Assembly: GCA_046155985.1 (NCBI GenBank) | Contig: JBJXGM010000129.1 | Coordinates: 2,773 to 66,772 of the forward strand | Source of the DNA: Myxococcaceae bacterium | Lineage (GTDB): Bacteria; Myxococcota; Myxococcia; Myxococcales; Myxococcaceae | DNA length: 64,000 bases | Direction: 5' to 3' | Made by a program: the position numbers and the translations under genes | The notes under the pieces: model-generated | Told to the model about the DNA's origin: nothing | Databases searched by the model: none | Seen by the model: only the letters and a program-made list of their open reading frames with translations | Shown: piece by piece, positions 1 through 64,000 of the stretch | Numbering within the stretch: the first letter of the stretch is position 1 | Layout of the letters: each line of letters opens with the position of its first letter

Positions 1-528
1 GACAGCCGACCGACGACGACCCGGTGCTGTCGGCCACTGACCCGCCTGCAGCTCAACAGTTCATTACAGATGATGAGGGGTAAAGTCGCCAGTTCCGGAA
101 CGTGCTGAGGATGCACCTGCTCGTTAAGGCACCATCGAAGAGCGCGTTTCCCCTCGTCTGCATCGATGAGCGTCCGGTACAGCTGCACGACGAAGGTGAG
201 GGAGCCAACGAGCGCGAAGCCTGGGCGGCCAGCACGACGCGATGCGGAATACAAACGAAGAGGCACCGCGAATGTGTTCGCTATTGTCGCCCCACGCCTC
301 GGTTTCCACCTGACGCACGCGACCAAGAACCGGAAGTCGCCGAGCTATGTCAGGGCGCTTCAACGAATCACGAAAGCGTTTCCTAAAGCCAAGAGAATCC
401 ATCTGGTTCAGGACAACCTGAGCAGCCACAGCGAGGCTGCTTGCATCCGAACACTGGGCCCGACCGAGGGCCGAAAGCTGTGGGCACGCTTCATCGTGCA
501 CTTTACGCCAAAGCACGGCAGTTGGCTC
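1..528 (+). pseudogene. IS630-family DDE transposase remnant with an in-frame stop, a frameshift and a 3' truncation
   Basis: Two frames carry IS630-type motifs: FPLVCIDERPVQL (frame of ORF 102..) and EYKRRGTANVF ... IHLVQDNLSSH ... HFTPKHGSWL (frame of ORF 166..). There is a TAA at 81-83 in the upstream frame. The frame switches near 190-200. Homology stops abruptly after GSWL (about 528), where intact family members continue with N-x-AEIE. Confidence 0.8.
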
Positions 529-860
529 GTTATCGCCCCCGTGCGCCCGCCTCCAACGACGTGGCCCCGGCTCGACCGCTGCGGCTCACCGCGTGACGTG
601 CGGGAAAGCCGCGGCTATTCCGCCTATGCGCCGTTGGGAAGTTGTGAAAGTCGCTCGAGGGAGAAGGGGCCCCGAGCGCCGTAGTTGGCGAGGCGCAAGA
701 GGCCTTTTCTGTCGTTTTGGTGGACGCGTGAATTGGCGTGAAACGAGAAGCCTTGGAGGAAGGCAGAGCGCCGGCCGTTGCGGGGAGGCGTCGTAACTTC
801 ACGCCGCCGTGGTCTGAGCGCCTGGTTCAGCGTACGGGTGACGCGGAAGAGTTGCCTTGC

Positions 861-1235
861 TTACCGGAGATCCTTGACGAGCGTTTCCACCATGTCGTCG
901 AGTTCGACGCAGGAGGGCGAAACGCGTTCCAGGGCCTCACGGATCTTGGAAACGCTCGGCTTCTCCGTGTTGAATTCCTGTACACAAGTATCCAGGGTGT
1001 TGGCTGTCTGGAACTCGCGGTACCCCGCGAAGATGCGAGCCCGCTCGGCCGCGGCCGGCTGACGTCCCAGCAGCGTGCGCGCGGCACAGAGGGCGTCCGA
1101 CGATCCGACTGCACCCGGGTGCCTATCGATGAGTGCAGCAGCGATGAGCTGGGTGGCGACGTCCTTCTGGGAAACTCCAAGGGCCCTGACAAGCATCGAT
1201 CTTTTCCCTACCCGGCGCTTAGACCGCCGCATCAT
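861..1235 (-). CDS. hypothetical protein (124 aa), possibly a DNA-binding or mobile-element-associated fragment
   Basis: This ORF looks more protein-like than the overlapping + strand ORF 738..1304. It has a basic N-terminus (RRSKRRVGKR). No family was recognised. Confidence 0.3.
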   Translation of the reverse strand: MMRRSKRRVGKRSMLVRALGVSQKDVATQLIAAALIDRHPGAVGSSDALCAARTLLGRQPAAAERARIFAGYREFQTANTLDTCVQEFNTEKPSVSKIREALERVSPSCVELDDMVETLVKDLR

Positions 1236-1361
1236 CGCGGATCAAGACAAGGGCGTCGCGAACAATCCGCAAACGTCGGTCAAGTCGCTGCGATGAACGA
1301 CTGACCGACATCGACGGACGGCACGGACGATGACCCTAAGAATCGCTGAAGTGAACCCCGA

Positions 1362-1604
1362 TTACTCGCAGAGGAAAACGTCCGAGCAACCCACAGTGGG
1401 CCCGCAGCTGCAAGTGTATGGTACGTCCGTCTGCGCGGGGCAATCACAAGTGCCGCCATTGTTACAGCCAGCCCACGTGGAGTTTCCCGGGCAGCCACCC
1501 CAACGGCCTGCCGTGAGGTTGTTAGCCCCACCCTGTGCGGAGCTCAGGTCAGACAAGTTTTCGATAACGGTTTTCTTTAGCGACAGCTTTGCGCGCTTTT
1601 TCAT
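1362..1604 (-). CDS. lanA: class I lanthipeptide precursor peptide (80 aa) with a double-glycine leader
   Basis: The leader is MKKRAKLSLKKTVIENLSDLSSAQGG. The 54-aa core contains 8 Cys and 9 Ser/Thr (…GGCPGNSTWAGCNNGGTCDCPAQTDVPYTCSCGPTVGCSDVFLCE). AGGAG lies 4 nt before the ATG. The gene is divergent from lanC, and lanB and a C39-ABC exporter are in the same locus. Confidence 0.85.
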   Translation of the reverse strand: MKKRAKLSLKKTVIENLSDLSSAQGGANNLTAGRWGGCPGNSTWAGCNNGGTCDCPAQTDVPYTCSCGPTVGCSDVFLCE

Positions 1605-1649
1605 GTGGCTCCTGAACTTCGGTTGTGTGGTGAAGCGGGGTAGGTCAAC

Positions 1650-1665
1650 AGCAAGTTTCGCACCA
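1650..1665 (-). promoter_or_regulatory. sigma54 (-24/-12) promoter candidate upstream of lanA
   Basis: The minus strand reads TGGTGCGAAACTTGCT against the consensus TGGCACG-N4-TTGCW. The GG and GC dinucleotides are at exactly the canonical spacing and the TTGCT -12 element is intact. The site lies about 45 nt upstream of the lanA ATG (1604). Confidence 0.6.
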
Positions 1666-1758
1666 CCCAGCCTGCGTCTGGAACTGGGCGGCTTTCATAT
1701 GTGACGCAGGAGGACGTAGGCCGTACGTGCCGGTTTTTGGGCGGCGATCTGCCGAAGA

Positions 1759-3168
1759 GTGAGCAAGCGCTCCATTGTGTGCGATGGACTGGTTCGCAAA
1801 AGTTGCTTCGCCGCGAGACCCGGTCCATCACCCTTGATTGAGTCTGATTTCCCATCTTCTGCGTTGAGAGGAAGAGCCGTGGTGGACCGACCCGATTGGC
1901 AACCCATCCTCGAGGGCCAAGACGCCGAAAAGGCACAGCGAATCGTCGCCCAAGTGGTCCATGACAGAGACCCCGCCGATTCCATGGCACGACTGGACTC
2001 GTTTGCCGTTTTGCTAGACGCCTACCTCGCCAAAGTGCACTCCTCCGACGAGCGCGCAGACGCGACGTTTGCGCGACTTGAGCGCGTCATCGAACAAGCG
2101 TCGAGGCTTCGATCAAGTGCCCTGTATGGCGGACTCGCGGGCGTGGCGTGGGTGACGGCGCATGTCAATACGCTGCTCAGTGAATGGCTCGATACCGCCT
2201 CTGGCGAAGCTTCAGAGGCGTGGCCCGACGCGCTATTCATCCGGGAGGTTCGAAGCCTCCCTGAGCCCGTCCAGTATGATCTGATTTCGGGGCTGGTCGG
2301 GCTCGCGGTGTACGCGATTGAGCACCTGCCGGCGAAGGAGGCGGAGCAGCTTCTCGGGGGCGTCATCGATCGGCTGCTCGCCAGAAAAGCGGTTCGCATG
2401 CCACACGGCTCGACTTTTCTGACAGAACCTGAGCTGCTTCCGGCACACCAGCGTATTCACGCACCGTCGGGCAATTACAATCTCGGGGTCGCGCACGGCA
2501 TCCCCGCCGTGGTGGTGGTGCTCGCCCATGGGATTCGTCGCGGATACCGCGTCATTGAAGCGCGAGAGCTCGTCGACGCGTTATGGGACTGGATGGTCGC
2601 CCAGCAATGTTCGAGCGGGCCGGGCGCTCGTTTTCCAACGCACGTTGAGATTGACGGGCGTTCGAGCGGACCCGCTCGCGAAGCATGGTGCTACGGAGGA
2701 TTGGGACTTTCTGTCGCGCTGTTGCGCGCGGCGCAGCTGCTCGACGACACGTCCAAGGCGCACGCGGCGGTGGAATTCGCGAAACTCGAAGCCGAGCGGA
2801 GCATCGAGAGCAGCGACTCAAAGGATTGCGGGCTGTGTCACGGCGCGGCGGGGAATGCGCACCTGTTCAACAGGCTCTTCCAAGCGTCTGGAGATGAGAT
2901 TTTTCTTGATGCGGCGCACAGGTGGTTCAACGTGGTGCTTTCGGAACACGGCGTGCGCCCCGGCGTTGGGGGTTACCAGTTTTGGGCTCCGGGCGTCCGG
3001 GGGGGCGGCTGGCCCCCGGCGGGTTGGAGGAGCGACGCCACGTTTCTCGTGGGGTCTTCCGGGGTCGCGCTCGCGTTGCTTGGAGCGACCAGTTCCGTCG
3101 AGCCGAACTGGGATCGGCTTCTTGTTTCGGACCTCAAACGCGGAACCTCATTTCCGCCATTGATCTGA
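1759..3168 (+). CDS. lanC: LanC-like lanthionine cyclase
   Basis: LanC signature residues are present: NLGVAHGIPAVV (His base), AWCYGGLGL (WCxG Zn-Cys) and GLCHGAAGNAH (CHG Zn ligands). The exact start (GTG 1759) is uncertain. Confidence 0.9.
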   Translation: MSKRSIVCDGLVRKSCFAARPGPSPLIESDFPSSALRGRAVVDRPDWQPILEGQDAEKAQRIVAQVVHDRDPADSMARLDSFAVLLDAYLAKVHSSDERADATFARLERVIEQASRLRSSALYGGLAGVAWVTAHVNTLLSEWLDTASGEASEAWPDALFIREVRSLPEPVQYDLISGLVGLAVYAIEHLPAKEAEQLLGGVIDRLLARKAVRMPHGSTFLTEPELLPAHQRIHAPSGNYNLGVAHGIPAVVVVLAHGIRRGYRVIEARELVDALWDWMVAQQCSSGPGARFPTHVEIDGRSSGPAREAWCYGGLGLSVALLRAAQLLDDTSKAHAAVEFAKLEAERSIESSDSKDCGLCHGAAGNAHLFNRLFQASGDEIFLDAAHRWFNVVLSEHGVRPGVGGYQFWAPGVRGGGWPPAGWRSDATFLVGSSGVALALLGATSSVEPNWDRLLVSDLKRGTSFPPLI

Positions 3169-3278
3169 ATGAGCACGGAGTTCGATACCTGGTGCCGCTG
3201 AGCGGCGGGGCGCGGCTCACGGACCCGGGCACCGCTGATACCGCTCGGTTTGGTACCCAACTTGGCCGCTGGTGACAT

Positions 3279-4250
3279 TCAGGTGCAGCCGCGTTGGCGT
3301 GCTGCTTCGATATCGTTCCGTGGCTCGGTAGCCAGCAATGTTCCTAAGACGAACGCCAGCGAGACGCCATGGACCAAAGTTCGTTCGTCGAGGATTCCTC
3401 TGGGACCCTGGAGCTTCACGTGGGCCTCAGCCTCGTGAGGGAAACTGATCTCTGCTCTTCCCCCGTCTCCCGTGGAAAGCTCAAATCGGCGTGGAACGAG
3501 TGTACGGTTAATCACGGTGAACTCGAGCTGGGCGTGGGAGCGTTTCTTGCCCTGTTTGATCTCGAAAGCGACCGGGGCGAAATGTGAAGCACCCAGGTTG
3601 TCATACCTGCTAAGCCGACGTGCGGTAATTGTTGCAAATGGGCCAGTGCCATCCACGATTGTCAGCGTCGCGTCGCAGCCGCTGGCTCGGAGCGTGGCCT
3701 TCGATGCGAGGGTCCCGTCCGGGTTGTAAAGGCTTCCAGTACTGGGTTTGTGTTCCTCGTGAGGGGTGACCAGCTGGTAAGTGCCCGACGCGTCGTTGCC
3801 CTGGGGGAGCACATCCAGCAGCCATTTTGGGGGATGAGTCTGACGGTTTCTTCCTGGGGGCTGCAGCACGCCGTTACCCAGCGCAAAGTGATGGCCGAGG
3901 ACAGGACCGGTGAAGGGGCTGAAACGTTCCTCTGGCACGGCGTCATCGAGTTGACCAAGCGTCGGTCGTTTGTGCGCCGGGCGAGTCCCCGTGAGCTGTG
4001 TAGGGTCCGGGTTCTGAGGTGTGGGCGCAACGGATACGGTCATTGAGTGCTGCGGCAAAGGCGTTCCTGCGACGGCAACCCCACTTTGTCCGGCCGCTTG
4101 AGCGACCGCAGCGGGTGTTGCTGGACCGAACATGCCGAGCCAAGCACTGAAAACGGCGGCACCAATAGCGCGCCCGACAGTGGCGAGCGGTGACCGCGGG
4201 TTGACTGAGACGCCAGTAGCAACCGAACGCGCAAGGGCAGAAGTGACCAT
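3279..4250 (-). CDS. secreted hypothetical protein (323 aa)
   Basis: There is an N-terminal signal-like hydrophobic stretch (AIGAAVFSAWLGMFGPATPAAVAQA), then a Pro-rich linker and a C-terminal beta-rich region. No family was recognised. Confidence 0.55.
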   Translation of the reverse strand: MVTSALARSVATGVSVNPRSPLATVGRAIGAAVFSAWLGMFGPATPAAVAQAAGQSGVAVAGTPLPQHSMTVSVAPTPQNPDPTQLTGTRPAHKRPTLGQLDDAVPEERFSPFTGPVLGHHFALGNGVLQPPGRNRQTHPPKWLLDVLPQGNDASGTYQLVTPHEEHKPSTGSLYNPDGTLASKATLRASGCDATLTIVDGTGPFATITARRLSRYDNLGASHFAPVAFEIKQGKKRSHAQLEFTVINRTLVPRRFELSTGDGGRAEISFPHEAEAHVKLQGPRGILDERTLVHGVSLAFVLGTLLATEPRNDIEAARQRGCT

Positions 4251-4784
4251 GGCAAATGTCTCCCTAAAGACTGCCTGAATTCTCGCGAGTTATCGGAGAA
4301 GGTTGCGTGGTTTCAGGCATGCCTAACCTCGGACCCAGACCTGATTGGTGATGGTGACGGTTGGTAGGGCGGGTCTCGAGGGAGCCCGGGCAGCCCCGAG
4401 CGCCGGCTCAAATTCGCACCTCAGGAAGAAAAACGAGCCCCAAGCCGCGCGCGGAGAGGACTTTTCTGATCCTCCCGCAGAAAACCTCCAAGCCGGTCTT
4501 CGTTTGGTCGCGGAGCCCGGCGGCCTGGAGGTGCCATAGACCTGAGTAATGACGGGCGAAAGAGATCGGCGCCGGGGCATCGCGCAGACGGATGTCGGTG
4601 ACGCCGATTTCGTCGTGCGCCCGTACCGTTGGTGCCGACCTGTTCGGCACGACCGTGGCTTGGCTGATCCCTCTCCTCGCGTGCGCAGACCTGCGGCTGG
4701 ACCGATTTTCCGCGAATTCAGGCTGTTAGTGTTCTGGCATTTACTCCATTTTACTCATGTGTGAATTGGAGTAGAGTCCATTTT

Positions 4785-5915
4785 ATGGACAGGTCGATTC
4801 AGCCCGTTTTGGAGCAGGTTCTGGCGTCGCAAAAGATGGTTTTTATCGCGGGGCCTCGGCAAGTTGGGAAAACAACCCTGGCGCTGTCGTTGTTGGGGCA
4901 GGGGGCAACCGAGTCCAACCCTGCGTATCTCAGCTGGGATGACCCCAGGGGTGCCGCGCGTCTCCGCCAAGCCCAGCTTCCCCCCAACGCACCACGGCTC
5001 GTGTTCGACGAAATCCACAAATACGCAAGGTGGAGAAACCTGCTCAAGGGGATTTTCGACACCGAAAAGTCCTTGCGGCAAATCATCGTCACCGGTTCGG
5101 CGCGCTTGGATTTCTATCGAAAAGGGGGCGACTCCTTGGTGGGGCGCTACCGCCTCTTCCGGCTGCACCCTTTTTCTCTACAAGAAATCGGTGGGAGCGC
5201 ACGCTCAGATCTCGCTGCTCTGTTGCGCTTTGGGGGCTTTCCGGAACCCTTTCTTCGGGCGAACGAGACAGAACATCGCATCTGGCAACGAGACCGACTT
5301 TCCCGTGTTGTTCGCGAGGATCTGCGCGACCTCGAACGTGTGCGCGAAATCAGTCTTGTCGAGCAGCTTGTCGATCTCTTGCCAGCTCGGGTGGGATCCC
5401 CCCTCTCCATCGCGAATCTTCGCGGGGACCTGGAGGTGGACCACAAGACAGTTCAGCGCTGGTTACAGATACTCGAGAACTTGTATGTGTGCTTCCGCAT
5501 TCCGCCGTTTGGCGCGCCTCGAATTCGCGCGGTGAAGAAAGAGCAGAAGCTGTACCTCTGGGATTGGTCGCAAGTGGAAGACCCCGGCCCACGTTTCGAA
5601 AACCTGGTCGCCAGCCAACTGCTCAAGTACTGCCATTTCCTCGAGGACACGCAGGGCGTGCGAATGGAGCTCCGCTTCCTGCGAGACACGGACAAGCGCG
5701 AAGTCGACTTCGTCGTTCTCAAGGACCGAAAGCCCCAATTCGCAGTCGAGTGCAAGAGTGGAGACCGAGAGGTTGGCTCTGCTGTGAAGTACTTTGCCGC
5801 GCGGACCGGCATCCCACGGTTTTTTCAGGTGCACCAGGGCGTTCGACACTTTGCACAGGGCGCTGTCACGGTTGTGCCGTTTGCGCGCTTTTGCGCCGAG
5901 ATGAAGATGCCGTAA
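4785..5915 (+). CDS. AAA+ ATPase of the AAA_14/DUF4143 type (COG1373-like)
   Basis: Walker A is GPRQVGKTTLA and Walker B-like is LVFDEIHKY, followed by IIVTGSARLD. The C-terminal part is typical of DUF4143 proteins. The ATG at 4785 is preferred over the GTG at 4761. The upstream region is AT-rich. Confidence 0.8.
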   Translation: MDRSIQPVLEQVLASQKMVFIAGPRQVGKTTLALSLLGQGATESNPAYLSWDDPRGAARLRQAQLPPNAPRLVFDEIHKYARWRNLLKGIFDTEKSLRQIIVTGSARLDFYRKGGDSLVGRYRLFRLHPFSLQEIGGSARSDLAALLRFGGFPEPFLRANETEHRIWQRDRLSRVVREDLRDLERVREISLVEQLVDLLPARVGSPLSIANLRGDLEVDHKTVQRWLQILENLYVCFRIPPFGAPRIRAVKKEQKLYLWDWSQVEDPGPRFENLVASQLLKYCHFLEDTQGVRMELRFLRDTDKREVDFVVLKDRKPQFAVECKSGDREVGSAVKYFAARTGIPRFFQVHQGVRHFAQGAVTVVPFARFCAEMKMP

Positions 5916-6050
5916 TGCGTAGAAACCTGGACCAGGGTCGCACAGGTCGATCACCACACGCGCATCGACACTGAAGCGACCGGTGTTTAGGGCATTGGCC
6001 GCAAGCAGGTGGAGATGCCTAGGATTCTCGTTCTCCGCGCAGCTTGACCT

Positions 6051-6079
6051 CCATATATATAGCATGCCATATATATGGC
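6051..6079. promoter_or_regulatory. AT-rich repeat/palindrome, a putative vapBC operator-promoter
   Basis: CCATATATAT occurs twice (6051-6060 and 6067-6076). The second copy sits inside the perfect palindrome GCCATATATATGGC (6066-6079), which abuts the vapB ATG (6080). TTGACC lies just upstream at 6045-6050. Confidence 0.5.
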
Positions 6080-6307
6080 ATGGCGCGTAAAACCACGCTG
6101 TACTTGGGGGACGACGAATCCACCCTCCTCAAGCAAGCGTCGGAGCAAGAAGGCTTATCCCAAGGCGTCATCATTACCCGGGCTCTTCGCAGTTACTTTC
6201 AATCGCGCTCGCGGAAAGCGCTGAGCGTTGGACTCGGACGAAGCGGGCGGCGCAATCTCAGCGAGCGTGCGGAGGCGTTGCTCAAAGGCCTTGGAGAGGA
6301 CGGGTGA
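6080..6307 (+). CDS. vapB: ribbon-helix-helix (CopG/VapB-type) antitoxin
   Basis: The N-terminus MARKTTLYLGDDESTLLKQASEQEGLSQGVIITRALRSYF is RHH-like. There is a 4-nt overlap with the downstream PIN gene. Confidence 0.8.
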   Translation: MARKTTLYLGDDESTLLKQASEQEGLSQGVIITRALRSYFQSRSRKALSVGLGRSGRRNLSERAEALLKGLGEDG

Positions 6308-6726
6308 TTGTTGTCGACACGAGCGGGCTCATTGCTCTGCTCGACGCCGACGACGCCCACCATGATGGCGTGCGCGAAGCTTTCGACGCTGCGGGAGACG
6401 CCTGGGTTCTACCGTGGGCGATCCTTCCGGAGGTGGACTACCTCGCGACCAAATACCTTGGACCCAAAGTCGCCCTCGCGTTCTTGCGTGACGTTGTGCG
6501 CGGCGTTTTTCGCGTGACCGGTTACGACGCCGACGACATGAAGCGCTCCGTCGGCCTTCAGCAAAAGTATGCGAGCCTGGAGCTCGGCCTTGTTGATTCG
6601 GTTGTCATGGCCCAGGCGATGCGCTTCAAGGCAAAGGCAATCGTCACGCTGGATAGAAGGCATTTTCGCGCCGTATCGTTCGGTGGCAGTCCCCCACCGC
6701 GGCTGATTCCCTTGGACAGTCCCTAG
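6304..6726 (+). CDS. vapC: PIN-domain ribonuclease toxin VapC
   Basis: The N-terminus MIVVDTSGLIALLDADDAHH carries the PIN acidic residues (D5, E at LPEVDY, D at LVDSVVM, D at TLDRRHF). Confidence 0.9.
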   Translation: MIVVDTSGLIALLDADDAHHDGVREAFDAAGDAWVLPWAILPEVDYLATKYLGPKVALAFLRDVVRGVFRVTGYDADDMKRSVGLQQKYASLELGLVDSVVMAQAMRFKAKAIVTLDRRHFRAVSFGGSPPPRLIPLDSP

Positions 6727-6967
6727 CGCGAGAAACACGGCCCCCGGCGGCGGGGGGCCGGGGGTGCGCTTGATCGTCCATCCAGACGTCGACATTTGTT
6801 GGGCTGCTGCCGAGCGGCACGAGCCTACGCAACATGATCGACCAATCGACCAGACGCCTCGGCACTGCGGCAAGTGGTTTGGACGCCCATGTGAGCTTGG
6901 GCTTATCCGCGATGGCGAATCCCATTCCCATCAGCCCCAGAAACGCCCGTCTTGCGAGGATCTTCAT
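6644..6967 (-). CDS. small ORF with a twin-arginine-like signal peptide, possibly a truncated remnant
   Basis: It starts MKILARRAFLGLMGMGFA, which fits the RRxFL Tat motif. Its ATG overlaps the PPTase stop (ATGA at 6964-6967). Its 3' end runs antisense into vapC, so the gene may be disrupted. Confidence 0.3.
   Translation of the reverse strand: MKILARRAFLGLMGMGFAIADKPKLTWASKPLAAVPRRLVDWSIMLRRLVPLGSSPTNVDVWMDDQAHPRPPAAGGRVSRARDCPRESAAVGDCHRTIRRENAFYPA
6738..6760. terminator. GC-rich hairpin downstream of vapC
   Basis: The stem is CGGCCCCC (6738-6745) paired with GGGGGCCG (6753-6760), with a 7-nt loop. There is no clear U-tract, so terminator function is uncertain. Confidence 0.3.
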
Positions 6968-7713
6968 CGCTCCCCCACGAGCCGGTACTCCGAGCAGCGG
7001 ACGGTAACTGGGGAGTGAGCCGGACGACGTATTGCCACCGCTGCGAGGTGTCTGTGCGATGGCGCGAGTTGGACAAACTGCCAGCTTTCCGGGGTGTCGT
7101 CGGAGGGTTGCTCGAAGGAGATTCGCGGTGCGTGTGGCGGCGCGAGGCGGAATGCGAAACGGGTGAGCGGTAGGGATAGGCCAACGCCTCTCGCCTTGAC
7201 GTAGGCCTCCTTGAGTGTCCAGTACTCAAAGAAGCGCCGGCGTTGGCGCGGGCCAGAGAGGCGGTTGAGATCGGCGACTTCCTCTGCCGTGAAGCACTGA
7301 TCAACAACGTCAGTTGGGGCGCTTCGCTGGGCGTACTCTTCAACGTCCACACCCACGTCGATGTCCATCGCCACCGCACACAGCGCCATTCCGTCGGTGT
7401 GCGACAGATTGAATCGCAGTTTCGGCCCGGCCTGGCCCGGCACCTCAGGCCGGCCGTGCTCGCCTCGATGGAAGACCCAATCCTGGGCCCTCACGGGCCC
7501 ATAGCGAGACAGCGTGAGCCGCAGCAGTGCATGAGACAGGAGGAACTCCCGGCGGTGTCGCTCTGCTCGGAAACCGCTGTGCCGCGCTCTTTCGTCCTCG
7601 TCGAGGAGCGTCCAGAGATACGTCAGGACATCAGGATGAATCGAGCGGTCTAGCCGAAGAAACCAGGCGTGCACCTCGCGCCCAGGCAAGGGAAGCGGTG
7701 GCGCAGGCATCAT
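6964..7713 (-). CDS. Sfp-type 4'-phosphopantetheinyl transferase
   Basis: Motifs FNLSHTDGMALCAVA, DVGVDVE and WTLKEAYVKARG are present. The gene is divergent from the megasynthase gene. Confidence 0.9.
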   Translation of the reverse strand: MMPAPPLPLPGREVHAWFLRLDRSIHPDVLTYLWTLLDEDERARHSGFRAERHRREFLLSHALLRLTLSRYGPVRAQDWVFHRGEHGRPEVPGQAGPKLRFNLSHTDGMALCAVAMDIDVGVDVEEYAQRSAPTDVVDQCFTAEEVADLNRLSGPRQRRRFFEYWTLKEAYVKARGVGLSLPLTRFAFRLAPPHAPRISFEQPSDDTPESWQFVQLAPSHRHLAAVAIRRPAHSPVTVRCSEYRLVGER

Positions 7714-8010
7714 CGCTAACGAATACTACTCCTGCACGGGTCGTCGCCCACCGCAAAACATACGCACGGGATGAGGGCGTCGCATCGACGTGGGTTGTTC
7801 GCACCTTGTGCGCCCCCCCGAGACCGACATCGACGCACCCAAGCCTCGCGCGGGCCACCCAAAGCGCGTGCTGGTCAGTTCACTCGCAGAAGAAGACGTC
7901 GGAGCAGCCCTGTCGTACCTTGCTTCTGTGGTTGCTGGATTTGGCCAGAGATCCGCCGAAAGCCGGGCAGGCCATGGGATGGGCGCGAGAGAGACGTAGA
8001 GGCGGAACCG

Positions 8011-25803: not shown

Positions 25804-26910
25804 ATGGAACTGCGCATCGCCGTCGACGAACTCAAGAAAGCCCTCTATCGCGCGCAGGGCATCGTCGAGCGCAAGACGACGATGCCCATCCTCGCCAACG
25901 TGCTGCTTTCGGCCACTAAAACCGGCCTCACGCTGACAGCTTTCGATCTCGATATTGGTTTGGTGAGTGAACACAACGCCGAAGTGACAAAACCAGGCGC
26001 TGTCACCGTTCCGGCAAAATACCTTTTCGACATCGTTCAAAGTCTTTCGGACGCGCACCTCACCCTGCGGCGGTTGCCCAACCACCACATTGAAATCGAG
26101 AGTGGAAAGTCTCATTTCCGTTTGGTTGGACTCACGGCCGATGACTACCCAAAGCTTCCGCAAGCCGAGAGCGCCAGCTGGGTGCCTGTGTCGGGGCCGA
26201 CACTGCTCGAGATGGTGAAGAAAACCCAATACGCCATCTCCACCGATGAAACGCGCTACATTCTAAACGGCGTATTTTTCGAGTCAGGCGCGGGTCAAAA
26301 GTCGCGCATGGTGGCCACCGACGGGCACAGGCTGTGTTTGGTCGAGCGTGACCTGCCTGGCGATTTCAAACTCAAATCCGGCGTCATTTTGCCGCGCAAA
26401 GGGCTTCTGGAATTGCGCCGGCTCATTGACGAGGCCCCCGAAGCCGCCTGTCAGTTGGGATTTGCCGAAGGCTCGGCCCTGTTTCGAAAGCCTGGCCTCA
26501 CGATGGTGATGCGTCTCATTGATGGCCAGTTTCCCGAGTACCAAAGGGTCATTCCCAAAGAGGGCGAAAAGAAAGTGCAGTTACCGCGTTCACGGTTGCT
26601 CGACGCCCTTAAACGCGCGTCCTTGCTGTCCGCAGACAAGTCCAACGCCGTCAAAGTGACGTTGCTCGAGAACACGCTTCGCATCACGTCGCAGAATCCT
26701 GATTTGGGCGAGGCGAAGGAAGACATTGAGGTCAAGTACAAGGGCGGTGACCTCACCATCGGGTTTAACGCGCGCTACATCATCGACGTTTTAGGCGCCT
26801 TGGATACCGAGCAAGTCGTATTTGAATTGGGCGATGAACACAGCCCTGGCGTGTTGCACGCGCCAGACGACCGCAGCTACCTCGCTGTGGTCATGCCGAT
26901 GCGCGTCTGA
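25804..26910 (+). CDS. dnaN: DNA polymerase III beta sliding clamp
   Basis: The protein is 368 aa. It reads MELRIAVDELKKALYRAQGIVERKTTMPILANVLL … DGHRL … LIDGQFPEYQRVIP … MPMRV. Confidence 0.97.
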   Translation: MELRIAVDELKKALYRAQGIVERKTTMPILANVLLSATKTGLTLTAFDLDIGLVSEHNAEVTKPGAVTVPAKYLFDIVQSLSDAHLTLRRLPNHHIEIESGKSHFRLVGLTADDYPKLPQAESASWVPVSGPTLLEMVKKTQYAISTDETRYILNGVFFESGAGQKSRMVATDGHRLCLVERDLPGDFKLKSGVILPRKGLLELRRLIDEAPEAACQLGFAEGSALFRKPGLTMVMRLIDGQFPEYQRVIPKEGEKKVQLPRSRLLDALKRASLLSADKSNAVKVTLLENTLRITSQNPDLGEAKEDIEVKYKGGDLTIGFNARYIIDVLGALDTEQVVFELGDEHSPGVLHAPDDRSYLAVVMPMRV

Positions 26911-26913
26911 CCC

Positions 26914-27741
26914 ATGACCCTGCTCACGCTGCTGTGCGTCAGCCTGCTGTCGCAAACCGCTGCGGAGACAGAGGCCCAAGCAAAACTTTTGGTCGCCGAC
27001 TTGGCAGCGCAAGGCGTGGCGGATGCCGAAGCCGCAGCGATGACGGATGCCGTCGTCACCACGCTTCAGGAACGCGGCATGTTTCGCGTGCTTTCCAGCA
27101 AAGATGTTCAAACCATTCTCGGGGCTGAACGCCGAAGGCAGTTGGGCGGTGGGTGTGCACCCGGGAAAGACTGCGCTGCAGATTTGGGCACAGCCCTGGG
27201 CGCTCGATTTGTCCTGACAGGTGCGCTGGCGCAGATTGGCGGCACATACCAACTCACGCTGCAAGTCGTCGACACCGTCCGCAGCGAAAGACTCGGCCAA
27301 TCGAGTCGGTTGGCAAAAGAACTGACGACACTGCGCCTCTTGATGCCTTACGCAGTGGCCGAAGCGACCGGTTCTCCCCTGCCCCCGCCGCCCTCGCGTG
27401 TGTGGCAATACACTGCGATTTCAGCGGGGGCGGGCGCGGTCGTTGCCGGCGGGGTGCTGGGGATGCTGGCCCTCACGCGGCAGCGCGTCTTGAATGACGA
27501 GCTGTGTCCTTCGGGTGTTGTCAGTGGGGCGTGCAGTGGGGTGAATCTTCGCCCGCTCAGCTACTACCAAGGCGAGCAGTCGGGCATCGGCCGAGACAAA
27601 ACCATTGCGTTGGCGATGATGGCTGCTGGCGCTGGGCTGGTCGCTGTCGGTCTCATTTTTATGCCCCCGCCCGAAGGTGGCCCGCGTGTTGCGCTGTCGG
27701 TGACGGGCCAAGGCGCTGCGGTGGCGGGCGAGTTCTGGTAG
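26914..27741 (+). CDS. hypothetical exported/membrane protein inserted between dnaN and recF
   Basis: There is a signal peptide (MTLLTLLCVSLLSQTAA), a globular domain and two C-terminal hydrophobic segments. No confident family was recognised. Confidence 0.6.
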   Translation: MTLLTLLCVSLLSQTAAETEAQAKLLVADLAAQGVADAEAAAMTDAVVTTLQERGMFRVLSSKDVQTILGAERRRQLGGGCAPGKDCAADLGTALGARFVLTGALAQIGGTYQLTLQVVDTVRSERLGQSSRLAKELTTLRLLMPYAVAEATGSPLPPPPSRVWQYTAISAGAGAVVAGGVLGMLALTRQRVLNDELCPSGVVSGACSGVNLRPLSYYQGEQSGIGRDKTIALAMMAAGAGLVAVGLIFMPPPEGGPRVALSVTGQGAAVAGEFW

Positions 27742-27753
27742 CGAGGCCAGGCC

Positions 27754-28887
27754 GTGCAGCTCTTGTCGCTTGGGGTTCGTGACTTTCGCAACTTAAGGCA
27801 AGTTCGATTTGAACCCTCCGCCCGCGCGAGTGTCATCGTGGGGCCCAACGGCCAGGGAAAGACGAATCTGCTCGAGGCACTCTATTTCTTGGCGACGCTC
27901 AAGGCCCTTCGTGCGCGCCGGCTCGCCGAGTTGGTTCGTCTGGGCGAGTCTGCCGCGCGTGTGGCAGCTCAGTTTTTGCTGGGTGGGGCCACGCGGGAAA
28001 TCGCCGTCGACATTCAACCGCCCTCACGAAAAGCATCCGTCGACGGCAAGCGCGCGGCGACGCTCGAAGACTACTTTGGTGGCGTTTCCGTGGTGTCATT
28101 CACGCCAGATGATTTGGACATCGTCAAAGGCTCGCCGGAGCAGCGTCGGCACTTTTTGGACCGCGCTGTTTTCAACCGCTGGCCCGCGTTTCTGCACGAA
28201 GGCCGCACTTATGCGCGGGCGGTGAAAGCCCGAAACCGGTTGCTCAAAGAAAATGCGCCCAACGAATACGTTTCTGCCTACGACCAGGCGCTCGCTCAGG
28301 CGGGGGCTCGGGTCTGGGTCAGGCGGCGCGAGCTGCTTTCCGAAATGGCGGGACCGACCGCACAGCGCTTCTCGGATATCGGTCGTTGCAAGGACCCCGC
28401 CCGTTTCACTTACGCCGCGCCGGACTTGGGCGTGGAATTCGCGAACACAAACGAAAGCGGGCTGACTGAGGCGTTTATCCAAGTTTTGAAGACGCAGCTT
28501 CCACGAGACCGAGAGCGAGGCTTCACCTCACTTGGACCCCACAGCGACGACGTCGACATCCATTTGGGTGAACACCCGGCCCGTGCTTTCGCCAGCCAAG
28601 GTCAACAGCGCGCGTTGGTGTTGGCTTGGAAAATTGCTGAACTCAATCGACTAACGGAAGTCCTGGGACGGGTGCCGATGCTCTTGTTGGACGATGTTTC
28701 GAGCGAGCTCGACCCCGAACGCAACGCGTTCCTGATGGATTGCATTTCACAAACGGCGGGCCAAGTGGTGATGACCACCACCGATGCGAATCTGGTGCGT
28801 GCCGTGTCGGCGTCCGACACGCGATGGTTTCGAATGGCCCAGGGCGAGCTTTTGCCGTGGTCGGACCGGCCCGCCTCAGCGGCGTGA
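27754..28887 (+). CDS. recF: DNA replication and repair protein RecF
   Basis: Motifs are FRNL…VIVGPNGQGKTNLLEALYFL (Walker A), the signature-like SQGQQRALVLAWKIAE and LLLDDVSSELD (Walker B). Confidence 0.95.
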   Translation: MQLLSLGVRDFRNLRQVRFEPSARASVIVGPNGQGKTNLLEALYFLATLKALRARRLAELVRLGESAARVAAQFLLGGATREIAVDIQPPSRKASVDGKRAATLEDYFGGVSVVSFTPDDLDIVKGSPEQRRHFLDRAVFNRWPAFLHEGRTYARAVKARNRLLKENAPNEYVSAYDQALAQAGARVWVRRRELLSEMAGPTAQRFSDIGRCKDPARFTYAAPDLGVEFANTNESGLTEAFIQVLKTQLPRDRERGFTSLGPHSDDVDIHLGEHPARAFASQGQQRALVLAWKIAELNRLTEVLGRVPMLLLDDVSSELDPERNAFLMDCISQTAGQVVMTTTDANLVRAVSASDTRWFRMAQGELLPWSDRPASAA

Positions 28888-28891
28888 AGCG

Positions 28892-29560
28892 TCAACTCTT
28901 GCCGTGAGGGGCTACATCGAAACTGTCGGCGGCCCGAAGCGTTTCCAGCCACAGCACGCCGTCGTTCCAAGTCTGAAGAAGCTTTAACGGAAGCTCCCCG
29001 TGAGACCATGAACCCGTGGGCTCTTTGAGCAGCGCCCGTGCCGCCACAGGGTCGGCGAACGTCAGGCGTGCAGTGCAGTTCCTTTGGCGAATTTCCACGT
29101 GTGTTCGGATGGCGCCAAAATCAAACTCAGCAGCCCCTGAAGCGTTCCTCATTTCGCCGGTGATGTGGTCGATGACCTCCATCAGCCCCAGGCGCAGCTG
29201 CCCTGTCTCTGCATTCTCGGTAGTCGTGGGCACATACAAGACACGATGAGTGGTGTCGCCGCGCGACGCCCACGAAGGCAGCGCAACCCTACGCAGGTAG
29301 ATGCGAGTTCGCCCGGCGACCTCTTGAAAAGCGATGTCTTGCTGCGCGAGTCGCAGTCGAACCCGGGGCGTTTGAGGTGAGTGGAGCGATAGGTAGCGGG
29401 CGCGGGCGGGGGTTTGGCGCAAGCGCACGCGCACATCGCCAAGGTCAGCGAAGTCATTCATACGCCGCAGCAGATCGGTATAGGCGTCCGTCGCCTCGCG
29501 AATCGGCAAGACAATGGTTTCTGTTTGGCGTCGGCCGAAGACTCTGTCTAGACCAAGCAT
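28892..29560 (-). CDS. hypothetical protein (222 aa)
   Basis: This is a clean ORF between recF and gyrB on the opposite strand. No recognisable motifs were found. Confidence 0.5.
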   Translation of the reverse strand: MLGLDRVFGRRQTETIVLPIREATDAYTDLLRRMNDFADLGDVRVRLRQTPARARYLSLHSPQTPRVRLRLAQQDIAFQEVAGRTRIYLRRVALPSWASRGDTTHRVLYVPTTTENAETGQLRLGLMEVIDHITGEMRNASGAAEFDFGAIRTHVEIRQRNCTARLTFADPVAARALLKEPTGSWSHGELPLKLLQTWNDGVLWLETLRAADSFDVAPHGKS

Positions 29561-29645
29561 TGCAGAAGGGATTATCGGCCCATCGTTGAGCTGAGTTTTG
29601 TCTCCGCCAACAAAGCCATATTCATATGCAATATCAGGATGTTAG

Positions 29646-33890
<4,245 letters not shown>

Positions 33891-33922
33891 CGCGTCCGTC
33901 GCTTCTGACCCACGGAGGCCCA

Positions 33923-34471
33923 GTGGTTAAAAAGCCACCCGCCGGAGCAGACGACGACGCCCGCCTTTTTCGCGACGCGATGCGTGACGTCAAGCCGCTG
34001 CCAGACGCTGACCGGAAAAGATTTGTGCCCGCCGCTCAAGCGCGCGTTGCTGCGCCGCCTGCGCCAAAGGGGCCTGACCGCTTTGGCGGGAACGATGATT
34101 CCAGTGACACCACGAGCGCCGGGGAATCCATCGACGTGAATGTCGCGAACATCCCCGCGGCAGAAATGAAGCGTCTTCGGCGCGGCGCCATCCCGATTGA
34201 AGCCGGCCTCGACTTGCATGGGTTGGTACGGGAGGAGGCTCACCGTGCACTCGCGACGTTTATTGAACGCGCTCGTGCAAGCGGGAAACGATGTGTCCTC
34301 GTCATCCACGGCAAGGGCATGCGCTCAGAGCGTGGAACAGCCGTCTTAAAGGCCAGCACCCGCACGTGGATGACCCAGGGGCCGCTGGCAGAATCGGTGC
34401 TGGCGTTGACTTCGGCGCGACCCCAGCACGGCGGCACGGGCGCGATATACGTTTTGCTGCGGCGGCGTTGA
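33923..34471 (+). CDS. Smr-domain endonuclease (SmrB/YfcN-like)
   Basis: The N-terminus reads DDDARLFRDAMRDVKPL. The Smr core reads LDLHGLVREEAHRALATFIERARASGKRCVLVIHGKG, followed by GGTGAIYVLL. The start is a GTG. Confidence 0.85.
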   Translation: MVKKPPAGADDDARLFRDAMRDVKPLPDADRKRFVPAAQARVAAPPAPKGPDRFGGNDDSSDTTSAGESIDVNVANIPAAEMKRLRRGAIPIEAGLDLHGLVREEAHRALATFIERARASGKRCVLVIHGKGMRSERGTAVLKASTRTWMTQGPLAESVLALTSARPQHGGTGAIYVLLRRR

Positions 34472-34509
34472 GGAGGGCGTGGCTACCCATCCCGAGATGT
34501 GGCGCAGAG

Positions 34510-35064
34510 CTACTTCTTTCGGGGGGGCAGCTCTGGCAGCTCAGCAGGAAGAATGAAGCCTTCTGGCGTACGATATGTCTTAGACCCATCGGGGGCGGTG
34601 TTCACTTCGCGCGGCTTCACGTCGATGGGTCGCACTTGGGGGGGCTTCACGTCGATGGGTCGAGATTCCTTCGGAAAACCCTGACCGGTGCCACCCGTCT
34701 CTATGGCCTTTTTCCAGAACTCCCTGGCAATTCCGAAAATGTTATCGCCCAAAGAGACGACGCGCGTGTTGGCACCATCCACGACTCGCCTTCGGCCCTC
34801 AGGTGTTAGAAAAATCGGCCGTGTTGAACCGGGGGGCGTGTAGGGTTCCGTGAAAGGTCCTGTCTTTGTGTCAGAAGCTTCTGCGAGCAGCCGACCGTCT
34901 GAATCCTCAACTCTGGCTGTTGCGCCACTAGGAATTACGGGTGACTTCACGCTGGTGAGGAATCCGGTGCTCATGCGAGTGCGACCTCCAAAAGGAATAT
35001 GAGATATCTTCGACGAAGCGGCTTGCGAAGTTTCTCGTGATTTAAGAACTGATAGATATTCCAA
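34510..35064 (-). CDS. hypothetical protein with a tandem PIDVKP repeat and a possible LysM-like segment
   Basis: The repeat is RPIDVKPPQVRPIDVKPREV, seen in the DNA as a direct repeat of ggcttcacgtcgatgggtcg at about 34610-34660. A LysM-like stretch reads RVVSLGDNIFGIAREFW. The start is uncertain. Confidence 0.45.
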   Translation of the reverse strand: MEYLSVLKSRETSQAASSKISHIPFGGRTRMSTGFLTSVKSPVIPSGATARVEDSDGRLLAEASDTKTGPFTEPYTPPGSTRPIFLTPEGRRRVVDGANTRVVSLGDNIFGIAREFWKKAIETGGTGQGFPKESRPIDVKPPQVRPIDVKPREVNTAPDGSKTYRTPEGFILPAELPELPPRKK

Positions 35065-35087
35065 CGGGTTGAACAGATGGAGACCCT

Positions 35088-35438
35088 ATGAAGGAGATGA
35101 AGCCCGACTTTCTCCGGGTCACTCTTGATCGCACGTCGCCGACGTTCGAAGCCGACCTCGCGGCTTTCGTGCGGCGGGCCAATACACAAAGCCTGCAGGC
35201 GGGTGGCGATACACCCCTGTGCGCGGTACGGGAAGAGGGCGATTTGCTTCATCTAGAAGCCATCCCGGCGTCATCAACGCCCGGGGGACAGCCTGCCGCA
35301 GAACAAGATATCGACGGGTACAAGAAGCCGAGCAAGGTTCCCGTAGACCTGAACGCGCCTACGAACGCCGAACAACCCCCGACGTCCACCACTTTGGCTG
35401 CGGACGTGAAAGCGCTCTTGAGAAAGTTCCGCGGGTAG
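35088..35438 (+). CDS. hypothetical protein (116 aa)
   Basis: An ORF with plausible composition. No family was recognised. Confidence 0.4.
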   Translation: MKEMKPDFLRVTLDRTSPTFEADLAAFVRRANTQSLQAGGDTPLCAVREEGDLLHLEAIPASSTPGGQPAAEQDIDGYKKPSKVPVDLNAPTNAEQPPTSTTLAADVKALLRKFRG

Positions 35439-35506
35439 CCAACACGTGCCCAGGGCGGGGCTAACGCTGAGAAATCGAGCGCAAAGCTCTCGGACGCCAA
35501 AAAACT

Positions 35507-36142
35507 CTACTTGGCGCCCGCCGTCGCGTCTTGAATCTCTTGCGCCGCCTTTTGAACCTCAGCCCCAGCAGCGGACAGGGCGGAAGCGGCCTGCGCCGCA
35601 GCGCGTTTCGCGAGTTCTTTTTGGGCTGCAACGCTCATGTTGGTGAGGCCCTGTTCGAAATCGCCGCCAACCATCTTGTCCATGTTCATGACGACTGAAA
35701 ACGCTTTGCCCATGAAGTCATTCTCGCCGTCCAACGACCAGGTGACGCGCGTGCCATTTGCCTCGGGCTTGAACGTGAAGACGGTTTGGTTCGTCGCCGT
35801 CATCGGGGCGATGAATTCCAGTTTGATGTCGATGCGTTCGTTGGGCTGAGCGGCGAGAATCGTCATCTTGCCCTCACCCACGTCTTTGTTGCCGCGCCAG
35901 GCATAGCCTGCGCCGACGCCAGATTGAGGCCCCGAATAAGTGCGTGTTTGGTTCGGGTCGCGTTTGTCCCAAGGCGACCAGGCATCCCACTGACGAAAAT
36001 CGTTCACGAGTCCGAAGACAACGTCCGGTGGTGCGGCGATGGTGGCCGCGCGTTCAATGTGAAAAGCCGCCGGGCGACTCGCGATGAACGCACCAAGGCC
36101 CACGATTGCCACTGCGACCGTCAGCAAGATTTTCTTCAACAT
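35507..36142 (-). CDS. SRPBCC (START/polyketide-cyclase-like) family protein with an N-terminal membrane anchor
   Basis: The anchor is MLKKILLTVAVAIVGLGAFIA. It is followed by IERAATIAAPPDVVFGLVNDFRQWDAWSPW, which is typical of SRPBCC proteins. Confidence 0.75.
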   Translation of the reverse strand: MLKKILLTVAVAIVGLGAFIASRPAAFHIERAATIAAPPDVVFGLVNDFRQWDAWSPWDKRDPNQTRTYSGPQSGVGAGYAWRGNKDVGEGKMTILAAQPNERIDIKLEFIAPMTATNQTVFTFKPEANGTRVTWSLDGENDFMGKAFSVVMNMDKMVGGDFEQGLTNMSVAAQKELAKRAAAQAASALSAAGAEVQKAAQEIQDATAGAK

Positions 36143-36215
36143 GATGCCCCCTGGGGTTCAAAACCCGGCGCGCCCTAGCACGCAGGCTCGTCCTTAAGGC
36201 CCTTAGGGGCGGAAC

Positions 36216-37121
36216 TCAACCGTTCAGGTGCCCTTCCGCCGCCCTTGCCGCGCTCCTGAGTTCTTGAAGATGAGCGTGGAACGGCGACAGCGCACCCGAA
36301 TGGGATTGAGACGACCGGTCCAGCCACACGGTGAGGCCCTGCGCCACCTCGCTTGCCTGAACCACGGCGGCAAGCAGCGCGCTACGGGCTTCAGTGTTCT
36401 TGATGTTGGTGATTTCCCTGACCAGGGCGTTCACGTGGGTGGTTGCCCAGGGATTGAACGCCTGGGCGACAAGTCCCTGCCTGAGTGCGCTGACGCTGGG
36501 GAGGGATTCCCCGCCGTTCGAAGGCTCAAGCGCAATCGGTCGGGTGTGCGCCGCCACGTCGTCGCTGGGGAAACGAAGCAAGCTCGCCACAATATTCGCG
36601 TTGGTCAAACCCACTTGCTGCTGTTGGAGCAAATTCGCCAATTCGCCATGGCCTCTCTCTCGGAGTTGCTGCTCGGCAGTCGCTGCCACCAACAGGTGTT
36701 CTCGCGAGAGGGAATGAAACGCACCGAGCAAGACGTCTCGCCGGCCGGCGTCTTGGACTTCGCCCGCCACCCTCGCGACGAGCCCCACCAGATCGACTTC
36801 CCTGACGTGGACAAAAAGCTCCATCATCACCGTGTGAACGGCGGCGACCTGGTCCTCAAGTTCGAGGAAAGCGGCCACCCCACGTGGGTCTGCGTGTCGC
36901 CCATACGCTTGACGGAGTCGCCGCAAGGCGTCCGGTTCGGCCTCATGCAGAAGGGGTCGCTCCACAGGAGGCGATTCGTGAACTTGAGCACCAAGTCGCG
37001 CGGCGGCGATGGCATCGGCGGGCTGCTGAACTGAATTGGCGAAAAATTGGCGCGCCACCGTGAATGCACGACGAAAGGCGGCCGGAATGGCGCGGTCTGA
37101 CATGCGAGGAACGGAGGGCAT
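36216..37121 (-). CDS. hypothetical protein (301 aa), paralogous to the upstream neighbour
   Basis: It shares segments with ORF 37125..37643, for example FLELEDQVAAVHTVMMELF against LFALQDQAAMVATLVMAVF. Confidence 0.55.
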   Translation of the reverse strand: MPSVPRMSDRAIPAAFRRAFTVARQFFANSVQQPADAIAAARLGAQVHESPPVERPLLHEAEPDALRRLRQAYGRHADPRGVAAFLELEDQVAAVHTVMMELFVHVREVDLVGLVARVAGEVQDAGRRDVLLGAFHSLSREHLLVAATAEQQLRERGHGELANLLQQQQVGLTNANIVASLLRFPSDDVAAHTRPIALEPSNGGESLPSVSALRQGLVAQAFNPWATTHVNALVREITNIKNTEARSALLAAVVQASEVAQGLTVWLDRSSQSHSGALSPFHAHLQELRSAARAAEGHLNG

Positions 37122-37124
37122 TGG

Positions 37125-37643
37125 CTAATCCAGGGCCCTGCCAAGCGCGCTTCTGGCGGTTTGCGCGGCGCGGTCAAATGCCAAGGCCTGCTGGTGGTAC
37201 CAAATCACAAGCGGAAGGTCCCATCTGGACGAAGCCTCGTTGCGTGCTTTCGGCAACATCTGTTTCACGTTGCGGCTCGTCAGATCAATTGCATGTAAAA
37301 GGTTTGTCCTCTGCGCGTCCGTTAGGCGGTCGCTTCCGGGCGCAGTACCCCTGGCGAGTGCTTCTGGGTCCATGACGCGGTGGTCTTTGAAAACCGCCAT
37401 GACCAGGGTTGCAACCATGGCGGCTTGGTCCTGAAGCGCGAAAAGCCCGTCGACGCCATTCCTTGCCGCGCTGGCCTCAAATGGCCCTAAGTCCTGAGAG
37501 AGTGGTCCCTTGCCGACCCCAGCACCACGAATTGCCGCAGCCGTAGCGTCGGGGCTCCTGGCGGCAAGAAAGCTGTCGCGGAGCCTGGCGAGCGCTCTGG
37601 CGAGCGGACGGCCGGCCGGACGAGAAGTGAGGGGGCTTGTCAT
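37125..37643 (-). CDS. hypothetical protein (172 aa), paralogous to the downstream neighbour
   Basis: See 36216..37121. The two genes are in tandem with a 3-nt gap. Confidence 0.55.
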   Translation of the reverse strand: MTSPLTSRPAGRPLARALARLRDSFLAARSPDATAAAIRGAGVGKGPLSQDLGPFEASAARNGVDGLFALQDQAAMVATLVMAVFKDHRVMDPEALARGTAPGSDRLTDAQRTNLLHAIDLTSRNVKQMLPKARNEASSRWDLPLVIWYHQQALAFDRAAQTARSALGRALD

Positions 37644-37749
37644 ATGCCCACATTATCGCCCGTTGCCCGAAAGAGGTTTCGGGGTGTCGACAGGGCGCCC
37701 AACCTCGCGTAAACGCTCGGCCGGCATTCTTAAGACTTTCCGAGGTCTT

Positions 37750-37820
37750 TGGGGCGTCGTCTAATGGCAGGACCTCAGACTTTGACTCTGAGTATCAAGG
37801 TTCGAATCCTTGCGCCCCAG
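37750..37820 (+). tRNA. tRNA-Gln (anticodon UUG), with no encoded CCA
   Basis: The cloverleaf was folded by hand:
- acceptor stem TGGGGCG/CGCCCCA
- D stem GTCT/GGAC
- anticodon stem TCAGA/TCTGA with loop CTTTGAC
- T arm CAAGG-TTCGAAT-CCTTG
- discriminator G. Confidence 0.9.
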
Positions 37821-37865
37821 TTCTTGCCCAAGCGATGAGCAGGTCATGTACCCCAAGGGGATGGC

Positions 37866-38390
37866 GTGAAAACGCTGCGTCTTTTGGCGATTGGCCATGT
37901 GACTGTTGCCGCGCTGCGCGAGTTCGAGGCGCCGCTCTTGGCGCATCTGGGCCTTCAAGTCACTTACGCAAAGGTCGTCTTGGGTGAGCCGACTTACGCC
38001 TTCAACAAGGACAGGGGACAGTTTCACAGCAACGCAATTCTCCGGCGGTTGGTCTCACATACGCAAAGCACTTCTGCCGTGTTGGGTGTGACCGATGTCG
38101 ACTTGTTTGTTCCAGACGCCCCGTTTGTTTTAGGGGAGTCTGACCGCGAGCACGGCGTGGCGCTGCTTTCCACGTTTCGACTGCGCGATGCTGCAAGCCC
38201 CGAGGTTTATCGGCGCCGCCTGCACACCGAAGCCATGCATTTGGCGGCGCACTTGATAGGGCTTTCTCCCTGCGAAGATGCCCGCTGTGTGATGTTTTCC
38301 GCCAGCGCGGCCAGCGAAGTCGACCGCAAGCAGGTGACGCTGTGTCACGTGTGCCGAAACGAATTCGCGAAACTCAAGGCTCCGGTTTAG
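37866..38390 (+). CDS. archaemetzincin-like (peptidase M54 family) protein with a degenerate HExxH
   Basis: The motif MHLAAHLIGLSPCEDARCVMF…CHVC fits the archaemetzincin pattern HExxHxxGx3Cx4CxM…CxxC. The Glu position is Leu (HLAAH). Confidence 0.7.
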   Translation: MKTLRLLAIGHVTVAALREFEAPLLAHLGLQVTYAKVVLGEPTYAFNKDRGQFHSNAILRRLVSHTQSTSAVLGVTDVDLFVPDAPFVLGESDREHGVALLSTFRLRDAASPEVYRRRLHTEAMHLAAHLIGLSPCEDARCVMFSASAASEVDRKQVTLCHVCRNEFAKLKAPV

Positions 38391-38448
38391 CGCGGTCCCT
38401 TGCCCCCTGGCCCACCCCACGACTTGGTTTGAACAAGAAACAAGTCGC

Positions 38449-40557
38449 TCAAGGCCTTGTCATTGCGTCGGCGACCACCTCGGCGATGTCGCGAATTTGA
38501 ATGCCTTCACGTTGCGTGTCGTTCATCGCGTCACGCAACATGGTGGCGCAAAAAGGACATGCCACCGCGACCGTGCCGCTCGCCTGGCCAGTATAATCCC
38601 CCACTTTTCCTGGGCGGTCTTTGTCGACGGCCGAGGGGAATGGGACGGATGGGTCTGCAGCGTGCGCCAGCGTGAGCGCGGCTTCGTTGGCCCGGTTGTG
38701 GTTGATGCGTGTGCCGATTTTTTCTTCGAGCCACATGCGACCACCGCCTGCCCCGCAACAAAAACTCTGTCTCTTGCTGCGCTGCATTTCCACGACTTGA
38801 AGCCCGGGAACAGCGGCGAGTGCTTCGCGGGGCGCGTCGAAGACGCCGTTGTGTCTGCCCAAATAGCAAGGGTCGTGAAACGTGAGGCGCTGGGTGGAGG
38901 CCTGGGTCAGCTTCACGCGACCCTCGCGGATGAGGTCACGCAAAAGTTCTGTATGGGAGATGACTTTGTAGTTTCCCCCGAAGTCGGCGTACTCGTTTTT
39001 GAGCGTGTTGAAACAATGCGGGCATTGGGTGATGACGGCTTTGACCCCTAAGCCGTTCCAGGCTTCGACATTGGCTTTGGCCACCGTTTGAAAGAGGTAT
39101 TCGTTCCCCAGCCGTCGCACGGTTTCGGCGTTGCACACCTCGGATTTGCCAAGCGTCGCAAACTTCACGCCGGCTTCGCGCATGATTTTCACCAGCGCAC
39201 GACTGACTTTCTTTTGCCGGTCGTCGTAGCTGCCCGCGCAGCCCACGTAGAACAAGTACTCGTAGTCCCCGCCATCACCCCATTGCGGCAGGCTTAAGTC
39301 TTGCGCCCACTCGTCGCGTCGGTCCTGGCCAATGCCCCAGGGATTTCCTTGGCGCTCGATGCCCTCAAACACGCGTTGTGCCTCGGCAGGAAAATCCGCT
39401 TCCACCTGGACTTTATACCGGCGCATCTCGACGAGCCGCGGGACATTCTCAATGAAAACGGGACAGGCCTGCTCACACCAACCGCACGTCGTGCATGCCC
39501 ACACCGTTTCGGGCTTTAGAATGTTGCCCACCACCGCCGGGACTTCAGCGGGCGCGCCCGAAGCCGTCGGGGTTCGTGTCGCGAGCTGGGGGTTGTCCCA
39601 AATCCAATGCTTGAGGTCTTGGTTCACCGCTTTGTGCGTCAGCGGCTTGCCGGTGATGTACGTGGGGCAATGCGTTTGGCAGCGACCGCATTCGGTGCAG
39701 GAGTAAAGGTCGAGGCCCTCTTTCCACGTGAGATCGTGAACCGTTTTCGCGCCGAACTCTTCCTTTTCCAGATTTGGGGTTGAAAGTTTTCCACTCGGTG
39801 AAAGTCGCGCCAGAAAGACGCTCGGCAGCCCCGTGATGACGTGAAAGTGTTTTCCCCAGGGGAGAAAATTGAGAAACGCCAAAATGATGGCGAGGTGAAT
39901 CCAAAAGCAGACCTGGCCCAGCACGGCGACGAACGCCGGTGAAGCCGCGAAAAGCGGCGCAAGCAACGCAGCCACGGACGAAGTCACCGGCTCATAGGGC
40001 ACAAACCCCCGGCGCTCTGCCAACAGGTGGCTGGCGCCAAAAATGAACTCCGTCACCATCAGGCCGCTGATGAAGCCCAATATTAGATATGCCTCCCACG
40101 ACGGCGTGAGGCGCGCGGGCTTCACCCTCGCCCGCATCCAAACAAAGTACAGCGCGCCCAAGAGTGCGCCCGCCGCGGCAATGTCCTTGAGAAACAGGTA
40201 GCCGTAAAACAGCGCCGCGGGCAGGGGGTGGCTGTCCCAGAACGGATGGTGGCCGGTCCCCAAAAGGGCCAGCGCTTCTTGCGAGAATCCCATCACGAAC
40301 AACATGACGGTTCGCGCGGTCAAAACAACGAAGGCCCCAAAGACAAAAAAGTGCATCACCCCCGCCGTGCGCTCTTCGGGGTCCAGCATTCGTTTTTGGC
40401 CCAAACCAAATGCCAAGAGGCGTCGGAATCTTTCGCCGATTTGGTCGAGACGGTTGTCGGGACGCATCGCTCGCAGCGCTGCAAAGCGCACGTGCATCGT
40501 GTGTCCAAAGAACGTCAGCGCAATGAGGAGCAAAAGCGCCGTGGCAATTGGATTCAT
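38449..40557 (-). CDS. membrane-anchored (Fe-S)-binding oxidoreductase, HdrD/GlpC/DsrK-like with CCG domains
   Basis: The N-terminus is polytopic. There are two ferredoxin-type clusters (CTECGRCQTHCP and CTTCGWCEQACP). The C-terminal cysteine-rich CCG-type repeats include CPHCFNTL and FCCGAGGG. Confidence 0.8.
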   Translation of the reverse strand: MNPIATALLLLIALTFFGHTMHVRFAALRAMRPDNRLDQIGERFRRLLAFGLGQKRMLDPEERTAGVMHFFVFGAFVVLTARTVMLFVMGFSQEALALLGTGHHPFWDSHPLPAALFYGYLFLKDIAAAGALLGALYFVWMRARVKPARLTPSWEAYLILGFISGLMVTEFIFGASHLLAERRGFVPYEPVTSSVAALLAPLFAASPAFVAVLGQVCFWIHLAIILAFLNFLPWGKHFHVITGLPSVFLARLSPSGKLSTPNLEKEEFGAKTVHDLTWKEGLDLYSCTECGRCQTHCPTYITGKPLTHKAVNQDLKHWIWDNPQLATRTPTASGAPAEVPAVVGNILKPETVWACTTCGWCEQACPVFIENVPRLVEMRRYKVQVEADFPAEAQRVFEGIERQGNPWGIGQDRRDEWAQDLSLPQWGDGGDYEYLFYVGCAGSYDDRQKKVSRALVKIMREAGVKFATLGKSEVCNAETVRRLGNEYLFQTVAKANVEAWNGLGVKAVITQCPHCFNTLKNEYADFGGNYKVISHTELLRDLIREGRVKLTQASTQRLTFHDPCYLGRHNGVFDAPREALAAVPGLQVVEMQRSKRQSFCCGAGGGRMWLEEKIGTRINHNRANEAALTLAHAADPSVPFPSAVDKDRPGKVGDYTGQASGTVAVACPFCATMLRDAMNDTQREGIQIRDIAEVVADAMTRP

Positions 40558-40593
40558 GGGCGCAGGCTAACAGAACACGCGTGGTCTCTGGCG

Positions 40594-41334
40594 TTACGTT
40601 TCGTGCAGCAAGACTGGCGCAAACCCTGCCGCATCACATGAAGCCAAAACGTACCGGACGCCCCCGTGCTCACCGACAAAGCCGGCGGCAATCCCAGGGC
40701 CATGAAGGTGTCCGTACACGCAGACACCGGGTTGAAAGCGGCCTTCGATGATTTTTGAAAACGCCGTATCGCTCCCGTTGGCATAGCGCGGTGGAAAATG
40801 GACTGCGGCAATGCGAACGGCCGAAGCCCCCACCGACGTGGCCTGAGTGAGCGCGTCGTCGATGGACCGCTCGAGGCGTCGGCATTCGCGGTCGACGTAT
40901 TCGGAGCTGGCAGTTTCATCGCCCATTTCGCCACCTGGCATCGAGGGTGCTTCGGGCACGGTCCACAAGCGCGAGCCCGCAATGACGTAAGGGCCGACAG
41001 TCACCGCCGAGCCATGAAGAAAGCCCACAATGCTGGCATAGGGCGCAAGCACGCGCCGCAGCTTCGATGCGCTGTCGCCCCACCAATAGTCGTGGTTTCC
41101 GCGAAGAAGCACCTTTTTGCCGGGGCGGGCCTCAATCCAGGCAAGGTCTTCCAACACTTCGGTGGGTCTTGTGGCCCACGAGATGTCGCCCGCGATGATG
41201 ACGACATCTTCCGGCTTCACGCGCTCGTCCCAAGCCTTGGCCAGCGGTTTGGGGTGGCCCGTCCAACCGAAACGGTCCATGTCTTTGCCCCGCGTCGAAG
41301 GCAGGTGCGTGTCACCAATCGCGAACAACCGCAT
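40594..41334 (-). CDS. calcineurin-like metallophosphoesterase
   Basis: Motifs are MRLFAIGDTH, IIAGDIS, LRGNHDYW, VHFPP and VYGHLHG. The ATG at 41334 was chosen. The 172 upstream codons in the ORF track are antisense to ctaA and compositionally implausible. Confidence 0.85.
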   Translation of the reverse strand: MRLFAIGDTHLPSTRGKDMDRFGWTGHPKPLAKAWDERVKPEDVVIIAGDISWATRPTEVLEDLAWIEARPGKKVLLRGNHDYWWGDSASKLRRVLAPYASIVGFLHGSAVTVGPYVIAGSRLWTVPEAPSMPGGEMGDETASSEYVDRECRRLERSIDDALTQATSVGASAVRIAAVHFPPRYANGSDTAFSKIIEGRFQPGVCVYGHLHGPGIAAGFVGEHGGVRYVLASCDAAGFAPVLLHET

Positions 41335-41358
41335 GGCGTCGTGTATACACGTCAAAGC

Positions 41359-42294
41359 ATGCACGCGGCTTCTTTGCCTCGTTGGTTTCGGTGGCTGGCC
41401 TACGGGGCGCTCGCTTACAGCGTCGCAGTGATTCTGTTTGGGGCCTACGTTCGTGCGACCGGCTCCGGCGCAGGTTGCGGCGACCACTGGCCGACATGCC
41501 ACGGCGAAGTGATTCCGCGTGCGCCGGCACTTCAAACACAGATTGAGTTCACCCATCGGGTGACGAGTGGCATCGCGCTTCCGTTCGTTCTCGTTGTCGC
41601 GGCGGCCGCCTCGCGCCTTCGGGCATCGCGCGTCGTGCGGGTGTCGGCGTTCGCCGGCGTGTTCTTCATGGTGCTCGAGGCCGCCATCGGCGCGCTTTTG
41701 GTCAAAAAGCAGTGGGTGGCCACTGATGCGTCGCTGTCTCGAGCGGTCGCGCACGCGGCACACTTGGTCAACACCCTTTTTCTCTTGGCGGCGCAGACCG
41801 CGACGTGCGTCTTCGCTGGGAATGTGACCGCGCCCAAGTGGCGGGGCCAAGGTGCGCGGCTTTGGATTTTGGCCGGCCTGTGCGCTGGCATCATGGCGTT
41901 GGGCGCGTCTGGGGCCATTGCAGCGCTTGGGGACACATTGTTTCCTGCCACCTCGTTGGCTTCTGGCATGGCAGATGAATTTTCAAACACGGCGCACTTT
42001 CTCGTTCGGCTTCGCGTTTGGCATCCGCTCTTGGCCCTCGCGACGCTGCTGGCGTTGGGGTGGCTGTACGCGACGAGTTCCCCCGGTCAGCCGGGAATAC
42101 CGGCGCGCAGCGCGCTCCTGATTTTCAGTTCGCTGTATGCTGCACAACTTGTGGTCGGGCTGGTGAATTTGGGACTCTTGGCCCCCATTCCTCTCCAGCT
42201 GGTACACCTGTTCTTGGCCGACGCCGTTTGGATTTCCCTGGTCGGGTTGGTGCTCTGGGCCTTGTCCGAGCCGGCCGAGGCTCAGTCTCGATGA
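41359..42294 (+). CDS. ctaA: COX15/CtaA-family heme A synthase
   Basis: It reads WFRWLAYGALAYSVAVILFGAYVRATGSGAGCGDHWPTCHGEVIP and contains multiple TM helices with conserved His residues. The ATG at 41359 was chosen. Confidence 0.8.
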   Translation: MHAASLPRWFRWLAYGALAYSVAVILFGAYVRATGSGAGCGDHWPTCHGEVIPRAPALQTQIEFTHRVTSGIALPFVLVVAAAASRLRASRVVRVSAFAGVFFMVLEAAIGALLVKKQWVATDASLSRAVAHAAHLVNTLFLLAAQTATCVFAGNVTAPKWRGQGARLWILAGLCAGIMALGASGAIAALGDTLFPATSLASGMADEFSNTAHFLVRLRVWHPLLALATLLALGWLYATSSPGQPGIPARSALLIFSSLYAAQLVVGLVNLGLLAPIPLQLVHLFLADAVWISLVGLVLWALSEPAEAQSR

Positions 42295-42773
42295 GCCGCC
42301 TGGGTGCAGTCGTGGCCGTGGCCATTCTTGTGTCATGTGTCCATCACGAGGCTGCGCGCGAAACTGACGAAACGCCGCCGCATGCGGACCCGGGCAGAGA
42401 AGTCGAAACGTTGCTTCTGTTAGAGAAGGAACGCGCCCGCGCGATTTCTGAGGGCGATGCCTTCGCGTTGGGCCAACTGTTGGACGACGGATTTGTCTCC
42501 GTCGATGTCGAGGGCACTCGCCGCAACGGCCCCCAGGTGGTGGAGAAACTGCGCGCAGCGGCGACAGAGGCCGCTCGCCACCTCAAGCTGCACCTCGAAG
42601 ACCTCGCCGTGCACGCTGAAACACAACATGCCGTGGTCACCGGCCGTGAGATTCGTGAACAAGGAAGAGGTCCTCAACGAAAAACGCTGGAAGTCTTATT
42701 CACGCACACCTGGCGCCGGCGGGATGGCACGTGGCGATGGGCGGCGGCGCACGAAAGCGAAGTCCGGCGTTAG
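42291..42773 (+). CDS. SnoaL-like/DUF4440 (NTF2-fold) lipoprotein
   Basis: The signal/lipobox is MSRLGAVVAVAILVSC. The C-terminus THTWRRRDGTWRWAAAH is typical of DUF4440. There is an ATGA overlap with the ctaA stop. Confidence 0.65.
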   Translation: MSRLGAVVAVAILVSCVHHEAARETDETPPHADPGREVETLLLLEKERARAISEGDAFALGQLLDDGFVSVDVEGTRRNGPQVVEKLRAAATEAARHLKLHLEDLAVHAETQHAVVTGREIREQGRGPQRKTLEVLFTHTWRRRDGTWRWAAAHESEVRR

Positions 42774-42779
42774 CCGGGG

Positions 42780-43298
42780 TTAAACGCCATAAAAATTTTC
42801 GCGGGATACAGCTTCGTGGACAGCCTCAGCGCGGGCCGGGGGATGCGACCAGACGTACACTCGGTCTTCCTCGCCATGCGTGATAACGACCCAAAGTGTG
42901 GCGTCCCCATTCTTTGAAGCAATTCGAAACGCCTCCGCATGTTCTGGAGCCTGAACGGGGGCGTTGAGTCGCGGCCAAGCCAGCGGCTCATCGAAGATGG
43001 CGCCTGCCTGGCTGGTGTACAGCTCAAAGCGACCGTACGCATGAGGTGACAGGTCTTCCGGCTCCTTGAGCTTTGACACAAGAGGTCGAAGCACAAAAGG
43101 CACATACGTGTTCAGCGGGCTAGAACCCAAGTGAGCAACAAGTGGCGCGCTCGCACCCAAAGAAGCGGCAGCAGTGGCAGGCGCAGTTACTCCGGTGGTC
43201 GAAAGGGAGCCAGACGGACCTTGTTCTACGCGTCGCTCTACAGACGGAAACGATGCTGAATATGGGGAACGGCTGGGGAATGAAGGAGGTGTAGTCAT
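42780..43298 (-). CDS. hypothetical protein (172 aa)
   Basis: An ORF only. The N-terminus is Ser/Pro/Ala-rich. Confidence 0.4.
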   Translation of the reverse strand: MTTPPSFPSRSPYSASFPSVERRVEQGPSGSLSTTGVTAPATAAASLGASAPLVAHLGSSPLNTYVPFVLRPLVSKLKEPEDLSPHAYGRFELYTSQAGAIFDEPLAWPRLNAPVQAPEHAEAFRIASKNGDATLWVVITHGEEDRVYVWSHPPARAEAVHEAVSRENFYGV

Positions 43299-43339
43299 TG
43301 CCCTCCTATTCAGCCAACCGAACGGACGGTAGTCAAGGG

Positions 43340-44449
43340 CTAGAAGCCGTTCGGGCGTCGTTGGGGCGGGCCACCCATTCGTGGCGGTGGCGACATGGGC
43401 ATGCTTGGTGGAGGTCCCCCGCGTGAAAATCCGCCCGAATTGCCGCGAGGTGCGCCAAACGATGGCGCCGATGGCGGTGGCACAAATGGCCTTGCGTCGC
43501 GCACCCTATCTGGGGGCGGCGGGGGCGGTGCAGAGGGCATCGGTGCCGGCTGGGTCTGGACGAAGCCATTGCCTGGAGAAGCCATCGGGGGCGGTGCGAA
43601 CTCCGGGCGCCCCTCCCGCGGATGGGACCGAGGCTGAGGCATCGGTTGAGGCCGAGGCGGAAGTTCCGGACGATGCCCTTGGCCAGGGAAGGCGGTCACG
43701 CCAGGAGGCGGCGTGTGTGGCGTGATGTCGCGGACGACCTGAACCGGTGGAGCCTGAGGCATCGGCGTAGGTTGAGCAAAGCCGTTGCCGGGTGAACCCA
43801 TCGGGGGCGGTGCGAAACCGCCACCAGCACCACCACGTGAAGGGGGCGGACGTCCCGGTCCATCCGGGTTGGGAAAAGCGCCCACGCCCGGCGGAGGTGT
43901 TCTTCTGTCGGGGGGTTGCAGCGGTGAAGGCGAGAAAGGCTGCACGCCAACGCCTGGAGGAGGTGGTGCATACCGCGGTGGGTGGTTGCGGCCACGCGGC
44001 CCCATCCCTGGTCCGGGCATCACAGGGCCCGCAGCGTGAGGGCCGCGGTAAACGTACCCACGACGCCCACGGTCCCAAGAATACTGATTGCCCCAGGCGC
44101 CCGACGGGCCCCAATCGTGAAAGTGGCGCCCGTAGGTGTTGCAGAAACCGCCCGTCGGGAGCGGGTGGTAGTCGTAGTAGTAGAAACTCGACGCGTCGTA
44201 GAACGGCTCGTTCGCGTAGTAGTAGTTGCCGTTGAGCAGCGTATAGTCCTCAAAGGTCGGCGCGTACGCATGGTTGTGGCCGTAGTCGAAGTTGCACCAG
44301 CCACCGCTTGGAATCGGGTGGGCAGCGCCGAACGAATACGAAACAACTGCGGCAGCGGGTGAGTAGTAACGGTAACCCGGTGTGTAATACCGGACCGCGC
44401 AACCACTGCCGAAGAATGCGACAGCCGCAAGCAGACCCACGCGAAACAT
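43340..44449 (-). CDS. proline-rich repetitive lipoprotein with a Tyr/His/Cys-rich N-terminal domain
   Basis: The signal/lipobox is MFRVGLLAAVAFFGSGC. A motif is duplicated: HPIPSGGWCNFDYGHNHAY and HPLPTGGFCNTYGRHFHDW. The C-terminal half has repeats PPPGVGAFP / PPPGVTAFP and APPPMGSPGNGFAQ / APPPMASPGNGFVQ. The start could also be 44482. Confidence 0.6.
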   Translation of the reverse strand: MFRVGLLAAVAFFGSGCAVRYYTPGYRYYSPAAAVVSYSFGAAHPIPSGGWCNFDYGHNHAYAPTFEDYTLLNGNYYYANEPFYDASSFYYYDYHPLPTGGFCNTYGRHFHDWGPSGAWGNQYSWDRGRRGYVYRGPHAAGPVMPGPGMGPRGRNHPPRYAPPPPGVGVQPFSPSPLQPPDRRTPPPGVGAFPNPDGPGRPPPSRGGAGGGFAPPPMGSPGNGFAQPTPMPQAPPVQVVRDITPHTPPPGVTAFPGQGHRPELPPRPQPMPQPRSHPREGRPEFAPPPMASPGNGFVQTQPAPMPSAPPPPPPDRVRDARPFVPPPSAPSFGAPRGNSGGFSRGGPPPSMPMSPPPRMGGPPQRRPNGF

Positions 44450-44683
44450 AAAGACTCCCTGACGAGGCACTTGGGGCTTCATCGGATGCTTGGACCCTGG
44501 CCGTCGCAGAAAATTCAGGCTCACAAAATCCAGTCCATTCAAAGCTTTCCGCTACGGGTCACTTGGTTTGGACCAAGTCGCGCGCTGAGCCGACGCCATG
44601 GGGGATGCCTGATGTCTCGCAGGCTGGACGCGTGTCCGATGCGCGGGCCCGATAACCTGCTGTTCTCTCGAGGAAAGGCTGGG

Positions 44684-44699
44684 TGGCACAGGCGTTGCT
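44684..44699 (+). promoter_or_regulatory. sigma54 (-24/-12) promoter with a perfect core match
   Basis: TGGCACAGGCGTTGCT equals TGGCAC-N5-TTGCT. It lies 50 nt upstream of the ATG at 44749. Confidence 0.65.
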
Positions 44700-44748
44700 C
44701 TCGGGATCCAGTACCGGGAACTTCCTGCCATTCACAGCGAGTCTCAAA

Positions 44749-44868
44749 ATGTCAGTATCACTGCGTTATTCGTTCCTCGGGCTCGTCGTCCTCGTTGCTC
44801 CCGGCTGTGCGACCATCGTTAAGCGAGACGCTAGACGTAAGCGGGAGATACCAAGGCTTCGCCGGTAG
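44749..44868 (+). CDS. small (39 aa) putative lipoprotein with a basic tail
   Basis: The sequence is MSVSLRYSFLGLVVLVAPGCATIVKRDARRKREIPRLRR. It has a hydrophobic h-region and an APGC lipobox-like motif. It sits directly downstream of the sigma54 promoter. Confidence 0.4.
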   Translation: MSVSLRYSFLGLVVLVAPGCATIVKRDARRKREIPRLRR

Positions 44869-44889
44869 ACCGTGAGTCTGACCGCCGAG

Positions 44890-46329
44890 TCATTGGTCGG
44901 AGCGCCGCTGGTCCAGCAGGTAGCCGACGAAGACTTCAAGGTCGTGGGGCTGTGCACACGCAAAATCCAGCAAAGCATCGCTGCCCGACAAAGCTTCAAT
45001 GCAAGCAATGAAGCGTTCGTGCCACGAAGGGGCATCTGGTGTGGGCTGCGCGTGCCACCGCGCGAACAGACTTGCATGTTGAGGGTCTAGTGCGTGTGGC
45101 CACGCTTCGGCGACGTGCGCGAAGAGAGCCCGGCGAACGTGCGCCGCCGGCATCTGCGGCGTCAGTTGAATCACGGTGTCTGCGCCAAAGGTGCGCCGAG
45201 GCTTTCGGTCTGTCACCGTCGTGAGCGTGGTGAGAGCGTACCCCTGCGTCAGTCGAATCAGCTCTTCGATGGTTCGGCAGGTTTCGCGCAGCGCAGCGGG
45301 GTCCTGCACACGACGAAGGTTGATTTCGAGGGCGGCGGCCAGAATCCGCGCTTCGTGGGCACTCACGCAGCTATGCTCCAAGAGGTGTTGCCGCATTTGG
45401 GAAAGGGCTAACGCCAAACGCTTCACCGCAGGTTCGCGAAAAAACGCCTCGCGCAGCGCATCGTTTCTGTCGGGATGGGTGAGCAGCGCGTCCCGAAGCC
45501 GGGCCTTCGCGGTGCGCACGGTGTCCAAGTCTTTTCGCCAAGCATGACCAAAAGCGTCGCGACACACCAAAATCCACGCGCGCGCGTGTTGCGGAGGGCT
45601 TTGGGCACGCCGTTTCGTCGACGCCCGCCGAAGCAGGTCCTCGACGGTGCGCGGGCCGCCGTTATCCAGCCCGACGTGTGCGCGACGAAGAGCGGCTTGG
45701 GCTTCCGCAACGGTCGTTGGCGGTGTGTGCTGCCACGCAAGCCCCAGCGCGCGCAGCGGCGCGTGCGAGAGAAGTACGCCCAGGTCGTCGAGGAGAAAAC
45801 CAGCACTGCTCCAATTGCGTGCCGCGACGGCCGCCGCCAGCAGCCAGTCCAACTTTACGGAATCCACCATTCGTTCGAAATCGGTTTGCGGGGGTTGGGC
45901 ACCCACCAGGGCGGCTGCGAGCGGAAGACGTCCACTTCGCACATAACGTTGTACGCGCCCCTCCAAATCACCGATGCGCAACGCGGCGAGTGCAAGTTGA
46001 CGCAGCGCAGGCGCGGTTTTTTCGTTGCAGTGCCGATGAAGCGCGCACAACCGAAGCCCGACTTCAAGCCAGCGCGCCTGCGCTTGAGGTGCTGCAGGCG
46101 TGTGCAGCGTCTCCGTGCGCGCCGCTTGGTCGAACCTGTGAAGAATCGGCTCCAAGTCGGCCCAGATGTCCTTCCAATGACGAAAAGGGTGGCCACAGCG
46201 CAGTTCCCAAGCGCGATAGACGCCGGAAGCGACAGTGGATAGCAATGCTTCGTTTGGCGACGCCGCTGGGGACGCGACCGCATGAGTTCGATGCAATGCG
46301 GTGGCTGGTAAGGGTCGAAGACGGTCCAC
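44890..46329 (-). CDS. hypothetical protein (479 aa, helical and Ala/Arg/Leu-rich)
   Basis: A long clean ORF. No recognisable catalytic motifs were found. Confidence 0.5.
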   Translation of the reverse strand: MDRLRPLPATALHRTHAVASPAASPNEALLSTVASGVYRAWELRCGHPFRHWKDIWADLEPILHRFDQAARTETLHTPAAPQAQARWLEVGLRLCALHRHCNEKTAPALRQLALAALRIGDLEGRVQRYVRSGRLPLAAALVGAQPPQTDFERMVDSVKLDWLLAAAVAARNWSSAGFLLDDLGVLLSHAPLRALGLAWQHTPPTTVAEAQAALRRAHVGLDNGGPRTVEDLLRRASTKRRAQSPPQHARAWILVCRDAFGHAWRKDLDTVRTAKARLRDALLTHPDRNDALREAFFREPAVKRLALALSQMRQHLLEHSCVSAHEARILAAALEINLRRVQDPAALRETCRTIEELIRLTQGYALTTLTTVTDRKPRRTFGADTVIQLTPQMPAAHVRRALFAHVAEAWPHALDPQHASLFARWHAQPTPDAPSWHERFIACIEALSGSDALLDFACAQPHDLEVFVGYLLDQRRSDQ

Positions 46330-46378
46330 GGGCAGAAGAGTATCCGCCTCAGGCCGGCGAAGGTTTCCCCACGCTGAG

Positions 46379-47362
46379 CTAAATCAAGCGCGGCTTCACC
46401 CATCCCGCCCGGTGCGCGTCGGCGAAAGCCAGGGTGTGGTCAATGATGGCGCCGGCAATGTCCTGGCGCGTGGCACGCTCTAACCCTTCGAAACCTGGGC
46501 TGGAATTCACTTCCATCAGTTTTGGGCCGGACTTGGACTCCAACATGTCTACGCCCGCGACTTCGAGACCCATAATCTCAACGGCGCGAAGCGCGGCTCG
46601 CGCGTAGGCCGGCGGCAGGGCGATGGGCTTCCCCTTCCCTCCGCGATGAATGTTTGAGCGGAATTCTCCGCGCTTGGCTTTCCGGCGCATGGCGCCAACG
46701 ATTTTGGACCCGACAACCAGAGCGCGGATGTCTGAGCCTTTCGACTCCTCAATGAACTCCTGAAGGACGATTTCCTGACCCAGGTCCCAAAACGTATCGA
46801 GGATGCTCTGCACTTCGGCCAGCGTGTTGGCAATCATCACACCCACGCCCTGTGTTCCGCGCGAAAGCTTCACAATGGCCGGCAAGCCACCCACTTCTTG
46901 AACGAGTCGGGCGACGTCGCTTCTGTCGTGCGCCAGCACTGTCCGCGGCACGTCGACGCCAAAGCGCGAGAGCAGCTGAAGGCAACGGAGCTTGTCGCGA
47001 CTTCGCGCAATCGGCACGGAGTTGTTCAAAACAGGCACACCCATCATGTCGAACTGGTTCACGACCGCGAGGCCGTACGTGGTGATGGAGGCGCCGATGC
47101 GTGGGATGACGGCATGTAGGCCGGAAAGCTCCACGCCGCGATAGAGCATCCGGGGGTTTGTGGGGCCCAGCACCATGTTGCAGCGCAGCGTGTCCAGGAC
47201 CAGCGCCCGGTGGCCGCGGGCGCGAATCGCCTCCACAAGTTTTGTGGTGCTGTAGAGCGAGCGTTTGCGAGACAGAATCGCAATGTCGCGTCGCAGTGTC
47301 CGCTTCGAACGGGTGTTTGGCACCCGTCGTGCGCGTGTCGGACGTTTTTTCGGAGTGTCCAT
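46379..47362 (-). CDS. rimK: RimK-family alpha-L-glutamate ligase (ATP-grasp)
   Basis: It reads IAILSRKRSLYSTTKLVEAIRARGH … PAIVKLSRGTQGVGV … VLQEFIEESKGSDIRALVVG … AGVDMLES. There is a basic 24-aa N-terminal extension. The ATG at 47362 was chosen. Confidence 0.88.
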   Translation of the reverse strand: MDTPKKRPTRARRVPNTRSKRTLRRDIAILSRKRSLYSTTKLVEAIRARGHRALVLDTLRCNMVLGPTNPRMLYRGVELSGLHAVIPRIGASITTYGLAVVNQFDMMGVPVLNNSVPIARSRDKLRCLQLLSRFGVDVPRTVLAHDRSDVARLVQEVGGLPAIVKLSRGTQGVGVMIANTLAEVQSILDTFWDLGQEIVLQEFIEESKGSDIRALVVGSKIVGAMRRKAKRGEFRSNIHRGGKGKPIALPPAYARAALRAVEIMGLEVAGVDMLESKSGPKLMEVNSSPGFEGLERATRQDIAGAIIDHTLAFADAHRAGWVKPRLI

Positions 47363-47388
47363 AGGGAGCGGGCTAGCATCCTGCACGC

Positions 47389-48393
47389 ATGTCGCTCGTC
47401 CCCCAAAATCTGATCGGCGAAAGCGACCCCATCGAAGGGGTGCGGCGGTGGCTGGAAAAGGCCGCAGCGCTTGACGCGCCAGTCGTGATTGAAGGCGAGT
47501 CCGGTACCGGCAAACTTTTGGCGACCAGACGCCTGCACCACCTGTCACCCCGCCAACAGGCACCTTGCGTCGTGGTGTATGGCGAGTCGCTCAACGCAGA
47601 GCAGCTCGAGCGCGCCATCTTGGCCGCGACCACGGGCGGTGTTGGCACCTTGGTCATTCGGCACATCGAGAAGCTCGCCAAAGAGCTTCAGCCCCGACTG
47701 ACGCTGCTCCTCGAAATGCGAGAGCGCCTGCGCGGCGTCGCCGGCGGGGTGCCCCTGCCGCGCGTGGTGGCGACAGCGGTCACGCCGCTGCGCGAAGCGG
47801 TTCGGCAGGGCCACCTTCGGGAGGACTTGTTCTTCCGATTGGCGGTGTTGGTGCTCGAGATGCCGCCCTTGCGGGAGCGACTCGAGGACTTGCCTGCGTT
47901 GGTGCGAGGGATATTGGCCCCGGGGGCGGGCGCGACGGCGGTCACCCTGACGCCACCGGCGTTGGAAAAGCTTCGGGCCCATGCTTGGCCGCAGAACGTT
48001 CGCGAACTTCAGGATGTTCTTGCGCACTTGCGCGGCGCCGGGGCGAACATCGTCGACGTCAGCGACTTGCCGGCCCTGTTCGGCGCGATGCCTCAGCCCA
48101 GCTTGGGCTCGGTAGCGCTCCGGGCCGCAGTCACAGGCGCTGACCCTTCCGTTGCTGCCGTCACGGCGCGTGAGAACCTGGCCCCGCTTCCGGTTTCCGA
48201 GCACCTGCTCTTCAAAGAGGCCAAAGAGAAGCTGCTGGCTGAATTTGAGAAGGAATACCTCAGACGCCTTCTCACCACCGTCAATGGCAGCATCACCCGC
48301 GCCGCCGAGCGCAGCGGCCTTCACCGAAAATCGATTGAACGCCTGGTGAAAAAGTACGCGTTGCGTCCGCGCCGCCGGCGAAAAACGAAGTAA
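47389..48393 (+). CDS. degenerate sigma54-activator-like AAA+/Fis-HTH regulator
   Basis: Walker A is GESGTGKLLATRRLH. The GAFTGA loop region is absent. Walker B DE is replaced (TLVIRHIEKL). Conserved features are REDLFFRL, PPLRERLEDL and NVRELQ. The C-terminal HTH reads GSITRAAERSGLHRKSIERLVKKY. Confidence 0.75.
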   Translation: MSLVPQNLIGESDPIEGVRRWLEKAAALDAPVVIEGESGTGKLLATRRLHHLSPRQQAPCVVVYGESLNAEQLERAILAATTGGVGTLVIRHIEKLAKELQPRLTLLLEMRERLRGVAGGVPLPRVVATAVTPLREAVRQGHLREDLFFRLAVLVLEMPPLRERLEDLPALVRGILAPGAGATAVTLTPPALEKLRAHAWPQNVRELQDVLAHLRGAGANIVDVSDLPALFGAMPQPSLGSVALRAAVTGADPSVAAVTARENLAPLPVSEHLLFKEAKEKLLAEFEKEYLRRLLTTVNGSITRAAERSGLHRKSIERLVKKYALRPRRRRKTK

Positions 48394-48401
48394 GCAGCAC
48401 G

Positions 48402-48707
48402 CTATTTCTTGTACGCCGAGTCGTGATCGAGGTGCAGCGTGAGCAGGCGCAAGAAATCGTCGTCGCGAAATGCCAGCGCACGGTATTTCTGAGACAGACG
48501 AAGGCTGTAAACAGCCCCACCATTTGGCGCGGGAACTTGCTCTATTTTCTCCCAGCGAATCCCTTTGCTCTTTTGGACAATGGCCCAGTCCATGCCTTGA
48601 AGTTTCTGCAAACCACGAAGAACACGCGAAGCCTCCACCGGGTCTGCTTCGGCGAGTCCACGGAGGAATTCGGGGTTGTTCAAATCCAGTCGGACCCTAC
48701 CGCCCAC
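48402..48707 (-). CDS. RelE/ParE-superfamily type II toxin
   Basis: The C-terminal pattern YSLRLSQKYRALAFRDDDFLRLLTLHLDHDSAY resembles the RelE/ParE core. It overlaps the upstream antitoxin gene by 11 nt. Confidence 0.6.
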   Translation of the reverse strand: MGGRVRLDLNNPEFLRGLAEADPVEASRVLRGLQKLQGMDWAIVQKSKGIRWEKIEQVPAPNGGAVYSLRLSQKYRALAFRDDDFLRLLTLHLDHDSAYKK

Positions 48708-48978
48708 GCTTCACTCGCTTGGACAGTGAAGCGAGTTCCGCCTTTGTCGTTTCCTGTGGTGGGTGCGTATCGGCCCAGACAAGTGCGCGCCGAATGGACT
48801 CTTGGTCGCGCACCAACCAGCTGTCCTTGGGCAACACGTCCACGGGGCGAAGCACAATCACCCCATCAGGGTAGGTTTCTTCTTGATACAGCTGTCCTTC
48901 GTACTGTCGTCCGAGCGAAATCTGCCCGCTCTTTCCAACGCGCTTGATTTCAACAGTGGCTGGCGCCGTGGATGTCAT
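48697..48978 (-). CDS. AbrB/MazE/SpoVT-type antitoxin
   Basis: VEIKRVGKSGQISLGRQY is a swapped-hairpin AbrB-like N-terminus. The start was chosen at MTSTAP (48978); 48999 is an alternative. Confidence 0.6.
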   Translation of the reverse strand: MTSTAPATVEIKRVGKSGQISLGRQYEGQLYQEETYPDGVIVLRPVDVLPKDSWLVRDQESIRRALVWADTHPPQETTKAELASLSKRVKRGR

Positions 48979-49099
48979 GCGCGACACACTATCATGCATT
49001 CATGCTTTCATGCGCACAGGAGGATAACCCGTTGGTATTCATCAGGAAGGGCACGTTGCCGTTGCCGCGGCCGCGTGTTACGCGCAGCGCCTGCGGCTT

Positions 49100-51988
49100 A
49101 TGAGTGACCCAAGCGCCAAAGAAGCTCCCGAAGCGTTCAAAGACACGCTGAACCTTCCGAAGACGGATTTTCCCATGAAGGGAAACCTGACGCAGCTCGA
49201 ACCCAAGCTGCTGGGGTTTTGGGAGGAAAAGCGGGTGTACCCCCGTGTTTTGGAGCGCAACGCCAAGGCTCAGCCTTTTGTTCTTGTCGACGGTCCGCCT
49301 TACGCGAATGGGCACCTTCATGCCGGACACGCGCTGAACAAGATTCTCAAAGACATCGTCGTCAAATACCAAAACCAATCCGGACGGCGCTGCGACTACA
49401 TTCCTGGATTCGACACGCACGGACTGCCGATAGAGCAAGCTGTCGAAAAGCGGCTCAAAGAAAAGAAAATCGACCGACGCTCCCTGCCGCGCGACGAATT
49501 CTTGGCGCAGTGCAAAGCGTACGCGCTGGAGTTCATCGACATTCAAACGCAGGAGTTTCAGCGTCTCGGGGTGTTGGGCCGCTGGAGCGAGCCCTACCGG
49601 ACGATGGATGCGCCCTTCGAGGCCCAGCAGATTCGCGCGTTGGCGGCGTTTGCCCGGCGCGGCCAGCTGTATCGCCAGAAGAAGCCTGTTTATTTTTGTG
49701 TGAACGACCAAACGGCGCTTGCTGAAGCCGAGGTGGAATACGAAGACAAGACAAGTCCATCGGTTTACGTGGCGATGCGCGCGCGCAGCGAAGACACCGC
49801 GTGGCCGGCGCCCGTACCCAAGTCGAGCCAGACGAAGTCGATTCATTCGTCCTTCCCGTTTCTCGCAGGCAAACAAGTCTTCTTTGTGGTCTGGACGACG
49901 ACTTCGTGGACGCTTGTGGCCAATGAGGCCATCGCGGTACATCCCAAGGCCGAGTACGTCTTCTATGCGGTTGGCGAACGCGTCCTTGTCGTGGCCAAAG
50001 ACTTGTTGCCAGCAGTTCTGAAGGCCATCGCGCCCGACCAAACCCTCAACCCACAGAGGATTCTGGGCCACGTTTCCGGCGCCGAACTCGAAGGCTTTGC
50101 TTACGAACATCCGTTTCGTGCGGACAAGCCGCGCCCGGTGATTTTGGGAGAACACGTCACCCTCGATGCGGGCACGGGGTTGGTGCACACCGCGCCGGGG
50201 CATGGGCACGAAGACTACGTGGCCGGGCGCGCTTACGGGCTTCCTGTCTACAACCCGGTGGGTGCGGACGGAAAGTACGACGACACCGTTCCCGAAGCGC
50301 TGAGGGGGCAGCATGTTTTCAAAGTGGCGCCCCTTGTCGCAGAGATGTTGGCCAACGCCGGTGCGCTGCTGAACGCCAAGACGGACACGGTTCGTCACAG
50401 CTACCCCCACTGCTGGCGTTGCCGTCAGCCCATCATTCACGCCGCGACGTATCAGTGGTTCATCCCCATGGACTTCGCAGCGACATCGGGCGGCAAAACT
50501 TTTCGGGCACAAGTGCTCGATGAGGTTGAGCGCGTCCACTGGATTCCAGGCTGGGGCAAGTCGCGCATCCGCGGCATGTTGGAAAACCGCCCAGATTGGT
50601 GCATCAGCCGTCAGCGCACATGGGGCGTGCCGATTCCGATTGTCTATTGTGCGAAGCCTTCGTGTGACGAAGCGCTCATCGAGCCGAGTCTTGCGGCGCA
50701 GGTGATGGAAAACCTCGCATCACGTGCCGAAACCGAAGGCAGCGGCGCGTGGTACCGGGAGGCACCCGAGACGTTTCTGCCCAAGGGCACAGCTTGTCCG
50801 CGCTGCAAAGGCACAGCATTTCGCCGAGAGACAGACATTTTGGACGTCTGGTTCGACTCGGCCTGTGCCTTTGCCGACGTGCTTGAACGTCGGCTCAAAA
50901 CGTTCCCGGCCGACCTTTACTTGGAAGGCAGCGACCAACACCGCGGCTGGTTTCATTCGTCCATGTTGGTGGGCGTTGGCGCGCGTGGGCAGACGCCGTA
51001 CAAAACCTGTCTGACGCATGGTTTCGTGGTCGATGGCGAAGGCCGCAAGATGTCGAAAAGTGTCGGCAACGTTGTCGCGCCCGAAAAAGTCATCGCGCAA
51101 TACGGCGCCGAAGTCCTTCGGCTGTGGGTGGCGTCTTCGGACTACCGCGACGATGTTCGGCTTTCCGACCAAATCCTCAAGGGCCTGGCCGAGGGCTATC
51201 GAAAAATCCGCAACACGCTGCGGTACGCCCTCTCCAATCTCTACGATTTTGACCCCGCGATAGACAGTGTTCCGCGCGCGCGACTGTTACCGTTGGACCG
51301 CTGGGCGTTGGCGCGTCACACGCAGCTCGTAGAGAAAGTCCGCCGCGCGTATGACAGCTACGAGTTTCACCTGGTGTACCACGCGGTCATTGAGTTTTGC
51401 GGCGTGGACCTGTCGGCCGTTTACTTCGACATTCTCAAAGACCGGCTCTACACCGCCAAAGCGAAAGGTATTGCGCGTCGGTCGGCACAAACCGTGCTCG
51501 AAATCATTGCGCGAGATTTGATTCGACTGCTGGCGCCCATCACCAGCTTCACCAGTGAAGAGGCGTGGGGCTTCTTGCCCAAGCGCGTGGGCGACGCCGA
51601 GTCGGTGTTCTTGTCAGACCTGCCGAAGTCGGAACCGCTCGCGCGCGAAGACGAAGCGCTGCTCGACACGTACACCCAGCTGTTTGCCGTTCGCAAAGCT
51701 GCGCAAGAGGTGCTTGAGGTGGCGCGTCGCGAAAAGAAAATTGGCGCGTCGCTTGAGGCAAAACTGCGAATTTCGGCGTCTGGAAAAACGCGCGCCTTGC
51801 TGGATGCGCATGCGGCGGAATTGCCCGGTCTTTTCATTGTGAGCCAAGTTGAACTCGTCGATGGTGCTGAACTCGCCGTGCAAGTGCTTCCGGCCGAGGG
51901 CGCCAAGTGCCCGCGCTGCTGGACCTACAGCACAGCCGTCGCGCCTGGCCGACCGGTGTGTGAGAAGTGCGTGTCAGCGCTCGCATAA
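49100..51988 (+). CDS. ileS: isoleucine--tRNA ligase
   Basis: HIGH-type motif PYANGHLHAGHALNK and KMSKS are present. The C-terminal Zn-binding pair is CPRCW…CEKC. The protein is 962 aa. Confidence 0.97.
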   Translation: MSDPSAKEAPEAFKDTLNLPKTDFPMKGNLTQLEPKLLGFWEEKRVYPRVLERNAKAQPFVLVDGPPYANGHLHAGHALNKILKDIVVKYQNQSGRRCDYIPGFDTHGLPIEQAVEKRLKEKKIDRRSLPRDEFLAQCKAYALEFIDIQTQEFQRLGVLGRWSEPYRTMDAPFEAQQIRALAAFARRGQLYRQKKPVYFCVNDQTALAEAEVEYEDKTSPSVYVAMRARSEDTAWPAPVPKSSQTKSIHSSFPFLAGKQVFFVVWTTTSWTLVANEAIAVHPKAEYVFYAVGERVLVVAKDLLPAVLKAIAPDQTLNPQRILGHVSGAELEGFAYEHPFRADKPRPVILGEHVTLDAGTGLVHTAPGHGHEDYVAGRAYGLPVYNPVGADGKYDDTVPEALRGQHVFKVAPLVAEMLANAGALLNAKTDTVRHSYPHCWRCRQPIIHAATYQWFIPMDFAATSGGKTFRAQVLDEVERVHWIPGWGKSRIRGMLENRPDWCISRQRTWGVPIPIVYCAKPSCDEALIEPSLAAQVMENLASRAETEGSGAWYREAPETFLPKGTACPRCKGTAFRRETDILDVWFDSACAFADVLERRLKTFPADLYLEGSDQHRGWFHSSMLVGVGARGQTPYKTCLTHGFVVDGEGRKMSKSVGNVVAPEKVIAQYGAEVLRLWVASSDYRDDVRLSDQILKGLAEGYRKIRNTLRYALSNLYDFDPAIDSVPRARLLPLDRWALARHTQLVEKVRRAYDSYEFHLVYHAVIEFCGVDLSAVYFDILKDRLYTAKAKGIARRSAQTVLEIIARDLIRLLAPITSFTSEEAWGFLPKRVGDAESVFLSDLPKSEPLAREDEALLDTYTQLFAVRKAAQEVLEVARREKKIGASLEAKLRISASGKTRALLDAHAAELPGLFIVSQVELVDGAELAVQVLPAEGAKCPRCWTYSTAVAPGRPVCEKCVSALA

Positions 51989-52055
51989 CCACTGACCCGC
52001 CGGCGCTCATTTCTCCGATTGAAGTCCTGAGTTCTGCCGGAGAGCTTGGGGGTTT

Positions 52056-53867
52056 ATGGCCCCAATCGGCGCTATCCGTGAACGTGGAAGCAACCGTGCG
52101 CCACGCGCGCCGACAATGTCGCCGATGAAAGTTTTGGCCCCGGGCGGAAAGGGCAGTCCGCCGTTCCAGCCAGCGGCCCGCGTGGCTGCGGCGCGAACGG
52201 CGCATTCGACGCCCAGGCTATCGGTCGACGCCAGCTCGCTCCAACGCGGTCTCTTCGAGTTTGCTCGCGCATCGGGTGTTCCCGCCACCAGCGTGGACAC
52301 CGTGGGGTTTCGAGTGTGCGGCACCTCGTACGTCGCCAGCGCCAGTGTGATCGAAGGCTTTCCGAGCATCGACGTTGACATTGACCCTGCCCAAGTAGAC
52401 GCGAAAGCCTTGGCGCGGTTGGTTTCGGCAGCGCGCAAGGCGCGCGCGCGCGGGTGGCAAGTGCAGCTTCGCGTGACTTCAGAAGTCGCCATCCTGAGGC
52501 GCTTGCTCGAGGTATCCCTCCATGGCGCTCTGCTCGGACCCCGTGAACGAATTTGGACGAATGCGTCCGCTCGCGATTGTCATACAGCCTGGCTGCCCGT
52601 TTCTGATGCCGTCGATGTTGCGCTCTGGCGGCACGCCGATTCGGAATTGGAGCTTTGCGTTCGTGTTCGCAACAGAAGGCCGCTCTCTCAACCAGCACGG
52701 CGCGAGCTCGTTTCGGCTGCACGGGAGGTCGCACGGCTGACCGGGGCGGCGCAGCTGCATCTGCAGACCAGTGAGACGTGGATTTTCCCGGCGAGGCGAA
52801 CACCCGCCGTCCTTCCTTTGTGGAACGAGCGTGATGCGAACCTCGCCCGCGCGGTCTCGCGCGTGCTTGGATCGTCTTTCGCTCCGGGCAAGTTCTGTCT
52901 TGCACAAGGCGAGGAATGCGTGGTGTTCCGCGACACGGGCCTCCCCGATACCGCGACTTGGCACGCTAAGTTTGAGCAGGGGCCTACCGGCATCCGCGCG
53001 GCGGTCTCTGTTCGAAAGCCCCAAGAGGTTTCCGGTCTTTGGAATTCCCTAAGACGACTGGCCACTGCCTCCCTCACCGTAGAGGTCGACGCCAACGCGC
53101 TGATGGCCTCGTTTCAGCGCAGTCAGCGTCGCCCGTACACCGTTCCGCGAGCGGACGGAGGGCGGCCTGTGCACGTTTTTGGCGACCTCCAAGGCGACCC
53201 CCTGCTGGTCGTTCGCTCCGCGGTGGAGGCCTGGGACGCGCTGGGCGCGACGCCGGAAAGACAAGCCGCTCTGCGAGACATCTTCGTGATGCCTCATTTG
53301 GGGGGCATCCGACACGCAGACTTGGAGGTGCAGACTGGCGGGCTCGGCGGTTTCCGCAACGGTACGATCTTGGTCGCTCGCGGCGCCGACTACCTCGAGA
53401 CGATTGCCCACGAAGCGGCGCACAACCTTGACCCAGACTCTGTCCTCGCCCATGCGCCGGGGGCGCCTTACGGGCAGGGCGTGCTGACTCGGGCGACGCT
53501 CGCCTCTTCCTGTTATGCCGAGGCGAACTTTGCGCGAGAAGACCGCGCGTGTCGCTATGAAGAGTTGGTGTGCGACCTCGCGCGAATGAGATGGAATCCG
53601 CTCGATGCATTTTACGGCCCGGATGAGCGCGCCCCGAAGTACCGCTACTTGCTTCGGACCGAGCTCGACTGCGACTTGCCCGAAACGGCGCCCTCCGATG
53701 GGGTGCTTCGAGCGATTCTTCAAAAGCGCTTCCCGCGCATCACGCCAAGGGCGCCCAGCGCGCGAAAGCGCAATCTGGATGCGCCGTGGCGCTCACCGAC
53801 GCTGGCGCGCCTCGCCGCTGAGGCCAAGAAACCACCGGCGAACCGCACGTCGCGCACGACGCTGTAA
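52056..53867 (+). CDS. hypothetical protein with an HExxH motif (possible metallopeptidase)
   Basis: The motif ETIAHEAAHNLDPD lies near residue 450. There are no other recognisable domains. The start is uncertain. Confidence 0.45.
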   Translation: MAPIGAIRERGSNRAPRAPTMSPMKVLAPGGKGSPPFQPAARVAAARTAHSTPRLSVDASSLQRGLFEFARASGVPATSVDTVGFRVCGTSYVASASVIEGFPSIDVDIDPAQVDAKALARLVSAARKARARGWQVQLRVTSEVAILRRLLEVSLHGALLGPRERIWTNASARDCHTAWLPVSDAVDVALWRHADSELELCVRVRNRRPLSQPARRELVSAAREVARLTGAAQLHLQTSETWIFPARRTPAVLPLWNERDANLARAVSRVLGSSFAPGKFCLAQGEECVVFRDTGLPDTATWHAKFEQGPTGIRAAVSVRKPQEVSGLWNSLRRLATASLTVEVDANALMASFQRSQRRPYTVPRADGGRPVHVFGDLQGDPLLVVRSAVEAWDALGATPERQAALRDIFVMPHLGGIRHADLEVQTGGLGGFRNGTILVARGADYLETIAHEAAHNLDPDSVLAHAPGAPYGQGVLTRATLASSCYAEANFAREDRACRYEELVCDLARMRWNPLDAFYGPDERAPKYRYLLRTELDCDLPETAPSDGVLRAILQKRFPRITPRAPSARKRNLDAPWRSPTLARLAAEAKKPPANRTSRTTL

Positions 53868-54004
53868 TGGCCCATGTTTTCAGACGGTTTTGTGATCCTC
53901 TGGGTTGACGGTTGAACGAAATGCGCGCCCGCCGCAACTCATTGGCCGGACGCTCGAAAATGACGGGACGGCCTCCTTGTGGGGCTGCCACCTGAGGGTC
54001 CCGG

Positions 54005-55168
54005 ATGAATGACATTTTGAGACGAGCCGGCGCATTCAACCAACAGCCGCCCAACGTGGCGACTGAATCGGGCGGCGTCCGTGGACGGTCCCGGGCAAAT
54101 CCGCCAGCCCGGCTGTACGGGGAGCTCAGAGCCAACATGGCCTATGTGCGTCAGGCCCTGCCAGTCCTGGCGCAAGCCCTTCACAGGGTCTACAGGCAGC
54201 CGGACATGTTCTCCGTCATTTCTGGGGAGTACCCGCCTGTCGTGGCAGAGGGCGCTGACGTGCTCGAGGGTGTTGCACAGATGATTGAGCGCGAGCGCGG
54301 CGTTCCAGCTCGCCTCATTTTTGAGCAGATGAAAGACCCCGACGCGCAGCGTGCGATGGCTTGGCAGTGCCACAACGCCGCCGAACTCCAAAATCGAAAT
54401 CGGTCCCCAAACGAGCGAGTGGTTGGGCTCGCGACCTTTGAGCAGGGTGGAAAGCTGGTGGCAGGAGGGTTCATGCAACCCGCGTTGTTGGTTCGCCGAG
54501 AATTGGGTGAGGCGATTGCTCGCGCGCTATTCCCGGAAGAGCTGCTGAACCCTGCGCGGCTCGCTCCTCAAGATCAGGCCGCCGCTCGGGCCCTGCTCGC
54601 TGAAGCGAAGTCGCTTCGGCCCGGTGCGGTGTCACTCGCGGGGCGCTTTGTTCACGCGCGGGTGCTGTCGGGCGCACCCGTGTTTCCGGTCATGTTCGTG
54701 ACCACGAAAGCCGGAATGAACATCGCTGGGCTGCTCGAGGGGGTGCCCGACGAAATCAAACCACCGCTCAAGGCCGTGCCTTCGTCTTTGCAGGCGATGG
54801 CGCTCTCGGCGCTCAGGCAACAGGCGAAGCCGACGGCGCCATTCGAGGCGCTTGGCATCCCCGACGGAGCCGATGAGGCAATTGTCCAGCTTGTTGGCGC
54901 GCTGAATGTGGCGCTTCCACTCGCCGGCGCATGGAAATGTCCGGAACAGCGAGACTTCAAGATTGGTAGGGATTCGGTGGAGCCTCTGAGACTGACGCGC
55001 AGATTCGCCAAGACAGTTCGAGCGGCTGCCGCGCACCTGCGAGCACCGGCGTTGCCTTTTGACGATGCAAGCGGTTTTGATCCAGCGCCGACCGAACCAC
55101 CTCGCGCGACGCCGCTGCGATTTACCCCAGGGCGTCGTGCTGGGAATCGTTCGAAGGGCTTGGCCTGA
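54005..55168 (+). CDS. hypothetical protein (387 aa)
   Basis: A clean ORF. No family was recognised. Confidence 0.45.
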   Translation: MNDILRRAGAFNQQPPNVATESGGVRGRSRANPPARLYGELRANMAYVRQALPVLAQALHRVYRQPDMFSVISGEYPPVVAEGADVLEGVAQMIERERGVPARLIFEQMKDPDAQRAMAWQCHNAAELQNRNRSPNERVVGLATFEQGGKLVAGGFMQPALLVRRELGEAIARALFPEELLNPARLAPQDQAAARALLAEAKSLRPGAVSLAGRFVHARVLSGAPVFPVMFVTTKAGMNIAGLLEGVPDEIKPPLKAVPSSLQAMALSALRQQAKPTAPFEALGIPDGADEAIVQLVGALNVALPLAGAWKCPEQRDFKIGRDSVEPLRLTRRFAKTVRAAAAHLRAPALPFDDASGFDPAPTEPPRATPLRFTPGRRAGNRSKGLA

Positions 55169-55178
55169 CGCAGTGCCG

Positions 55179-56219
55179 TTAGGGCTTGGTTCCACCTCGC
55201 ACCAGGGCGGCGATGGCCGAGCGCGCTACGGTGCGAATCGTGTTCTCACCCGGTGCTGGTTCGGGCCTGGGGGTGGAAGCAAACAGCACCGATAGGCTTC
55301 CCACGAGCGTTTGGGCGTTTTCGGTGACGTCTTTCCAACCCAGGCGCACGACGTTCCAGCCGTGCGCGTTAAGGGCGGTGAGGCGCGTGGCGGCTTCCGT
55401 CGCCTCTTTGGGTGTCAGTTTCGAAGTCTCAAGCAGTTCGACAACGACATGCTGCCCTGGCCACGCGAAGTCCACGCATGCGATTTCGAAGCCATTTTCC
55501 AACACGCGAAAATCGGCGGCGGGATTTGGGAGATGGGCTTCTTGGAAAAGCTGCAGCGCGCGCTGGCGGAGCGGTGCCAAGGCGTCGGCTTTCGGCGTGG
55601 CGTGGAGGTCGGGGCGGACCGATTCCGCTTTTGCTCGGGGCGTCGTTGCACCCGCAAGCTGCGCAATGGCCTTCGCCATTTTCCCAGTACCGGCGCGCCC
55701 TCGGGGGGGCATGAGCGCGAGTTCAGCCTGCAACACCCCAAGCGTGACGGCACCATTTTGAAGGGCGCGATGCAGGGCCCCATCAAGCGCGGCGTCGTCC
55801 ACTTCGCCGGCCACATCGAACAACGTCCGCGCGGGAGACGTCAGCGCCACACCTTCGTGCAATGCGTGCACGTGCGGCGGCAGCGGCATCTGGTGGGCTT
55901 TGACCCACGCTTGGGGTGGGCACAGGCGGTTGGGTGAGCTGACCTCAATGGTTTGCGGCTCATCCCCAAACCCCCAAAACCACGCTGCAGTCAGGTGTGA
56001 AATCAATGCATCGCGGCCGGCCCACAGCGCGACGCACCAGGCTTTTTGAAGCGTGGTGGTCGGCGCCCAGCCCACGCGAAAAACGCCGGGCAGCTCGCGG
56101 TTCCAATCTTTTCGAGCAAGGCGCGTATGAATTTGTGCTTTGGAAAAACCAGACTGGAGTGCCTGAGTCCGTGAAAGGACACCCTGTTGACGCTTTGCCA
56201 GCTCAAGAAGCTGCTCCAT
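55179..56219 (-). CDS. DUF559/Vsr-like endonuclease-fold protein with an AbiEi-like N-terminal wHTH
   Basis: The N-terminus reads LLELAKRQQGVLSRTQALQSGFSKAQIHTRLARKDW. The C-terminus reads IACVDFAWPGQHVVVELLE…HGWNVVRLGWKDV. Confidence 0.65.
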   Translation of the reverse strand: MEQLLELAKRQQGVLSRTQALQSGFSKAQIHTRLARKDWNRELPGVFRVGWAPTTTLQKAWCVALWAGRDALISHLTAAWFWGFGDEPQTIEVSSPNRLCPPQAWVKAHQMPLPPHVHALHEGVALTSPARTLFDVAGEVDDAALDGALHRALQNGAVTLGVLQAELALMPPRGRAGTGKMAKAIAQLAGATTPRAKAESVRPDLHATPKADALAPLRQRALQLFQEAHLPNPAADFRVLENGFEIACVDFAWPGQHVVVELLETSKLTPKEATEAATRLTALNAHGWNVVRLGWKDVTENAQTLVGSLSVLFASTPRPEPAPGENTIRTVARSAIAALVRGGTKP

Positions 56220-56555
56220 GGGCGCGGGACGAAAGCACCCCCTTCTGACTGTAGGTTCGCGGAGGAGGACTCCCTACTCTTCCTACATCGCGAATCCTGC
56301 TGGCTTCCGCGAACGCTACGCACTGCATTTGCAGCGGCTGATGAGCAGAGATGTCAACCCATTTCGCGAATCCTCAGGGCGAATTCTTTTGAGAAACCTG
56401 TAAGATGGCAAAGGTTTAGAAATTTAGGTCGCTACAGCTTACGGCAAGCGCGCGGTATGCCGACGGGGGGCCGGCGATCGCTCTCGCACGGTTGTTGGGC
56501 TTCTACCGACACTGTGGTATGCGCCGCCCGCCTTTAGCCCCAAGGAGCCTATTCC

Positions 56556-59084
56556 ATGAAGGACATCACCCCGCCCAATCCTGAGCGCGCCGCTTCTGCG
56601 CGCCGTGGAAAGGGGTACCGTCTGATTTCGCGCGCCCTCGGCTTTTTGGTGTTCGCCTTTGGAGCCCCAGCCCTGGCCAGCGAAGCCGACTTAATATTGC
56701 CGGATTTCACCCAAACGATGTTCATGGGTGGCATCGATGGTCGCACCCTTCTCATGGGCGGCATTGCCGTGTCGTTGTTCGGCCTGGTGTTCGGCTTTAT
56801 GCAGTACCAGTCGTTGCGCAACCTTCCCGTTCACCGGGCAATGCGCGAAATCTCTGAGCTGATCTACGAGACCTGCAAGACGTACTTGATTACGCAAGGC
56901 AAGTTCATCCTTCTGCTGGAGCTGCTGATTGGCTCCATCATGTTCGTGTACTTCGGCGTTCTCCGGCACATGGAGCCCGTCAAAGTCGCCACGATTCTGT
57001 TCTTCAGCTTGGTGGGCATCGCCGGCAGTTACGGCGTGGCGTGGTTTGGCATCCGGGTGAACACGTTCGCGAACTCGCGCACGGCGTTTGCCTCGCTCCG
57101 TGGCAAGCCCTACCCGACCTACGCCATTCCACTTCAAGCCGGCATGTCGATCGGCATGGTGCTCATCAGCACGGAACTTCTGCTGATGCTCATCATCTTG
57201 TTGTTTGTCCCCTCCGACTTCGCAGGGCCGTGCTTCATCGGCTTTGCCATTGGCGAATCGCTGGGCGCATCCGTGCTGCGCATCGCCGGCGGCATCTTCA
57301 CGAAAATCGCCGACATCGGCTCCGACCTGATGAAAATCGTCTTCAAGATTAAGGAAGACGACGCGCGTAACCCCGGCGTCATCGCCGACTGCACCGGCGA
57401 CAACGCGGGGGACTCGGTGGGCCCCTCGGCCGACGGCTTTGAGACCTACGGCGTGACGGGCGTCGCACTGATTACGTTCATTCTTTTGGCCGTCGGTGAA
57501 GCGTACCGCGTGCCGTTGCTCGTTTGGATTTTCGCGATGCGCATCGCGATGGTCGTCGCCAGCCTTCTCGCCTACAGCATCAACGGCATGATTCAGGGTG
57601 CCAAATACAAGACGGCCGACAAGATGAACTTCGAGCACCCGCTCACGTTCTTGGTGTGGCTCACCTCGATTGTTTCAGTCGTCATCACCTACGCGCTTTC
57701 GTACATGTTGATTCCGGACATCGGCGGCGACGCGTCGCTGTGGTGGAAGCTGTCCACCATCATCACGCTGGGCACTTTGGCGGGCGCCATCATCCCAGAG
57801 GTCGTGAAGGTCTTCACGTCGACCGAGAGCCGGCATGTGCGCGAAGTCGTGATGGCTTCTCGTCAGGGCGGCGCATCACTCAACGTCATTTCCGGATTGG
57901 TTGCGGGTAACTTCTCGGCCTACTGGTTGGGCATCGTCATCGTTGTCTTGATGGGTGGGGCATACATGGTGTCGGGACAAGGTCTCGGCCAGCTCATGTT
58001 CGCGCCGGCCGTGTTTGCGTTTGGGCTGGTGGCGTTTGGTTTCTTGGGCATGGGCCCGGTCACCATCGCGGTCGATTCTTACGGACCTGTCACCGACAAC
58101 GCACAAAGCGTTTACGAGCTGTCGTTGATTGAAAACGTTCCGAACGTGAAGGCCGAAGTCCAAAAGGACTTTGGATTTGTTCCCGACTTCGAGAAGGGCA
58201 AGCAGTACCTCGAAGAGAACGATGGTGCCGGCAACACGTTCAAGGCCACCGCCAAGCCGGTACTCATCGGCACGGCTGTGGTCGGCGCCACGACGATGAT
58301 TTTCTCCATCATCGTCATGCTGATTGGCCGCGCGATTCCAGGCGGCGGCATTGAGCTTGACCCAGACAAGACGCAGTTCCTCTCGCTGATGCACGCGCCG
58401 TTCTTGCTGGGGCTTGTGGCCGGCGGTGCGGTGATTTTCTGGTTCTCAGGCGCGTCGATGCAGGCGGTCTCCACGGGCGCCTACCGCGCGGTGGAGTTCA
58501 TCAAGGCCAACATCAAGCTCGACGGCGTCGAGAGAGCCAGCGTGCAAGACAGCAAGCGCGTGGTGGAAATCTGCACGCAATACGCGCAGAGCGGGATGAT
58601 TAACATTTTCCTCGCGGTGTTCTTCAGCACCCTCGCCTACGCGTGCTTGGAGCCGTACTTCTTCATCGGCTATCTCATTTCCATCGCCATTTTCGGTTTG
58701 TACCAAGCCGTGTTCATGGCGAACGCCGGCGGTGCCTGGGACAACGCCAAGAAGTTGGTGGAGACGGAATTGAAGGCCAAGGGCACAGACCTTCACGCAG
58801 CGACCGTCGTGGGGGACACCGTCGGCGACCCGTTCAAAGACACTTCGTCGGTCGCGTTGAACCCGGTCATCAAGTTCACCACGCTGTGTGGGCTTCTGGC
58901 GGTGGAGTTGGCCGTTGAAATCAACGCGGGAGGAAACCGCGCGCTGACGCTGACGCTCGCCGGCGTGTTCTTCGTGCTCGCCATGTTCTTCGTCTACCGC
59001 TCGTTCTACGGCATGCGCATTCAGTCGAACGAGTCGCACGACGCGCAGGTCGCGCCGAGCGCCAAAGGCGTGAGCCCCGCGTAA
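56556..59084 (+). CDS. hppA: membrane-integral proton/sodium-translocating pyrophosphatase
   Basis: Motifs are GGIFTKIADIGSDLMK, DCTGDNAGDSVGP, GGAWDNAKK and GDTVGDPFKDTSS. GNTFKA has Lys at the A/K position, which suggests the K+-independent type. Confidence 0.95.
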   Translation: MKDITPPNPERAASARRGKGYRLISRALGFLVFAFGAPALASEADLILPDFTQTMFMGGIDGRTLLMGGIAVSLFGLVFGFMQYQSLRNLPVHRAMREISELIYETCKTYLITQGKFILLLELLIGSIMFVYFGVLRHMEPVKVATILFFSLVGIAGSYGVAWFGIRVNTFANSRTAFASLRGKPYPTYAIPLQAGMSIGMVLISTELLLMLIILLFVPSDFAGPCFIGFAIGESLGASVLRIAGGIFTKIADIGSDLMKIVFKIKEDDARNPGVIADCTGDNAGDSVGPSADGFETYGVTGVALITFILLAVGEAYRVPLLVWIFAMRIAMVVASLLAYSINGMIQGAKYKTADKMNFEHPLTFLVWLTSIVSVVITYALSYMLIPDIGGDASLWWKLSTIITLGTLAGAIIPEVVKVFTSTESRHVREVVMASRQGGASLNVISGLVAGNFSAYWLGIVIVVLMGGAYMVSGQGLGQLMFAPAVFAFGLVAFGFLGMGPVTIAVDSYGPVTDNAQSVYELSLIENVPNVKAEVQKDFGFVPDFEKGKQYLEENDGAGNTFKATAKPVLIGTAVVGATTMIFSIIVMLIGRAIPGGGIELDPDKTQFLSLMHAPFLLGLVAGGAVIFWFSGASMQAVSTGAYRAVEFIKANIKLDGVERASVQDSKRVVEICTQYAQSGMINIFLAVFFSTLAYACLEPYFFIGYLISIAIFGLYQAVFMANAGGAWDNAKKLVETELKAKGTDLHAATVVGDTVGDPFKDTSSVALNPVIKFTTLCGLLAVELAVEINAGGNRALTLTLAGVFFVLAMFFVYRSFYGMRIQSNESHDAQVAPSAKGVSPA

Positions 59085-59124
59085 GGGCGACGCGCAGAGG
59101 TCCCGAAACGTGAGCGCAGGAGGC

Positions 59125-60051
59125 ATGTCGATTCTGCGGCTGACGTTCCTCGGGACGTCTGCTGCTCAGCCCACGATTCACCGCAACCTTTCGGGGCTTG
59201 CGGTGAAGGCCGACACCGACTTGCTGTTGTTCGACTGTGGCGAAGGCAGCCAACGGCAAATGGTGCGCTACGGCACGGGCTTCACCGTCGACGCCGTCTA
59301 CTTCACGCATTTTCACGCGGACCACTACCTGGGCATCATTGGGTTTTTGCGCACGCTCGGAATGATGGGCCGCGAACATGGCCTTGTGCTTTACGGCCCT
59401 GCGCCTGCGAAGCGGCTGCTTCACCAAGCGGTGCATCTGGGTCTCGACCAACTGGCCTTTCCGGTAGACATTCAAGAGCTCCGCGACGGCGACCGCATCG
59501 CGGGCAAGGGATACAGCGTTCGAGCCGTCGGCGTTGACCACCGCATCAACGCCCTGGGGTTCATTCTGGAAGAGGACGTTCGCCCCGGTCGCTTCAGTCT
59601 CGAAACAGCGCGTGCGCTCGGTGTTCCCGAAGGGCCATTGTTTGGAAAGTTACAGCGTGGCGAGGCAGTGCAGACGCCTGAAGGAAAAACGGTAAGGCCC
59701 CAAGACGTCATGGGCGAAAGCCGGGCCGGCCGTAAGCTTGCGATTTCCGGGGATACCCGCCCTTGTCCAGCGTTGGTCAACGCAGCGCGGCACGCCGACT
59801 TGCTGATTCACGAGGCAACCTTTTCTGACGATGAGCAACAAAGGGCCTTAGAGACACGACACTCCACAGCGCGCGAAGCAGGAAAAGTCGCGTGTGAGGC
59901 AGAAGTAAGGCGATTGGTGCTGACACACCTCTCGTCGCGGCACGACACGGAACCCCACCGCCTCTTGGCGCAGGCCAAAGAGGAGTTTTTAGGGCAGGCC
60001 GAAGTCGCGCACGACGGACTGGTGCTGGAGGTGCCGATTCGGGAGTCGTGA
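59125..60051 (+). CDS. rnz: ribonuclease Z (MBL fold)
   Basis: It reads LTFLGTSAAQPT…RNLSGLAV…FDCGEGSQRQM…THFHADHYLGIIGFL…THLSSRH. AGGAGG lies 2 nt upstream of the ATG at 59125. Confidence 0.9.
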   Translation: MSILRLTFLGTSAAQPTIHRNLSGLAVKADTDLLLFDCGEGSQRQMVRYGTGFTVDAVYFTHFHADHYLGIIGFLRTLGMMGREHGLVLYGPAPAKRLLHQAVHLGLDQLAFPVDIQELRDGDRIAGKGYSVRAVGVDHRINALGFILEEDVRPGRFSLETARALGVPEGPLFGKLQRGEAVQTPEGKTVRPQDVMGESRAGRKLAISGDTRPCPALVNAARHADLLIHEATFSDDEQQRALETRHSTAREAGKVACEAEVRRLVLTHLSSRHDTEPHRLLAQAKEEFLGQAEVAHDGLVLEVPIRES

Positions 60052-60852
60052 ATGCAGCACGTCTTTGCCACTGTTCTTCCGCCGGGTTATAGCCGAGACG
60101 TTGCACGGCTTCGTGACTTGGCTCAAGAGGCGCGTCTTCCGCGCGGGAAGCCGCAACGGACCCTTCTCTCAGCGGCACCGGCGAAGCGGCCCCTGGCAAA
60201 GGCGGTCGAAAGCCTCGCTCCGGTGAGCGAAGCGCCGGAAACGCTCGAATCGCAGCGGGACGAGTTGCTCGCGCTGCTGCGGGTGCTCCATGCGCACACT
60301 GGGGGGAGACACAGTGTCCACATTCGCGTCCCTCGAAACTTTGCCGGCCCAGAGTTGTTCCAAGTCCTTGATGCGCTTCACCGGCTGGAGCGCCTCCTCC
60401 TCGCCAGGCCTGAATTGAGACGCATTTATAAGACCAACATGAACGTGTTCATTCGGGACACCTACGGTGTTTTTGCCAAGGCCCAAGCCGGATGGCGTAC
60501 CAACGTGATCGCAATGCTTCGAGGAGAGGACCCGGAGGCAACCCCAATTAAGGTTTGCGGGGTTCGGATGTCCTGCCCGCCCGGCGAATACGTCCGGACA
60601 CTGCGCAAGCGTTTGGCGCGCGCGGCAGCCGGCACAAAGGGCCCGCTTCTGGCCAGGCGCCTGAAGCTTCGGATTTACCCCGAGGTGGCGCTCGCGGCGC
60701 TCGACTTGACACCTGACGCTTTGCATTCGCCTGAATCCGCCGCCCAAATCTTCGACCGTCTTGCTTGGCAATTTGACGACAACCACAATCCTTTCAAGGG
60801 GCTAGCCGACGTTTGTCGAGCGGCGACATGGAAGCCTTCTCAAGAGCTGTGA
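60052..60852 (+). CDS. hypothetical protein (266 aa)
   Basis: The ATG immediately follows the rnz stop (TGAATG). No family was recognised. Confidence 0.45.
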   Translation: MQHVFATVLPPGYSRDVARLRDLAQEARLPRGKPQRTLLSAAPAKRPLAKAVESLAPVSEAPETLESQRDELLALLRVLHAHTGGRHSVHIRVPRNFAGPELFQVLDALHRLERLLLARPELRRIYKTNMNVFIRDTYGVFAKAQAGWRTNVIAMLRGEDPEATPIKVCGVRMSCPPGEYVRTLRKRLARAAAGTKGPLLARRLKLRIYPEVALAALDLTPDALHSPESAAQIFDRLAWQFDDNHNPFKGLADVCRAATWKPSQEL

Positions 60853-60930
60853 ATCGCGCAGAAACGGGCCGACTTGCGCGCCGAACGAGGACGTAGGAGG
60901 GTCGGCCCCCCAAACGGAGGAGTGAGAAGC

Positions 60931-61353
60931 ATGTTTCGAAACTTAGGCTTTGCTGTCGTGGTGGCGGTCCTTGGTTCAGCTTGTAGCAGCACGTTGCAAT
61001 ACGCCGTGCCAGGCACCGAGCGCGCCGTGGGGGCGGACGCGGAGATTGTTGCCAACGTCAACCCCGACAACAACATCACCAAGTTCGACATTCGCGCGTC
61101 GCATCTGCCCCCCCCGGCCCGCGTAGTGGAAGGCGCAGACACGTTCGTGGTGTGGGCGCGCCGAGACTCATCGCAACCTTGGACGCGCGTGGGTTCGCTC
61201 AAATACGACCCGGGCGCGCGTTCGGGCGAAATGCTGGAAGCCAGTGTGCCCGAAACCGGCTTCGAGCTGATTATTTCGGCGGAAGTCGGTGGCACGCCAG
61301 GCTCCCCATCGAACGACGTTGTCTTTTCTCAAGTGGTTGAGCGCGGCAGCTAA
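60931..61353 (+). CDS. putative lipoprotein (140 aa)
   Basis: The signal/lipobox is MFRNLGFAVVVAVLGSAC. GGAGGAG lies upstream of the ATG at 60931. The gene is followed by a strong intrinsic terminator. Confidence 0.6.
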   Translation: MFRNLGFAVVVAVLGSACSSTLQYAVPGTERAVGADAEIVANVNPDNNITKFDIRASHLPPPARVVEGADTFVVWARRDSSQPWTRVGSLKYDPGARSGEMLEASVPETGFELIISAEVGGTPGSPSNDVVFSQVVERGS

Positions 61354-61378
61354 GTTTTCGTCCGCCGTTATTTTGGCA

Positions 61379-61423
61379 GGCCCGGGACATTCGGATGGAA
61401 TGTCTCGGGCCTTCTTCTTTTTG
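61379..61423 (+). terminator. Rho-independent terminator
   Basis: The 14-bp stem pairs GGCCCGGGACATTC with GAATGTCTCGGGCC (one mismatch). The loop is GGATG. It is followed by TTCTTCTTTTTG. Confidence 0.8.
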
Positions 61424-61443
61424 CGCCCTGGGGAGACACCCGA

Positions 61444-61863
61444 ATGCCGAAGCTGCAACACGGGACGCTGGCGTTGACGGTGCCCGTTGGCTGGGTGGAC
61501 GTGACCGAAGTCGCGCTGGTGGCGGAGCCCGACGAAGGTTTTCGGCCCAACTTGTCTGTGGTTCGCGAGACGCTTGTCCCCAACGAAGACGCCCGGGGCT
61601 ATGCGGCGCGGCAGCTCCCCAAGCTTGCGGAGTCATTGCCCGAGTACAAACTCATTCGCGAGCGCGACGCCGTCTACGGCTGGCTTTCTGGCGTCGAACG
61701 CGAACACAGCTTCGTGATTGAAGGTCAGCGTTTCGCGCAGCTTCATTTCTACGTGGCACATCAGGGAATCGCGTACACCTTTTCGCTGACACACGCTGAG
61801 GCGCGCGCCGCTGCGTTGCCGCAACTCGCGACGCAGTTGCTCAGCACGGTGGAGTGGCGTTGA
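61444..61863 (+). CDS. DUF1795/DcrB-like protein
   Basis: The layout LTVPVGWVDVTEVALVAEPDEGFRPNLSVVRE…HFYVAHQGIAYTFSLTH resembles DcrB/DUF1795 proteins. Confidence 0.5.
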   Translation: MPKLQHGTLALTVPVGWVDVTEVALVAEPDEGFRPNLSVVRETLVPNEDARGYAARQLPKLAESLPEYKLIRERDAVYGWLSGVEREHSFVIEGQRFAQLHFYVAHQGIAYTFSLTHAEARAAALPQLATQLLSTVEWR

Positions 61864-62249
61864 GTGCTGCCCCCTGCCGCGTCGAGTTGCATCGCTTCGT
61901 GCGCTCGCCGCTCACTCGAGCGCCTGCGCCCAGCTTTTGGAGCAGAATGCCGGGAGCGCCGAAATCGTTGTTTGGCAACCGAACAACATGCTTTCCGCTC
62001 TTAGGATTCCGGGGCGTCGTCACTGGGTGACGTCTTCTTCAGTTCGCCCCGACCGCCCCGCGTTCTCCAAGAGCACCCGCGAATGCGCCGCAAGAGCGGC
62101 CGCTGCGCGGGTCTGTTCGTCTGTGGGAATCGGCGCTCGGTCGCTGTGGAACGGGCCTACGTTGTTCCGGCCAGGGTACTCTTGTCCGGGTTGCTGAGAG
62201 TGGGTCGGGTGATGGACCGAGTCTTCTGAGTGCCTGCCGGCGCGCTTCT

Positions 62250-62747
62250 GTGCTTTCATCGACGAGTGCACCTCCACGCCTGGTGCGAGAACTTGAGACG
62301 GTCAGAGCAGCCACGTCTGTTCTCGAACACGCGCTGACACTATTCGAGCACGCCGACCGAACCAGTTCGCCGCAACCGCGATTGTTCGACTCGGGCGACC
62401 ACTTCGCGAGCGGGGTGAACGGATATCCGCGACTGAGCGGCTGGGAGTCTTCGCCCGAGCAACTGGCGGAGAAGTTGCTCTTGCGGCATCGCGGCGGCCC
62501 CGCTGTCTATGCGTTTCGCTTGATGAACGACGAATCCCAGCGCCAGCGACTCGTCTGGCACTGCCACCTTGCGCAGCAAGCACAAGGCACAAGACAAGCG
62601 GAAGACGCGTCCAATAAGGGCGACGGCGTCCCGGTGGAGGTGGCCCGGCTCAAACGGGCTTTGACCGTGCTCACACCCATTGCGAAAGGTTGGACATCGC
62701 CGGCCCAAATGCCTTGGCCGCGCCAAGTGCGAGACGAGCCCACATGA
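62250..62747 (+). CDS. hypothetical protein (weak call)
   Basis: This is the ORF with the most protein-like translation among several overlapping frames in 61.9-62.8 kb. It has a non-ATG start. Confidence 0.3.
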   Translation: MLSSTSAPPRLVRELETVRAATSVLEHALTLFEHADRTSSPQPRLFDSGDHFASGVNGYPRLSGWESSPEQLAEKLLLRHRGGPAVYAFRLMNDESQRQRLVWHCHLAQQAQGTRQAEDASNKGDGVPVEVARLKRALTVLTPIAKGWTSPAQMPWPRQVRDEPT

Positions 62748-62773
62748 CGGCGGTTGGTGCGCTGAAACCTTGC

Positions 62774-64000
62774 TTAATTGGCGCGCAACTTTTGCGTGGA
62801 GAAAATGATGCCGTGACGAAAGACGTTGCGGAAATGGCCAGCTTCAGACTCGACGTCCCATAGCTCAAGGTCAAGAGGTGCTTTGGCCCACAACCGAACA
62901 CGCACCGTTCGGGCCTGCGCGCGCGCGACAAGCTTTTGCACAACCTGTCTGTGGCCGCGGTCGAGTGAGTCGGCGATTCGAAGCAAGGCGGCCAGCTTGC
63001 GCACCAGACGAACGTCTTGAGCACTGCGACGTGCCAATTCGGGATGTGAGGCCAAGGGGAAGCTGCGGCGGTGAAACCGGGCCGTCAGTGCCACGAGGTC
63101 ACGTTCACGGTCCGAGAGGCCAGGAATATCGGCGTTTTGAATGAGATAAAACGAGTGCTTGTGGTGCCGTGCGTAGCTGACCGCGTTTCCGATGTCGTGC
63201 AAAAGCGCGGCGACTTCGAGTAGGGGACGCGCAGAAGCGGGCAGGGCGTGCATCGCACTGAGTTGGTCAAAAAGCGCGAGTGACAGACGGGCGACTTGCT
63301 TCGAGTGCCCTTCATCAAAGCCGAAACGCCTGCCCAATTTTATTGCTGCGTCGGTAAGCCCGGAGTCAGGACTTCGAACACGTTGTTGAGCGACAAGGTC
63401 CACCAGAATGCCATCACGCAGTCCGCGCGAGACGGCGGTCACAGCCTTCAAACGAAGATGTTCCAACACCGCTTCGAGAATGACAGCCCCACCCACAATG
63501 ATTTCTGCGCGTTTCGGGTCGAAACACTTGCGGCGTTCTGCGGGTGTCATGTCTGCCAGCTTGTCCACGGCGCGCGCGACTTGATTCGCCGTGGCGTAAC
63601 CAGCGCCATCTGTGGCGTAACCCACCACCGCGCCAATGGTTCCTGAGCTCCCCAAACCTACGCGCACCCCGCCGAGTGAGGGGTTCGGCAGCGCCTCGCG
63701 AACCGCTTCGCTCGCAAAGCGTCGAATCAGTTTGAGTTGCTTCGGAGAAACAACCCCGGACGTCTTAAACAGGTCGGTCAGGCGAACCGCGCCAAGCGCG
63801 ACGGACCACATCGCCAAAGGACTTTCACCCAGCGCAGTAGCGACTTCGGTCGAGCCCCCGCCGATATCGATGCAGACCGACCGAACTTTGGGTCCCTTGC
63901 CGTGGAGAACCCCTAAACAAATCAAGCGCGCTTCTTCGACTCCGCTGATGACTTCCAAGCGAATCCCGGCGTCACGCTTTGCTCGGAGAACAATCTCATC
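62774..64000 (-). CDS. ppx: Ppx/GppA-family exopolyphosphatase / (p)ppGpp phosphohydrolase with an HD domain (N-terminus outside the window)
   Basis: Motifs are VISGVEEARL, CIDIGGGSTEV and the HD region LLHDIGNAVSYARHHKHSFYLI. The reading frame stays open to the window edge. Confidence 0.9.
   Translation of the reverse strand, partial: DEIVLRAKRDAGIRLEVISGVEEARLICLGVLHGKGPKVRSVCIDIGGGSTEVATALGESPLAMWSVALGAVRLTDLFKTSGVVSPKQLKLIRRFASEAVREALPNPSLGGVRVGLGSSGTIGAVVGYATDGAGYATANQVARAVDKLADMTPAERRKCFDPKRAEIIVGGAVILEAVLEHLRLKAVTAVSRGLRDGILVDLVAQQRVRSPDSGLTDAAIKLGRRFGFDEGHSKQVARLSLALFDQLSAMHALPASARPLLEVAALLHDIGNAVSYARHHKHSFYLIQNADIPGLSDRERDLVALTARFHRRSFPLASHPELARRSAQDVRLVRKLAALLRIADSLDRGHRQVVQKLVARAQARTVRVRLWAKAPLDLELWDVESEAGHFRNVFRHGIIFSTQKLRAN

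What the first reader, a model, noticed from the sequence alone, without database searches (positions are those of the whole stretch)
1362..1604. Unusually Cys-dense 54-aa lanthipeptide core behind a double-glycine leader
The translation is MKKRAKLSLKKTVIENLSDLSSAQGG / ANNLTAGRWGGCPGNSTWAGCNNGGTCDCPAQTDVPYTCSCGPTVGCSDVFLCE.

- The leader ends in a GG preceded by spaced hydrophobic residues (L17, L20, A23). That fits cleavage by the catalytic-Cys-containing C39 domain of the adjacent ABC transporter.
- The predicted core has 8 Cys and 9 Ser/Thr, which allows up to 8 thioether rings.
- The core contains no Lys.
- It ends in Cys-Glu, so a LanD-type C-terminal decarboxylation is unlikely. No LanD gene is present.
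- A second internal GG (RWGG/C) gives an alternative cleavage site.
- Only one precursor gene was found.
Basis: seen in the sequence. Interest (0 to 1): 0.7.

Follow-up and report, generated by a model that had tools for sequence, protein, structure and literature searches.

The report
Unannotated class I lanthipeptide precursor gene
The small gene is real and very probably encodes the precursor of a ring-forming (lanthipeptide) peptide, but it is an ordinary member of an already described group whose members are routinely this rich in cysteine.

Summary
The 80-codon ORF exists exactly as translated, but on the minus strand (1604 to 1362). It has an AGGAG ribosome-binding site 4 nt before the ATG. 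It lies divergently, 277 nt away, from an intact LanC cyclase gene.

Its leader matches the published class I motif LxLxKx5L followed by GG. A leader profile built only from foreign precursors finds it at E=4e-5 among 825 small window ORFs, and finds nothing else.

A full LanB, a C39 peptidase-ABC exporter with the Q-x5-C motif, and a GAF-domain membrane-fusion protein are present. An orphan PKS and mobile-type genes lie in between.

The claim "unusually Cys-dense" does not hold within the family. In 43 related cores the median Cys fraction is 0.158, against 0.148 here, and 11 of 43 have 8 or more Cys.

The core sequence itself has no detectable homologue. No member from Myxococcota or Acidobacteriota turned up as characterised in the papers I searched.

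Verdict: a correctly spotted precursor that is not on record as a called gene in the collection searched, and a new member of a known kind. Interest is modest. The only speculative twist is possible lipidation by the co-directional PKS, and the evidence leans against it.

The parts
1362..1604 (-). lanA: 80-aa class I lanthipeptide precursor (ATG at 1604, TAA stop at 1362-1364)
   Evidence: Translation. Foreign-leader HMM E=4e-5, the only hit in the window. No gene with this product is on record in the collection searched.
1527..1604 (-). Leader peptide, residues 1-26: MKKRAKLSLKKTVIENLSDLSSAQGG. It carries LxLxKx5L (L7, L9, K11, L17) and the GG cleavage motif at residues 25-26.
   Evidence: Sequence. 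Motif as defined in PMC7268733. Aligns to family leaders. Weak sub-threshold hit to NCBIfam NF038153 lant_leader_L1a, 15.3 bits against a cutoff of 22.
1365..1526 (-). Predicted core, 54 aa, with 8 Cys and 9 Ser/Thr. Every Cys can be paired with a distinct upstream Ser/Thr.
   Evidence: Counts. Matching test. No sequence homologue.
1609..1613 (-). Shine-Dalgarno AGGAG, 4 nt before the ATG
   Evidence: Read directly from the sequence.
1650..1665 (-). Candidate sigma-54 -24/-12 element TGGTGCGAAACTTGCT, 45 nt upstream of the ATG (tentative)
   Evidence: Matches 10 of 12 consensus positions with GG and GC in place. A hit this good occurs in about 0.7% of random 200-nt segments. Not enriched window-wide and not conserved in the family.
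1882..3168 (+). lanC cyclase, 428 aa (GTG start as in the public protein P0001), divergent from lanA
   Evidence: Pfam LANC_like 6.3e-32. 100% identical to 'MAG Myxococcaceae bacterium lanthionine synthetase C family protein'. H205, W269-C270 and C319-H320 are invariant. Matches PDB NisC and 8byk.
15857..17440 (+). GAF-domain, HlyD-like membrane-fusion protein; probable export partner of LanT
   Evidence: Pfam GAF. 30% identity over 514 aa to the gene preceding LanT in L001. Homologues in 11 related loci. The relatives' products carry barrel-sandwich hybrid families. Start codon inferred.
17421..19640 (+). lanT: C39 peptidase-ABC exporter (PCAT type)
   Evidence: Pfam Peptidase_C39, ABC_membrane and ABC_tran. 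NHLM_micro_ABC1-like, 600 bits. QLTGTEC, HFVV and IVDP motifs present. Full-length match to PCAT1 and ComA.
19637..22885 (+). lanB: full-length dehydratase, 1082 aa
   Evidence: Lant_dehydr_N 5.8e-160 and Lant_dehydr_C 2e-61. Matches PDB MibB and NisB.
22882..23823 (+). Sigma-54 enhancer-binding protein without an N-terminal sensory domain. Its start overlaps the lanB stop. Candidate regulator.
   Evidence: Sigma54_activat 7.4e-64, matched from residue 1, plus HTH_8. EBP homologues lie within 10 kb of LanC in 12 related loci and beside the cluster of P0013.

Best explanation
The ORF at 1604 to 1362 (minus strand) is the structural gene (lanA) of a class I lanthipeptide in a Myxococcaceae genome.

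Proposed mechanism:
1. The 26-residue leader carries the LxLxKx5L...GG motif and docks the peptide onto LanB.
2. LanB glutamylates Ser/Thr of the 54-residue core using Glu-tRNA and eliminates glutamate, giving Dha/Dhb.
3. The zinc enzyme LanC, encoded next door, adds the eight Cys thiols to these residues, giving up to eight (methyl)lanthionine rings.
4. The C39 domain of the ABC exporter cuts after Gly26 and the transporter exports the core. The GAF-domain membrane-fusion protein probably acts with it, as expected for a diderm.
5. Expression may depend on sigma-54 through the enhancer-binding protein encoded just after lanB.

Shown here: the gene, the leader family membership, and the presence and intact motifs of LanC, LanB and the C39-ABC protein.

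Inferred: the actual dehydration and cyclisation, the ring number, the cleavage site, the role of the fusion protein, and the sigma-54 control.
For: - Exact translation, strand and start.
- The leader HMM from 26 foreign precursors hits only this ORF in the window, at E=4e-5.
- The leader matches the class I LxLxKx5L/GG motif described in PMC7268733.
- Related LanC loci carry similar small genes directly beside LanC or LanB. These are L001, L002, L082, L083 and many of the 79 genome loci. They share the same leader and have Cys/Ser/Thr-rich cores.
- In 43 of 43 related cores Ser+Thr is at least equal to Cys.
- In 39 of 42 cores every Cys can take a distinct upstream Ser/Thr. Residue-shuffled cores give 16.4 +/- 3.0, and 0 of 2000 shuffles reach 39. 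The window core passes.
- LanC keeps the His and Cys-Cys-His positions.
- LanB is full length with both domains.
- The C39 domain keeps Q-x5-C, His and Asp.
- The synteny MFP(GAF)-LanT-LanB recurs in L001, L083 and the P0013 contig.
Against: - The cluster is split. lanA and lanC are separated from MFP-lanT-lanB by about 12.7 kb (3169-15856), which holds an unknown secreted protein, an AAA_14/DUF4143 ATPase, a PIN toxin, a PPTase and a PKS. A transposase fragment lies beside lanA. The system could therefore be a rearranged remnant.
- The leader is a divergent family member: KTVIEN replaces KETLRN and there is a 2-residue deletion. It scores below the NCBIfam cutoff, 15.3 against 22 bits.
- The core has no homologue anywhere, so conservation of the peptide itself cannot be shown.
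- No expression or chemical data exist.
Confidence: 0.78

Rival explanations
1. The peptide is a hybrid lipolanthipeptide. The FAAL-ACP-KS-AT-KR-ACP-(C/E-like) synthase, encoded directly upstream of and co-directional with MFP-lanT-lanB, builds a 3-hydroxy-acyl chain. Its terminal condensation-type domain transfers that chain onto the modified peptide.
For: - The PKS stop (15813) lies only 43 nt from the MFP start (15857), with no terminator-like site. The following genes overlap one another, which suggests one operon.
- A PPTase gene lies next to the PKS.
- An AMP-binding gene lies beside the related cluster of P0013.
- PKS or FAS genes have been noted in some lanthipeptide clusters of all classes (PMC7268733).
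Against: - None of 83 related LanC loci has a PKS within 10 kb.
- No protein with this architecture was found.
- The two closest relatives with a condensation-family domain whose context I examined are followed by NRPS genes, so they look like loading modules of ordinary PKS-NRPS lines.
- The terminal domain resembles epimerisation domains and reads HRLVSDQ where HHxxxDG is expected. The catalytic second His is therefore missing.
- The core has no Lys, and its N-terminus is only freed at export.
Confidence: 0.07
2. The cluster is a decayed or rearranged remnant. The ORF is intact by chance of recent history, but no mature lanthipeptide is made because lanA and lanC were separated from lanB and lanT.
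For: A DDE transposase fragment lies at 166-684. A PIN toxin, an AAA_14/DUF4143 gene and an orphan PKS lie between the two halves. In relatives the genes are contiguous.
Against: lanA, lanC, lanT and lanB are all full-length with catalytic motifs. lanA keeps a strong ribosome-binding site. Separation by about 14 kb on one chromosome does not prevent function.
Confidence: 0.1
3. The peptide is an unmodified or disulfide-bonded double-glycine bacteriocin. The C39 transporter exports it, and the Cys residues form disulfides rather than thioethers.
For: GG leaders and C39 exporters also serve unmodified bacteriocins (established knowledge). An even number of Cys (8) would allow four disulfides.
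Against: The gene sits beside lanC. The same leader family is found beside LanB and LanC throughout. The ordering of Ser/Thr before Cys is strongly non-random across the family.
Confidence: 0.05

Closest known systems
Class I lanthipeptide precursors with the LxLxKx5L leader ending in Gly-Gly, with a C39 protease-exporter in the cluster (Walker et al. 2020, PMC7268733; described there for Bacteroidetes)
   Same: Exact LxLxKx5L spacing (L7, L9, K11, L17). [quoted passage not shown] Separate LanB and LanC. A C39-ABC protein in the cluster.
   Different: The host is a Myxococcaceae MAG. The leader is two residues shorter between the motif and the GG. The core is longer (54 aa) and richer in Cys than the characterised examples. 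The cluster is split.
Characterised double-glycine class I lanthipeptides from Gram-negative bacteria: pinensins, Ped15.1/15.2, thalassomonasins A/B and viridisins VdsA1/A2 (PMC9680876)
   Same: LanB and LanC act on precursors with double-glycine leaders. In the viridisin study all Cys were engaged in thioethers.
   Different: I found no detectable sequence similarity of the core to anything. I did not align LanB or LanC of those systems with the window's enzymes.
NCBIfam NF038153 lant_leader_L1a (class I lanthipeptide leader domain)
   Same: It is the only family in NCBIfam that the peptide touches; residues 1-19 align to model positions 1-23.
   Different: The score of 15.3 bits is below the curated cutoff of 22.
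Uncharacterised Cys-rich precursors beside LanC in Thermoanaerobaculia/Acidobacteriota, Gemmatimonadota and Myxococcota
   Same: Same leader type. Same neighbours (LanC, LanB, C39-ABC, GAF-MFP, often a sigma-54 EBP). Comparable core length and Cys content. L083's cores also end in Cys-Glu.
   Different: The cores are hypervariable. The nearest LanC is only 48% identical.
Lipolanthines, goadvionins and lipoavitides (RiPP-fatty acid/PKS hybrids)
   Same: A lanthipeptide-type gene set is combined with a fatty-acyl or PKS enzyme.
   Different: From my own knowledge, those systems use class III-type synthetases, a LanD-type decarboxylase (avionin) and a dedicated acyltransferase. None of these is present here.

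Membership tests
Class I lanthipeptide precursor with LxLxKx5L / GG leader | Leader contains LxLxKx5L | tested here: met
   KLSLKKTVIENL: L7-x-L9-x-K11-x5-L17 (motif from PMC7268733).
Class I lanthipeptide precursor with LxLxKx5L / GG leader | Leader ends in Gly-Gly at the position conserved in the family | tested here: met
   G25-G26 align with the family's GG. A23 and L20 occupy positions -4 and -7.
Class I lanthipeptide precursor with LxLxKx5L / GG leader | Curated profile score (NCBIfam NF038153) at or above the cutoff | tested here: not met
   15.3 bits against a cutoff of 22, E=0.017.
Class I lanthipeptide system | Separate full-length LanB with a glutamylation domain and an elimination domain | tested here: met
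   Lant_dehydr_N 534 bits and Lant_dehydr_C 209 bits. Matches MibB and NisB.
Class I lanthipeptide system | LanC cyclase with zinc ligands (Cys, Cys-His) and the catalytic His | tested here: met
   H205, C270, C319 and H320 are invariant in 22 relatives including the window protein. WCYG and CHG align with a solved LanC-like structure.
Class I lanthipeptide system | Core has Cys plus Ser/Thr placed so that thioether rings can form | tested here: met
   8 Cys and 9 Ser/Thr, with a complete N-to-C matching possible.
Class I lanthipeptide system | Dehydration and cyclisation of the peptide actually occur | not testable with these tools
   Needs co-expression and mass spectrometry.
Peptidase-containing ABC transporter (PCAT / LanT with C39 domain) | N-terminal C39 domain with catalytic Cys (Q-x5-C), His and Asp, followed by a transmembrane domain and a nucleotide-binding domain | tested here: met
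   PQLTGTECG, RHFVV and IVDP motifs. Pfam domains. Full-length match to PCAT1 and ComA.
Lipolanthine-type RiPP/PKS hybrids | LanD-type decarboxylase, class III synthetase and a dedicated acyltransferase | tested here: not met
   None was found among the ORFs of the window that I scanned. The PKS terminal domain lacks the catalytic His.

The most novel reading that the evidence does not exclude
The orphan FAAL-ACP-KS-AT-KR-ACP-(C/E-like) synthase appears to be co-transcribed with MFP-lanT-lanB. It might lipidate this class I lanthipeptide, for example through an ester on a Ser/Thr or a transfer that needs the unusual HRxxxDQ domain. If so, this would be a class I lipolanthipeptide made by direct PKS-to-RiPP transfer. 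I know of no characterised example; co-occurrence of PKS/FAS genes with class I clusters has only been noted bioinformatically (PMC7268733).
Probability: 0.07. Interest if true: 0.75.

Novelty: new member of a known kind. Interest (0 to 1): 0.3.

Why it matters
It adds a precursor gene that is not on record as a called gene in the collection searched to a Myxococcaceae class I lanthipeptide cluster.

It also shows that a large, uncharacterised clade of Cys-rich class I lanthipeptides shares one leader type and one export module: a C39-ABC protein plus a GAF-domain fusion protein. This clade lies mostly in Acidobacteriota, with a few members in Myxococcota.

If all eight Cys are bridged, the product would be a very heavily cross-linked 54-residue lanthipeptide and a reasonable target for heterologous expression.

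It does not change how lanthipeptide biosynthesis is understood.

Tried and rejected
- A word-indexed search of the precursor against 5.8 billion proteins found nothing. Exhaustive phmmer against 1.84 billion representatives also found nothing. The core is therefore an orphan at sequence level. Family membership could only be shown through the leader and the genomic context.
- Exact-sequence look-ups of the precursor and of the 428-aa LanC found no contig on record.
- A metagenome scan with LanB as a single query gave no confirmed relative.
- I tested whether sigma-54 promoters are a family feature upstream of precursors. They are not: only the window's precursor reaches 10 of 12. At 2 mismatches the motif is not enriched in the window (9 found, 14.6 expected).
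- I tested whether the PKS is a conserved partner of this lanthipeptide clade. It is not.
- I considered the overlapping plus-strand ORF 1330-1704 as the real gene. I rejected it: it has no family hit, and the minus-strand ORF has the leader match and the ribosome-binding site.
- I considered the second GG (RWGG) as the cleavage site. I rejected it as the primary site because the family alignment places the conserved GG at 25-26, and positions -4 and -7 of the second site are Arg and Thr.
- I looked for further precursors with a leader HMM, a regular expression and a Cys-count filter. None was found.

Full report
**Observation**

The coordinates 1362-1604 hold an 80-codon ORF on the minus strand. 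The ORF starts with ATG at 1604 and ends with TAA at 1362-1364.

Reading the minus strand upstream shows AGGAG four bases before the ATG. GC at third codon positions is 0.67, close to the 0.68-0.72 of the window's confirmed genes. The predicted core has 54 residues with 8 Cys, 3 Ser, 6 Thr and no Lys.

**Surroundings**

Pfam and NCBIfam scans give the following layout.

| Coordinates | Strand | Gene or feature |
|---|---|---|
| 166-684 | + | DDE transposase fragment |
| 1362-1604 | - | the candidate precursor |
| 1882-3168 | + | LanC cyclase, divergent, 277 nt from the precursor's ATG |
| 3279-4250 | - | unknown 323-aa protein |
| 4761-5915 | + | AAA_14/DUF4143 ATPase |
| 6304-6726 | + | PIN-domain protein |
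| 6964-7713 | - | 4'-phosphopantetheinyl transferase |
| 8011-15813 | + | synthase of about 2600 aa: FAAL-ACP-KS-AT-KR-ACP-condensation-like |
| 15857-17440 | + | GAF-domain protein |
| 17421-19640 | + | C39 peptidase-ABC transporter |
| 19637-22885 | + | full-length LanB |
| 22882-23823 | + | sigma-54 enhancer-binding protein |
| 23981-25495 | - | Ser/Thr kinase |
| 25804 onward | + | dnaN, recF and gyrB |

The transporter is therefore about 15.8 kb from the precursor, not adjacent. LanC is the neighbour. The LanC protein is 100% identical to a public protein named 'MAG: lanthionine synthetase C family protein [Myxococcaceae bacterium]' from a 70.6-kb contig. No gene with the precursor's product is on record in the collection searched.

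**Are the enzymes intact?**

- *LanC.* An alignment of LanC with 21 relatives keeps H205, W269-C270 and C319-H320 invariant. By my knowledge of NisC, these are the acid/base His and the zinc-ligand positions. The WCYG and CHG motifs align with a solved LanC-like structure and with NisC.
- *LanB.* It has both the glutamylation and the elimination domains and matches MibB and NisB.
- *C39 domain.* It reads PQLTGTECG...RHFVV...IVDP, that is Q-x5-C plus the His and Asp motifs. The whole protein matches PCAT1 and ComA over its full length.

**Related sequences**

The peptide has no homologue by word-indexed search or by exhaustive phmmer over 1.84 billion representatives. The context of the closest LanC relatives is more informative.

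- L001 (LanC 45% identical) has GAF protein-LanT-LanB-S51 peptidase-LanC. It then has an uncalled 67-aa ORF, MKKKKKKLDLSTETLRNIAVNSVAGG / TEYTDTRCWTMGSACYCNPTGISDCCSNDCTVGCSEPQYCG.
- L002 has three LanC genes and three such peptides.
- L083 has two 84-aa precursors whose 56-residue cores carry 10 Cys and end in ...HPCE, like the window's ...FLCE.
- A scan of one genome per species with the LanC alignment returned 79 loci. Most are from Thermoanaerobaculia and other Acidobacteriota, with a few from Gemmatimonadota and Myxococcota. Dozens of them carry small ORFs with the same leader.

A profile built from 26 of these foreign leaders, with the window excluded, finds the window ORF at E=4e-5 among 825 small ORFs of the window. 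Nothing else scores below E=1. This also confirms that there is only one precursor in the window.

**Comparison with the literature**

Walker et al. 2020 (PMC7268733) state three things: a number of class I LanAs carry LxLxKx5L instead of FxLD; many of these leaders end in Gly-Gly; and a C39 protease is often encoded in the cluster. The window leader fits this spacing exactly, with L7, L9, K11 and L17 followed by G25-G26.

Characterised double-glycine class I lanthipeptides from Gram-negative bacteria include pinensins, Ped15.1/15.2, thalassomonasins and viridisins (PMC9680876). Lanthipeptides are described as barely explored in myxobacteria, and a sigma-54 regulator was noted in another myxobacterial class I cluster (PMC11876861). 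NCBIfam's leader model NF038153 touches the peptide only below its cutoff, at 15.3 against 22 bits.

**Is it unusually Cys-dense?**

No. Among 43 distinct cores behind this leader type, the median is 35 residues with 6 Cys, a Cys fraction of 0.158. The window's fraction is 0.148. Eleven of the 43 cores have 8 or more Cys, and the maximum is 19 Cys in 90 residues. The core is long and Cys-rich compared with textbook lanthipeptides, but it is typical of its own clade.

**Evidence that the Cys make thioethers**

In all 43 cores Ser+Thr is at least equal to Cys. In 39 of 42 cores every Cys can be matched to a distinct Ser/Thr lying N-terminal to it. Residue-shuffled cores give 16.4 +/- 3.0, and none of 2000 shuffles reaches 39. 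The window core passes this test, whereas 20% of its own shuffles would. One possible pairing, for illustration only, is T5-C12, S16-C21, T17-C27, T26-C29, T33-C39, T38-C41, T44-C47 and S48-C53.

**Cleavage site**

The family alignment puts the conserved GG at residues 25-26, with Ala at -4 and Leu at -7. The second GG (RWGG) lies inside the core and would have Arg at -4 and Thr at -7. The first GG is therefore the likely site. No LanD-type flavoprotein, LanP-type subtilisin or LanFEG-type transporter was seen among the ORFs I scanned.

**Mechanism**

The statement below is inferred from the established class I pathway. LanB dehydrates Ser/Thr through Glu-tRNA-dependent glutamylation and elimination. 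LanC cyclises the peptide. The PCAT-type exporter removes the leader after Gly26 and exports the product.

The GAF-domain protein is 30% identical over 514 residues to the gene preceding LanT in L001. It has homologues in 11 related loci, and its relatives carry barrel-sandwich hybrid domains of membrane-fusion proteins. It is therefore probably the periplasmic adaptor of the exporter.

**Regulation (tentative)**

TGGTGCGAAACTTGCT at 1650-1665 on the minus strand lies 45 nt upstream of the ATG. It matches the sigma-54 -24/-12 consensus at 10 of 12 positions. About 0.7% of random 200-nt segments reach that score. The motif is not enriched across the window and is absent upstream of the other family precursors. 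An enhancer-binding protein without a sensory domain is encoded immediately after lanB.

**The PKS**

Its stop codon is 43 nt from the start of the fusion-protein gene, with no terminator-like site, so co-transcription is plausible. The other evidence points against a functional link:

- None of 83 related loci has a PKS near LanC.
- No protein with the same architecture was found.
- The two relatives with a condensation-family domain that I examined are followed by NRPS genes, so they look like loading modules of PKS-NRPS lines.
- The terminal domain resembles epimerisation domains and has HRLVSDQ in place of HHxxxDG.

I therefore treat the PKS as an orphan neighbour, probably brought in by rearrangement. 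I give the lipolanthipeptide reading about 7%.

**Verdict**

The finding is a new member of a known kind. Interest is 0.3.

Noticed in passing
window 8011-15813 (+), with the PPTase gene at 6964-7713 (-): An orphan FAAL-ACP-KS-AT-KR-ACP synthase ends in a condensation/epimerisation-like domain that reads HRLVSDQ instead of HHxxxDG. No NRPS follows it. It stops 43 nt before the GAF-MFP gene of the lanthipeptide export operon. The two relatives I examined (L084, L085) are followed by NRPS genes.
   Followed up: partly
window 1650-1665 (-) and 22882-23823 (+): A sigma-54-like -24/-12 element lies 45 nt upstream of the precursor's ATG. A sigma-54 enhancer-binding protein that lacks any N-terminal sensory domain has a start overlapping the lanB stop. 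EBP homologues occur near LanC in 12 related loci, but the promoter motif is not conserved there.
   Followed up: partly
window 15857-17440 (+); L001 2271-3782; L083 3800-5359; L002 12912-15026: A membrane-fusion (HlyD-like) protein with a cytoplasmic GAF domain is conserved next to the C39-ABC exporter in this lanthipeptide clade. What the GAF domain senses is unknown.
   Followed up: partly
window 29733-33890 (+): gyrB is interrupted by an intein with a LAGLIDADG endonuclease domain, giving a 1385-aa ORF. Pfam reports Intein_splicing and LAGLIDADG_3 between the Toprim and GyrB insert domains.
   Followed up: no
window 23981-28887: dnaN (25804-26910) and recF (27754-28887) are present without dnaA upstream. 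A Ser/Thr kinase on the opposite strand and the lanthipeptide/PKS genes occupy that side instead.
   Followed up: no
window 166-684, 4761-5915, 6044-6726: A DDE_3 transposase fragment lies beside lanA. An AAA_14/DUF4143 ATPase and a PIN-domain toxin with a small upstream ORF lie between lanC and the PKS. This suggests that the split of the cluster arose by rearrangement or insertion.
   Followed up: no
window 3279-4250 (-): A 323-aa ORF with a hydrophobic, signal-like N-terminus lies next to lanC. It has no Pfam or NCBIfam family and no relative in any of the 83 related loci.
   Followed up: partly
L083 6251-9601: In a related soil-metagenome cluster, genes of the PGA_cap (CapA-like), Mur-ligase (CapB-like) and NlpC/P60 families sit between the two precursors and LanC-LanB. 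This hints at a poly-gamma-glutamate-type tailoring step. A CapK-like gene was also reported in the Aetherobacter class I cluster (PMC11876861).
   Followed up: no
L001 9315-10019: A Peptidase_S51 gene is inserted between LanB and LanC in the closest syntenic relative. The window has no counterpart.
   Followed up: no
L027 9545-9904 (+): A precursor with the same leader type has a 90-residue core carrying 19 Cys and 24 Ser/Thr. This is far denser in absolute numbers than the window's peptide.
   Followed up: no

What the first reader, a model, noticed from the sequence alone, without database searches (positions are those of the whole stretch)
1605..1760. Sigma54-type promoter in front of the precursor gene, matched by a sensor-less bEBP encoded at the end of the biosynthetic operon
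What the sequence shows:
- On the minus strand at 1665-1650 the sequence TGGTGCGAAACTTGCT has the invariant GG and GC at canonical -24/-12 spacing and a perfect TTGCT.
- The site lies about 45 nt upstream of the lanA ATG. An AGGAG Shine-Dalgarno sequence sits between them.
- The gene at 22882-23823 encodes only the AAA+ sigma54-interaction module and a Fis-type HTH. It has no receiver, GAF or PAS input domain. It is translationally coupled to lanB.
- An 8-bp inverted repeat (CCTGCGTC at 1671-1678, GACGCAGG at 1703-1710) lies just upstream of the -24 element in the shared lanA/lanC intergenic region.

Established knowledge: domain-less bEBPs such as PspF and HrpR/S are constitutively active and are restrained in trans by partner proteins.

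Inference: precursor supply is gated by sigma54 and this bEBP, forming a positive loop with the modification and export operon. An unidentified anti-activator may exist. The neighbouring pseudokinase and the GAF-bearing adaptor are candidates.
Basis: partly seen in the sequence, partly recalled or inferred. Interest (0 to 1): 0.65.

Follow-up and report, generated by a model that had tools for sequence, protein, structure and literature searches.

The report
Sigma-54 promoter for lanthipeptide precursor
The small gene for a lanthipeptide antibiotic precursor very probably has a sigma-54 type promoter, a type that stays shut until an ATP-driven activator opens it. An activator with no sensor domain is encoded at the end of the same gene cluster, and similar promoters precede related precursor genes in four other bacteria.

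Summary
The site TGGTGCGAAACTTGCT (1665-1650, minus strand) lies 45 nt before the lanA ATG.

- **Promoter score.** It scores poorly on a Salmonella-only matrix (3.9 bits, rank 48). On a matrix from 80 diverse validated sigma-54 promoters it ranks 2nd of 128,000 window positions (14.7 bits, the median of real promoters).
- **Within-genome support.** It shares an exact 11-mer, AGGCTGGGTGG, with the rank-1 site, and that 11-mer occurs nowhere else in the window.
- **Comparative support.** Across 164 related LanB loci plus the window, 7 of 97 GG-leader precursor genes carry such a site 20-80 nt upstream. The expectation was 0.05. The seven fall in five independent loci.
- **The activator.** The bEBP at 22882-23823 has no sensor domain and overlaps the lanB stop codon.

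Three parts of the interpretation are not supported:
- The 8-bp inverted repeat is no better than chance and is badly placed for an enhancer.
- Nothing indicates a positive loop. The layout reads as feed-forward.
- The GAF protein is a conserved LanT partner in loci that have no bEBP.

The pairing of this bEBP with this promoter rests on co-location only. This is a new member of a known kind, of moderate interest.

The parts
1648..1665 (-). Sigma-54 (-24/-12) promoter core, TGGTGCGAAACTTGCTGT. GG at 1664-1663, GC at 1652-1651.
   Evidence: Sequence. 14.7 bits and rank 2 of 128,000 positions on the matrix from 80 diverse promoters. 3.9 bits and rank 48 on the Salmonella-only matrix.
1663..1673 (-). 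AGGCTGGGTGG, an 8-nt extension upstream of the -24 TGG. It is identical at the other top-ranked site (44676-44686).
   Evidence: This exact 11-mer occurs only at these two places in the window. The flanks are otherwise unrelated.
1638..1641 (-). Predicted transcription start, about 11-13 nt downstream of the -12 C, giving a leader of about 35 nt. Inferred, not shown.
   Evidence: Inferred from the standard -24/-12 geometry. No transcript data are available.
1609..1613 (-). AGGAG ribosome-binding site, 4 nt before the ATG.
   Evidence: Sequence.
1362..1604 (-). lanA, an 80-aa class I lanthipeptide precursor. The leader MKKRAKLSLKKTVIENLSDLSSAQGG ends in a double glycine. The core is rich in Cys, Ser and Thr.
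   Evidence: ORF. Sub-threshold match to NCBIfam lant_leader_L1a, 15.3 bits against a cut-off of 22. The leader is 44% identical to the L141 precursor leader, E = 3e-4. The gene is divergent from lanC.
1882..3168 (+). lanC cyclase, divergent from lanA. The mechanical ORF starts at 1759; the database gene call starts at 1882.
   Evidence: Pfam LANC_like, 6e-32. The window's own protein P0001 is 428 aa.
1671..1710 (.). 8-bp inverted repeat CCTGCGTC-N24-GACGCAGG. Present, but not distinguishable from chance.
7771..15813 (+). First gene of the long operon: a megasynthase with the domain order AMP-binding (fatty acyl ligase-like), ACP, KS, AT, KR, ACP, condensation.
   Evidence: Pfam.
15731..17440 (+). 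Protein with a GAF domain, one transmembrane segment and a C-terminal domain. It is a conserved neighbour of LanT.
   Evidence: Pfam GAF. Sequence, and adjacency to LanT in 22 related loci.
17421..19640 (+). LanT, an ABC exporter with a C39 peptidase domain that cleaves double-glycine leaders.
   Evidence: Pfam Peptidase_C39, ABC_membrane and ABC_tran.
19637..22885 (+). LanB dehydratase.
   Evidence: Pfam Lant_dehydr_N, 6e-160, and Lant_dehydr_C.
22882..23823 (+). Sensor-less bEBP, 313 aa: AAA+ sigma-54 interaction domain, lid and Fis-type HTH. Walker A is GETGTGKE, Walker B is LFIDEIG, and the L1 loop is EAFTGA. Its ATG overlaps the lanB stop codon.
23981..25495 (-). Kinase-like protein with a PEGA domain, convergent with the operon. 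HRD reads HGN and there is no DFG, so it is a probable pseudokinase. No link to the bEBP has been shown.
   Evidence: Pfam Pkinase, weak at 32.9 bits, plus PEGA. Sequence.
44684..44701 (+). The other top sigma-54 site, TGGCACAGGCGTTGCTCT. It lies 49 nt (counted from the end of the 16-nt core) before the ATG (44749) of a 39-aa ORF that resembles a lipoprotein. It serves as a within-genome comparator.
   Evidence: 17.0 bits, rank 1. Context.

Best explanation
lanA is transcribed from a sigma-54-dependent -24/-12 promoter at 1665-1648 on the minus strand. The predicted start is near 1640, which gives a leader of about 35 nt carrying an AGGAG ribosome-binding site. Sigma-54 RNA polymerase binds such a promoter but cannot open it without ATP hydrolysis by a bEBP.

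The most likely activator is the 313-aa bEBP encoded as the last gene of the PKS-GAF/LanT-LanB operon, which is translationally coupled to lanB. It has no sensory domain. Its activity should therefore follow its abundance, and so the transcription of the modification and export operon, unless an unidentified partner restrains it.

The result is feed-forward ordering: the precursor peptide is made only once the dehydratase, the exporter/protease and the acyl-chain machinery are being made.

**Shown:** the motif, its score, position and orientation; the recurrence of such promoters before homologous precursor genes; and the bEBP architecture and its coupling to lanB.

**Inferred:** the transcription start, that this bEBP serves this promoter, where it binds, and that it is constitutively active.
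For: - **Broad-matrix score.** On the matrix from 80 diverse validated promoters (sequences, matrix built), the site scores 14.7 bits. That is rank 2 of 128,000 positions and equals the leave-one-out median of the training set. Random windows give 0.83 sites that score as high.
- **It is the only strong intergenic candidate within the cluster.** The only other is a 12.4-bit site at 4645-4662, before the DUF4143 ATPase gene. The sigma-70 scan found no match in 1100-2100, and there is no Rfam element in 1200-2100.
- **Shared 11-mer.** The rank-1 and rank-2 sites share the exact 11-mer AGGCTGGGTGG, which occurs nowhere else in the window. Both lie 45-49 nt before a small ORF.
- **Recurrence.** Across the window plus 164 LanB-related loci (2.54 Mb), 7 of 97 GG-leader precursor genes have a site of at least 13.5 bits 20-80 nt upstream on the coding strand. 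The expectation is 0.05. The opposite strand gives 0 of 97, and the starts of ORFs of at least 200 aa give 3 of 1913. The cases are the window, L010 (Acidobacteriota), L043 (Kofleriaceae), L132 and L141.
- **Paralogue footprint.** In L010 the flanks of the paralogous promoters have diverged, while TGGCC[CT]G.CGATTGCTTT is kept.
- **The bEBP looks competent.** The Sigma54_activat match scores 215 bits and starts at residue 1. Walker A, Walker B, the Arg fingers and sensor II are present, and so is HTH_8. The maximal ORF is 313 aa and overlaps lanB as ATGA.
- **Precedent.** Sigma-54 and bEBPs directly control natural-product genes in Myxococcus xanthus (PMC7910581). bEBPs without a regulatory domain, PspF and HrpR/S, are known (PMC7057263).
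Against: - **Deviation at the -24 element.** The site reads TGGTG where the consensus is TGGCA. The A that is replaced by G is described as a base-specific sigma-54 contact (PMC3844500). On a Salmonella-only matrix the site scores 3.9 bits, below every validated Salmonella site.
- **Crude pattern counts are not above chance**.
- **The bEBP has no orthologue.** The best hit is a generic NtrC-family protein at 48% identity, so the pairing cannot be tested by co-conservation.
- **A local bEBP is not needed elsewhere.** The four other loci with sigma-54-type precursor promoters have no bEBP within 10 kb. The likely phylum carries dozens of bEBPs per genome (supplementary table seen).
- **Unusual contact loop.** The L1 loop is EAFTGA, unique among the 120 best homologues. 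Its effect on activation is unknown.
- **No convincing enhancer was found**.
- **rpoN is not in the window**, and the rest of the genome is not available.
- **Other relatives use a different promoter type.** In L003 the precursor genes have clear TTGACA-N17-TAGCTT sigma-70-type promoters.
Confidence: 0.55

Rival explanations
1. The site is a real sigma-54 promoter, but it is driven by a different, signal-sensing bEBP encoded elsewhere in the genome. The cluster's bEBP would then regulate another target or be a degenerate remnant.
For: - L010, L043, L132 and L141 have sigma-54-type precursor promoters with no bEBP within 10 kb.
- Only 5 of 164 LanB loci have any bEBP nearby.
- The L1 loop EAFTGA is unique among 120 homologues.
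- The bEBP gene lies 21 kb from the promoter.
- The lanA site and the 44684 site share an extended motif, which suggests a common genome-wide promoter class and not a private pair.
Against: - The bEBP is translationally coupled to lanB inside the same cluster.
- The lanA site is the only strong intergenic sigma-54 candidate next to a recognised biosynthetic gene.
- Every catalytic AAA+ motif and the HTH are intact.
Confidence: 0.25
2. The -24/-12 match is a chance occurrence in 61% G+C DNA. lanA would then be transcribed from an unrecognised sigma-70 or ECF-type promoter, or from a promoter inside lanC.
For: - Pattern counts are at or below chance.
- The site scores 3.9 bits, rank 48, on the Salmonella matrix.
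- Both deviating bases fall in the -24 element.
- A Salmonella-type site, TGGCATGCGAACCGCT, lies at 2403-2386 on the same strand inside lanC.
- Relatives in L003 use sigma-70-type promoters.
Against: - The site ranks 2 of 128,000 positions on the diverse matrix.
- The chance of such a site falling in the 60-nt zone before lanA is about 4e-4 (0.83 sites per 128,000 positions).
- The 8-nt extension is identical to that of the rank-1 site. The chance of that is about 2e-5 from base composition (my arithmetic).
- There is more than 40-fold enrichment of such sites before homologous precursor genes, with clean strand and gene-class controls.
- No sigma-70 consensus match was found.
Confidence: 0.12
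3. One reading: a sigma-54/bEBP positive feedback loop with the modification operon. The 8-bp inverted repeat would be the enhancer, and the GAF protein or the pseudokinase would be the anti-activator.
For: - Sensor-less bEBPs such as PspF and HrpR/S are held in check in trans by PspA and HrpV (PMC7057263).
- The kinase-like neighbour does look catalytically dead.
Against: - No sigma-54 site precedes the operon that contains the bEBP, or lanC.
- The inverted repeat is at chance level and is centred near -51, abutting the -24 element.
- The GAF protein is membrane-anchored and always sits beside LanT in 22 loci that have no bEBP.
- No PspA-like domain was found in the ORFs scanned.
Confidence: 0.08

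Closest known systems
PspF and the pspA promoter (Escherichia coli, Salmonella)
   Same: The bEBP consists only of an AAA+ sigma-54 interaction domain and a C-terminal HTH, with no N-terminal sensor. It is encoded beside the system it controls. The query aligns to PspF structures from its second residue and to NCBIfam phageshock_pspF from residue 1. The target is a -24/-12 promoter.
   Different: The match is far below the PspF equivalog cut-off (265 bits against 443), so this is not a PspF orthologue. No PspA-like inhibitor was found. The target is an antibiotic precursor, not a membrane-stress operon. The gene is the last in a biosynthetic operon, not divergent from its target. The L1 loop is EAFTGA.
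HrpR/HrpS and the hrpL promoter (Pseudomonas syringae)
   Same: Sensor-less bEBPs whose output is set by their expression level and by a trans-acting inhibitor, HrpV (PMC7057263).
   Different: HrpR and HrpS act as a hetero-hexamer of two paralogues. Here there is a single complete bEBP. The second EBP-like gene, at 47389-48393, lacks GAFTGA and the Walker B acidic residues. No HrpV-like gene was found.
Nla28-dependent sigma-54 promoters in Myxococcus xanthus natural-product clusters (PMC7910581)
   Same: Sigma-54 together with a bEBP directly controls secondary-metabolite genes in what is probably the same phylum. The promoter consensus used there is TGGCACG-N4-TTGC(T/A).
   Different: Those targets are PKS and NRPS genes, and the promoters are mostly intragenic. 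Nla28 is a response-regulator bEBP encoded outside the clusters. Here the target is a ribosomal precursor peptide, the promoter is intergenic, and the bEBP is sensor-less and inside the cluster.
LanR/LanK two-component control of lanA promoters, as for nisin and subtilin (from my own knowledge, not checked here)
   Same: A dedicated regulator encoded in the cluster controls transcription of the precursor gene of a class I lanthipeptide.
   Different: Those systems use OmpR-type response regulators at sigma-70 promoters and sense the mature peptide. Here there is no kinase/receiver pair, and the promoter type is sigma-54.

Membership tests
Sigma-54-dependent (-24/-12) promoter | Invariant GG and GC dinucleotides separated by 10 nt | tested here: met
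   GG at 1664-1663 and GC at 1652-1651 on the minus strand.
Sigma-54-dependent (-24/-12) promoter | Overall match to validated promoters, measured by position weight matrix | tested here: inconclusive
   On the matrix from 80 diverse promoters the site scores 14.7 bits, the median of the training set, and ranks 2 in the window. On the matrix from 29 Salmonella sites it scores 3.9 bits, below all training sites, because TGGTG replaces TGGCA.
Sigma-54-dependent (-24/-12) promoter | Intergenic, in the correct orientation, at a plausible distance from a start codon | tested here: met
   45 nt from the 16-nt core to the ATG, with an AGGAG ribosome-binding site between them. The spacing is similar (30-56 nt) at seven analogous sites.
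Sigma-54-dependent (-24/-12) promoter | Recurrence or conservation before homologous genes | tested here: met
   7 of 97 homologous precursor genes carry such a site, against 0.05 expected, in five independent loci. These are analogues, not orthologues. No close relative of this genome exists in the collections searched.
Sigma-54-dependent (-24/-12) promoter | Transcription start about 12 nt downstream of the GC, and dependence on rpoN and a bEBP | not testable with these tools
   There are no transcript data. rpoN is not among the window ORFs scanned.
Bacterial enhancer-binding protein (sigma-54 activator) | AAA+ sigma-54 interaction domain with Walker A, Walker B, Arg fingers and sensor II | tested here: met
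   PF00158 at 7e-64 over residues 1-167. GETGTGKE, LFIDEIG, FRQDLLFRI and GNVRELKH are present.
Bacterial enhancer-binding protein (sigma-54 activator) | GAFTGA loop that contacts sigma-54 | tested here: inconclusive
   The loop reads EAFTGA. The F and T are kept, but the first G is E. No other protein among the 120 best homologues has this.
Bacterial enhancer-binding protein (sigma-54 activator) | C-terminal DNA-binding HTH | tested here: met
   PF02954 HTH_8 at residues 270-310, 7e-10.
Sensor-less bEBP controlled in trans (PspF, HrpR/S type) | No N-terminal regulatory domain | tested here: met
   The ORF cannot extend upstream of 22882. The AAA+ domain starts at residue 1.
Sensor-less bEBP controlled in trans (PspF, HrpR/S type) | A partner inhibitor (PspA-like or HrpV-like) encoded nearby | tested here: not met
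   No such domain was found in the 38 window ORFs scanned against Pfam. The distribution of the GAF protein argues against that role. A new kind of inhibitor is not excluded.
Enhancer (upstream activating sequence) for a bEBP | A dyad or repeated site, above chance, typically 100-150 bp upstream | tested here: not met
A word found after the fact, CGCAGAARA, lies 169-198 nt upstream of three sigma-54-like sites. It is unproven.
Class I lanthipeptide cluster with a double-glycine leader precursor | LanB, LanC, a LanT with a C39 peptidase domain, and a precursor with an L1a-type leader ending in GG | tested here: met
   LanB, LanC and LanT by Pfam. The precursor leader matches NF038153 below threshold, at 15.3 bits against a cut-off of 22. 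It is 44% identical to an above-threshold member over 27 residues.

The most novel reading that the evidence does not exclude
Sigma-54 gating of the precursor gene is a recurrent strategy, not reported in the literature I searched, in one clade of Gram-negative-type class I lanthipeptide clusters. It was seen in Acidobacteriota, in Kofleriaceae (Myxococcota) and in unassigned soil lineages.

In this genome the strategy is hard-wired. A sensor-less bEBP is the last cistron of the modification and export operon. It would act as a timer, releasing the precursor only after the machinery exists.

That machinery includes a fatty-acyl-ligase/PKS/condensation megasynthase. It could make an N-acylated class I lanthipeptide.
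Probability: 0.35. Interest if true: 0.65.

Novelty: new member of a known kind. Interest (0 to 1): 0.45.

Why it matters
**For producing the compound.** If lanA needs sigma-54 and a specific bEBP, the cluster would probably stay silent in hosts that lack rpoN (my inference). Streptomyces and other Actinomycetota lack it (PMC12316311). Expression would need co-supply of the activator or replacement of the promoter. That is practical information for anyone trying to produce this compound or its relatives from metagenomic DNA.

**For annotation.** About 7% of GG-leader precursor genes in this LanB clade carry a -24/-12 promoter. This gives a simple rule for finding precursor genes and for predicting silent clusters. 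It also extends the link between sigma-54 and natural products from PKS/NRPS genes in Myxococcus to ribosomal peptides in several phyla.

**For regulation.** A bEBP with no sensor, translated from the end of the enzyme operon, is a tidy example of 'machinery first, substrate second' control. It could be tested directly.

Tried and rejected
- **Homologues of LanA.** The word-based search found none.
- **Source contig of the bEBP.** The exact look-up was not on record under that call. The protein later appeared as a singleton from a 70,578-bp NCBI contig.
- **Orthologues for phylogenetic footprinting.** None exist. LanC relatives reach at most 48% identity, LanB at most 50%, and the bEBP 48% to generic NtrC-family proteins. 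DnaN, IleRS and RecF are singletons at 90% identity. I used analogous clusters instead.
- **Crude IUPAC pattern counts.** They cannot separate the site from chance.
- **Salmonella-only matrix.** It ranks the site 48th. I kept this as evidence against the promoter, but judged it too lineage-specific. In the diverse set, position 4 is T in 11 of 80 promoters and position 5 is G in 10 of 80.
- **The inverted repeat as an enhancer.** Rejected on statistics and on position.
- **Sigma-70 promoter or known RNA element in the intergenic region.** None found. The 5' leader has no unusual fold, z = 0.41.
- **A sigma-54 site before the L020 precursor array, beside its own sensor-less bEBP.** No canonical site. 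The best is CGGCACGCGTCCTGATAA, which has GA in place of GC and lies 220 nt upstream.
- **A shared enhancer word among the upstream regions of the three best intergenic sites.** Only the CGCAGAARA word, found after the fact, and no consistent dyad.
- **Taxon assignment.** Not possible directly. Myxococcota is inferred from the best bEBP hit (Kofleriaceae), from Haliangiales being among the best LanB hits, and from the PEGA-domain pseudokinase.
- **Two reviews on GAFTGA variants.** PMC3429621 and PMC2764435 are not held.
- **Literature on sigma-54 and lanthipeptides.** Searches found no report of a sigma-54-dependent lanthipeptide promoter. The library is open-access only, so this is weak evidence of absence.
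Full report
**1. The observation**

On the minus strand the window reads ...cagacgcaggctgggTGGTGCGAAACTTGCTgttgacctaccccgcttcaccacacaaccgaagttcAGGAGccacATG.
- The 16-mer occupies 1665-1650, with GG at 1664-1663 and GC at 1652-1651 (GG-N10-GC).
- 45 nt separate it from the ATG at 1604. The ORF there is 80 aa (1604..1362): MKKRAKLSLKKTVIENLSDLSSAQGG followed by a core rich in Cys, Ser and Thr.
- The divergent lanC ORF starts mechanically at 1759. The database gene call is 428 aa, so lanC starts at GTG 1882 and the shared intergenic region is 1605-1881.
- The inverted repeat CCTGCGTC (1671-1678) / GACGCAGG (1703-1710) is exact.
- The gene at 22882-23823 encodes 313 aa. Pfam Sigma54_activat matches from residue 1, followed by AAA_lid_14 and HTH_8 and nothing else. 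Solved bEBP central domains align from the query's first residue.
- Its ATG overlaps the lanB stop codon as ATGA.

**2. The cluster**

| Coordinates | Strand | Gene |
|---|---|---|
| 1362-1604 | - | lanA |
| 1882-3168 | + | lanC |
| 3279-4250 | - | unknown |
| 4761-5915 | + | AAA_14/DUF4143 ATPase |
| 6964-7713 | - | phosphopantetheinyl transferase |
| 7771-15813 | + | megasynthase: AMP-binding, ACP, KS, AT, KR, ACP, condensation |
| 15731-17440 | + | GAF protein with a transmembrane segment |
| 17421-19640 | + | LanT (C39 peptidase plus ABC exporter) |
| 19637-22885 | + | LanB |
| 22882-23823 | + | bEBP |
| 23981-25495 | - | kinase-like protein with PEGA domain, convergent |

The five genes from 7771 to 23823 abut or overlap, so they form one tight plus-strand operon. 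dnaN, recF and gyrB follow.

**3. Is the motif more than chance?**

Simple patterns say no. TGG-N8-TTGC occurs 7 times against 12.5 expected. TGGCACG-N4-TTGCW with up to 2 mismatches occurs 9 times against 14.6 expected.

*Salmonella matrix.* I built a matrix from the 29 intergenic Salmonella sigma-54 sites listed in PMC3844500. It gives the site 3.9 bits, rank 48. Every training site scores at least 16.8. The reason is TGGTG in place of TGGCA. That paper describes the A as a base-specific contact of sigma-54.

*Diverse matrix.* I then took 88 distinct promoters of the Barrios compilation, as listed in the S2 Table of PMC12316311. Eighty of them have GG-N10-GC. Among these, position 4 is T in 11 and position 5 is G in 10. 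On this matrix:
- The site scores 14.7 bits, rank 2 of 128,000 strand positions.
- That equals the leave-one-out median of the training promoters.
- First-order Markov random windows contain 0.83 sites that score as high.

*Chance of the position.* The chance of such a site landing in a 60-nt zone before lanA on the correct strand is therefore about 4e-4.

So the score depends on which matrix is trusted, and I report both.

**4. Within-genome support**

The rank-1 site is TGGCACAGGCGTTGCTCT at 44684-44701 on the plus strand. It is also intergenic. It lies 49 nt, counted from the end of its 16-nt core, before the ATG of a 39-aa ORF that resembles a lipoprotein.

The two top sites share the exact 11-mer AGGCTGGGTGG, which is 8 further bases upstream of the TGG. 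This 11-mer occurs nowhere else in the window and in none of the 164 fetched loci. Their flanks are otherwise unrelated. By base composition, 8 identical extra bases have a probability of about 2e-5 (my arithmetic). This argues that both belong to one promoter class of this genome.

**5. Comparative support**

No orthologous genome exists:
- LanA has no word-level homologue.
- LanC relatives reach at most 48% identity.
- The bEBP's best hit is a generic NtrC-family protein at 48%.
- Housekeeping proteins are singletons at 90% identity.

I therefore collected analogous clusters: 4 loci through LanC relatives, and 80 + 80 loci through a LanB alignment in genomes and metagenomes.

In these 164 loci plus the window (2.54 Mb) there are 45 sites of at least 13.5 bits. 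Seven of 97 candidate GG-leader precursor genes have one 20-80 nt upstream on the coding strand, against 0.05 expected from the background density. Two controls are clean: the opposite strand of the same zones gives 0 of 97, and the starts of ORFs of at least 200 aa give 3 of 1913.

The cases:

| Locus | Source | Site(s) |
|---|---|---|
| window | this genome | TGGTGCGAAACTTGCTGT |
| L010 | Acidobacteriota MAG | TGGCCCGCCGATTGCTTT, TGGCCTGACGATTGCTTT, and a third site, TGGTCCTGCCCTTGCTCT, not among the seven counted |
| L043 | Kofleriaceae MAG | TGGCGCGACCCTTGCTCG, TGGCGTGACCCTTGCTCG (tandem duplicates) |
| L132 | soil metagenome | TGGCACGCTTTTGGCTTC |
| L141 | soil metagenome | TGGCCCACCGGCTGCAAT |

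- The distance from the 18-mer to the start codon is 30-56 nt in all of them.
- None of the L010, L043 and L141 sites has A at position 5; L132 reads TGGCAC. So most of these sites share the window's deviation at position 5.
- In L010 the flanks of the paralogous promoters have diverged while the -24 and -12 elements are kept.
- The L043 and L141 precursors pass the NCBIfam lant_leader_L1a cut-off. The window's LanA is below it, at 15.3 bits against 22. Its leader aligns to the L141 leader at 44% identity over 27 residues.
- Not all relatives use sigma-54. The L003 precursor genes have TTGACA-N17-TAGCTT promoters.

**6. The bEBP and its link to the promoter**

*What looks normal.* The protein has Walker A (GETGTGKE), Walker B (LFIDEIG), the Arg-finger region and sensor II (GNVRELKH), together with an HTH.

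*What is unusual.* Its sigma-54 contact loop is EAFTGA. Among the 120 best homologues, 80 have GAFTGA, a few have GAYTGA, GSFTGA or RAFTGA, and none but the query has E.

*How rare a nearby bEBP is.* A bEBP close to LanB is uncommon: 5 of 164 loci, roughly what chance would give in bEBP-rich phyla.
- Only L020, a Chthoniobacteraceae MAG, resembles the window. It has a 333-aa sensor-less bEBP with GAFTGA, divergent from an array of four precursor genes. No canonical -24/-12 site precedes those genes.
- The L130 bEBP has a long N-terminal region that looks FHA-like by eye and lies 2 kb from LanB.
- The four other loci with sigma-54-type precursor promoters show no bEBP within 10 kb.

The pairing of this bEBP with this promoter therefore rests on co-location in one cluster and on the absence of any other good sigma-54 site next to a biosynthetic gene.

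**7. What is not supported**

- **The inverted repeat.** It is not above chance: 13.5% of random 277-nt regions have one, the real sequence carries 0.4 per 277 nt, and the half-site is not enriched. It is centred at about -51, with its proximal arm 5 nt from the TGG. Enhancers typically lie 100-150 bp upstream (PMC7057263).
- **A positive loop.** No sigma-54 site precedes lanC or the PKS operon. An 11.6-bit site inside lanT, 260 nt before lanB, is only a weak candidate. The arrangement reads as feed-forward.
- **The GAF protein as anti-activator.** It has a transmembrane segment and a C-terminal domain, and it sits beside LanT in 22 related loci, none of which has a bEBP. It is better explained as a transporter partner.
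- **The pseudokinase as anti-activator.** The kinase-like neighbour lacks the catalytic Asp (HGN in place of HRD) and lacks DFG, so 'pseudokinase' is fair. Nothing links it to the bEBP.
- **A known inhibitor.** No PspA-like or HrpV-like domain was found in the ORFs scanned.

**8. Mechanism proposed**

Sigma-54 holoenzyme sits in a closed complex on 1665-1648. The bEBP is produced in proportion to the biosynthetic operon. It oligomerises on an enhancer that has not been mapped, and it opens the promoter by ATP hydrolysis. lanA mRNA, with a leader of about 35 nt and an AGGAG ribosome-binding site, is then translated.

The steps shown and the steps inferred are listed under the best explanation. 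I put the promoter itself at about 0.8, the specific pairing with this bEBP at about 0.55 to 0.6, and the whole statement at 0.55.

**9. Comparison and novelty**

- The promoter type and the sensor-less bEBP type are both known (PspF, HrpR/S; PMC7057263).
- Sigma-54 control of natural-product genes is established for PKS and NRPS loci of M. xanthus through Nla28 (PMC7910581).
- I found no report of a sigma-54 promoter before a lanthipeptide precursor gene, but the library searched is open-access only.

This is therefore a new member of a known kind. The recurrence across phyla and the placement of the activator inside the operon are its interesting features.

Noticed in passing
window 6964-23823: The LanT-LanB operon begins with a 2680-aa megasynthase: fatty-acyl-AMP-ligase-like domain, ACP, KS, AT, KR, ACP and a condensation domain. 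A phosphopantetheinyl transferase is encoded next door. This suggests a class I lanthipeptide that is N-acylated with a polyketide or fatty chain. Only 1 of 164 LanB-related loci gave even a weak PKS hit, so the combination is rare.
   Followed up: partly
window 44676-44868: The best sigma-54 site of the window, TGGCACAGGCGTTGCTCT, lies 49 nt (counted from the end of its 16-nt core) before a 39-aa ORF, MSVSLRYSFLGLVVLVAPGC..., that resembles a small lipoprotein. It shares the exact 11-mer AGGCTGGGTGG with the lanA promoter.
   Followed up: partly
window 47389-48393: A second EBP-like gene with no sensor domain (334 aa, with HTH_8). It lacks the GAFTGA loop and the Walker B acidic residues, so it is probably not a sigma-54 activator.
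   Followed up: partly
window 1855-1863, 4476-4484, 44505-44513, 7885-7893: The word CGCAGAARA occurs four times in the window. Three copies lie 169-198 nt upstream, in the same orientation, of the three best intergenic sigma-54-like sites (lanA, 4645, 44684). The fourth lies just inside the PKS gene. It was found after the fact, so it is only a candidate enhancer word.
   Followed up: partly
window 15731-17440 and 22 related loci: A protein with a GAF domain, one transmembrane segment and a C-terminal domain is always encoded beside the C39-ABC exporter LanT in this lanthipeptide clade. Its role is unknown. It may be an accessory or gating subunit of the exporter.
   Followed up: partly
L020 3861-6725: A Chthoniobacteraceae MAG has a 333-aa sensor-less bEBP (with GAFTGA) divergent from four tandem precursor genes. 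Two of the precursors carry a conserved C-terminal extension of about 90 aa. No canonical -24/-12 site precedes them.
   Followed up: partly
L010 3171-13345: In an Acidobacteriota MAG, several units of a precursor followed by LanC (or LanB) each have their own strong -24/-12 site. A degenerate copy lies before a fourth precursor gene at 6775.
   Followed up: partly
window 29733-33890: gyrB is interrupted by an intein that carries a LAGLIDADG endonuclease domain.
   Followed up: no
window 2386-2403 (-), 19360-19377 (+), 4645-4662 (+): Weaker sigma-54-like sites. One lies antisense inside lanC and points toward lanA. One lies inside lanT, 260 nt before lanB and the bEBP. One lies 99 nt before the AAA_14/DUF4143 ATPase gene.
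   Followed up: no
window 166-684 and 6065-6080: A DDE-family transposase fragment lies just beyond lanA. A perfect palindrome, TGCCATATATATGGCA, lies in the 5916-6408 intergenic region.
   Followed up: no
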